Shown here: positions 1 through 64,000 of the stretch, in pieces | Layout: every line of letters starts with the position of its first letter | Numbering within the stretch: the stretch's first letter is position 1 | Assembly (NCBI GenBank): GCA_963794325.1 | Contig: CAWCDG010000002.1 | Span: 448,001-512,000 of the forward strand | Direction: 5' to 3' | Source: an uncultured delta proteobacterium | GTDB lineage: Bacteria; Desulfobacterota; Binatia; Binatales; Binataceae | Length of the DNA stretch: 64,000 bases | Made by a program: the position numbers and the translations under genes | Notes under the pieces: generated by a model | What the model was told of the DNA's origin: nothing | Seen by the model: the letters and a program-made list of their open reading frames with translations, nothing else | Databases searched by the model: none

Positions 1-2446
1 CGTCATGCACTTGCAGTATCATTCGAGCGCCGAGGCCGCGTTCCTTGAGCACCCGGTCCAGTCGTATCATAGCGAGTTTTATCAGGTCTGCCGCAGTGCC
101 CTGGATCGGGGTGTTGATAGCTATTCGCTCTGCTTGCGCCCTCGCGCCGCCCGGCTGCGAGTTGAGCTCGGGCAGATAACGCCGACGCCCGTACATTGTG
201 GTTACGTATCCGGTGGTCCGCGCGATTCGAACGGTGTCGTCCAGCCATGCGCGCACGCCCGGCAGCCGCTCGAAGTAGCGCTTGATGTAGTCCGAGGCTT
301 CCGACAGCGCAATCCCGAGCTCGCCCGCCAGCCGCTGCGCACCCATCCCGTAGATAATCCCGAAGTTTATCACCTTCGCCAGCCGCCGCGCCTCGGCGTT
401 GACCTTGTCCGGCGTGACTCCGAGCACCTCGGTTGCAGTGCGGATGTGGATGTCCTCGCCGGTCGTGAACGCCTCGACCAGAGTTTTGTCTCCCGACAGA
501 TGAGCCATCACGCGCAGATCGATTTGCGAATAATCGGCCGACACGAACACGCACCCCGGCTTCGGCACGAATGCCCGGCGAATCCGGCGCCCCTCAACGC
601 TGCGAGTCGGGATATTCTGCAGATTCGGATCGCTCGAGCTGACCCGTCCCGTAGGCACCAGCGCCTGATGCCACGTTGTATGGATTCGGCCGGTGCCCGA
701 TCGGATCACCTCCGACAGCGCGTCGGCGTACGTCGATTTCAATTTCGAAACGGTGCGGTACTCGATCAGCTTGCGCGGCATCGGATGCACCGCAGCGAGC
801 TTTTCGAGCGTGTCGGCGTCGGTGGAAAATCCACTCTTGGTTTTTTTCAGTCCCTTGGCCGACAGCTTCAGATGAGTAAACAGAACCTCGCGCAACTGGA
901 TGGGCGAGTTGAGATTGAACTCGCGGCCCGCCAGCTCGTAGCATTCGCGCTCCAGCCGGCTCATCTCTTCGGCGAATTCCTTCGAGATGATCTTGAGCGC
1001 GTCGCCGTCGATTCCGATTCCGGCGGTTTCCATCTCGGCCAGTATCGGCGCGATCGGCATCTCGATTTCGTTGTACATCGAGGTGAGCCCGTCGCCTTCC
1101 AGACGCTCCGTAAGCGCTTCGCGAAGATTTCTGATGAGTGCCGCGTTGGTGCCCGGCGGGCTGCTGGCGCCCAGCGGAGCCAAATATTCGTGATAAAGAT
1201 GGGTCAGCGACGGCTCGCCCTGTCCTGAATTGATCAGAAAGCCCGCGAGCATCGTGTCGAAATCGACGCCCTTGAGCGCGATTCTATGCCGCGCGAACGC
1301 CTCGATTTGATTCTTCAGATCGTGACACGACTTGAGCGGATGCTCGGCGCTCAGCAGAGATGCCGCGCTTGCGATTTCATCCTGTTCGACAACGATCGTC
1401 GTATCGGCGCCACCAATCTGCAACGTGTCCTGCCCTGTTTCAGATTCGGTGAGATCGACTGCAATCCGAGGCGCAGCAGCGAGCACCTTGAGCGCATCCG
1501 TCAGATCTTTTCCGCGGACCGCTGCCGCGGGCTTCGCCGTCGACTCCAGACCCGGCAGGTCCGCCTGCGACGGCGATATCTCGCGGATAATCGAATTGAA
1601 CTCCAGCTCGCGCATGAGCTCCGCGCCCAGCTTCTCGTCGACGCCATGCCATGCGAACTCGTCGGGCTCTATTTTGAGCGGCATGTCGGTCTCGATGCGG
1701 ACCAACTTCCGCGCGAGGTCCACCGCCGCACGATGCTCCGCGAGCAGCCCCGCGACTTTTTTCGCGCCGCGAATCCCCGACTCTTCAATGCGATCGAGGT
1801 TTTCGTAGAGTTGCTTGATCCCGCCGAATTTCTGAATCAGCGCCGCCGCCGTCTTCTCGCCGACTCCCGGCACGCCCTTGATATTGTCGATAGTGTCGCC
1901 CGTGAGCGCCTGAATCTCGATCAGCGCCGACGGCTCGACGCCGAAGCGCTCGCGCACCTCGCGCGTCCCGATTCGCCGGTCGCGCATCGTGTCCCACAAC
2001 GTCACGTGCGGCCCGACCAACTGCATGAAATCCTTGTCGGCCGTGATCAGTGTGACGACAAAATCCTCTTTCGCCGCGCGCTTGGCCAGCGTGCCGATCA
2101 CGTCGTCAGCCTCGAAGCCTTCGATCATCAGCGACTTGATTCGAAACGCCTCGACCGCGCGATGGATATACGGAATCTGCACGATCAGGTCGTTGGGCGC
2201 CTCGCTGCGGTTCGCCTTGTAGTCGGCGAACAGGTCGTCGCGAAAAGTTCTCTTGGGCGAGTCGAACACGATCGCGATATGCGACGGACGCGCGTCCTTG
2301 AGCAGCTTCAACAGCATCCGGATAAAGCCGAAGACCGCCTGGGTCGGCAGCCCGCGCGAGGTATTCATCGGCGGCAACGCATGAAACGCGCGAAAGATGT
2401 ACCCGGAGCCATCGACCAGAATCAGTTGTTTCCGTTCCGCAGCCAT
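1..2446 (-). CDS. polA: DNA polymerase I (3' end runs off the window)
   Basis: Manual translation from ATG 2446: MAAERKQLILVDGSGYIFRAFHA (5'-3' exonuclease start), TGRVSSSDPNLQNIP, and MILQVHD (motif C) at the window edge. Not in the ORF track because no stop lies inside the window. Confidence 0.97.
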   Translation of the reverse strand, partial: MAAERKQLILVDGSGYIFRAFHALPPMNTSRGLPTQAVFGFIRMLLKLLKDARPSHIAIVFDSPKRTFRDDLFADYKANRSEAPNDLIVQIPYIHRAVEAFRIKSLMIEGFEADDVIGTLAKRAAKEDFVVTLITADKDFMQLVGPHVTLWDTMRDRRIGTREVRERFGVEPSALIEIQALTGDTIDNIKGVPGVGEKTAAALIQKFGGIKQLYENLDRIEESGIRGAKKVAGLLAEHRAAVDLARKLVRIETDMPLKIEPDEFAWHGVDEKLGAELMRELEFNSIIREISPSQADLPGLESTAKPAAAVRGKDLTDALKVLAAAPRIAVDLTESETGQDTLQIGGADTTIVVEQDEIASAASLLSAEHPLKSCHDLKNQIEAFARHRIALKGVDFDTMLAGFLINSGQGEPSLTHLYHEYLAPLGASSPPGTNAALIRNLREALTERLEGDGLTSMYNEIEMPIAPILAEMETAGIGIDGDALKIISKEFAEEMSRLERECYELAGREFNLNSPIQLREVLFTHLKLSAKGLKKTKSGFSTDADTLEKLAAVHPMPRKLIEYRTVSKLKSTYADALSEVIRSGTGRIHTTWHQALVPTGRVSSSDPNLQNIPTRSVEGRRIRRAFVPKPGCVFVSADYSQIDLRVMAHLSGDKTLVEAFTTGEDIHIRTATEVLGVTPDKVNAEARRLAKVINFGIIYGMGAQRLAGELGIALSEASDYIKRYFERLPGVRAWLDDTVRIARTTGYVTTMYGRRRYLPELNSQPGGARAQAERIAINTPIQGTAADLIKLAMIRLDRVLKERGLGARMILQVHD

Positions 2447-2592
2447 CAGTCGAAACTATCCGATACGGTTCTGAAAACAAAAGCATCGTCAAAAGTAAAT
2501 CGCTTGGGTCATTAGCTCTCCCCACAATTTCAGGGATTCAAGAATGCAGAGAGAGTCGATGTTGGTGCTGAAGCGAAACGCGCTGGGCGCGC

Positions 2593-2680
2593 GAGATCCT
2601 TCGCTGCGCTCAGGATGACACCAAAAAGCAAATGCCCACACGCGTCATTCTGAGCGAAAGCTGCTGTAGCGAAGAATCTC
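2593..2680. repeat. REP-like inverted pair, family D (GATCCTTCGCTGCGCTCAGGATGACA / GTCATTCTGAGCG...CGAAGAATCTC)
   Basis: Two imperfect inverted copies at 2593-2620 and 2644-2680; related copy at 33812-33840. Confidence 0.7.
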
Positions 2681-2774
2681 GGCGGACGCTCCGGCGTCCG
2701 GCGTCAGCTATGCGCGAATCTGCGGAACTCCTGCCAGCTAAAGAGATGCCGATTCGCGGGCAACTGAAAGCCAC

Positions 2775-2951
2775 TTATCGCTTGGCGATTCTCACGATTC
2801 GGTCCAGTCGGGTTTTCGTGGCTAACTTTATTTCAGGAAGAGTGCCGAAAAAGCTGCGACTCTCAGATATGATTCCATCGCGCTTCAGGTTTCGAACGCT
2901 CGCCTTGGTATTTCTGACCCCAGAGCGCTTGCTGTTGGTGCGATTTTTCAT
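2775..2951 (-). CDS. possible small basic hypothetical protein (58 aa)
   Basis: ATG-started K/R-rich ORF in the polA-ABC intergenic gap; no recognisable motif. Confidence 0.25.
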   Translation of the reverse strand: MKNRTNSKRSGVRNTKASVRNLKRDGIISESRSFFGTLPEIKLATKTRLDRIVRIAKR

Positions 2952-3147
2952 GCGCGACTCTACCGCTGAGATTAACACACCCCTTTCGGACCGGCCAACC
3001 GAACCCTTGAGCATCGAGCAACTGTATTGACAGTTTGGGCTGGCGTGTTTAATTAGTCGGTTGCCTTGTGGTGGATCGAATTGTCGTGCCACTCTGTTCG
3101 TCAATTGATTGGAACCATCGCGATGGCTCTGGAATTGGACGACCTGA

Positions 3148-3915
3148 ATGATTGAGGTTAAAAACCTAACTAAAGCCTACGGCAACTTTGTCGCGGTTAA
3201 AGACGTATCGTTCAAAGCCGAGAGCGGTTCTATCCTCGGCTTCCTCGGCCCCAACGGCGCTGGCAAGACCACGACGATGCGAATCATCACCGGCTACATG
3301 CCTGCGACTGCGGGCACCGTGGTGATTGACGGACTCGATATTTTCTCGCAGTCGCTCGAGGCACGCCGCAAAATCGGCTACCTGCCCGAGAATCCGCCGC
3401 TGTATCCTGACATGCGGGTCGAGGCTTATCTGCGATTCGTCGCGAAACTGCGCGATGTTCCGCGCGCAAAGATTGACCAGGCGCTCGATCACGTTCTCGA
3501 CGTTTGCGGACTGACCGACATGGCGCATCGGATATGTGGCCAACTCTCGAAAGGCTATCGACAGCGCGTCGGGCTGGCCCAGGCGCTGATTCACGATCCG
3601 CCCGTGCTGGTCCTCGACGAGCCGACCATCGGTCTCGACCCGCGTCAGATTCACGAAATCCGCGGACTGATTCACAATCTATCGGGCAATCGGACGGTCG
3701 TGCTCTCGACCCACATCCTGCCCGAGGTCTCGCAGATCTGCGACAAGGTCGTCATCATTGCCGACGGCCGCGTCGTGCTCGAGGAATATCTGAAGAAGCT
3801 GCCCGCCGGGACTTCGCTCGAAGATATTTTCCTGACCGCGATTACCAAGGAGCATCACGAGGACGGCGCCACGGCCGAGGAAAAGCTGGAGGAGGTCGGA
3901 GCGGGGCATACCTAG
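3148..3915 (+). CDS. ABC transporter ATP-binding protein (GldA-like)
   Basis: Walker A GPNGAGKT, signature LSKGYRQR, Walker B VLVLDEP. Confidence 0.95.
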   Translation: MIEVKNLTKAYGNFVAVKDVSFKAESGSILGFLGPNGAGKTTTMRIITGYMPATAGTVVIDGLDIFSQSLEARRKIGYLPENPPLYPDMRVEAYLRFVAKLRDVPRAKIDQALDHVLDVCGLTDMAHRICGQLSKGYRQRVGLAQALIHDPPVLVLDEPTIGLDPRQIHEIRGLIHNLSGNRTVVLSTHILPEVSQICDKVVIIADGRVVLEEYLKKLPAGTSLEDIFLTAITKEHHEDGATAEEKLEEVGAGHT

Positions 3916-3933
3916 ACCACCCGTGTCGCTCGA

Positions 3934-4707
3934 ATGAAAAATTCTTTGACAATCGCGGGCAAGGAGCTCGCGGGATATTTCCTGCAGCCGGTCGCCTACG
4001 TCGTGATGACGGTGTTCCTACTGCTGGGCGGCTTCTTTTTCTTCGCGCTGCTGCGCTACTTCGAAGTGACGCTGACGGCATACGCCGCGATGCAAAATCC
4101 TGAAGTGCTGCAGAAATTGAATCTCAACGAGCGTGTCATCGAGCCGATGCTACACAATCTCGCGATCGTGCTCGTCATCCTGGTCCCGGCGATCACGATG
4201 CGCAGTTTTGCCGAGGAGAAGCGCACCGGCACTTACGAGCTTCTGCTCACCGCGCCTATTCGCACCGGCGAGATTGTCGCGGGAAAATTTATCGCGGCCG
4301 CCGCGTTCATGCTGATCATGATTGGGCTCGCCGGGATGTTCCCGCTGATCCTGATCGCGTTCGGCAATCCGGAAATTGGCGTGATGTTCGCGGGCTATCT
4401 CGGGCTGGCGTTCCTCGCGATCTCGTTCGTGTCGATCGGACTGTTCACCAGTTCGCTGACCCAGAATCAGATCATCGCGGCGATCAGTTGTTTCGGCCTG
4501 CTTCTGTTGCTGTTCGTGATTTCATGGCCGGCGCAGGCGGGCGGATCCTCGTTCTCCGATTTGCTGCGCTACCTGTCCCTGCCGGACCATTTCGCGCAGA
4601 TGGTCACCGGCATCATCGACACGCGCGACATCGTGTATTTCCTGAGTCTCATCTTCGTGGCGCTGTTCTTGACCCAACGTTCGGTCGAGTCCGCGCGCTG
4701 GCGGTAG
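3934..4707 (+). CDS. ABC-2 type permease (GldF-like)
   Basis: About 6 TM helices; TMRSFAEEKRTGTYELLLTAP motif. Confidence 0.92.
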   Translation: MKNSLTIAGKELAGYFLQPVAYVVMTVFLLLGGFFFFALLRYFEVTLTAYAAMQNPEVLQKLNLNERVIEPMLHNLAIVLVILVPAITMRSFAEEKRTGTYELLLTAPIRTGEIVAGKFIAAAAFMLIMIGLAGMFPLILIAFGNPEIGVMFAGYLGLAFLAISFVSIGLFTSSLTQNQIIAAISCFGLLLLLFVISWPAQAGGSSFSDLLRYLSLPDHFAQMVTGIIDTRDIVYFLSLIFVALFLTQRSVESARWR

Positions 4708-4720
4708 GGGATAGGGGCGG

Positions 4721-6283
4721 ATGCGACGATCGGCGGCGTTGTACGGAATTCTCGGCCTGGTTCTGCTCACGTTCGGGCTGGTTGACTATTTTATTTCGAG
4801 CGGCTTTCGGCTGTTTGTATGGGTCAACCTGGCCGGCGGCGTCTTCGCGCTCGTTCTGTGGATTACGTCGAGCCGTACAGAGCTGGCCTCGATCACCACC
4901 GGACGCTCGGCCCGCTACGGCGCCAACGCCGCCATCTACTCGATTGCGTTCATTGGGTTGCTGATCGCGATTAACTACATTTCGTCGCTCCATCACACCC
5001 GGCTCGATCTCACGAGCGAGAAGGTTTACAGCCTGTCGAGCCAATCGATAAACGTGGTCAAGGGTCTGAAGAAGCCGCTCAAGTTGTACGGCTTCTTCCA
5101 GGGCGGCGAGAATCCGGCCGCGCGCGAACTCTACGAGACCTTCGCGTACTACTCGCCCAAGCTCACTTACGAGCTGGTCGATCCCGACAAGCATCCCGAG
5201 CTCGCCGAGCTTTTCAAAGTGTCGGTAATGGGCACCACGCATCTGCAGTACGGCGGCGACAAAGGCGAGGGCATCAACGTCACCGAGCTCAACGAGGAAG
5301 CGCTGACCAACGCGATCATTCGCGCAACCAAGAGCACCAAGAAGGTGATCGAGTTCCTCGACGGCCACGGTGAGGCCGATATCGACGATGCGGAAGGCCA
5401 GGACGGATACGGCACCATCAAGAAAGCTCTGGAGGGCGAGGGCTACGAGGTTCGCAAGCTCGAGCTCGCGCAACTTGCCAAGGTGCCCGATGACGCGAAC
5501 CTGGTCGTAGTCGCGGGACCGATCAAACCGCTCGGCCAGCACGAGATCGATGCGCTGAACGACTACCTGAAGCATGGCGGGCGCGTGATTGCGATGTACC
5601 GGCCGCAGCGCCCCGATAATCCGATCGACGAAAACGCGATGGTGAAGCTGGCCAGCGATTGGGGCGTCAAGGTCGGCAACGATATCGTCGTGGATCAAGT
5701 GGTGCGCCTGTTCGAAGGTCCCGCGCTCGGCCTCAATCCTTTCGTGCAGAATTACGGCGCGCATCCGATTACCAAGGATTTCAAGCAGCGCACCATGTTT
5801 CCGATGACGCGATCGCTCGCCGCCGAACCCAATCTGAAACCGGGACTTACGGTCACGCCGATCGCGAACACCAGCGATACCTCGTGGGCGGAGGTTGATC
5901 TCGACACGCTGTTCCGGCAGCAGAAGGCGGAGCTGACCGCCAAGGACACCCGCGGTCCGATCGCGGTGGTGATGGCAGTGGACGGCAACCTCGATCAGCT
6001 TGGCGTGGGCAAGGGCGATGCGCGCGTCGTGGTGTATGGCAGCACCGAGTTCGCCGACAACCAATACGTCACGCAGTTCTTCAACCGCGATTTTTTCATC
6101 AACAGCGCCGACTGGCTGACCGGCGAGGAAAACTCGATCTCGATCAGGCCTAAATCGATTCGAGCGTCGCGCTTCCGCCTGACCGAGGGACAGTTCTCGA
6201 TCGTGTTCGCATTCGCGGTGTTGCTGCTGCCCGAGCTGCTGCTGATTGCCGGGATCGTCGTGTGGTGGGAACGGCGTAATTGA
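4721..6283 (+). CDS. GldG family ABC-associated periplasmic component
   Basis: RLDLTSEKVYSLS, VDPDKHP and FLDGHGE motifs; N- and C-terminal TM helices; follows GldA/F-like genes. Confidence 0.9.
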   Translation: MRRSAALYGILGLVLLTFGLVDYFISSGFRLFVWVNLAGGVFALVLWITSSRTELASITTGRSARYGANAAIYSIAFIGLLIAINYISSLHHTRLDLTSEKVYSLSSQSINVVKGLKKPLKLYGFFQGGENPAARELYETFAYYSPKLTYELVDPDKHPELAELFKVSVMGTTHLQYGGDKGEGINVTELNEEALTNAIIRATKSTKKVIEFLDGHGEADIDDAEGQDGYGTIKKALEGEGYEVRKLELAQLAKVPDDANLVVVAGPIKPLGQHEIDALNDYLKHGGRVIAMYRPQRPDNPIDENAMVKLASDWGVKVGNDIVVDQVVRLFEGPALGLNPFVQNYGAHPITKDFKQRTMFPMTRSLAAEPNLKPGLTVTPIANTSDTSWAEVDLDTLFRQQKAELTAKDTRGPIAVVMAVDGNLDQLGVGKGDARVVVYGSTEFADNQYVTQFFNRDFFINSADWLTGEENSISIRPKSIRASRFRLTEGQFSIVFAFAVLLLPELLLIAGIVVWWERRN

Positions 6284-6312
6284 GGCGTCCCGCGAATCCG
6301 GCCTGATCACCG

Positions 6313-7725
6313 ATGCGCCCGCGCAACACTATTATCGTCCTGGTCCTTTTCGCGATTGTCGGCGGCTACGCCTTTATCGTCTCGCATTATTCGCAGACCG
6401 AGGCGACGCAGAAACTGATCAACGTCAAGCAGGACGATATCGCGAAGATCGAGCTCAAGTACTCTGACCGCGACATCGTGCTCGAGCGCGACAAAGGCAA
6501 GCCATGGCGGCTCGTGAAGCCAATCGGTACGGACGCCGACCAGGCGCAGTCCAACAATCTCGCGCACGCGATTGCCGATGGCGCGCTGGTTCGCACCGTG
6601 GATGACAAGCCGGCCGACCTCGCGCCCTTCGGGCTCAAGCCGCCGACTACCACTGTCACCGTTACCACTTTCGACAAGAAGACGTTGCCGTCGATCGAAG
6701 TCGGCAAGTCGACGCCGATCGGATTCAACACTTACGTCCGGCTCTCCAGCGGTCCGGCGGTGCTGCTGACGGAAGGCGCGTTCTCGGCCGGGATGAACAA
6801 GACGGTCAACGATTTGCGCGTCCGCGACCTGATGGCGTTCCAGATGGACGACGTTCAGAAACTCATCATCGCGCGCGACAATGGACAGACGGTTGAAATC
6901 GATCGCGATGGCGACAACTGGAAGATGGTCAAACCCGCGCCGTCGCCAGCCGACGACACCGCCGTCCGCTTGGCGCTCAGCACGCTGGTCAACGCGAAGG
7001 CGACGGACTTTATCAACGATGCGCCCGCGAACGTCAATCAATACGGCCTGGAAAAACCTCATCTGACGGCAACCGTCGTGCTCAAGAACGGCGAGCAGCA
7101 ATCGATGCTGTTCGGCTTCAAGCAAAAGGAGGAGGGCAAGACCGGGATTTACGTGCGGCGCGGAGAGCGCGCCCCGGTTTACGCGGTGGCCGAGTACGTG
7201 ATGACCAGCCTGGACAAGTCGCCGCTGGATTTCCGCGACAAGACGATTGTGAAGGTCGATCCCGAGTCGGTCGATTCGGTCAAGATCAAAAACTCCGATG
7301 GCGAGTTCACGCTCAAGCGCGCGCCAGTCGGAAAGTGGGACGTGTTAGTTGGCGGTAAGACGACGGAGGGCGATATTCCGGTCGTCGAGCGGCTCTTGAA
7401 TCAGCTCCGTGATCTTAAAGGCGAATCGATCGTCGCCGATCCGATGCCAAGTGCGCAGCCGTTCGGCCTCGACAATCCCGCACTCGAAGTCACGCTGATA
7501 GGCAAAGACGGCAAGCAGTTGGGCGCTATCAAGCTCGCAAAGATCAGCGTCAAGCTAACCGCCCCGCCAATCCCGGGCGAGCCGCCGCAGCGGTCCGAAT
7601 ACTACGCCACCTCAGCCGGGAGCAAAGCGGTGTACTCACTGAGCGATTTCAGCTTCGAGCAACTAAACAAACCCGCGCCTCTGTACATGGCAAAACCCCC
7701 CGAACCGCTCCCGCCGTCGAAGTAG
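6313..7725 (+). CDS. DUF4340 domain-containing protein
   Basis: N-terminal TM anchor; three repeats ending in (F/Y)GLxxP; usual fourth gene of GldAFG-like clusters. Confidence 0.85.
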   Translation: MRPRNTIIVLVLFAIVGGYAFIVSHYSQTEATQKLINVKQDDIAKIELKYSDRDIVLERDKGKPWRLVKPIGTDADQAQSNNLAHAIADGALVRTVDDKPADLAPFGLKPPTTTVTVTTFDKKTLPSIEVGKSTPIGFNTYVRLSSGPAVLLTEGAFSAGMNKTVNDLRVRDLMAFQMDDVQKLIIARDNGQTVEIDRDGDNWKMVKPAPSPADDTAVRLALSTLVNAKATDFINDAPANVNQYGLEKPHLTATVVLKNGEQQSMLFGFKQKEEGKTGIYVRRGERAPVYAVAEYVMTSLDKSPLDFRDKTIVKVDPESVDSVKIKNSDGEFTLKRAPVGKWDVLVGGKTTEGDIPVVERLLNQLRDLKGESIVADPMPSAQPFGLDNPALEVTLIGKDGKQLGAIKLAKISVKLTAPPIPGEPPQRSEYYATSAGSKAVYSLSDFSFEQLNKPAPLYMAKPPEPLPPSK

Positions 7726-7737
7726 CCCTTTCTTTCT

Positions 7738-7775
7738 GGTTCCCCTTCCCACTTGGGAAGGGGTTAGGGGTTAGG
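7738..7775 (+). repeat. REP-like element, family A (GGTTCCCCTTCCC-N4-GGGAAGGGGTTAGGGGTTAGG)
   Basis: Hairpin plus G-rich tail; recurs at 13796, 15565, 21103, 21169 and 23688. Confidence 0.88.
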
Positions 7776-7793
7776 TCGCCCGGATTTGCTGAT

Positions 7794-7805
7794 CGAATGC
7801 ATTCG
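7794..7805. promoter_or_regulatory. putative antitoxin operator palindrome CGAATGCATTCG
   Basis: Perfect 12-bp palindrome about 20 bp upstream of the RHH antitoxin start. Confidence 0.45.
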
Positions 7806-7824
7806 GATGTATTCTTTGTGAATA

Positions 7825-8088
7825 ATGGCCGCTGAAAAGACAACGACAGTGCGTATGGAAAGCCGCACCCTTAAACGCGTCGATAGTCTCGCTAATGCTC
7901 TGAGCCGTTCACGTGCATGGGTGATAAATCAGGCGGTCGAACGCTACCTCGACTACGAAGAATGGTTCGTCGGCGAGGTCAAGCATGCGCTCAAGCAAGT
8001 CGAAGCGGGCGAGGTTCTGGGCCACGGCGAGGTGGTAAAGAGGTTGGAGCGAAAGCGTGCGGCTGGACTGGGCTCGAGACGCCGCTAG
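7825..8088 (+). CDS. CopG/RHH-family antitoxin
   Basis: Ribbon-helix-helix pattern TTTVRM...LANALSRSRAWVINQAVERYL; overlaps the downstream toxin. Confidence 0.88.
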   Translation: MAAEKTTTVRMESRTLKRVDSLANALSRSRAWVINQAVERYLDYEEWFVGEVKHALKQVEAGEVLGHGEVVKRLERKRAAGLGSRRR

Positions 8089-8341
8089 CGACCTCGATTC
8101 GATCGAGGAGTACATTGGGCGCAACAATCCTGAAGCTGCGTTTCGAGCCCTCGCAGAAATCGTTGGACAAGTGGAAATACTGACCCAACACCCGGGTATC
8201 GGACGACCGGGCCGCGTCGATGGCACCCGCGAATTGGTGATCGCGGGACTGCCTTACGTCGTCGCATATCTTCATCGGGACGACACTGTCACTGTGTTGC
8301 GCGTACTTCACGGTGCGATGAAATGGCCTAAGCGGTTCTGA
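8057..8341 (+). CDS. RelE/ParE family type II toxin
   Basis: MRLDW..A..DLDSIEEYI, HPGIGRPGRVDGTRELVI, VLRVLHGA. Confidence 0.92.
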   Translation: MRLDWARDAASDLDSIEEYIGRNNPEAAFRALAEIVGQVEILTQHPGIGRPGRVDGTRELVIAGLPYVVAYLHRDDTVTVLRVLHGAMKWPKRF

Positions 8342-8469
8342 GCAGAGAGTTGGTTCGCGCGACGTCGGAGGCTTGCACTCAAGCGCGATTTCCGTCACTG
8401 CTCGCTTAGTGCAGGATTAGGATTGACGGAGCCGCCAATCTGCTGCGTCGTTACAGGAGGAGGATTCTG

Positions 8470-9180
8470 ATGAAGGCTGTCAGCCGTATCGTTTTGTGTC
8501 TGCTCGCCGTGTTTGTCGCAGCCGGATGCGCTTCGACCAACGTCACCCAGCAAACGCCCTTGAGTAGCCCGGGGCTCCCGCGACCCAATCAGATCTGGGT
8601 GTATAACTTCGTCGCAAATCCCGCTGACATGCCCGCAAACTCCTCGATCGGCGGCCAGGTCGGTGCGCCGAGCACGCCTCCGACGCCCGAGCAAATCCAG
8701 GAGGGCCGTCAGCTCGGCGCCCTCATCGCTCAGGAACTCGTCGCAGACATCAATGCGATGGGACTCTCCGCCATACAGGCCGGGCCGGGATCTTCGCCGC
8801 AAGTTGGCGACGGCGTGATCCGCGGTTATCTCGTATCGGTGCAGAGTGGGAGCGCAGTCCAGCGCTTCGTCATCGGATTCGGCGCTGGAACTTCGGAAAT
8901 GGACACGGTGGTGGAAGGCTATGCGGTCACGCCGCAAGGCTGGCGCAAACTCGGGTCGGGAACGCTTAGCTCCTCCGGGAACAAAACGCCGGGGATGGTC
9001 GTGCCTGCCGCAGTGGCGATTGCCACCGCCAACCCGATCGGCCTGATCGTTGTCGGCGGCGCGAAAATCTACGGCGAAACCAGTGGCAGGAGCGGACTCC
9101 AGGGTCGCGCGAAGGCGACTGCCGATCAAATCGCGGAGCAGCTCAAGTTGAGGTTCCAGGATCGCGGCTGGATCCAGTAA
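8470..9180 (+). CDS. lipoprotein, DUF4410-like
   Basis: Lipobox AAGC, RFVIGFGAG motif, strong AGGAGG RBS. Confidence 0.75.
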   Translation: MKAVSRIVLCLLAVFVAAGCASTNVTQQTPLSSPGLPRPNQIWVYNFVANPADMPANSSIGGQVGAPSTPPTPEQIQEGRQLGALIAQELVADINAMGLSAIQAGPGSSPQVGDGVIRGYLVSVQSGSAVQRFVIGFGAGTSEMDTVVEGYAVTPQGWRKLGSGTLSSSGNKTPGMVVPAAVAIATANPIGLIVVGGAKIYGETSGRSGLQGRAKATADQIAEQLKLRFQDRGWIQ

Positions 9181-9574
9181 CTTCAGATTCGGCGATTACG
9201 TGCGCGATCGCCTGAGCCGCCGTATGCGTGAGGCTCAGGTGAAATCGCGTGATCTGTTTGCGCTGTGCGAAGGCGGCGGCCTTGCCCGACAGCGCGATGG
9301 TCGGTGCTTTGCCGCGCTCGCGCACAACTTCGATTTCGCTCCATCCGACGTTGCGGTTCCATCCCGTGCCCATCGCCTTCATCGTCGCTTCCTTCGCCGC
9401 GAAACGCGCAGCATAGCTCTGGTAGCGGGGAAGCCCGCGCGACTCGCAATACTTGACCTCGCCGATCGTGAACACGCGGGCGCGAAAACGTTCGCCGGTT
9501 GCGGGCCTCGTTAGCGCGCGCTCGATGCGATCGACCTCGATGACGTCGATTCCGGTGCCTGCGATCTGGCTCAT
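9143..9574 (-). CDS. acpS: holo-[acyl-carrier-protein] synthase
   Basis: GTGIDVIEVDRI, AARFAAKEA..KAMGTG, HLSLTH. Confidence 0.95.
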   Translation of the reverse strand: MSQIAGTGIDVIEVDRIERALTRPATGERFRARVFTIGEVKYCESRGLPRYQSYAARFAAKEATMKAMGTGWNRNVGWSEIEVVRERGKAPTIALSGKAAAFAQRKQITRFHLSLTHTAAQAIAHVIAESEVTGSSRDPGTST

Positions 9575-9663
9575 CGCGAATGAGTATTAGCCGCGATGCG
9601 ATCGGATTCAATTGCGCGGGCTCGATGCGGATTCTATTGTTCATTCAGTACTCGGAGGAAGCG

Positions 9664-9894
9664 ATGGCGAAACTTTCGATCACTGTGAACAAGATCCGTT
9701 GCATCGGCAGCGGCGACTGCGTGGAAACGGCGCCGGCCGTGTTTCAACTCGACGCGGATGGCAAGTCCGAAGTCGTCAACCCGACTGGCGCGGGCGATTC
9801 GGTGATCATCTCGGCGGCGCGCTCGTGTCCGGTCAAGGCGATCACGGTCGTGGACGATACCGGCGTGCAGCTCTTCCCGCCGCCGAAAAAGTAG
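9664..9894 (+). CDS. single-cluster ferredoxin (3Fe-4S type)
   Basis: CIGSGDC...AP.VF and distal CP; GGAGG RBS before ATG 9664. Confidence 0.9.
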   Translation: MAKLSITVNKIRCIGSGDCVETAPAVFQLDADGKSEVVNPTGAGDSVIISAARSCPVKAITVVDDTGVQLFPPPKK

Positions 9895-9909
9895 ACGACG
9901 GACCCAAAA

Positions 9910-10401
9910 GTGGCGATACGCAAGCATCGCGCCGGCGAGCTGGTAATCGAGCAGACCCGCGATTTCACGATCGTGCGGGCGATGCTGGCGCGCGGCGGCT
10001 TGACGACCGAAGGAATCGAATGGCCCGCCGCGTGCTATCTCGTCGCCTATTTCGGCGATGACCCAGTCGGCGTGATCGGAATCGAGCCGAAGATCGACGC
10101 GGCACTGATACGCTCGCTGTACGTGGATGAATCGATGCGCCGACGCGGCATCGGCGCGTCGCTAATTGCGGCGGCGCGCAAGGCGGCGCATACGCGTGGC
10201 GCGCGTCATCTGTATTGTTTCAGCGCCGAGGCTGCGTCGCTGTTTGATCGTCACGGTTTCAGAGTGGTTCCCGTCGGAGATGTCCTCGGAGCTTTGCCTG
10301 GAGTTCCTGAAGTCGAGTTCTTTCTCGCTCGGCCGGACGAGCTTGCGCGTGAGGTCGCGTACCATCTGGATATTTCGAGGGATGGTGTGATCGAGCGTTA
10401 G
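9910..10401 (+). CDS. GNAT family N-acetyltransferase
   Basis: IRSLYVDESMRRRGIGASL acetyl-CoA-binding motif A. Confidence 0.88.
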   Translation: MAIRKHRAGELVIEQTRDFTIVRAMLARGGLTTEGIEWPAACYLVAYFGDDPVGVIGIEPKIDAALIRSLYVDESMRRRGIGASLIAAARKAAHTRGARHLYCFSAEAASLFDRHGFRVVPVGDVLGALPGVPEVEFFLARPDELAREVAYHLDISRDGVIER

Positions 10402-10402
10402 G

Positions 10403-11119
10403 CTACTTCGCTGGAACATAGCGGCCGAGATACCTGCCCTTCTCACTTGTCACGATCAGGTACGGATTCCACTTCAGCAACCGCGTGGCAAGGCGCGGCG
10501 TCATGTCGGGGCGGATTGTCTGTGGATTCGAGTTCATCGCATCGAGCGCGCGCGGCGACGGTCCAGCTTGGTCGATCGTCCCGAGCAGCACTCCGTCTGA
10601 ATTGAGCACCACGGCGCGCGGCGCCGAGTAATGGGCCGCGGCCGGATCGACGGAATCGTCGGGGCCAAGGCGCGCGAGATCATCGCTCATGAATTCGGCG
10701 ATCCGCACGCGGTCCGAGTAATGAATCCAGAACGATCGCAGGCCAGGCGCAAGGTTGTTCACGAAATATCGAAGCGCGCGCAGCCGCTCTGAGAGCGGAG
10801 CTGGCGGATCCATCGGCAATCCACGAATCATCCAATCGACTTTGCCGCGGAAGTAGTGGCGGACCTCGGTGAAGCTGATCAATTCGAGCTGCGCCGCAGC
10901 TCTCGCGCTCAGATCTCACAAGGAGTCGCGGCAATAGGCGACCACCGGGCAGTTGCTGTCGAGCAAATTCGGGGCATCGAGCAGGATGCGGCCGACAGGA
11001 AGATGAATCGCGCCGCGAATGTGCGTTCTCCGGTATTCGTGCGAGGGCAGAACGTCGACGATCTGCACTGCGCGAGCGGCGAGCATCGCGGAGAGTTCAC
11101 GATGCCGGATTTCACGCAC
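10403..11119 (-). CDS. rhodanese + CBS-pair protein with in-frame TGA (putative selenoprotein, 238 aa)
   Basis: Track ORFs 10916..11119 and 10403..10882 share a frame, separated only by TGA 10916-10918: IVDVLP..EY...HIRGAIHLP...VVAYCRDSL*DLSARAAAQLELISFTEVRHYFRGKVDW, then CBS-like repeats. Confidence 0.78.
10877..10918 (-). promoter_or_regulatory. putative bacterial SECIS element
   Basis: mRNA UGA-GAUCUGAGCGCGA-GAGCUGC-GGC-GCAGCUC-GAAUUGAUC: 7-bp stem (10886-10902), loop starting with G 20 nt after UGA, possible lower GAUC/GAUC pairing. Confidence 0.6.
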
Positions 11120-11121
11120 GT

Positions 11122-12483
11122 CTAGCGCCGCATTGCGGCCAGCGCATCGAGCGCGGTTTGCACGATGGTCTCGCCGCTGCCGGCGGCGATGCGCGCCGTC
11201 TCGACTTCGTAACCGCGCTCGGGGTACGCGGCTCGGGTAGGAATGTAGCCGATGAGATCGTTGCAGTATCCGGCGACGAAAGTTTGCGCGAAGTGCGGGT
11301 TAGCTTTTATCGCGAGGCCGAGCTCGACGAAGAGTTCGCCCGGGATGCCGACTATTGCGATGTCGCCGACTGTGACGACGGTGATCGCGGTTGCGAGTTC
11401 GTGCCGCTCGATGTTGACGCGGCGGTCGCGGTGATTTTGCTCCTCGATGGCTTCCAGAGCGGCCAGCGAGGTCAGCGATTGCGCGTGATGGTCGCGCAGG
11501 CGCTTCAGTTGATAGCCGTCGCCGCCGCGATGGTTGTCGAGCGAGGATTGGGTCTGCGCGGCGCAAGCGCGTGCGGTCGCGAGATCGGCGTCGTTGTCCT
11601 TGAGCGCGAGCTTCAGCGGGATCCGGCGCGCCGCGATGCGCGCGTCGGCGATCGAGTGCGCATGCTCAAGCGCGTCGAAGCTGCCTCGACCCATCGCGCG
11701 GCCGTTGTTTTCCGCGACTTCGAAATTGCCGCGGCTGCGCGGATCGACGTTGCCGGTCGCACCCTGGATGAAAATCGAAACTGGTCGCGGGCCGCCGGCG
11801 GAAGCCGCGGATGCGATTTCGTCCATCGCGAAGCCAGGCCAGTCGCGCGAGTAGAGCAGATTGTCCTCGCACAGCACGACGCCGTGGCACGGATAGTTCA
11901 TCAGGGTCGCGATTGCACTGCCGTCCGCGCGGTATGCGCCGAGTACCGACGCTTGCGAATCGGCCGGACCGGAGTGGTTGGCGGCTATCTGAATCTGATG
12001 GCTCGGGCGCAGCAGCCGGCGATGAGTGCCGAGCGTGAACGGTGCAGCCGCCGCGCGGATCGTTGCGCGTTCGAGATTGGCGTTCGCCTCGATGATTGCG
12101 TCAGCAATCATGCCCGGCAGCGCGCGTTCCCATTCCAGGTCGCGGCCCTCGGAGGGCTTCGCGTCCGGGCGAGGGGTCGCGAAAATATTGAAGGCGGGCG
12201 CGGAGTGAGTATGAGTGGCGCAGACCAGGATCGAATCGGCCGGGATGTCGGTTTTTGCGGCCACGCGATTGCGGATGTCGTCGGCGATGCGGATCCCGAT
12301 CGCGAGCACATCGACGCCCGCGATTGCGATCTTGTTCTTGCCGTCGCTCAGCACGATCGCCTGCGCGGCGAGGTCGTCGTGTACGCCTGCGTTCAGGCCC
12401 ACTCGATTGCCATAACCGAGCATCGCGAGTCCGACCGGCGGTTCGAGTTTCACGCGCGCGGCGCCGGCATAGAGCGCACTCAT
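11122..12483 (-). CDS. neutral/alkaline ceramidase N-terminal domain family hydrolase
   Basis: GVHDDL, CATHTHSAP, NYPCHG, GIPGELF, GYIPT motifs; ATG 12483 overlaps the upstream stop. Confidence 0.85.
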   Translation of the reverse strand: MSALYAGAARVKLEPPVGLAMLGYGNRVGLNAGVHDDLAAQAIVLSDGKNKIAIAGVDVLAIGIRIADDIRNRVAAKTDIPADSILVCATHTHSAPAFNIFATPRPDAKPSEGRDLEWERALPGMIADAIIEANANLERATIRAAAAPFTLGTHRRLLRPSHQIQIAANHSGPADSQASVLGAYRADGSAIATLMNYPCHGVVLCEDNLLYSRDWPGFAMDEIASAASAGGPRPVSIFIQGATGNVDPRSRGNFEVAENNGRAMGRGSFDALEHAHSIADARIAARRIPLKLALKDNDADLATARACAAQTQSSLDNHRGGDGYQLKRLRDHHAQSLTSLAALEAIEEQNHRDRRVNIERHELATAITVVTVGDIAIVGIPGELFVELGLAIKANPHFAQTFVAGYCNDLIGYIPTRAAYPERGYEVETARIAAGSGETIVQTALDALAAMRR

Positions 12484-13730
12484 TTCAGTTTGGCCGAGGC
12501 GATCTCGGCTGCTCCGGAAGCCACTTTGGCGGCCGCGCCGACAATGTCGTCGAAATCGCGGTCGCCGCCGAGCAGGCATTCATGCGGTATCGATACGAGC
12601 GCACGCTCGAACAACCGCTCGGCAACGGGGCAATCGATCGAGATGTTATCGGGATTTGCGCCGGCGAGTTCACACGCTTTGCGATACGCGGCGGACTCGC
12701 GCGGGAACAGTGACGATCGATAGACCGGATCGTTGGACACGCCGCATGGGATGCCTTCAGCACGCAACGCCCGCACGAAGCGATTGCGCGAGAGGCCGAG
12801 CGTGGTCTCATCGACCATGAAAACGAAAGCGTAGATCGTCTCGCGAGTGACGCGTGGATCGCGAGCGACGGGACTCAGTCCCTTGATTGCTGCGAGGCCC
12901 TTACGCAGCCGGGCGGCGGCGCGGCTCTTGTGCTCGATCTGATCCGGCAGGCGCGCAAGCTGCGCGAGCAGGATGCCGCACTGCCATTCCGTCATCCGGT
13001 AATTCGCGCCCATCAGCGGGCCCTCGAAATCGTCGTCGGGGCGGCGGCGTCCGCAATTGATGAGTGACTGGCATCGCTGCTCGAGTTCGGAGTCGTTGGT
13101 GGTGATCATTCCGCCTTCGCCCGCCGTCATCGGCTTCGAGGATTGAAAACTGAAGCATCCGAGAGCGCCGTGAGTTCCGACGCCTCGATCGCGGAACTGA
13201 GCGCCCGGGACATGCGCGCAATCCTCGACGATCGGAATCGAATGCGCGCGCGAAATTTCTGCGAGTGCGTCGAGATCCGCGAGTGACGCGCCGTAGTGGA
13301 CGGGGATGATCGCTTTAGTGCGCCGCGTGATCAGGCGCTTGACGGATTCGGGATCGATGCATGCGTTGACGGCGCTTACGTCGGCGAACACCGGACGCGC
13401 CATACATGCGATCGCTGCGTAAGGGGTCGCGGCGAAAGTGATTGCGGGGACGATGACCTCGTCGCCGGCTCCGATGCCGAGTGCTTTGAGCGCGACCTCG
13501 AGTGCACTGGTGCCGGACGTGGTCGGGATCGCGAAGCGCGCGTTCTGATATGCGGCGAATGCGGCGGCGAACTCACTGGCCTTGCGATTCGGGCTGGGAT
13601 ACCCACCCCAGCTTTGCGACGTGAGTACATCTTCGAGCTGCGCGCGTTCGCGAGCGTCGAAGACCGGCCACGCCGGGAAGGGGAGGGTGCGAAGCGGCTG
13701 TCCGCCAAGGATTGCGAGCGTCGAGGGCAT
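12480..13730 (-). CDS. DegT/DnrJ/EryC1/StrS PLP aminotransferase (AHBA-synthase-like)
   Basis: SGTSAL, EDCAH, FSFQSSKPMTAGEGG (PLP lysine), GANYRM. Confidence 0.92.
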   Translation of the reverse strand: MPSTLAILGGQPLRTLPFPAWPVFDARERAQLEDVLTSQSWGGYPSPNRKASEFAAAFAAYQNARFAIPTTSGTSALEVALKALGIGAGDEVIVPAITFAATPYAAIACMARPVFADVSAVNACIDPESVKRLITRRTKAIIPVHYGASLADLDALAEISRAHSIPIVEDCAHVPGAQFRDRGVGTHGALGCFSFQSSKPMTAGEGGMITTNDSELEQRCQSLINCGRRRPDDDFEGPLMGANYRMTEWQCGILLAQLARLPDQIEHKSRAAARLRKGLAAIKGLSPVARDPRVTRETIYAFVFMVDETTLGLSRNRFVRALRAEGIPCGVSNDPVYRSSLFPRESAAYRKACELAGANPDNISIDCPVAERLFERALVSIPHECLLGGDRDFDDIVGAAAKVASGAAEIASAKLK

Positions 13731-13750
13731 CAGCAATTAAAGTTAAACGA

Positions 13751-13769
13751 TTACTTTAATATTAAGTAA
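13751..13769. promoter_or_regulatory. AT-rich inverted repeat TTACTT-N7-AAGTAA, putative operator of the DegT operon
   Basis: Dyad about 20 bp upstream of the start codon, in an unusually AT-rich patch. Confidence 0.4.
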
Positions 13770-13795
13770 AATCACTCTGGTTCCCCTCCCACTCT

Positions 13796-13834
13796 GGTTC
13801 CCCTTCCCACTATGGGAAGGGGTTAGGGGTTAGG
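13796..13834 (+). repeat. REP-like element, family A (preceded by a partial tandem duplicate at 13773-13790)
   Basis: GGTTCCCCTTCCCACTATGGGAAGGGGTTAGGGGTTAGG. Confidence 0.88.
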
Positions 13835-13842
13835 TTGTCCGC

Positions 13843-14142
13843 CTACTTGCGCGCCACTTCTGCGAGGATCGAAATTTCCGGCCGGCCTGCAAGCAGCGCG
13901 CCGATCTTGCCGCCGAACTTTTTCATATGATCGGTCTTGCCGTGCGCGTCGAGTGCGGCCTGATCCTGGTAAACCTCGTAGTAGATGAACTCCGTGGGAT
14001 CCTTGGTGTTCTTGTGGAGCACGTAGGACAGCGTGCCGGGCTCGGCGGTTTTCACCGTCGCGATCATTTCCTTGCCCGCGGCCTCGAACTCGGCATCCTT
14101 GCCGGGCTGCACTTTCAGTTTCGCAATTACGGTAATCGGCAT
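13843..14142 (-). CDS. putative quinol monooxygenase (ABM domain)
   Basis: MPITVIAKLKVQPGK...EPGTLSY...YEVY.DQAALDAH. Confidence 0.9.
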   Translation of the reverse strand: MPITVIAKLKVQPGKDAEFEAAGKEMIATVKTAEPGTLSYVLHKNTKDPTEFIYYEVYQDQAALDAHGKTDHMKKFGGKIGALLAGRPEISILAEVARK

Positions 14143-14301
14143 CGTCGGTCTCCTTCGAATTTCAGACTCATCTACCCTCGTATCGACATGCGCGCGGTTT
14201 TTCAAGGCGAATCGATCCGCGCCCGGCGGTCTTTCATTGTGCCGCGTGGTCGGTTAACGGTGAAAAGCCAAAAGCGAGATCGATCAGGGGAGAATATCAC
14301 G

Positions 14302-15444
14302 ATGCTTGGTTTTGATTTGACTGACGAGCAGATCGAACTGAAACAACTGGCGCATAAGTTCGCCGAGCAGGAAATAATTCCACGCGCGCGCGAATACGAC
14401 GAGAAAGAAATCTTTCCGGTCGACGTGTGCGAGAAGGCGTTCGCCGCAGGCCTGATGAACTTCGGAGTCCCGAAAGAGATGGGCGGCCCGGGACTCGGCG
14501 TGCTCGACACCAGCCTGATCGTCGAGGAGCTGAACTACGGATGCGCCGGAATCTCGAACGCGATCGGAGCCAATGACCTCGCGACGCTGCCGATTCTGAT
14601 CGCGGGCAACGACGATCAGAAGCGGACCTACCTCGGCCAGTTAATCAAGAAGCTGACCTTCTGCGCGTTCGCGATCACGGAGCCGGGTGCGGGCTCGGAC
14701 GTCGCCGCAATGAGCACGACCTACCGGCGCGAGGGCGACGAGTACATCCTCAACGGCACCAAGCATTTCATCTCGAACGGCTCGCGCGCGGATTGGTACG
14801 TCACGTTTGCGACCTCGGACAAGCGCCTTAAGCACAAGGGAATATCGTGCTTCGTGTTTCCGTCGAACGTGCCGGGAATCACGCGCAACCGGATGCATGG
14901 AAAGCTCGGGCAGCGCGCGGCTGACACCGGAGAAATCTTTTACGAGGACGTGCGGATTCCCGCCAGCGCGCTGGTCGGTCGCGAGGGCGAGGGCTTCAAG
15001 TACGCGATGGCGACCTTCGATCACAGCCGCCCCGAGATTGGCGCGATCGCGATTGGGATTGCGCAGCGTGCACTCGACGAATGCCTCAAGTACTCGAAGC
15101 AACGGACCGCGTTCGGGCAGCCGATCGCGAACTTCCAGGCGATCCAGTTCATGATGGCCGACATGGCGATCCAGATCGAAGCGATGCGGCTGCTCACCTA
15201 CAAAGCCGCATGGCTGGTCGATAAGGGCGAGGGCGCGAATACGATTTCCGCTTACGCGAAGGCCTTCAGCGCCGACGCAACGATGGAGATCACGACCAAC
15301 GCGGTGCAGATTTTCGGCGGTTATGGATACATGAAGGAGTATCCCGTCGAGAAGCTGATGCGCGACGCGAAGCTGTTACAGATCTATGAGGGCACGTCGC
15401 AAATCCAACGCGTCGTAATCGCGCGGAATCTGTTGAAGGAGTGA
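14302..15444 (+). CDS. acyl-CoA dehydrogenase
   Basis: AFAITEPGAGSD, LNGTKHFISNG, AVQIFGGYGY, QIYEGTSQIQ. Confidence 0.96.
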   Translation: MLGFDLTDEQIELKQLAHKFAEQEIIPRAREYDEKEIFPVDVCEKAFAAGLMNFGVPKEMGGPGLGVLDTSLIVEELNYGCAGISNAIGANDLATLPILIAGNDDQKRTYLGQLIKKLTFCAFAITEPGAGSDVAAMSTTYRREGDEYILNGTKHFISNGSRADWYVTFATSDKRLKHKGISCFVFPSNVPGITRNRMHGKLGQRAADTGEIFYEDVRIPASALVGREGEGFKYAMATFDHSRPEIGAIAIGIAQRALDECLKYSKQRTAFGQPIANFQAIQFMMADMAIQIEAMRLLTYKAAWLVDKGEGANTISAYAKAFSADATMEITTNAVQIFGGYGYMKEYPVEKLMRDAKLLQIYEGTSQIQRVVIARNLLKE

Positions 15445-15462
15445 ACTGAAGAACTTTGTTGA

Positions 15463-15525
15463 ATGTGAAACCCTTCGCGGGTTTCACGCTTCCGCGGCAG
15501 GGGTGACCCCTGCACCCAGTATTAA
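15463..15525 (+). repeat. 63-bp double-hairpin element, family B
   Basis: 62/63 identical to the reverse complement of 23810-23872. Confidence 0.9.
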
Positions 15526-15564
15526 AAAACATGCGCGCGACGACTACGCGCGTTCCCACAATCC

Positions 15565-15602
15565 GGTTCCCCTTCCCGCGCGGGAAGGGGTTAGGGGTTA
15601 GG
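15565..15602 (+). repeat. REP-like element, family A
   Basis: GGTTCCCCTTCCCGCGCGGGAAGGGGTTAGGGGTTAGG. Confidence 0.88.
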
Positions 15603-15636
15603 TTCTTCGCGCGTGCGCGCGGTTCAAGATTCCGCG

Positions 15637-15930
15637 TTATTCCGCAGGTGGCGCGCCGCCCTGCTCGACGGGATGCGGAATCGGGGGGTCCTGGTCCGCG
15701 GGTTCTTTACCTGTGACGGATCCGACGTAGCCGCCCTGGTGATAGACGTCCACCTGGCCGGTGGTCGGGTCGGGCAGCAAATTCCATTCGTCAGGCGGCG
15801 GCGGATTTGGATCGGGCGGCATATAGACAATCGACTGTGGGGCAGGCGCCGGCGGCGGTTTCGCGGCGCATCCCGCGATCGCGATGGATAAAATTACAGG
15901 GAACGCGGCTCGCGAAATTCTTGCATTCAT
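15637..15930 (-). CDS. small proline-rich lipoprotein, hypothetical
   Basis: Lipobox IAGC followed by a Pro-rich segment. Confidence 0.65.
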   Translation of the reverse strand: MNARISRAAFPVILSIAIAGCAAKPPPAPAPQSIVYMPPDPNPPPPDEWNLLPDPTTGQVDVYHQGGYVGSVTGKEPADQDPPIPHPVEQGGAPPAE

Positions 15931-16024
15931 GATGGCTGCTGAATCGCGCAAAAGAAAGGATTGCGATTATTGTGTCGCCAGATTGAACCGATCGCAAGTG
16001 CGATTTAAGCAGCCGCGGCGAGGG

Positions 16025-16966
16025 TTATTTCTGCGGGAGGCCGAGCACTTCGCGGAAGTGTTGAATGGTTTTTTCGAGGCCGGGCCGCAGCGCGGTGTGC
16101 GGCTCCCATCCTAGGACTTTTTTTGCGAGCTCGATATTTGGTTTGCGACGGACCGGATCGTCGGCGCGCGGATTCTTGAGCACTACCTTCGACGAGCTGC
16201 CCGAAAGCTGGATCGCCAGCTTGGCGAGCTCCTCCATCGTGAATTCATCCGGATTGCCGATGTTTACCGGACCGACGTGCGTGTCCTGATTCATCATGCG
16301 TACCAGCGCGTCGATAATGTCATCGACGTACGCAAACGATCGCGTTGATTTGCCGTTGCCGTAAATTTCCAGATTTTCGCCGCGCAATGCAGCAACGCAG
16401 AAGTTCGAAACCACGCGGCCATCGTTGATCGCCATCCGCGGGCCGTACGTGTTGAAGATGCGGACGATCCGGGTGTCGACGTTGTTCTGCCGGTGATAGT
16501 CCATCATCAGGCATTCGGCCACGCGCTTGCCCTCGTCGTAGCATGAGCGCACGCCGATCGGATTGACGTTGCCCCAGTACGACTCGGTCTGCGGATGCTC
16601 CTCGGGATCGCCGTAAACTTCGCTGGTCGAAGTGAGCAGGATGCGCGCGTGCACCCGCTTGGCCAGCCCGAGCATGTTAATCGTGCCCATCACGGAAGTC
16701 TTGATGGTCTTCACCGGGTTGTACTGGTAATGCACGGGCGATGCGGGACACGCGAGGCTGAAGATGCGATCGACTTCGAGCAGGATTGGCTCGACTACGT
16801 CGTGGCGGATGAATTCGAAGTTCCGGTTGCCGAGCAAGTGCATGATGTTGGCGCGCTTGCCGCTGAAAAAATTGTCGAGGCAGATGACTTCCTGGCCGTC
16901 GTTCAGTAAGCGCTCACATAGATGAGAGCCGAGGAATCCTGCGCCGCCGGTTACCAGTGTTCGCAC
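16025..16966 (-). CDS. UDP-glucuronate decarboxylase (UXS-like SDR)
   Basis: GTG start, [48 protein letters not shown]. Confidence 0.95.
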
Positions 16967-16980
16967 GGGGGCCTCCCTGC

Positions 16981-18163
16981 TCAGCGGCGGTTTTCGCGCG
17001 CGATGGCGCGAACGGTTTCGATAACGTAGGCGACGTCCTCGTCGGTCATCGCGGCGTAGATTGGAAGCGACAAGCATCGGCTGAAAATGTCTTCGGCCAC
17101 CGGAAAATCGCCGTCGCGATAACCGTACATGCGCTGATAGTAGTGCATCGTATGCAGTGGGATGCAGTGCACCGAGCATCCGACGCCGCGCTCGCGCAGA
17201 ATCTCGACGAACTGATTGCGCCCGATCTTCAGGCGCTCGGGACGGATGCGCAGCACATAGAGATGCCAGGCGTGCTCGATGCCGGGCTCGGAATACGCGG
17301 CCTGCAGCGCGTCGTCGCCGCGGAAGGCCTCGTTGTAGGCGCGCGCGATTTCGCCGCGTCGCCGCATGAAGTCGTCGGCGCGCTTGAGCTGAGCCAATCC
17401 GATCGCGGCGTGCACGTCGGACAGGTTGTACTTGAAGCCCATGTCGTGGATTTCGTAATACCACGAGCCGCTCTTGTCGTAGCGCTTCCACGCGTCCTTG
17501 TTCATCCCGTGCAAACTGGCGACCGCGATTTTTTCCGCGAGCGCATCGTCGGACGTGGTGATCATGCCGCCCTCGGCGGTGGTGAAATTCTTGGTGGCGT
17601 AGAAAGCTGAAGCATGTGAGGTCGCCGATCGTGCCGATTTTCGCCATCCCGCGGCCGTCCATATGGCGCGCGGATCCGGCCGCGTGCGCGGCGTCCTCGA
17701 CGACTTTCAAATCGTAGCTGTGCGCGATGTTGAGGATCCGATCCATGTCGCAGGCGTGCCCGGCGAAGTGCACCGGCAGGATCGCGCGGACTCGTTTGTG
17801 CGCGCCGCTCTCGAGCGCCTCCTCGATGCGCGCGGGATTGATGTTGAAGGTTCCGGGATCGACGTCGACGAACACCGGCCGCGCGCCCAGGTAGCCGAGA
17901 ATCTCGGCGGTCGCGGTGAAGGTGAACGGCGTCGTGATAACCTCGTCACCGGGCCCGATGCCCAGCGCCCACAACGAGAGATGAAGCGCGCCGGTGCAAT
18001 GCGACAGCGCGAGCGCGTGCTTCGCGCCGACGTACTCCGCGAATTCGCTCTCGAAGCGCTTGGCCTTGGGGCCGGTGGTGATCCATCCGGAGCGCAGCGT
18101 GTCGAGAACCTCGCGCTCCTCGTCGGGTCCGATCGACGGACGATGAAATGCTATTTGTCGCAT
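16981..18163 (-). CDS. DegT/ArnB-like sugar aminotransferase, frameshifted at about 17604
   Basis: [11 protein letters not shown] and EDAAH; removing one base of AAA 17603-17605 restores [17 protein letters not shown] and joins ORF 16981..17565. Confidence 0.88.
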
Positions 18164-18263
18164 CGTGTGTGATTCAGTGAAAAGTTGAATTCGGCGCAGT
18201 CCCGTTCGCGGGTCAGTTTCGGAGTATAAAGGATACGTCAAAACGGGAGCAAGGCAGGACTCG

Positions 18264-19926
18264 ATGAGGCGCGCAGGATGGGCCGCGGCAGCAGCGGTGA
18301 TTGGATGGTATGGGTTCGCGCTTTGGATTTTGCATCCGCTCACCGACGCGCCGGTGGTCGACAGCTGGCTGTACGGCTCTGCCGTGCGGCGGTTTCTGCG
18401 CACCGGCGAGATGAGGTTCGCCGGCTTCACGCAGGCCATGCCGATAGCGCAGGTTTTCTACGGCGTCGGATGGGCGCACGCATTCGGCGGCAACTCAGTG
18501 TCGCTGGAAATGTCCACCGTGATCCTCGCGGTGCTGTGCGGCTTGATGTTCCATGCGCTCGCGATCAAGTGCGGCGCGCCGCGATGGCAGGCGCTCGCCG
18601 CGACCGGCCTGCTGATCTGCAATCCTTGTTTCACCTTCCTGAGTTTTTCGTTCATGACCGAGATTCCGTTCCTGACCGCAATGATCGCGGCTCATCTGGC
18701 CTTCGCCAAGGCTGAAGGGCGGCACGAGCAGTTGTGGATGTGGTTGGCGGGCGACAATTGCAGTGATCGCATTTATGATCAGGCCGTTCGGCGCAATGGC
18801 GATCGCAGGATGCGTCGGCGCCATGATTATTTACGACGGGCGCGCGCCGCGAACGAATCGTTGGGATCGCGCGCGCTGGATCAAGATGATCGCGCCGTTC
18901 GCCGTCGCGCTGGCGATCTGCACCGCGCTGTGGCTTTGGCTGACCGTATTTGGCCCGAAGCCATGGGACTTGCAGATGAACGAAAATCATTTCCATTTTC
19001 TTTTTCTGGTGCCGTTGGCGCTCTACCTGCGCGCGGGCGTGCTCGGTCCACTGCTTTACCTGGGCACGGTATTATCGCCGCTTGCGCTGATGCAGCTCGC
19101 GACGCCGCGATGGCGTCGCGTCTTAATCGGTGGCGCCGCGATTCTTGCCTCCACGCTGATCCTCACATCGATGGACCATTCATTGCCGGTCACGCCCGAA
19201 TACAGTTGCTTCGGCGGATGGCACAACGTGCTGATCCTGCGCGGACAGGACAATCGCTTTTCATGGGACGACGGCTGGCAGTATGTCTTCCTGGTGCTCG
19301 CGAGCGTAGGCGCGGCGGGTTTGATCGTCGCGTTCTTGGCAATCTTCAAAACGCTCGGACGCGCGGCAGCGGCGATCGTGATAGCTGCGCTGATTTACTG
19401 GGCGGCGACCATCCCGCTCTGGTTCTACAACGATCGCTACTACCTGGTGATAGTCCCGGCGGCTGCGATCGTGCTGGCACTCGCGCCCTTGCCGCGAAGA
19501 AGAACGGTCCAGGCTGCGGCATTCGCGATGACGCTCGCGATGGGCCTGCTCTCACTCGGCGGGACCTTTGCATATCAGCGCGGGATGCAGGTGATTCTCG
19601 CTACGCGCAACGAATTGGAGCGCGAGGGTGTTCCGCGCTCAGCGATCGACGCCGGCTACGTGCTCAACGGCGAGGATCTCTATCGGTATCCAAAGCATGG
19701 AATTGAAACGATGGAACTTGAAGGCGGAATCCCGATGATCACGTCGCCGAAGATGAACGAATACACTATCGCGAGCGGACCGATCCCCGGCACCGAAATA
19801 GTGCGCCGCCTCAAGTGGCCCGGCCCGTTCGGACTCGGCCATCGATACTTCTACCTGGTCGAGAAGCACGTCGCGGATGATGAAATCCCGCCGAAAACCG
19901 CGCCGACCGACCAGAAGCGAAACTAG
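18264..19926 (+). CDS. polytopic membrane protein, GT-C/ArnT-like glycosyltransferase, frameshifted at about 18750
   Basis: TM-rich with DSWLY, FMTEIPF and NDRYYL motifs; removing one G at 18749-18751 joins the two TM-rich ORFs. Confidence 0.7.
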
Positions 19927-40893: not shown

Positions 40894-42657
40894 ATGTATC
40901 CGCGTAAGCGCGCACTCGAGCGCATCGCGCGTGAAAAAGTGCTCTACGCGCGCCAACCCGGCGGCGACATTTCGGTCTGCGTCATTTATCCGAACACGTA
41001 CCGGCTCGGCATGGCGAATCTCGGCTTCCAGGCCGTGTTCCACATCTTCGAATCCGATGCATCGGTTGCCGCAGATCGTGCATTCCTGCCCGACGCCGAC
41101 GAACGCGACAGTTTCCGCGAGGGCGGCGAGCGCCTCGTCTCGTTCGAGCGCGGACGCCCGCTCTCCGATTTCGATATTCTCGCGTTTTCGATTTCCTTCG
41201 AGACTGACTATCTAAACGTCCTGAGCGTTTTGCGCATGGCCGGCATTCCTGCTCGCCGTGCCGAACGCGCGGGCCGGAATTATCCGCTAATCATCGCCGG
41301 CGGCTCCGCCGTGTTTCTCAATCCTGAACCGATTGCCGATTTCATCGATCTGTTTCTGATCGGCGAGGGTGAGGAGATGGTCCCGGAGTTTATCGAGCGA
41401 TGGGACGCGACGCGCGGCTCGCCCTCGCAACTGTGCGAACTCGCATCGGTTCAGGGTGCATATCTTCCCGACTTCTACACGCCGGTTTACGACGATGCTG
41501 GCCGCCTCGCGACGGTGAAATACAGCGGACCCGGCACCGGCCAGGTCAATCGCCGATTGATTCGCGACCTCAATCGTTTCACTACATCGTCCTTGATTCT
41601 CACCGAGGAGAGTGTCTTCGGCGATATGTTCCTGGTGGAGGCGAGCCGCGGATGCCAGTGGGGATGCCGCTTCTGCGCGGCCGGTTTCATGTACCGGCCG
41701 ATTCGTTATCGCGCGCCTGAAATGCTGATTGCCGAGGCTGAGCGCGGTCTTGGCGAGCGCAAAGTGATCGGCCTGGTCGGCGCGGAGATGGCCAGCGTGC
41801 CCGGCGTCGCCGATATCGCATCGGCGGTCGTCGATCGCGGTGGTCGGCTGTCGCCGTCGTCGTTGAAGGCTGATTGCATTTCGCCCGCGCTCGCATCGGC
41901 GTTGGCGCGCGGCGGAAATCAGAGCGTGACAGTTGCGCCGGAGGCGGGCAGCGAGCGGATGCGCAAGGTCATCAACAAGAATCTCACCGAGGCTGAGATT
42001 CTGCACGCCGCCGAGATGATGCTGGGCGAGGGCGTCGGCAACCTGAAATTTTATTTCATGATCGGTTTGCCCGAGGAGCGCGACGAAGACGTGCTTGCGA
42101 TTGCAGATCTGGTCGCCAAGGTGCTCGAGCGCGCCCGCGCCCGCCGCACGCGTATCGGCTCGGTTACGGTCTCGTTGAATCCGTTCGTGCCGAAGCCGTG
42201 GACGCCCTTTCAATGGGATCCGATGCAGGACGCGCGCTCGATCAAGCGCAAGGTTGCGATGCTGCGCCAGCACCTCACGCGTCTTGGACAGGTCGAGCTC
42301 GATGCGGAGTCGCCGCGTGAGGCGTATTTCCAGACCATGGTGTCGCGAGGCGATCGCCGCGTCAGCGGTATCCTCGAACGGCTCGAGGCCGCGGGCTGCG
42401 ACAGTGCCGGATCCATCTGGCACGAATTGTCGAAGATTCATCGCGAGGTCCTGGCAGACGAGAGTTCGTTTTCGTCGTTGCCCGATCCCGATTTCTTCGT
42501 CACGCGGCATTACGTCCACGACGAACTGCTGCCGTGGGATTTTATCGATCATCACATTCACAAATGGTTTCTGCTGGCCGAACGAAAGAAAGCGCATCAT
42601 GAGCATCAGAGTCCGCCGTGCGATGTCGAGCGATGCACCGTGTGCGGCGCCTGCTAG
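40894..42657 (+). CDS. radical SAM protein (TIGR03960-like)
   Basis: YPNTYRLGMANLG, CQWGCRFC, APEAGSERMR, FVPKPWTPFQW, C-terminal CTVCGAC. Confidence 0.92.
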   Translation: MYPRKRALERIAREKVLYARQPGGDISVCVIYPNTYRLGMANLGFQAVFHIFESDASVAADRAFLPDADERDSFREGGERLVSFERGRPLSDFDILAFSISFETDYLNVLSVLRMAGIPARRAERAGRNYPLIIAGGSAVFLNPEPIADFIDLFLIGEGEEMVPEFIERWDATRGSPSQLCELASVQGAYLPDFYTPVYDDAGRLATVKYSGPGTGQVNRRLIRDLNRFTTSSLILTEESVFGDMFLVEASRGCQWGCRFCAAGFMYRPIRYRAPEMLIAEAERGLGERKVIGLVGAEMASVPGVADIASAVVDRGGRLSPSSLKADCISPALASALARGGNQSVTVAPEAGSERMRKVINKNLTEAEILHAAEMMLGEGVGNLKFYFMIGLPEERDEDVLAIADLVAKVLERARARRTRIGSVTVSLNPFVPKPWTPFQWDPMQDARSIKRKVAMLRQHLTRLGQVELDAESPREAYFQTMVSRGDRRVSGILERLEAAGCDSAGSIWHELSKIHREVLADESSFSSLPDPDFFVTRHYVHDELLPWDFIDHHIHKWFLLAERKKAHHEHQSPPCDVERCTVCGAC

Positions 42658-42697
42658 AATAGTTGCACAACTTCAGAGGAGGGGTAGGAAGAGGAAG

Positions 42698-43369
42698 ATG
42701 GTTCATCGTGATTTTCGTTCAGCGCGGATAGCAGCTCTGGTAGCCGCCGTCGTGATAGCGGTCGCAATGTCGGCGCCGTCCTTTGCGGCTGGAACTGGCG
42801 ACGAAGACGTTCCCTCGACTTCGATTGTTCCCGCTGAAGGTCCGAGCGGCGCCGCGCCAGCCAATTCTCCGTCATCGGTCACCAGCCCGGCGACGTCCAG
42901 CATGGTCCTGATGCCTCCGCCGAAGCACGTGGCTCCCGCGCACCACGCGTCGACCAGGAACACGGTCCGCGAACCGGAAATCGAACCGGCGCAGGCCCGG
43001 GTGAAGGTGCTGCAAGCCGCTCCCGTGTATGCCGCGCCGGCGAAAAGCAGCAAGCGCGTCGAGCAATTGACGCCCGGCAAGTTTGTCGAGGTGACCGGCT
43101 CCACTCATTATTATCTGCAGGTGAAGCTGAAGTCCGGGCAGACGGGCTACATCGATCCGTCGGCGGTCGAGATGGTCAGGCCAGTCGACAAAGTCTTCGT
43201 GCTCACGCATGACGCCGGCGTTCTCGACAAGCCGAATCGATGGGCCAAGAAGCTCGCGGAGGTTCACCAGGGCCACAATGTTCACGTCGTCGGCCTCGCG
43301 CTGAATTACATGCGAATCCGCATGAAGAACGGCCTCGAAGGATTCATCCCGACGACTGCGCTCGAATAA
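42698..43369 (+). CDS. secreted protein with two bacterial SH3 domains
   Basis: Signal peptide, Pro/Ser linker, two repeats ending GQTGYI and GLEGFI. Confidence 0.8.
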   Translation: MVHRDFRSARIAALVAAVVIAVAMSAPSFAAGTGDEDVPSTSIVPAEGPSGAAPANSPSSVTSPATSSMVLMPPPKHVAPAHHASTRNTVREPEIEPAQARVKVLQAAPVYAAPAKSSKRVEQLTPGKFVEVTGSTHYYLQVKLKSGQTGYIDPSAVEMVRPVDKVFVLTHDAGVLDKPNRWAKKLAEVHQGHNVHVVGLALNYMRIRMKNGLEGFIPTTALE

Positions 43370-43431
43370 CTTCTCTCGCCCTCGACGATCCGTGGTCGTG
43401 TCGCTATAAGTCTCAGCGAGGGAGCCTCTGA

Positions 43432-44673
43432 ATGACGGATCGGGAACGCCAGGGTTGGATCATCGTCGCGAGTTTGTTCGTGGTGCTGGTGTTCATTTTC
43501 GGTTCCGGCTACAACACCGGCGGCCTGTTTTTTCCGCATTTGCTGAAACATTTCGGCTGGTCGCGCACGCAGCTTTCGACGCTGCAGGGCTTTGCGCTGC
43601 CGATTTCCGCGGGCGCTTGCGCTCCGCTGATTGGATGGCTGCTCGATCGGGTCGAGGCGCGGATCGTGATGGTGGCGGGCGCGATCATGACCGGCGTCTC
43701 GTTCCTCATCGCCAGCCGCGTCGATTCTTTCGGCCCGCTGTTCGGCGCCTACGTCCTGCTCGGTGTCGGCATCGGCGCATCGACGCTGCTGCCGTGCTCG
43801 CTGGTCATCGCCAATTGGTTCGGTGCGCGGCGCGGGCTGGCGATGGGCCTGGCGTTCGCGGGCACTTCGCTCGGCGGCGCTGCGATGACGATGGTCGGTA
43901 ACTTCGCGATCCAGCGCGACGGCTGGCGCGCGGGCTACGTCGCGCTGGCGATTCCGATGTTTCTGGTCGTTGTGCCGCTGATAATTTTCGTCGTAAGGAC
44001 GAGGCCGCCGCAGGCCGAGGGCATCACCGTCGCGCAAGCGAGCGCAGCCTTGCCCGGCTTCGAGCTGCGCGAGGCGTTCCGCTCGCGTTCGTTCTGGATG
44101 ATATCCGCGGCGCAATTTTTCTTCGCCGCGGTCGCGGCCGGCGCGGGGCTCCATCTGATCACCTACCTCACCGAACTTGGCTATACGCAATCCTTCGCGG
44201 CCGGGATGGCGAGCCTGGTGCTGGTGTTCGCCGCCTTCGGCAAGCTCGGGATGGGCCTGTTCGCGGATCGGGTGAGCGCAAGAATCGCGTTGACGTGCAA
44301 TTTTCTCCTCGCATGCGTCGGGATGCTCCTGATCTTCGGTGCCGCGCGCACCGCCGTGCTGATTCCATTCGTGCTGATTTTCGGTCTGTCGCTGGGCGCG
44401 CCGCTGGTGCTGGTCCCGATGCTGGTGGCGGAGTCGCTCGGACTAAAGCGCTTCGGCTCGATCGGCGGCATCGCCGGCATCTTCAATACACTCGGCGCCT
44501 TCGTCGGACCGGTCGGTGCCGGCAAGATCTACGATCTCACGGGCAGCTACGTGCTCTCATTCGAAGCGTTCGTCGTGATGTGCATCCTAGGCGCGGCAGT
44601 AACCTTCTCGTGCCGCAGCTTCGAATCCGAGCAAGCCCGCCAACCGTCCGCGCCTGTGCCAGCTACTGCGTAG
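43432..44673 (+). CDS. MFS transporter
   Basis: About 12 TM helices, GWLLDRVEAR and GLFADRVSAR loops, NWFGARRGLAMG. Confidence 0.92.
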   Translation: MTDRERQGWIIVASLFVVLVFIFGSGYNTGGLFFPHLLKHFGWSRTQLSTLQGFALPISAGACAPLIGWLLDRVEARIVMVAGAIMTGVSFLIASRVDSFGPLFGAYVLLGVGIGASTLLPCSLVIANWFGARRGLAMGLAFAGTSLGGAAMTMVGNFAIQRDGWRAGYVALAIPMFLVVVPLIIFVVRTRPPQAEGITVAQASAALPGFELREAFRSRSFWMISAAQFFFAAVAAGAGLHLITYLTELGYTQSFAAGMASLVLVFAAFGKLGMGLFADRVSARIALTCNFLLACVGMLLIFGAARTAVLIPFVLIFGLSLGAPLVLVPMLVAESLGLKRFGSIGGIAGIFNTLGAFVGPVGAGKIYDLTGSYVLSFEAFVVMCILGAAVTFSCRSFESEQARQPSAPVPATA

Positions 44674-44695
44674 ATCGCTCTGCACCGTATCGTTT

Positions 44696-45199
44696 CTAAG
44701 CGGGCCGTTTGAAGAACAGGCGGAACAGATTGCCTTTGCCCATCGCGCGTTCGATTTCCTGCATCGCAAGGTAGATGAAGACGACGATGCTGATCAGGAG
44801 CACCAGACCCATGAAATGGTCGACGCTGGCGTTGGCCATCAATCGGGAAACTGCTTCTCCGAGACTGCCGGCCTTGCGATAAGCCTCGAAGATTTTCTCG
44901 CCTATCCCCAACACGATGACGACCAGCGCATAGACGAAAGTCTTGAAGGCGACCACCACGATGCGGCGATGCGTGTTATCAGGACCGCGCCCGGCTTCCG
45001 CCCAGTCCAGCAGCGCGATCACTTTGCCGAGGATCAGTGCCGCGATTGCCGCCTTGGTGAACGCGGAGAACTCGATCGAGTACTGCGCGACGAACAGCTT
45101 GAACATGACGGCGATCAGCAGGAGCGCGATGAAGAAGAACAGGACCACCGGCGCCATCTCGCGGATCAGGCCGACGAAGAATTGTTTGACCGATTGCAC
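44696..45199 (-). CDS. hypothetical membrane protein (4 TM)
   Basis: Four hydrophobic segments; AAIAALILGKV. Confidence 0.7.
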   Translation of the reverse strand: MQSVKQFFVGLIREMAPVVLFFFIALLLIAVMFKLFVAQYSIEFSAFTKAAIAALILGKVIALLDWAEAGRGPDNTHRRIVVVAFKTFVYALVVIVLGIGEKIFEAYRKAGSLGEAVSRLMANASVDHFMGLVLLISIVVFIYLAMQEIERAMGKGNLFRLFFKRPA

Positions 45200-45262
45200 T
45201 GTAACTCCCGCGATTGGTGCATAGAGGCTACGAACAGATCTGAATGAGCTGGTTGAGTAGCT

Positions 45263-45991
45263 TTATCGCTTTGCCGAGAGCTTCGCGATCTCTTCCGCGA
45301 GGATCGGCACGCCCAAGTTGCATGCCTGAACTCCCTGCGCGACGCACAACTTCAGCACCTCCATGATCTCTTCCATAGTCGCGCCGAGCTTTAGCGCAGC
45401 CTTAATGTGACGGTGCGTGCCGGGCGCGTACATGTGCGTGAAGGATGCGTCGCAGGCGATGCTGAGGAGCTCGATCTCCTTTGGAGGGAGCGCGGCGCTC
45501 TTATACATCGGGATCGCGGTCGCAAAAAACTCATCGGTCCACACCGGATCAAGCTCGAAGAATGGATCCCATGCCGTATTCCACTGTCCAATCGCGCGCA
45601 TCGCGTCGCAGGCTGGCGTAGCGGCAGTCGCTTTCGGCGTCGGCGTTACACCCGCCGCCTTAGCTTCCTCGAGGAGTATAGGCGCGCCCAGGCTGCACGA
45701 ATGGATCGCCATAAGAGAACCCGCCTTAAGAACGAACAAAATTTCGTCGCGGGTGGCACCAGCCTGAAGTGCGGCGCGAATGTGCCGGCGAGTGCCGTCA
45801 GGATTTAGATTGGTGCACGCTGCATTTATCGCGAGGCTGATCAACTCGGATGTCTTGCGCGGCAAAACGCCGGAGTTCCACGGATTGGTGGTCATTTTCG
45901 CGCAAGCGTCGGCCCACGCAGGGTCCCATTCGCGGATTTGTGCCAGCGCCGCGTCCCACGGCCCCGTTTCCCGCATTTGGTCTCTAGTCAT
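45263..45991 (-). CDS. carboxymuconolactone decarboxylase (CMD/AhpD-like) protein, duplicated domain
   Basis: Two repeats L..K..EL.S.A...H.R/KAAL..GAT.EEI. Confidence 0.88.
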   Translation of the reverse strand: MTRDQMRETGPWDAALAQIREWDPAWADACAKMTTNPWNSGVLPRKTSELISLAINAACTNLNPDGTRRHIRAALQAGATRDEILFVLKAGSLMAIHSCSLGAPILLEEAKAAGVTPTPKATAATPACDAMRAIGQWNTAWDPFFELDPVWTDEFFATAIPMYKSAALPPKEIELLSIACDASFTHMYAPGTHRHIKAALKLGATMEEIMEVLKLCVAQGVQACNLGVPILAEEIAKLSAKR

Positions 45992-46235
45992 TTGTGGTCT
46001 CCTCCCAGCTAATTCCGAAAGATCTTCGTGCTCGATGATTCGCGATGGCGAGCCTGCCAAACCGCGCAACCCCTTCGGCAGGGGCGTTCGACGACATCAC
46101 CGGCACGTGCGCTGCCGATCGAGGTCGTCGACCCCGGCTGCCAACCGCTGCCCTGCCCAGAGCTTCATTGCTTTCTCACCTCGGCATACCCACGATCATC
46201 ATGACGACCGCCTCACTCCGGATTCGTACCCGACG

Positions 46236-47354
46236 TTACAGAATGTGCGTCGGACTCGATGGTCCAGCCGGTGCCGCCTTGGGGACCCGCCCCTCGCTGT
46301 CGTACACGAGGAAACCCTTCTGGCCGTCGGTCCGGCTGGGCGGCAACCCGAGGTTGAAGAGCGTCTCCTCGACGGTTTTGTACCAAGTCCCGATCTTCAT
46401 GATCCGGCGCGCGTCTTCAGGGCTCGCGATCTCACGGCCAAGCTCGCGTGCGATCCGCACGTTCTTCTCGATCATCTGCACGGATGTGATGCGCTTGCCG
46501 CCCTTCTTCGCGTCCCAGAGGTTCTCCTCGATGCCGGCGCGGGTGTGTTGCCCCAGTGTGATCATGAAGGAGGCGAGCGGCCAGCTGTACCGAAACATCG
46601 TCTGATAGGTCCACACCGAACCATGGGGCGTGCGGCGGATCAGATCCATCCAGTCGATGGGATTGGCGCCTGCACAACCCCCGCCGACCATGCTGAAGAA
46701 CCCGTTCACCGGCCCCATGTAGACACCCTGGCGGATGAGACGCTCTACGATCGCTAGTTGGTAGATCGAGGCGAGCGCGAAATAGGGCTGGATCGCGCTC
46801 TTCCTCAGGCGCCTCAGGTGCTCGATATAGAACTCCGGAGTCGAGTCCGCGACCATCTGGGCGTATTGCCACATGGCCTTGGGATTCGCGATGTGAGTCC
46901 CTTCGACGTCTTCCAAGGTAGTGAGTGGCGTCATGTCATACAGTGACGAGCCAATGGCGACCGTTACCTGATCCGGCTTCGGATCGATCTCGGTGAGCAT
47001 GTGCCGGGTGTCGTAGCTCTGCCAGTGCGCAGCCTCGTTGCCCTCCGGGGCAAACGAGATCGAGCCGCCGATTTGCAGGATCATCTTGGGCACGGCCGCG
47101 CGCAGACGCCCGATCTGATCGCTGTACTGCTTGAAGTTCTTCGAGATGTGGCCGGTCTCCGGATCCCGGACGTGGACGTGCAGCACGGTGGCGCCCGCGT
47201 TGTAGCAATCGACCGCCTTCTGAACCTGGGCATCCCAGCTGACCGGAATGTCCTCGGGGTAGTCGGCCGGCATCCAGACCGGCCCATACGGAGCGGCAGT
47301 GATGATCAGCGGTTCCTGATTCTCCGGCAGCAACGAATCGTCGGTGAAATACAT
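46236..47354 (-). CDS. beta-keto acid cleavage enzyme (3-keto-5-aminohexanoate cleavage family)
   Basis: LIITAAP, AGATVLHVHVRD, HTRAGIEENL, RELGREIASP. Confidence 0.9.
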   Translation of the reverse strand: MYFTDDSLLPENQEPLIITAAPYGPVWMPADYPEDIPVSWDAQVQKAVDCYNAGATVLHVHVRDPETGHISKNFKQYSDQIGRLRAAVPKMILQIGGSISFAPEGNEAAHWQSYDTRHMLTEIDPKPDQVTVAIGSSLYDMTPLTTLEDVEGTHIANPKAMWQYAQMVADSTPEFYIEHLRRLRKSAIQPYFALASIYQLAIVERLIRQGVYMGPVNGFFSMVGGGCAGANPIDWMDLIRRTPHGSVWTYQTMFRYSWPLASFMITLGQHTRAGIEENLWDAKKGGKRITSVQMIEKNVRIARELGREIASPEDARRIMKIGTWYKTVEETLFNLGLPPSRTDGQKGFLVYDSEGRVPKAAPAGPSSPTHIL

Positions 47355-47462
47355 AAAATGATCTCCTCTTTGAGTTCTTTCCTGAACCGATACTCCGGCA
47401 CGTCTATTATGCCTATTGTACTTTGGTGCAACCCCTTGAATTGATTCAGTTCGGAACCGGAC

Positions 47463-48082
47463 TCATCCGCACGCGAGCGTGAGGATCGAGCGGACTTTGG
47501 CTGCGAGGTCGGGGGCGTTTACTACGTCGGTGATGATTGCGACGGCGTCGGCGCCGGCGGCGAGGACTTCCGGGATGCGGGATTCGGTGATGCCGCCGAT
47601 TGCCACGATTGGAATCTTTACCGCGGCACGGATTGCGCGAAGCTTGTCGAGGCCGACGCCGGAGGGGTTGTTCCGCAGGCCGCCGGGGTAGATCGGGCCG
47701 AATCCGATGTAGTCCGCGCCGCCATCTTCAGCCTCGCGCGCTTGCTCGAGATTGTGGGTGGAGATTCCGATAGTCATGTTTTCGTTGGAAGTCAGGATTC
47801 GTCTTGCCGCATCAAGCGGAAGATCGGTCTGGCCGAGATGGACGCCGTGCGCATTGCTGAGAATCGCGATGTCGACGCGATCGTTGACGATGAGAGTGGC
47901 GCCGCGCTTGCGGCACATCTCGGCAATCGTGCGTGCGGCTGCCAGAAAATCACGGCCTTCTACGTCCTTCAGACGCAGCTGCATGATTCGTGCGCCGGCT
48001 TCGAGCAGGGTTTCGGCGAGTGCGACGGGCTCATGTCCGCCGGCGGGATCGACCATCGCGTAGAAGTGCGAGGGGAGTCGCG

Positions 48083-48086
<4 letters not shown>
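47463..48086 (-). CDS. thiE: thiamine phosphate synthase
   Basis: QLRLKD, IVNDRVDIA, GVHLGQTD, GISTH, VAIGGI. Confidence 0.95.
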
Positions 48087-49591
<1,505 letters not shown>

Positions 49592-49760
49592 GGTGGTTGT
49601 GCTCACGGGCTACAATCGTAACAGTAAGTTCGATCTTGTCGCCAACGGGCTGAGAGCCGCCCAAAATATATGCATCGGGCCGGTGTTGCGAGTGGGTGCG
49701 CTGTAATTTTGACTCGCTCGATCCGCTGGAAAAGATGGGAATACGCCGACCGTGGCAGGA

Positions 49761-50603
49761 TTAGCGACCTGAGGGGAAGAGGGACGTCATGCTCACGCGG
49801 AGTACCCATTGCGGTGCGCCATCAGGTCGCTTCAGAAGATCGTATGCGCCAACCTGCATGCTCAAACTTTGGGAGCCCATCTTGAACGCCTTGCCGATAT
49901 CCGCGCCCATCGGAATTGTCCACGCGTTGGCGGTATCAGCGGTCCAATCGAAGGTCATCTGCGGATCGACGTCGGCGTACCATCCGCTCTCTAAGTTGTA
50001 GCTGATCATAGGCTCGATGTAAGTCTGATTGACGCTCCCGCGATCGCGATTTCCGGCAAACGACATCAGTTGGTATGTGAGTATGGCGTTGAGCCACGGG
50101 CCTTCGGAGTACACCAGCGCCGCAGTTGGTCCTGCCGACCAGCGGCCGCTTCCCAATTCCGAGCTGCTGGCGGTGGGGAATTGAAACATCGGACCCGCGC
50201 CCCAGATCCAGGTGGACTCTTTGTGCGGCGTTAGAAAGAAAGAAGCCTGAAAGTCTTCCAGCCCGGATTGTTCATGCGGAGTGGGGGCGTAAGCGACGGT
50301 AATACTCGGTCGTGCAATCAGGTCCCAATCTGCATTCAGCGAGAACGGCACTACGGGCTCGATGTTCACGGCGTCGCCGACTTTGTGATCCCGGCCCAGT
50401 TGAAATCCGGTCGTGGATTGAATGGGGACTTTGACGAAATCCTCGAACGGATTGTGGACGGCGATTGCCAGCTGCTGATCGCTCAGGGCGCTGGGCGACG
50501 GTGCAGGCGTTGAGGCTTGTTGCGCTTGCGCCGACGCGGCCAGAAAGGCGGTCAGCAGCAAAACAAGGAACGAAGCGGGCGGCAGGGATTGCAAACGCAG
50601 CAC
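49761..50603 (-). CDS. putative outer-membrane beta-barrel protein (MetA-pathway-like family)
   Basis: Signal peptide, WGAGP..FPTAS..LGSGRWSAGP, alternating beta-strand pattern. Confidence 0.65.
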   Translation of the reverse strand: MLRLQSLPPASFLVLLLTAFLAASAQAQQASTPAPSPSALSDQQLAIAVHNPFEDFVKVPIQSTTGFQLGRDHKVGDAVNIEPVVPFSLNADWDLIARPSITVAYAPTPHEQSGLEDFQASFFLTPHKESTWIWGAGPMFQFPTASSSELGSGRWSAGPTAALVYSEGPWLNAILTYQLMSFAGNRDRGSVNQTYIEPMISYNLESGWYADVDPQMTFDWTADTANAWTIPMGADIGKAFKMGSQSLSMQVGAYDLLKRPDGAPQWVLRVSMTSLFPSGR

Positions 50604-50618
50604 TCCAAGTTGCTCGGA

Positions 50619-51734
50619 CTAAGGGGTTCCGAACCACTTGTCGTAGATCTGCTGATAGGTGCCGTTCTCGCGAAGCGCGATCAACGCGAGATTGATCTTT
50701 CGGCGGAGCGGACTCTCCAGCTGCACCATAATGGCGGCAGGCGCAGTATTAAATTCGGGACCGACCGTCTTGACCCGGCCCTTTCCGTCATGGGCCGCAT
50801 AGTAAAGGAGTAATGGCGCCGCCGTGACGACAGCATCCACTTTCTTGTCGAGGAGAGCTTTAAACATTTGATCAGTGGTCGCGAACTCCTCAATTTGTGC
50901 GTTCTGCGCCCGAAGATAATCGGCAGCGGTACTATGCGCTAGAGTGGCGACTTGCTTACCGGGCAAATCGCTCGGCCCTTCGATAGCGCCGCGAATCTGC
51001 TCGACGGTCAAGGCCGTCGTCAGCTGCGCAGTATAGAGCGCAACGAAAACCACACCGACAAACATCCAGAAGATTGAGAGCGCGCGAGCCAACCATTCAT
51101 GCGGCATTGTCTGCGCCTGTGACGTCAGCGACGCTATGCCCCAATAAATTACCTCGAAGATCCCTGGGAAGTAGTTCCGGTTCGAAAGCATGCTGTCCGA
51201 GTCCCGCCGATCAAGGAACCAGATCACATGAGCCGGGATCAGGACGATCAGCAGAGCCATGCCGAGCCACAATACGGTCGTTCGCGAAAACAGCAAACGG
51301 AGCAGGTCCGACAAGGGGTTTGTGGTCTGCGCTTTTTCGCCCGAATCGCGCACCAAAATTTGCAAGCCCGCTTGCAGGGTTGGGATCGAAAAATCGAAGT
51401 CCTGGTCGCGCGCCGAGGTTATAAAGAGGCCGAGGGTGAGGTCGGCGCTCTTGGATCGCATCGCTTCTTCCAGCGCGCTCACATCAGGCACGACCAGATA
51501 ACGCGTCTTTACCTTCAGCCGTACGGCAATCGCGTTCCAAAGATCCACGCTGAATCCGGTCAGGGTGCCGTTCTGTTCCATAATGCTCGGTGGAGCAATG
51601 AACGCGACCACACGAAGCTCCGGGGTTTCGACCGGCGCAGATGCGCCCGCGGGCGCGGCGGTCTGTGCATACGAAGAAGCAGCGATTGCGGCGCCAATCA
51701 TCGCGACCGCTAGAATACGAAGACCTTTCCTCAA
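50619..51734 (-). CDS. GluR0-like protein: split periplasmic binding domain flanking an M1-P-M2 channel module
   Basis: Signal peptide, GFSVDLW..IA, ITSARDQDFDFS, two TM helices around a pore helix, ALYTAQLTTALT, second lobe ending YQQIYDKWFG; TTG start with GGAG RBS. Confidence 0.85.
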   Translation of the reverse strand: MRKGLRILAVAMIGAAIAASSYAQTAAPAGASAPVETPELRVVAFIAPPSIMEQNGTLTGFSVDLWNAIAVRLKVKTRYLVVPDVSALEEAMRSKSADLTLGLFITSARDQDFDFSIPTLQAGLQILVRDSGEKAQTTNPLSDLLRLLFSRTTVLWLGMALLIVLIPAHVIWFLDRRDSDSMLSNRNYFPGIFEVIYWGIASLTSQAQTMPHEWLARALSIFWMFVGVVFVALYTAQLTTALTVEQIRGAIEGPSDLPGKQVATLAHSTAADYLRAQNAQIEEFATTDQMFKALLDKKVDAVVTAAPLLLYYAAHDGKGRVKTVGPEFNTAPAAIMVQLESPLRRKINLALIALRENGTYQQIYDKWFGTP

Positions 51735-51763
51735 CGACTCCCCTCCCTGATCCGCCGAACGCC

Positions 51764-52315
51764 CTACACGTGATGCTTGATTTCGACCTGTGAGCTCTCG
51801 CGATATCTGTGCAACTTTTTTGACGCACGCCCGGATCGCCATTTCTGCGTTCGGTTCGCGAGTGCGCGTGACGAGGCATAAGGGAAGGCGATCAGTACCG
51901 GTCCTACCACCAGGGCTGCCGCGGGGTGGACCATTCGAAAAATCAGAAATTGCGAGATGACGTCGAGAATAATCGCAACTGCCAGAAGGTCACCTACCGA
52001 TGCCAGAGCGCTTCGCATCAGTCTTGGGCGATCAGCGTTGCGAAAAAGCAGATTCCGCAGGAACGGTGGTCGGTCCGCGCGGGCGTCTTTGATGCCGTCG
52101 CGCGCACCCAGCATGATCGCGACCAAAGGTTGAAGGATGAATCGCAGCCGGCCCGGTCCATGGAGGCGCGCGACAAGGTCATCTATGAAGCGCGTCGAGA
52201 GCAGGTAGAGTTCGCCGGTCCTAAAAAATTCGGCGATAGCGAGCGGCGTCGCGACAACCAGCAACGCGATTACGAGCGCCGTAAGCAGTGTGCTGCGAGA
52301 GATGGAAGTCCTCAA
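51764..52315 (-). CDS. hypothetical membrane protein
   Basis: RLHGPGRLRFILQPLVAI..G.RDG..DAR motif and TM segments; start uncertain. Confidence 0.7.
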   Translation of the reverse strand: MRTSISRSTLLTALVIALLVVATPLAIAEFFRTGELYLLSTRFIDDLVARLHGPGRLRFILQPLVAIMLGARDGIKDARADRPPFLRNLLFRNADRPRLMRSALASVGDLLAVAIILDVISQFLIFRMVHPAAALVVGPVLIAFPYASSRALANRTQKWRSGRASKKLHRYRESSQVEIKHHV

Positions 52316-52323
52316 AGGGGAAC

Positions 52324-53244
52324 CTACCGAGTGAAATAATCTCTGAACTGCGGGAACGCGACCGTTAGACCGAAATTGATCGTTGTCTGCGGCGCGATCG
52401 GAGCGAATTGCCGATACGCCATCCACGATCCCGTCACAAAGATACTCATCGGTGGCAGCCCCGGACGCACAATCGTTCGTCCGAGCCCGATGCTCAGCGG
52501 CAAAGTCGTGGGGTAGTGACGACGCCAACCCATCATCCAGGTAGACTCGGCGGATCGCAGGTACCATTTGTCCCACAGATGGAGCGCGAAAACGGGTTGG
52601 AATTCAAAAGTGTTTTGAGGCGGGCGGTGAGGATTCGTGTACGCGAAGGAGATCGGGTTCTGCGCGACGAAACCGATCAGCAATCCAGGAATACCAGTGT
52701 AAATTGCGCCGAGTGCCGGACCTGCCTGCCACGCGCCCTCTCCAGCGCTCTTGGAAGTTGCGGTGGGAAATACGAAGGTTGGCCCGACACCGATCAGAAG
52801 GCCGGTTTTCTGCCTGTCTGGCCACGGCAAAACTGCTACATCGAAGACTGGCAGGTCGCCGAACTCGGTCCGTGTTCCACCCCGCGAGCTTTGTACTGTT
52901 ACCATTTGAAAGGTCGGCCGGATCAGCTGCGAAAAAGGCAGCAAGGACGCAGGAGGTATGCGCGGGATCAAGGGCCGAAGGAGGAGTTGGTTGGTCTGGT
53001 AATCTCTGAGGCATACCTGGGACGTGCAAGGTCCAGGTCCATAGTTGGCCGGAGTATAGCTATCGCGGACGAGGAGCTGTGGCAGAGTCGAAAGCGGGTC
53101 GGTAAAGTCCCGTTCCAGTTTCTCCTCCTCAGTTAGGGGTTGAGTCTGGGCGTACCCCGCAATGGGCAGCGTCACAGCCCATAGTGCTACGAGCAGGATC
53201 GAGCACCATCCGGCAGTCCAAACTGTGAACCTAGGATTCAACAA
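52324..53244 (-). CDS. putative outer-membrane beta-barrel protein (paralogue of 49761..50603)
   Basis: Signal peptide, GVGPTFVFPTATS...G.GAWQAGP; start uncertain. Confidence 0.65.
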   Translation of the reverse strand: MLNPRFTVWTAGWCSILLVALWAVTLPIAGYAQTQPLTEEEKLERDFTDPLSTLPQLLVRDSYTPANYGPGPCTSQVCLRDYQTNQLLLRPLIPRIPPASLLPFSQLIRPTFQMVTVQSSRGGTRTEFGDLPVFDVAVLPWPDRQKTGLLIGVGPTFVFPTATSKSAGEGAWQAGPALGAIYTGIPGLLIGFVAQNPISFAYTNPHRPPQNTFEFQPVFALHLWDKWYLRSAESTWMMGWRRHYPTTLPLSIGLGRTIVRPGLPPMSIFVTGSWMAYRQFAPIAPQTTINFGLTVAFPQFRDYFTR

Positions 53245-54694
53245 TCGCCTTAACCCGTTCCTCTCGGACCGCCCTGACGAACGCCCGGTAATCGCGCTGA
53301 TTCTGGTCGGCATACTCGGCTGCAAACTCTCCAATCGCGTCATCGAACCTGTCGCTTGAACCCATGTAACCCGAAATCATGGCGGCATCGCCAGAGCGGG
53401 CATGCGCACGCGCGAGAGCCCACGCACACAATTTCGTGTATGTCCGTAACAGGTCGAAATCCCAGTCTTCGATGATTGCGCTGATCTTCATGTCGCGAAG
53501 TTGACGAAAGTAGAAATCGCGTCCGTTGAGTCCCCGCGCCCAGCCAAGAAAAATATCGCTCGCCGACTGCATCAGGCGCTGACCTACAACGACTCGCTGG
53601 CCGTGATTACGATGCAAGCTTTTGCCCGCGTACGGCTCCAACACCGATGCGTTTGCTTCCTTGGCTTGCAGAAAAAGCGGATCGTCGTCCGCTGCCAGGA
53701 AAAGTCCGATGCCGCAGAAGGTGCCGACGCTACCCACACCGACGGCCTTGATTGCCAGGTCACAAAAGTGGAAGCGGTCGAACAACACACGGACATGCTC
53801 GGCCAGCGACTCGCGGTAGGCCGCGAGCCCCTCGTGATATCGGGTTTTGAGTCCCGGCGCCAGTTTTGCTGTGGGGTGGTATATTAGAGGTGGGTTGTCC
53901 TTTATGCGGGGCAAGGCACCATGATGTTCCACCATCTTCGGGTAGTCGTGCTCAGTGATGGTTCGACTGCGCGTCTTTTCGACTCGCTCTTCGGCCCGTT
54001 CGCGTGCCTCTTCGCTCGGCATTTCCTTGATGACGCGTTCGATGTCGATCCGGTCGTACCAAACTTCAAGCGCCCGCATCGATGCATAGTCAGCGATGTG
54101 CTCCCGGTAGGCCTTGGCTGTGGCAATCGCAGCCCGCGCCGATTCGTTGTCGGACAGCCGGAGATGACGCCCCGCGACGACCACGCTCGCGGCCAAACGT
54201 TTGAGGTCCCATTCCCAAGGGGCGGGAAGAGTCTCGTCGAAGTCGTTGATGTCGAAGATTATGTTGCGCTCGGGCGTGGCGAAACCGCCGAAGTTCATCA
54301 GATGGGCGTCGCCGCAGGCCTGCACCCTGAGTCCGGAGCACGGCGTGCGTGCCAGGTCGGCGGCCATCTGCGCGGCGGAACCGCGAAAAAAAGCGAAGGG
54401 CGATGACACCATCCGTCCGTAACGGATCGGAAGAAGTTCAGGCAGCCTGTTCTCTTCGGTTGCGAGCAGCAGCTCAACCGGATCGCGACGATCTTTCGGC
54501 GGTTTCCATCCTGCGTGGGCCTCGCGCGGCACGTTCTCGCGCAATGCTTTGCCTTCGGCGCGACGCTCTGACGCGGTGCGATACTGATCTTCGGCGTGAG
54601 AGCGCGACGATATCGCGGTCGGCTTCTCTCCCGCACTAGATTTTCTGTCAGCGCGTCCTACGAGACGCACATTGGGTTTCCGTACTCCGTCCAT
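53231..54694 (-). CDS. DUF2252 domain protein (kinase-like fold)
   Basis: RYGRM..SPFAFFRGSA, CGDAHLMNFG, FDINDFDE, VGVGSVGT, RQLRDMK. Confidence 0.9.
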   Translation of the reverse strand: MDGVRKPNVRLVGRADRKSSAGEKPTAISSRSHAEDQYRTASERRAEGKALRENVPREAHAGWKPPKDRRDPVELLLATEENRLPELLPIRYGRMVSSPFAFFRGSAAQMAADLARTPCSGLRVQACGDAHLMNFGGFATPERNIIFDINDFDETLPAPWEWDLKRLAASVVVAGRHLRLSDNESARAAIATAKAYREHIADYASMRALEVWYDRIDIERVIKEMPSEEARERAEERVEKTRSRTITEHDYPKMVEHHGALPRIKDNPPLIYHPTAKLAPGLKTRYHEGLAAYRESLAEHVRVLFDRFHFCDLAIKAVGVGSVGTFCGIGLFLAADDDPLFLQAKEANASVLEPYAGKSLHRNHGQRVVVGQRLMQSASDIFLGWARGLNGRDFYFRQLRDMKISAIIEDWDFDLLRTYTKLCAWALARAHARSGDAAMISGYMGSSDRFDDAIGEFAAEYADQNQRDYRAFVRAVREERVKAIVES

Positions 54695-54951
54695 GACTCG
54701 ATCTCCTCCTGAGCGGTCACATAGCATCAAACATGCCCTGGAGAACCGGTTTCAGGGGATTCGGTTTTTTCCGGATTGTGTAACCTTTGGATACAGACCA
54801 CCGCGCTCAATCGGACACACTCTTCGATCAACGCTCGCGGTCTTTTCAAAGCAAATTTTGACTAATTTCGATCCGGGTCCGCCATTGTACTTTGGTACAG
54901 GTCGAGCGCCTTTACGGGAGTATTCTTCGTCGGGGCGGAGCGGCAAGTCTT

Positions 54952-56055
54952 TTACTGCGGGTGCTTTTCTCGCAGCATCATCGGGAGGGTTACTTTGAAG
55001 GTCATGCCGCCTTCCTTCGAGGCGGTGCCTTTTACCCGATCGACGCCGCCGCGTTGGGCCCATAGGCGACCGCCATGAAGAGCGATGATTCGTTGGCATA
55101 GGACGAGGCCGAGGCCGGTGCCGGCGGGCTTCGTCGTGAAGAATGGGGTGAACAATTGTGAGAGCTGATCCTCGGGGATGCCGACGCCGCTGTCGCTTAC
55201 CTCGACGCGCAGGAACTGGCGGCGACGACCTTCCGCGGTCATCCTGAATTCGCGCTCGATTCTTGTGTGCAGGCGGATCGTGCCCGACTCACCGATCGCC
55301 TCCGCCGCGTTCTTGATCAGATTCAGGAAGGTTCGTTCCAAGGCGCCGGCGTCACCGACCACGTCGGGCAGGCTGGGGTCAAAGTCCTGGAGAACCGAGA
55401 CACCCTCGGGCGGCTGCGGGAAAAGACCCGCCATGCGCATCGCCTGATGCAGCACCATGTGGATGTTGACCGGCTCCTGCACGAGGCGCTGCGGGCCGCT
55501 GACCATCAGGACCTGCTCGACCAGCGACGCAATGCGATTGACGCCGTCGAGAATCACGCTGCAATACTGCTGCGCGCGGGGGTCGTCGGGGAACATCCCG
55601 GCCATTAGCTCGGCGGCGCCCTTGATGCCGGTCAGCGGATTCTTGACCTCGTGGGCGAGGCCGGCTGGCGACAGCCGCAGGCTGAGGTCGCCAGTGACGG
55701 CAGCTTCGGCGGCTCCTTTCTCGTGCGCCAGGTCGTGAAGCAGGATGATGACGCCGCCGGGGCGTCCCTCGGCGTTCAGCAGAGGCGAGACCTCGACGCG
55801 AACTGCCAGCTCGCGCGGGCCGGTCGCCAAGACCGTCTCCATGTCGCCAAGGTCCTGACCGCTCTCGAGGCATGTGCCGACCATCCGGCCGAGCCAATCG
55901 TTCTGACGGACGAGGTCGGCCACCGTCGCGGCATTCACGGGAGAAACCCCGAGCATCGTCTCAGCCGCGGGATTGACCACCTGAGGCTCCATCGCGGGCG
56001 AAAGTACTAGGATGCCGTCGGTTAGGCTGTCGATAATGTCGTGCCAGAGATTCAA
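54952..56055 (-). CDS. ntrB: PAS-domain histidine kinase, NtrB-like
   Basis: GLAHEVKNPLTGIKGAAEL H-box, DFDPSLP, NLIKNAAEA, DSGVGIP, LFTPFFTTK, GTGLGL. Confidence 0.88.
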   Translation of the reverse strand: MNLWHDIIDSLTDGILVLSPAMEPQVVNPAAETMLGVSPVNAATVADLVRQNDWLGRMVGTCLESGQDLGDMETVLATGPRELAVRVEVSPLLNAEGRPGGVIILLHDLAHEKGAAEAAVTGDLSLRLSPAGLAHEVKNPLTGIKGAAELMAGMFPDDPRAQQYCSVILDGVNRIASLVEQVLMVSGPQRLVQEPVNIHMVLHQAMRMAGLFPQPPEGVSVLQDFDPSLPDVVGDAGALERTFLNLIKNAAEAIGESGTIRLHTRIEREFRMTAEGRRRQFLRVEVSDSGVGIPEDQLSQLFTPFFTTKPAGTGLGLVLCQRIIALHGGRLWAQRGGVDRVKGTASKEGGMTFKVTLPMMLREKHPQ

Positions 56056-56302
56056 TGTTTGTTCGCCGGTCAGGCGCGTTGCGATCGGTACGATTTACCA
56101 ACCGTAACACAAAGAATGAGGAACGGTTAAACGTAGCGGCCGCGAATATTGAGCCGTCCAACTCCAAGATTTGTGAGTATTTGCAAGCACTAACTAAGAA
56201 TGTGATTTTTTAACATTAGACTTTTTAATGGGTTATCCACCCCAAATTGGTTGATCCCGGTCGCCTCGGTCGGTACGGTTGAAAACAGTTTCTCGGGGGA
56301 GA

Positions 56303-57286
56303 ATGCATACGACCAAGCTTATCTATCGAGTGCTCATTTCGCTGCTGGCGGTCCTAATTGTCGCCGGATGGGCGTCCACTCGAGCATTTGCCGAAGATTT
56401 TGAAGAGCCCGGGACTCCGTCGGGCCCATCGTCGGCCAGCCTGAGCGGGCCAACAGCTGGATTTGATTTGGAGACGCCTGCGGAAGCCGGCGCCCAACCA
56501 ATCTCGACATCGTATGTGCTGCCCCTTCCTCAACCGGTTCCCCCGTTCCCAATTCTGCTTAATCGGTCAGTTCGTCACTACGTTTCTGATTTCATGAATT
56601 CTCCGTATCATCTGCAAGATACGTTCGACCGGAGCCATCCATACTTGCAGGATATGGTACGCGTCCTTCGAAGTTACGGGCTGCCCGACGACCTGGTTTA
56701 CCTGGCTTTCGCCGAAAGCGAATTTTCGAAGATCGGTCAGGGGCCTTGGCAGTTCACCAGCGAAACGGCCAAGCGTTTCGGGCTGCGAATCGACAACTAT
56801 GTTGATGAGCGGCGCGACCCCGTGCTCTCCACCAAGGCGGCCGCCGAATATCTGGCGACGCTGCATGACGAAGCCGGCGATGACTGGCCCGTTACGCTGA
56901 TCGCATGGAACACCGGCGATAGTGCAATCAATCGTTACTGGTCGCTGCGTGGCCGCAACATGGAACATTTTGGCAGCCGGCTGCCGCGACGAACCCGTGG
57001 GTTGATGGGACGTTTCATGGCAGTCGCGTACATCGCGCATCACGCGAACAGCTACGGAATCACGCCTGTCAAACTCGACGATCCGCCGGCATACCAGATG
57101 CTGCCGGTCACTGGCGGCACTCCGCTCAGCCGAGTGGCGCTCGATCACGGGACGACGCTCCAGCATCTGCGCGAGTTGAACCCGGCACTGCTGCGCGACG
57201 TCGTCCCCCCGGATCAGGCTTCGTACAGCGTCCGCATTCCTTTGTCGTCGGATATCCACGCCAGCAGAGAGCGCGTCGTCTTTTAG
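56303..57286 (+). CDS. lytic transglycosylase with LysM-like domain (MltD-like)
   Basis: LPDDLVYLAFAES, WQF, VDERRDP..ST.AAA.YL..L, LRELNPAL. Confidence 0.85.
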   Translation: MHTTKLIYRVLISLLAVLIVAGWASTRAFAEDFEEPGTPSGPSSASLSGPTAGFDLETPAEAGAQPISTSYVLPLPQPVPPFPILLNRSVRHYVSDFMNSPYHLQDTFDRSHPYLQDMVRVLRSYGLPDDLVYLAFAESEFSKIGQGPWQFTSETAKRFGLRIDNYVDERRDPVLSTKAAAEYLATLHDEAGDDWPVTLIAWNTGDSAINRYWSLRGRNMEHFGSRLPRRTRGLMGRFMAVAYIAHHANSYGITPVKLDDPPAYQMLPVTGGTPLSRVALDHGTTLQHLRELNPALLRDVVPPDQASYSVRIPLSSDIHASRERVVF

Positions 57287-57446
57287 GGCTCTTTTCAGTC
57301 TCCTTTAGCTACCCTGCCCGGATCGGCAATGGCCGGTCATACCTGCACGGTAGCAGTCACCACGAAGCACGCCACGGCGAGGCCACTGACGAGTGACGAC
57401 GTCACAGGTTCAATCGCGACCGGAAGCCGCGTATCATCGTGTCCGC

Positions 57447-58706
57447 ATGATTAGCGCGGACCAGGCACTGCAAATCGTTCTCGAAAATGTGGCGCCGCTC
57501 GGCGTCGAGCGGATTGCGATTCTCGAAGCGCTCGGGCGGGTGATCGCCGAGAATATCAATTCGTCACGCAATATCCCGGGCTTCGACAACTCCGCGATGG
57601 ACGGTTACGCGGTGCGCGCCGCCGACGTCGCCAAGGCGTCGGAGGGGAATCCGGTCAAGCTTGCGGTCGTCGAGACGGTGGGCGCAGGCCAGATGCCGAC
57701 AGGTCGCATCGCGGCGGGCCAGACGATTCGCACGATGACCGGCGCGCCAATCGCGGAAGGCGCAGACGCGATCATTCCGGTAGAGCGGACCCGCGGTATT
57801 GGCGATCAGGTTGAGTTTCTCGCCGCCGCGGAGAAGGGCGCGTTCATCCGGCCGCGCGGCGAGGATTTGCGGCTTGGCGAACCCGTCATCTCGGCGGGCA
57901 AACTACTGACGCCGGCCGATCTTGGAATGATCGCGTCGGTGAATCGCGCGATGGTCGAAGTGATTCGCCGGCCGCGCGTCGCGATCGTTGCGACCGGCGA
58001 CGAGCTGGTGGACGTCGATCAGCCGCCGGTGGGCGCGCAAGTCGTCAATTCCAGTGCGTATGCGCTCTCCGCAGCGATTCGCGAGGCGGGCGCCGAAGCC
58101 GTGATTCTTAAGGTGGCGCGCGATGATGCGCGCGAGATTCGCGAGCGCCTCAGTGAGGCGATGACCTTCGACGCGGTGCTGTCGACCGGTGGCGTGTCGG
58201 TGGGCCAGTTCGATCACGTCAAGGGAGCTCTCGACGAACTCGGGATGCGCCAGTTGTTTCACGGCGTCGCGCAGAAGCCCGGGCGTCCGCTGAAATTCGG
58301 CACCGTCGGCTACCGTCCGATCTTCGGCTTGCCGGGGAATCCGGTTTCGACGCTGGTCTGCTTCTATCTGTACGCGCGGCCCGCGCTGCTGAAGATGAGT
58401 GGCAGGCGGCGCCTCGGTCTGCCGCGCGTTAATGCGCGATGCGCTGTCGATATCAAAACTTCGAAAGACCTGACCGAGTTCGTGCGGGTCAAACTCGAAA
58501 GTGATAGAGACGGCTACCAGGCCACTCCCACCGGCAGTCAGGGATCGGGGATTCTAAGCTCGCTCTCGCGTGCCGACGGCCTGTTGATCGGTCCGTCAAC
58601 CGAAACGATTTTGAAGGCTGGCGCTCAGGCTACCGTGCTGCTCTTGGGAGTGGACGGTGATGCGGCGGAGGATACGCTGTTCGAGGGTCGTACCCAGAGC
58701 CAGTGA
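57447..58706 (+). CDS. moeA: molybdopterin molybdenumtransferase
   Basis: FDNSAMDGYAV, MTGAPI, TGDEL, STGGVSVG, KPGRP, GLPGNPVS. Confidence 0.96.
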   Translation: MISADQALQIVLENVAPLGVERIAILEALGRVIAENINSSRNIPGFDNSAMDGYAVRAADVAKASEGNPVKLAVVETVGAGQMPTGRIAAGQTIRTMTGAPIAEGADAIIPVERTRGIGDQVEFLAAAEKGAFIRPRGEDLRLGEPVISAGKLLTPADLGMIASVNRAMVEVIRRPRVAIVATGDELVDVDQPPVGAQVVNSSAYALSAAIREAGAEAVILKVARDDAREIRERLSEAMTFDAVLSTGGVSVGQFDHVKGALDELGMRQLFHGVAQKPGRPLKFGTVGYRPIFGLPGNPVSTLVCFYLYARPALLKMSGRRRLGLPRVNARCAVDIKTSKDLTEFVRVKLESDRDGYQATPTGSQGSGILSSLSRADGLLIGPSTETILKAGAQATVLLLGVDGDAAEDTLFEGRTQSQ

Positions 58707-58906
58707 ATCACGATGGTTGCGACTGAGCCGAAGATCGCGGCGGCGATTATCACCGCAGACAGCCTGAGCTGAAGTTTCAGGATGTTAAACGGCAGCAGGT
58801 AGAACGTCACCATGTCGATCTGGAAGTTCGCGTAAATAATGTATGCCACCCATATGACCACTAGCGTGCCGATGATCACTTTCGGGTTCTTGGCAAATGC
58901 GGGCAT
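58625..58906 (-). CDS. small 2-TM protein (LapA/DUF1049-like)
   Basis: TM-N-x-V-F-TM pattern; AGGAGG RBS upstream of ATG 58906; 3' end overlaps moeA. Confidence 0.65.
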   Translation of the reverse strand: MPAFAKNPKVIIGTLVVIWVAYIIYANFQIDMVTFYLLPFNILKLQLRLSAVIIAAAIFGSVATIVIHWLWVRPSNSVSSAASPSTPKSSTVA

Positions 58907-58993
58907 CGCGGGCGATCCTCCTGAAGGGGCGATGAGCAAAAGCTTGGCTACTGAGATAGCGGTTGTCAACGCAGCCGGGCGCAGCGCAAACAC

Positions 58994-59054
58994 TAGTGGG
59001 GCGGGCCGCCGTGCCCGCCATCGACGCGCGGGCGTCCGCGCCCACGCCTACCGA
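58994..59054 (+). repeat. REP-like element, family C, 61 bp (left arm around ispF); degenerate inverted half at 59103-59127
   Basis: 60/61 identical to the reverse complement of 59781-59841. Confidence 0.9.
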
Positions 59055-59149
59055 GGAATGGCTCACCTATTATCGCTGGCTGTGGCCGCGACCGTGCTGA
59101 GAGGGCGGGCACCGCGGCCCGCCCCCCTGAGAGCGCGAGAGATGGAGCG

Positions 59150-59635
59150 ATGGCGATGCATTTTCGCATAGGCAACGGATTCGATTTCCATCCGCTCGAA
59201 GCGGGCCGCAGGCTGGTGCTGGGCGGCGTCGAAATCAAGCACGGGATGGGGCTTCGCGGGCATTCGGATGCCGACGTCGCGGCGCATGCGCTGGCCAACG
59301 CGATTCTCGGCGCGATCGGCGCAGGCGACCTTGGCCGGCATTTTTCCGACAACGATCCGAAATACAAAAACGCTGACTCGATCGTGCTACTAGCGGACGT
59401 ATGGAAACTCGCCAGCGGTCAAGGATGGCGCCTGGGCAACGTCGACCTGACAATCTTCGCCGAGGAACCCCGCCTGAAGCCGTACCTCGACGGAATGCGC
59501 GAGCGGCTCGCTGGTGCGCTCGGTGCAGATCAATCGCGCGTCAACGTGAAAGCCTCAAGCCCTGAAGGTCTGGGTGCACTGGGCCGCAGCGAAGGCATGG
59601 CAGCCGCGGCGATCGTGATGTTGGAAGCTGACTAG
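59150..59635 (+). CDS. ispF: 2-C-methyl-D-erythritol 2,4-cyclodiphosphate synthase
   Basis: RIGNGFDFH, LVLGGV, GHSDADV..HA, GDLGRHF, NVKA. Confidence 0.95.
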   Translation: MAMHFRIGNGFDFHPLEAGRRLVLGGVEIKHGMGLRGHSDADVAAHALANAILGAIGAGDLGRHFSDNDPKYKNADSIVLLADVWKLASGQGWRLGNVDLTIFAEEPRLKPYLDGMRERLAGALGADQSRVNVKASSPEGLGALGRSEGMAAAAIVMLEAD

Positions 59636-59780
59636 GAATCCGATGAAGGAGCGCTGCGCGGTCTCAGAAACCGGAACCGGCCTGCCACGACACGCTGCAT
59701 CGATCGCGCCGTTTACGGCGTCAGCAAGGAAATTGTCAATGCACCCGCGACGATGGGATCGTCCTGGGTTCAGTCACTCA

Positions 59781-59841
59781 TCGGTAAGCGTGGGCGCGGA
59801 CGCCCGCGCGTCGATGGCGGGCACGGCGGCCCGCCCCACTA
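59781..59841 (-). repeat. REP-like element, family C, 61 bp (right arm around ispF)
   Basis: Reverse complement of 58994-59054 with one mismatch. Confidence 0.9.
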
Positions 59842-60018
59842 TAAACGACGCCCGCGACTTAAACGCACATTAATCTGCTCTTTGGCGTGGCTATTTTGGG
59901 GTTCGCCTTGCTTGAAACAGGCATTGCAAAAATTGCCGATTTCTCTGTTCACAATGGCTTTGGGACTGGCGATCGCTAAGAGCGACCGATTTTCAAGGAG
60001 TTTTTTCGCACCGCGTCA

Positions 60019-60035
60019 TTGGCATCTTTGATGCT
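60019..60035 (+). promoter_or_regulatory. putative sigma-54 promoter TTGGCATCTTTGATGCT
   Basis: GG-N10-GC spacing with TGGCA and TGCT, about 30 bp upstream of ATG 60064. Confidence 0.55.
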
Positions 60036-60063
60036 CTACCTTCCGGGTAGAGGTGCTCTGACA

Positions 60064-60789
60064 ATGAAATTAAATCGAAGTCTAATGACGGGGTTGGTTG
60101 GGCTTGCGTTGATTGCGGTGCCGATAACCGCCGCGGCCAAGGATAATGACCGGGGCGCGAACGAATCGCATCAGGCGCAGGCGCAATCGCATTCAAATGA
60201 TTCGCATCCGGATGCGCATCATGCGGAACAGGCGAATCACAATAACGGCGGTGACCATCATGAGGCCCCCCAACAGCATCAGGCACGCGAGGGCGGCGGT
60301 GGCGGAGGCGGTCAGCATGAGGCGCGCGTCGAGAATCGGAATGCAGCGCCGGCGAATATGAATCGCGAGGCGTCTCGCGGTCATAATGAGGTCCGCGATA
60401 ACGGCCGCAATTACAGCGCGCCGGCAGTCGCGAATCGTGAGTCGCGCGACTATCGCACTGAAAGCGGCCATGACAATGGCGACCGCGATCGAAAGTACAA
60501 CGAGCATGACTGGGAGCGCGGCGACCATGCCTACAGCAACTATGGCCGGGATTACGATCACGATGATTACGATCATGATCGTCAATACGCCGAAGGTGGT
60601 TGGGTGATGCCGTACAGTTACTCGGGTGGCGCGTGCGGATGGGCACGGCATCTGCATAACGTGTATCGCCGGGACATGTACACGGGGCATCCGGCGGCTG
60701 CGTCCGACCTGATCCCGCAATTGCGTCGGGCGGAGCGGAGCTGTGGCGTGGGATTTTACGGGTATAACGACTACCGGTCGTGGTACTAG
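60064..60789 (+). CDS. secreted low-complexity His/Asp/Asn/Arg-rich hypothetical protein
   Basis: Signal peptide, disordered hydrophilic body, short Cys-bounded C-terminal domain; followed by a terminator. Confidence 0.8.
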   Translation: MKLNRSLMTGLVGLALIAVPITAAAKDNDRGANESHQAQAQSHSNDSHPDAHHAEQANHNNGGDHHEAPQQHQAREGGGGGGGQHEARVENRNAAPANMNREASRGHNEVRDNGRNYSAPAVANRESRDYRTESGHDNGDRDRKYNEHDWERGDHAYSNYGRDYDHDDYDHDRQYAEGGWVMPYSYSGGACGWARHLHNVYRRDMYTGHPAAASDLIPQLRRAERSCGVGFYGYNDYRSWY

Positions 60790-60814
60790 AGAGTTGTTCT
60801 GAGCAGTGAAGTGC

Positions 60815-60848
60815 GCGCGCCCTGCCTCGCGGCAGGGCGCGCTTTTTT
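60815..60848 (+). terminator. intrinsic terminator
   Basis: 12-bp stem GCGCGCCCTGCC-TCGC-GGCAGGGCGCGC followed by T6. Confidence 0.9.
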
Positions 60849-60866
60849 AATCGAGGTCTTTCGGAC

Positions 60867-61493
60867 CTAGTTTGGTCGCTTTAAGGTCGGTTCGCGAAGG
60901 TAAAGTTCATCGAGCAGTGCTTGAAAAAAGCCAAGTCCAGCCGCATCCGTCACAGCGGTGCTCACGACACGCTGGCCTGCTGGTTTCCCACTATCGATCC
61001 GGATGAGCCATGAGGCCTCGATCAGGCCCTGATTCAAAAGTGGAGCCCGACGAATCGCTATCTTGCGTAGGTTAGCCTCGAAGTGGTCAATCCACGTGCC
61101 GCCATCGGCCCCTTGACGTGGCCTGTTTTCTTTCTCGTCCATGATGACAACGTAGCCAATGACGATTTCGGGCGAAAGTTGCTGCACGTTCGCAACTTCG
61201 CCCATAAGATCATCAAGGCGATTTGGGACGACGCCAGATAGATTCTTTAATATCGACTTGAGGGAAACCAGGAGGCGAGGCTTACCTGCGAGAACAAATG
61301 CAAGATCCCAATCTTTTTGACGGCCAAGCCCGCGAATACCGACTTCGTCCGCCTTTCCGCCTCTCACACCGATAAGACCGGCACGTTCGAATGATTCAAT
61401 GCAGTACTGTGCTAGAAGATTGAGCCGCCCGGCGTCCTGTTTCTTGCGCTGGAGAAGATCATCAACGGCCTCGGATAGACTGACGGGCATCAA
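60867..61493 (-). CDS. putative type II restriction endonuclease (PD-(D/E)xK, XhoI/PaeR7I-like)
   Basis: KDWDL...LVSLKS...NRLDDLMGE; 4-nt overlap with the methyltransferase stop. Confidence 0.72.
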   Translation of the reverse strand: MMPVSLSEAVDDLLQRKKQDAGRLNLLAQYCIESFERAGLIGVRGGKADEVGIRGLGRQKDWDLAFVLAGKPRLLVSLKSILKNLSGVVPNRLDDLMGEVANVQQLSPEIVIGYVVIMDEKENRPRQGADGGTWIDHFEANLRKIAIRRAPLLNQGLIEASWLIRIDSGKPAGQRVVSTAVTDAAGLGFFQALLDELYLREPTLKRPN

Positions 61494-62455
61494 ACCAGCA
61501 CGGCCTCTTGGGCACCAAAGAGACGAGAATGATTTGCCTCGCCGAGAATTCGCACACGCGCGAGCTTCAAGTATTCTGGCTCAATCTCATTCCCGATAGA
61601 ATTTCGTCCAGTACGAATAGCGGCAACGGTCGTCGATCCAGTTCCGACGAAAGGATCCAAAATCGTATCGCCTGCAAATGAGAACATGCGGATAAGCCGC
61701 TCTGCCAATTGGACTGGGTATGGTGCCGGATGGCCCTCCCGCGTTGATGCGCCTGCAATCTCTGTCCAAAAAGGTCGAAACCAACTTTTCATCTCGCCCT
61801 TGGTCAGCATTGAAAGTGCCTTCTGTGTCGGAGTCACTGATCGATATTGCCCGCCCTTGCGAAAAAACAAAATGTGTTCAATGTCGTTCTTGATTACCTG
61901 TCCCGGCTGGTAGGGTTTTCCGTAGAATCCGGCGCCGTTGCCTTCCGCTTCCCTCGCACCATTAGCAATTTTGTACCAGAGGATGGGCGTAAGACAATCA
62001 AGGCCAGTGCCGCGCATCCGTACTTGGATGTCGGAGTGGAGCGGCATCACGTAATGGCGTCCTCCTTTTTTTCGTGAAATACACACGTCGCCCACAACGC
62101 AACAGATGCGCCCACCCGGAACGAGGATACGCATGCATTCGCGCCACACTTTGTCGAGTTCATCGAGAAACAGATCGTAGTCTTTGATGAAGCCCATCTG
62201 ATTGGGTGTTCGCCGATATTCCTTGAGCGTCCAATATGGTGGCGAAGTCACTATGAGATGCGCAGAGGAATCGGCGACCCATGACAGATCTCGAGCATCT
62301 CCCAAATGCAGACGATGAACGGTTCGATTGAAGGGACGCGGCCACGGCTTCGCCCGAGAGCGTTCATTGGCGCGCAGAAGCGCACTCAAGCCTTCGGGCG
62401 TATTGTCAGGGGCATTGTTCCCGTTGTGGGCTACCGCTTCTTCCACCGCACCCAT
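61490..62455 (-). CDS. site-specific DNA methyltransferase, beta class (N4-C/N6-A)
   Basis: TSPPY (motif IV) before HPAPYP and ILDPFVGTGST (motif I). Confidence 0.95.
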   Translation of the reverse strand: MGAVEEAVAHNGNNAPDNTPEGLSALLRANERSRAKPWPRPFNRTVHRLHLGDARDLSWVADSSAHLIVTSPPYWTLKEYRRTPNQMGFIKDYDLFLDELDKVWRECMRILVPGGRICCVVGDVCISRKKGGRHYVMPLHSDIQVRMRGTGLDCLTPILWYKIANGAREAEGNGAGFYGKPYQPGQVIKNDIEHILFFRKGGQYRSVTPTQKALSMLTKGEMKSWFRPFWTEIAGASTREGHPAPYPVQLAERLIRMFSFAGDTILDPFVGTGSTTVAAIRTGRNSIGNEIEPEYLKLARVRILGEANHSRLFGAQEAVLV

Positions 62456-63223
62456 CAGAATAGCCTCCCCTGCACCCGACCGTCGAGAACCTTGGCAAAC
62501 TGGCTCGCGATACCGCAAGCGCTTACCTTGGGCGGCGCGAACCTCCCGCGCCAATCGTTTGCCACCATCAACTTTGCGCGCATTCCATCAAAAATCAAAC
62601 TCCGCGACGTACCAATGCAGGTGTCTTCGGCTAACGTTGTGGAAAGTTCCATAGATACTACGCTTGAGCAAAGAGAATGCCGACTCCGCGGTGTTGCTAT
62701 GAGCGCTCGGCCATCTCGCGTATTGACCTCTACGGCGAGGTGATTCCGCATCGCGCAAATGGCCTTATGACGAAGCTTTGTGCAAATCCGCGCACTATCC
62801 GTCATCGGGTAGGAGTCGCGGCTTACGTTCTCGACGAAAATCCCCCGGACGCTTACCGCCGTCACGCCAGCCGTCACGAATCACGGGATTTCGCCGCCGC
62901 GCTCAACCAGTGACACAACAGGCATTTTTTTGCCCGCTGTGCGCGGTTCCGATCGCAGCTGCCGGATGGCGCAGTTGCCGATTCGTAGACGCCGGTCGCG
63001 CGAAACAGCGTGCGTCGTCCTCGACCCGAGGCAATTTCAGGAAGGAACAAAAAAAGCGAAGATGTGTGCTTTGAGGAACTCCGGGGTGTTTGAGAGCGTA
63101 CCACATCGGGCTATGCTATGCGTGACAAATAGTTAACACGCAGCCTGACGACGCCTTCCGTTTAGTCTTCTCACAGTTGCACCGAGTCGGGAGTCGCACT
63201 TCCAGGCGGGCGAAGGAGAGCGG

Positions 63224-64000
63224 GTGCGCCCTGGATTACGAACCGGCGGGATTGTTTCACTGATCGTCGCGGGCGCGCTCGTGGCCGCGGTGCGCGCGGG
63301 AGTTGGCGCGGTTAGCGCGGACCGCGTGATTGGGCAAATCGATTTCATCAAGAACCAGGTGAACTTTGTCGATGCGATCGGAATGAACGCGCCGGCCGGG
63401 GTCGCGATCGATAAGGCCAACGGTCACGTGATTGTGGCGGATTCGCAGAATAATCGCGTGATGGGGTGGGTGAGCGCGGCGGCGTTCGCGGCGGGCGGTG
63501 CGGCGGACCTCGTGATCGGACAGCCGGATTTCAATTCGTCGGGATGCAATCAGAACTCGGCGGCGCCCGATGCGACGACGTTATGCCGGCCGATCGGAGT
63601 GGCGTTCGACTTGGCGCATCGCGTGTACGTCGGCGACGCGCAGAACAATCGGGTGCTGGTGTACGACGATCCGTTTGCGGCGCTCGCCGGCGCCGGCCAT
63701 CAGGCAAGCGACTTTGCGGCGTTCGCGGTATTTGGGCAGGCGGGCAGCTTTATCACCAACATTGCGAATCAAGGTGGGATCGGCGCTAACAGCCTGGACA
63801 GTCCGCAGGGCGTGGCGATCGACGCGAGCGGGAACCTGTTCGTGGCTGACGGGAATAACAATCGCGCGCTGATTTTTTTCTCGCCGATTCCGATGACGAT
63901 GCTCTCGGGGGCGCCGGGGAATTTTGGCGACGCGACGGCGGACGTGGCGATTGGGCAGCCGGACCTCGTCAGCGGAGCATGCAACCAGGGCGAGGGCGCG
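63224..64000 (+). CDS. secreted NHL-repeat protein (partial, runs off the window)
   Basis: GTG start with AAGGAG RBS; ADRVIGQ.DF and repeated P.GVA.D...VAD..NNR units. Not in the ORF track because no stop lies inside the window. Confidence 0.88.
   Translation, partial: MRPGLRTGGIVSLIVAGALVAAVRAGVGAVSADRVIGQIDFIKNQVNFVDAIGMNAPAGVAIDKANGHVIVADSQNNRVMGWVSAAAFAAGGAADLVIGQPDFNSSGCNQNSAAPDATTLCRPIGVAFDLAHRVYVGDAQNNRVLVYDDPFAALAGAGHQASDFAAFAVFGQAGSFITNIANQGGIGANSLDSPQGVAIDASGNLFVADGNNNRALIFFSPIPMTMLSGAPGNFGDATADVAIGQPDLVSGACNQGEGA

Follow-up and report, generated by a model that had tools for sequence, protein, structure and literature searches.

Known rhodanese selenoproteins and related folds

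Selenocysteine (Sec)-containing rhodanese-like families have already been described, as the initial annotation of the locus studied here had noted, and five forms are listed in the catalogue of PMC13188914, which, in the parts consulted, mentions neither CBS domains nor ion channels and separates families by architecture only implicitly. Form 1 is given the motif UxxS in Table 1 of that catalogue, and its sequences in the consulted part of the deep-Sep supplement (PMC12013277) read Cys-x4-Sec-x2-Ser. In the form 1 protein WP_010941598.1 (loop FYCGGVTUVLS), this arrangement lies within a PF00581 domain and in the same column as in our protein, so the idea that the Cys-x4-Sec motif was uncatalogued was rejected. 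However, in the parts of the supplement shown, the representatives of form 1 start with an N-terminal leader, repeat the rhodanese domain two or three times and show no CBS domain, whereas our protein lacks a leader and combines a single rhodanese domain, whose loop is acidic (C-x-D-x-x-U-D), with a CBS-like pair.

Two further families share features of the loop. TsoB (NF045694; form 5, UxxxxU) has its second Sec in the same column (YUAGLAUVRS in the member at locus L167), but it contains two Sec residues, DsbD and thioredoxin domains and about 580 aa; our protein, with one Sec and no DsbD, scored 18.1 bits against this model (cut-off 805). The LYCAU rhodanese (NF041203; form 3, CxU) also combines Cys and Sec in the rhodanese loop, but is a single domain with Cys-x-Sec spacing, and our Cys-x4-Sec protein scored 20.6 bits against it (cut-off 115). 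No NCBIfam model exceeded its cut-off for this protein, its paralogues or the wider homologues.

The closest solved relative of the rhodanese domain is BH2092 from Bacillus halodurans (3nhv, 3o3w), the top Foldseek match (E 3.8e-6), with a Cys-x4-Cys loop that aligns without gaps (Z 12.5, rmsd 2.2 and 106 aligned residues, tied with several other rhodaneses). It has Cys instead of Sec, no CBS domain and 24% identity, and the titles of its structural genomics entries give no function. The canonical sulfurtransferases GlpE, PspE and TSTD1 share the fold (Z 9.6-12.5) and the first Cys, but with a loop that is shorter by two residues and in which an Arg precedes the Ser, as observed in 6mxv. In canonical rhodaneses, the loop Arg binds the anionic substrate. 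The Sec site itself is known, and the rhodanese-CBS architecture appears new relative to the consulted parts of the catalogue (PMC13188914). No description of a rhodanese-CBS selenoprotein was found in the literature searched, coverage of which was partial, and none was found there of a fusion of a Sec rhodanese with a potassium channel.

A single reading frame interrupted by UGA

The window analysed is a stretch of 64,000 nucleotides from an uncultured delta proteobacterium of the Binataceae (contig CAWCDG010000002.1, positions 448,001 to 512,000). The features of the gene concerned and of its upstream neighbour are as follows:

11122..12489, minus strand: upstream ceramidase-like gene (PF04734), with its stop 2 nt before the GTG of the predicted selenoprotein gene
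11119..10403, minus strand: single coding sequence of the predicted selenoprotein, 238 codons and 238 aa, GTG start, TAG stop
10916..10918, minus strand: in-frame TGA (codon 68), predicted Sec; homologous DNA has TGA or TGC/TGT only
10886..10902, minus strand: predicted upper stem of a bacterial SECIS element, 7 bp, with a 3-nt loop (GGC) beginning 20 nt past the UGA

Standard ORF calling yields two pieces, 10916..11119 (67 aa) and 10403..10882 (159 aa), which very likely correspond to one 238-residue selenoprotein, judging from the sequence. The only internal TGA is codon 68 (10918-10916), and its context in the translation is YCRDSL-U-DLSARAAAQL. The initial annotation had proposed a single 238-codon frame interrupted by one TGA, split by gene callers, with a rhodanese domain completed only beyond the TGA, and these three points were confirmed: the Pfam Rhodanese match (residues 8-97, E 8.5e-12) spans codon 68. 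The gene is on the minus strand, and a plus-strand reading of 10403..11119 was rejected for this reason. The TGA was unchanged in the short-read contigs of three of four runs, all from one study, with no sense codon at this position; since these contigs give no other letter, an assembly error at the TGA was excluded.

The ceramidase-like gene and the rhodanese-CBS gene are likely to be co-transcribed, but the former probably lies outside the function of the latter, synteny between them being confined to close relatives. The local gene order (DegT, ceramidase-like, GNAT, ferredoxin, acpS) was kept in close relatives and lost in distant ones, and was therefore rejected as a functional clue. Two other features of this region were recorded. 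The DegT-like aminotransferase gene (about 18170-16981, minus strand), the one other disruption of the window that was examined, has a one-base frameshift in a short T run near 17600, which is probably an assembly error. A small overlapping gene pair at 7825-8341 (plus strand), which we take to resemble a ribbon-helix-helix antitoxin and a RelE/ParE-like toxin, was present in the vicinity of the rhodanese-CBS gene in 5-6 of the 45 related loci.

Sec and Cys forms among the homologues

The search of 61 genomes led to the extraction of 30 loci, 22 with TGA (including that of the window itself) and eight with TGC at codon 68, and a scan of species-representative genomes gave 38 loci, mostly from Ca. 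Binatus, Ca. Binataceae and uncultured deltaproteobacterium (26 TGA, 11 TGC and one frameshifted locus, which was dropped). After merging and de-duplication, 61 distinct homologous loci were retained, three being left out (a frameshift, a channel fusion and a single domain); the codon-68 column had TGA in 47, TGC in 14 and no other codon. The metagenome scan identified at least 542 confirmed relatives, the best 80 of which correspond to 78 distinct loci with TGA in 74 and Cys in four; TGA dominates even though Cys was favoured by one of the two patterns used in the search. The initial annotation had named a residue other than Cys in homologues as evidence against Sec. Such a residue was absent from all homologous DNA loci (61 and 78 distinct loci), and the one exception, a Trp at column 68 in a database protein (P0008), is known from a protein record only.

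More distantly related proteins in which the CBS pair is clear (e.g. P0245) were found in other families of the Binatia class and in plasmids of Pseudonocardia (two), Rubrobacter and Nonomuraea, with TGA in the first three and TGC in Nonomuraea. On the evidence of plasmid records and metagenome contigs, from which the cross-phylum spread is known, the rhodanese-CBS architecture is present in both Binatia and Actinomycetota. RefSeq lists the gene as two CDS in both Pseudonocardia plasmids, and the closest database matches to our protein are mostly cut halves of 158-170 aa.

A quick tree search (unrooted; 57 of the 61 rows, four short ones left out) required at least six TGA/TGC switches, three of them forced by strong branches, and placed the Cys forms among the TGA forms. 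The simplest reading of this pattern, on an unrooted tree, would be repeated loss of Sec. A third loop Cys at column 66 (C-R-D-C-L-C; Ser66 in the window) was observed in 6/8 Cys-form versus 1/22 TGA-form orthologues of the genus, as if compensating for the loss of Sec, the Cys forms being partly related to each other. We conclude that codon 68 is almost certainly decoded as Sec, a prediction made from DNA and protein comparisons.

The hairpin downstream of the UGA

The hairpin stem begins 13 nt past the UGA and has an energy of -11.5 kcal/mol. The bacterial SECIS geometry attributed to it earlier agrees, on all points, with the model given in the consulted part of PMC13188914 (loop of 3-9 nt with a G in the first two places, stem of 4-16 bp, 16-37 nt from the UGA, <=-7.5 kcal/mol). 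However, the hairpin reaches significance only through comparison with homologues, and not alone. Its folding was no better than chance against shuffles (z -0.34 to +0.83 in 5/5 folding windows), Rfam gave no match for the region at E<=1, and about 7% of TGA triplets drawn at random from the genome (289/4000) fitted the bacterial SECIS model when it was applied loosely, a crude test that misses the genome's own selD (5-bp upper stem). A tight pattern matched 0.09% of genome TGAs, but was drawn after the fact from the window hairpin itself, and we therefore prefer the looser figure.

In the homologues, all seven pairs are intact in 43/47 TGA genes versus 3/14 TGC genes, and the loop starts with G in 47/47 and 12/14, respectively. 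Stem cells were paired at 98.7% in 45 distinct TGA rows, a value reached by 0/500 shuffles, and at 85.7% in 14 TGC rows, matched by 175/500 shuffles. One stem pair shows a compensatory change from U-A to C-G in nine TGA rows, and another swaps A-U and G-U in 21 rows. Among the best 80 of at least 542 metagenome relatives, the outer six pairs hold in 72/74 TGA genes and in 1/4 Cys genes. Codon +6 is GCT in 22/22 TGA genes and 4/8 TGC genes, GCT making up 7% of the Ala codons of the genome. Stem conservation partly mirrors a conserved peptide (RAAAQL/RAAWRL), and the stem and codon statistics should not be taken as probabilities, because the relatives are not independent. Nevertheless, relaxation of the stem in precisely the genes that have lost Sec is the behaviour expected of a functional SECIS element, and binding of SelB to this hairpin would lead to the insertion of Sec at codon 68.

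Selenocysteine machinery of the genome

The presence of selA, selB, selC and selD, proposed earlier as a check on Sec decoding, was established: selA, selB and selD scored above their cut-offs, and a tRNA-Sec was found, the sole tRNA with a UCA anticodon in the genome. The selB and selD genes are adjacent (G000:C4:1158546-1161572, minus strand), with selA and tRNA-Sec elsewhere on C4. The selD gene carries an in-frame TGA of its own, followed 17 nt past its UGA by a hairpin with a similar C-GGC-G top. TGA is the commonest stop of the genome (704 of 1470 long coding-like ORFs), and the genome has therefore not undergone general recoding. Among the relatives, selA was found in 20 of 21 genomes with the TGA form (it was missing from one 64% complete genome) versus four of eight with the Cys form, and it was above the cut-off in all four TGA carriers of other families tested. 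No Sec genes were found on the four plasmid records searched, a result that applies to the plasmids only.

Domain architecture

The protein can be divided as follows:

10802..11119, minus strand: rhodanese-fold domain, residues about 1-106 (Pfam PF00581, 8-97)
10931..10933, minus strand: Cys63, at the canonical position of the rhodanese catalytic Cys, invariant in 65/65 aligned full-length homologues
10709..10792, minus strand: 28-residue two-helix insert, residues 110-137, in 45/45 Binataceae-type sequences and 0/20 wider homologues
10406..10708, minus strand: degenerate CBS-like pair, residues about 138-238, the second CBS without its terminal helix

Tyr62, Cys63, Asp65, Sec/Cys68, Asp69 and Arg73 are invariant in the 65 full-length sequences, and the loop has the consensus Y-C-x-D-x-x-U/C-D-L/M-S-x-R. 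It is acidic, with two invariant Asp residues, exceeds the canonical rhodanese loop by two residues and has no Arg in front of the Ser. The 28-residue insert contains the most amphipathic 11-mer of the protein.

The CBS pair described in the initial annotation stands for the wider family, since P0245 has two CBS stretches (E 9e-14); the window protein itself gives one weak Pfam CBS match (residues 193-232, 25.7 bits, cut-off 24), so the assignment of a pair rests on the homologues. In the Binataceae type, the second CBS stops after the last strand, and an Asp is found at the usual column in 5/45 sequences versus 11/20 wider homologues. CBS pairs bind adenine nucleotides through this terminal Asp. 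With the second CBS truncated and the Asp so rare, adenine-nucleotide control is doubtful in this lineage.

The AlphaFold model (29 sequences; mean pLDDT 70.5) was confident for the rhodanese domain, within which it was least sure of the loop (pLDDT 67 for residues 61-70), and had helices at 109-134. The CBS-like part was weak (pLDDT 47-79), an MgtE CBS domain giving a weak fold match (E 1.5e-4, rmsd 15.8), and a single-sequence model of P0245 was poor (pLDDT 36).

Other Cys-x4-Sec rhodaneses

The same genome (G000) has two further Cys-x4-Sec rhodaneses, both of which alternate between TGA and Cys in relatives, with hairpins at 17-22 nt:

G000:C5:77708-78973 (L036:5709-6974), plus strand: rhodanese fused to an Ion_trans_2 pore, 421 aa, YCGKFT-U, with a TSIGYGD filter
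G000:C4 (L037:4986-5477), plus strand: rhodanese with a signal-like leader, 163 aa, YCADLH-U

Among the loci extracted, relatives of the channel fusion had TGA in 18 distinct loci and TGC in four intact ones, and such proteins are found in the database both as full Cys forms and as cut 330-aa forms. The leader-bearing rhodanese had 27 TGA rows and six Cys rows in relatives, some of them duplicates. It is followed by catalase-like and cytochrome b561 genes, and one relative has tandem Sec and Cys copies. A fourth long-loop rhodanese of the genome, near 153714 of G000:C4 (minus strand; L038), is Cys-x4-Cys (YCSGGDC). The Cys-x4-Sec rhodanese thus occurs in three versions in the window genome, and the contexts seen overall are a CBS pair, a potassium-channel pore, DsbD and an exported single domain.

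Several related arrangements were noted elsewhere. Multi-rhodanese form-1-like proteins with Cys-x4-TGA were found in other families of the phylum (L141, L144, L148, L154 and L160); in L154, a Cys-x4-Cys domain and a Cys-x4-Sec domain share a single chain. A complete TsoB gene, with a score of 991 bits (cut-off 805) and two in-frame TGAs, lies at L167:1729-3471, immediately downstream of one that encodes a Cys-x4-Cys rhodanese. A stand-alone short rhodanese (YCWDPG-TGA) is encoded on a Gemmatirosa plasmid (L202; NZ_CP007129.1, about 3001-3350), where the hairpin is in another register.

Metal-type neighbourhoods in the wider family

The neighbours of the best 80 of the at least 542 metagenome relatives included ArsR/SmtB (nine loci), DF-family proteins (eight), flavin disulfide oxidoreductases (six), MerB-like proteins (five), MerR (three) and selD (two); these are raw counts without a matched background, and 48 of the 80 loci are 3 kb or longer. 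A metal-type neighbourhood is a minority feature, found in about 14 of these 80 loci. A 12-locus "MerB" neighbour cluster was rejected as a chaining artefact, the direct search giving 5/80.

In the Pseudonocardia autotrophica plasmid (NZ_AP018921.1, L198:6478-8660), merR, a merB-like gene, a DF-family gene (NF049942, 105 bits, cut-off 70) and the split rhodanese-CBS gene form one run, which adjoins arsenic resistance genes; no selB was found on this plasmid. The Rubrobacter locus has a DF-like frame and an ArsR gene nearby. The DF neighbours in Pseudonocardia and Rubrobacter are of the Cys form where the N-terminus is visible. Metal-type neighbours were limited to one MerR match in the 45 Binatia loci, with no MerB-like or DF match in the window genome.

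Proposed function and alternatives

The explanation that we favour as a whole, and regard as somewhat better than an even bet, is that of a selenoprotein in which Cys63 and Sec68 form a reversible redox and soft-electrophile site, likely not that of a classical thiosulfate sulfurtransferase; for the Cys/Sec redox or soft-metal chemistry predicted, taken by itself, the chances appear evenly balanced. From the known biochemistry of Sec, the selenolate would attack a soft electrophile, whether sulfane sulfur, a disulfide or the ion of a soft metal or metalloid; Cys63 would resolve the product as an Se-S bridge or act as a second ligand, and a thiol or a flavin disulfide reductase would reset the site. 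The CBS-like part is likely to be a dimerising or regulatory module.

The initial annotation had instead proposed a sulfur/selenium transferase under nucleotide control. In such an enzyme, Cys63 would carry a persulfide or perselenide, with Sec68 assisting, and the activity would be switched by AMP/ATP at the CBS pair. The rhodanese fold with a Cys at the catalytic position, the true CBS pair of the wider homologues with a terminal Asp in 11 of 20, and the presence of selD next to the gene in two of the best 80 of at least 542 metagenome relatives are consistent with this proposal. However, the loop is longer by two residues and acidic, with two invariant Asp residues and without the canonical Arg, no NCBIfam sulfurtransferase model came near its cut-off, and the second CBS is truncated in this lineage, ending after the last strand. 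The proposal is weakly supported, and we consider it rather unlikely, although deserving of consideration.

Alternatively, the Cys/Sec rhodanese may be a sensor without turnover, passing its oxidation state to the attached output, which would be the CBS part here and the potassium-channel pore in the paralogue. The occurrence of the same Cys-x4-Sec module in fusion with a TxIGYGD pore, alone as an exported protein, and at the head of TsoB and multi-rhodanese proteins could be understood in this way, but the CBS pair shows no evident output activity, and the existence of exported stand-alone forms points to a carrier or an enzyme. A sensor would also overlap with the redox and soft-electrophile site that we favour, sequence alone being unable to separate the two, and we judge it improbable as a distinct explanation. 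Finally, it is extremely improbable that the TGA is a true stop (of a pseudogene, of the first of two genes or through a sequencing error) or that it encodes Trp or some other residue. In favour of this view, no other stop is as common in the genome, the assembly contains frameshifts and one database protein has a Trp at this column. Against it, the same TGA recurs in 47/61 and 74/78 loci from two phyla with Cys as the only alternative, the frame is open and conserved on both sides, termination there would truncate a folded domain at its active site, the TGA is seen in short-read contigs, and no tRNA other than tRNA-Sec has a UCA anticodon.

A broader and speculative proposal, which we put forward as unlikely but not negligible, is that soil bacteria use the Cys-x4-Sec rhodanese as a portable selenol module on varied outputs. 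The rhodanese-CBS form would belong, together with MerR/ArsR, a MerB-like lyase and a DF-family protein, to mercury/arsenic-type detoxification operons, as a selenium-dependent component that captures soft metals or organometals on its Sec.

Implications

The Sec site and the SECIS element are in themselves ordinary; what this family would add to the bacterial selenoproteome is a frequent and systematically mis-annotated architecture. It extends the predicted use of Sec to soil Binatia and Actinomycetota, beyond the anaerobes in which the Sec site was catalogued. The natural Sec/Cys pairs, with a stem that decays in the Cys genes, provide a clean set for studying Sec loss. As named cultured hosts exist (Pseudonocardia, Rubrobacter), direct tests are feasible both of Sec insertion and of the chemistry with metals or sulfur. 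If the detoxification proposal were true, this protein would represent a Sec-based resistance component of aerobic Actinomycetota and Binatia that is both abundant and unannotated.
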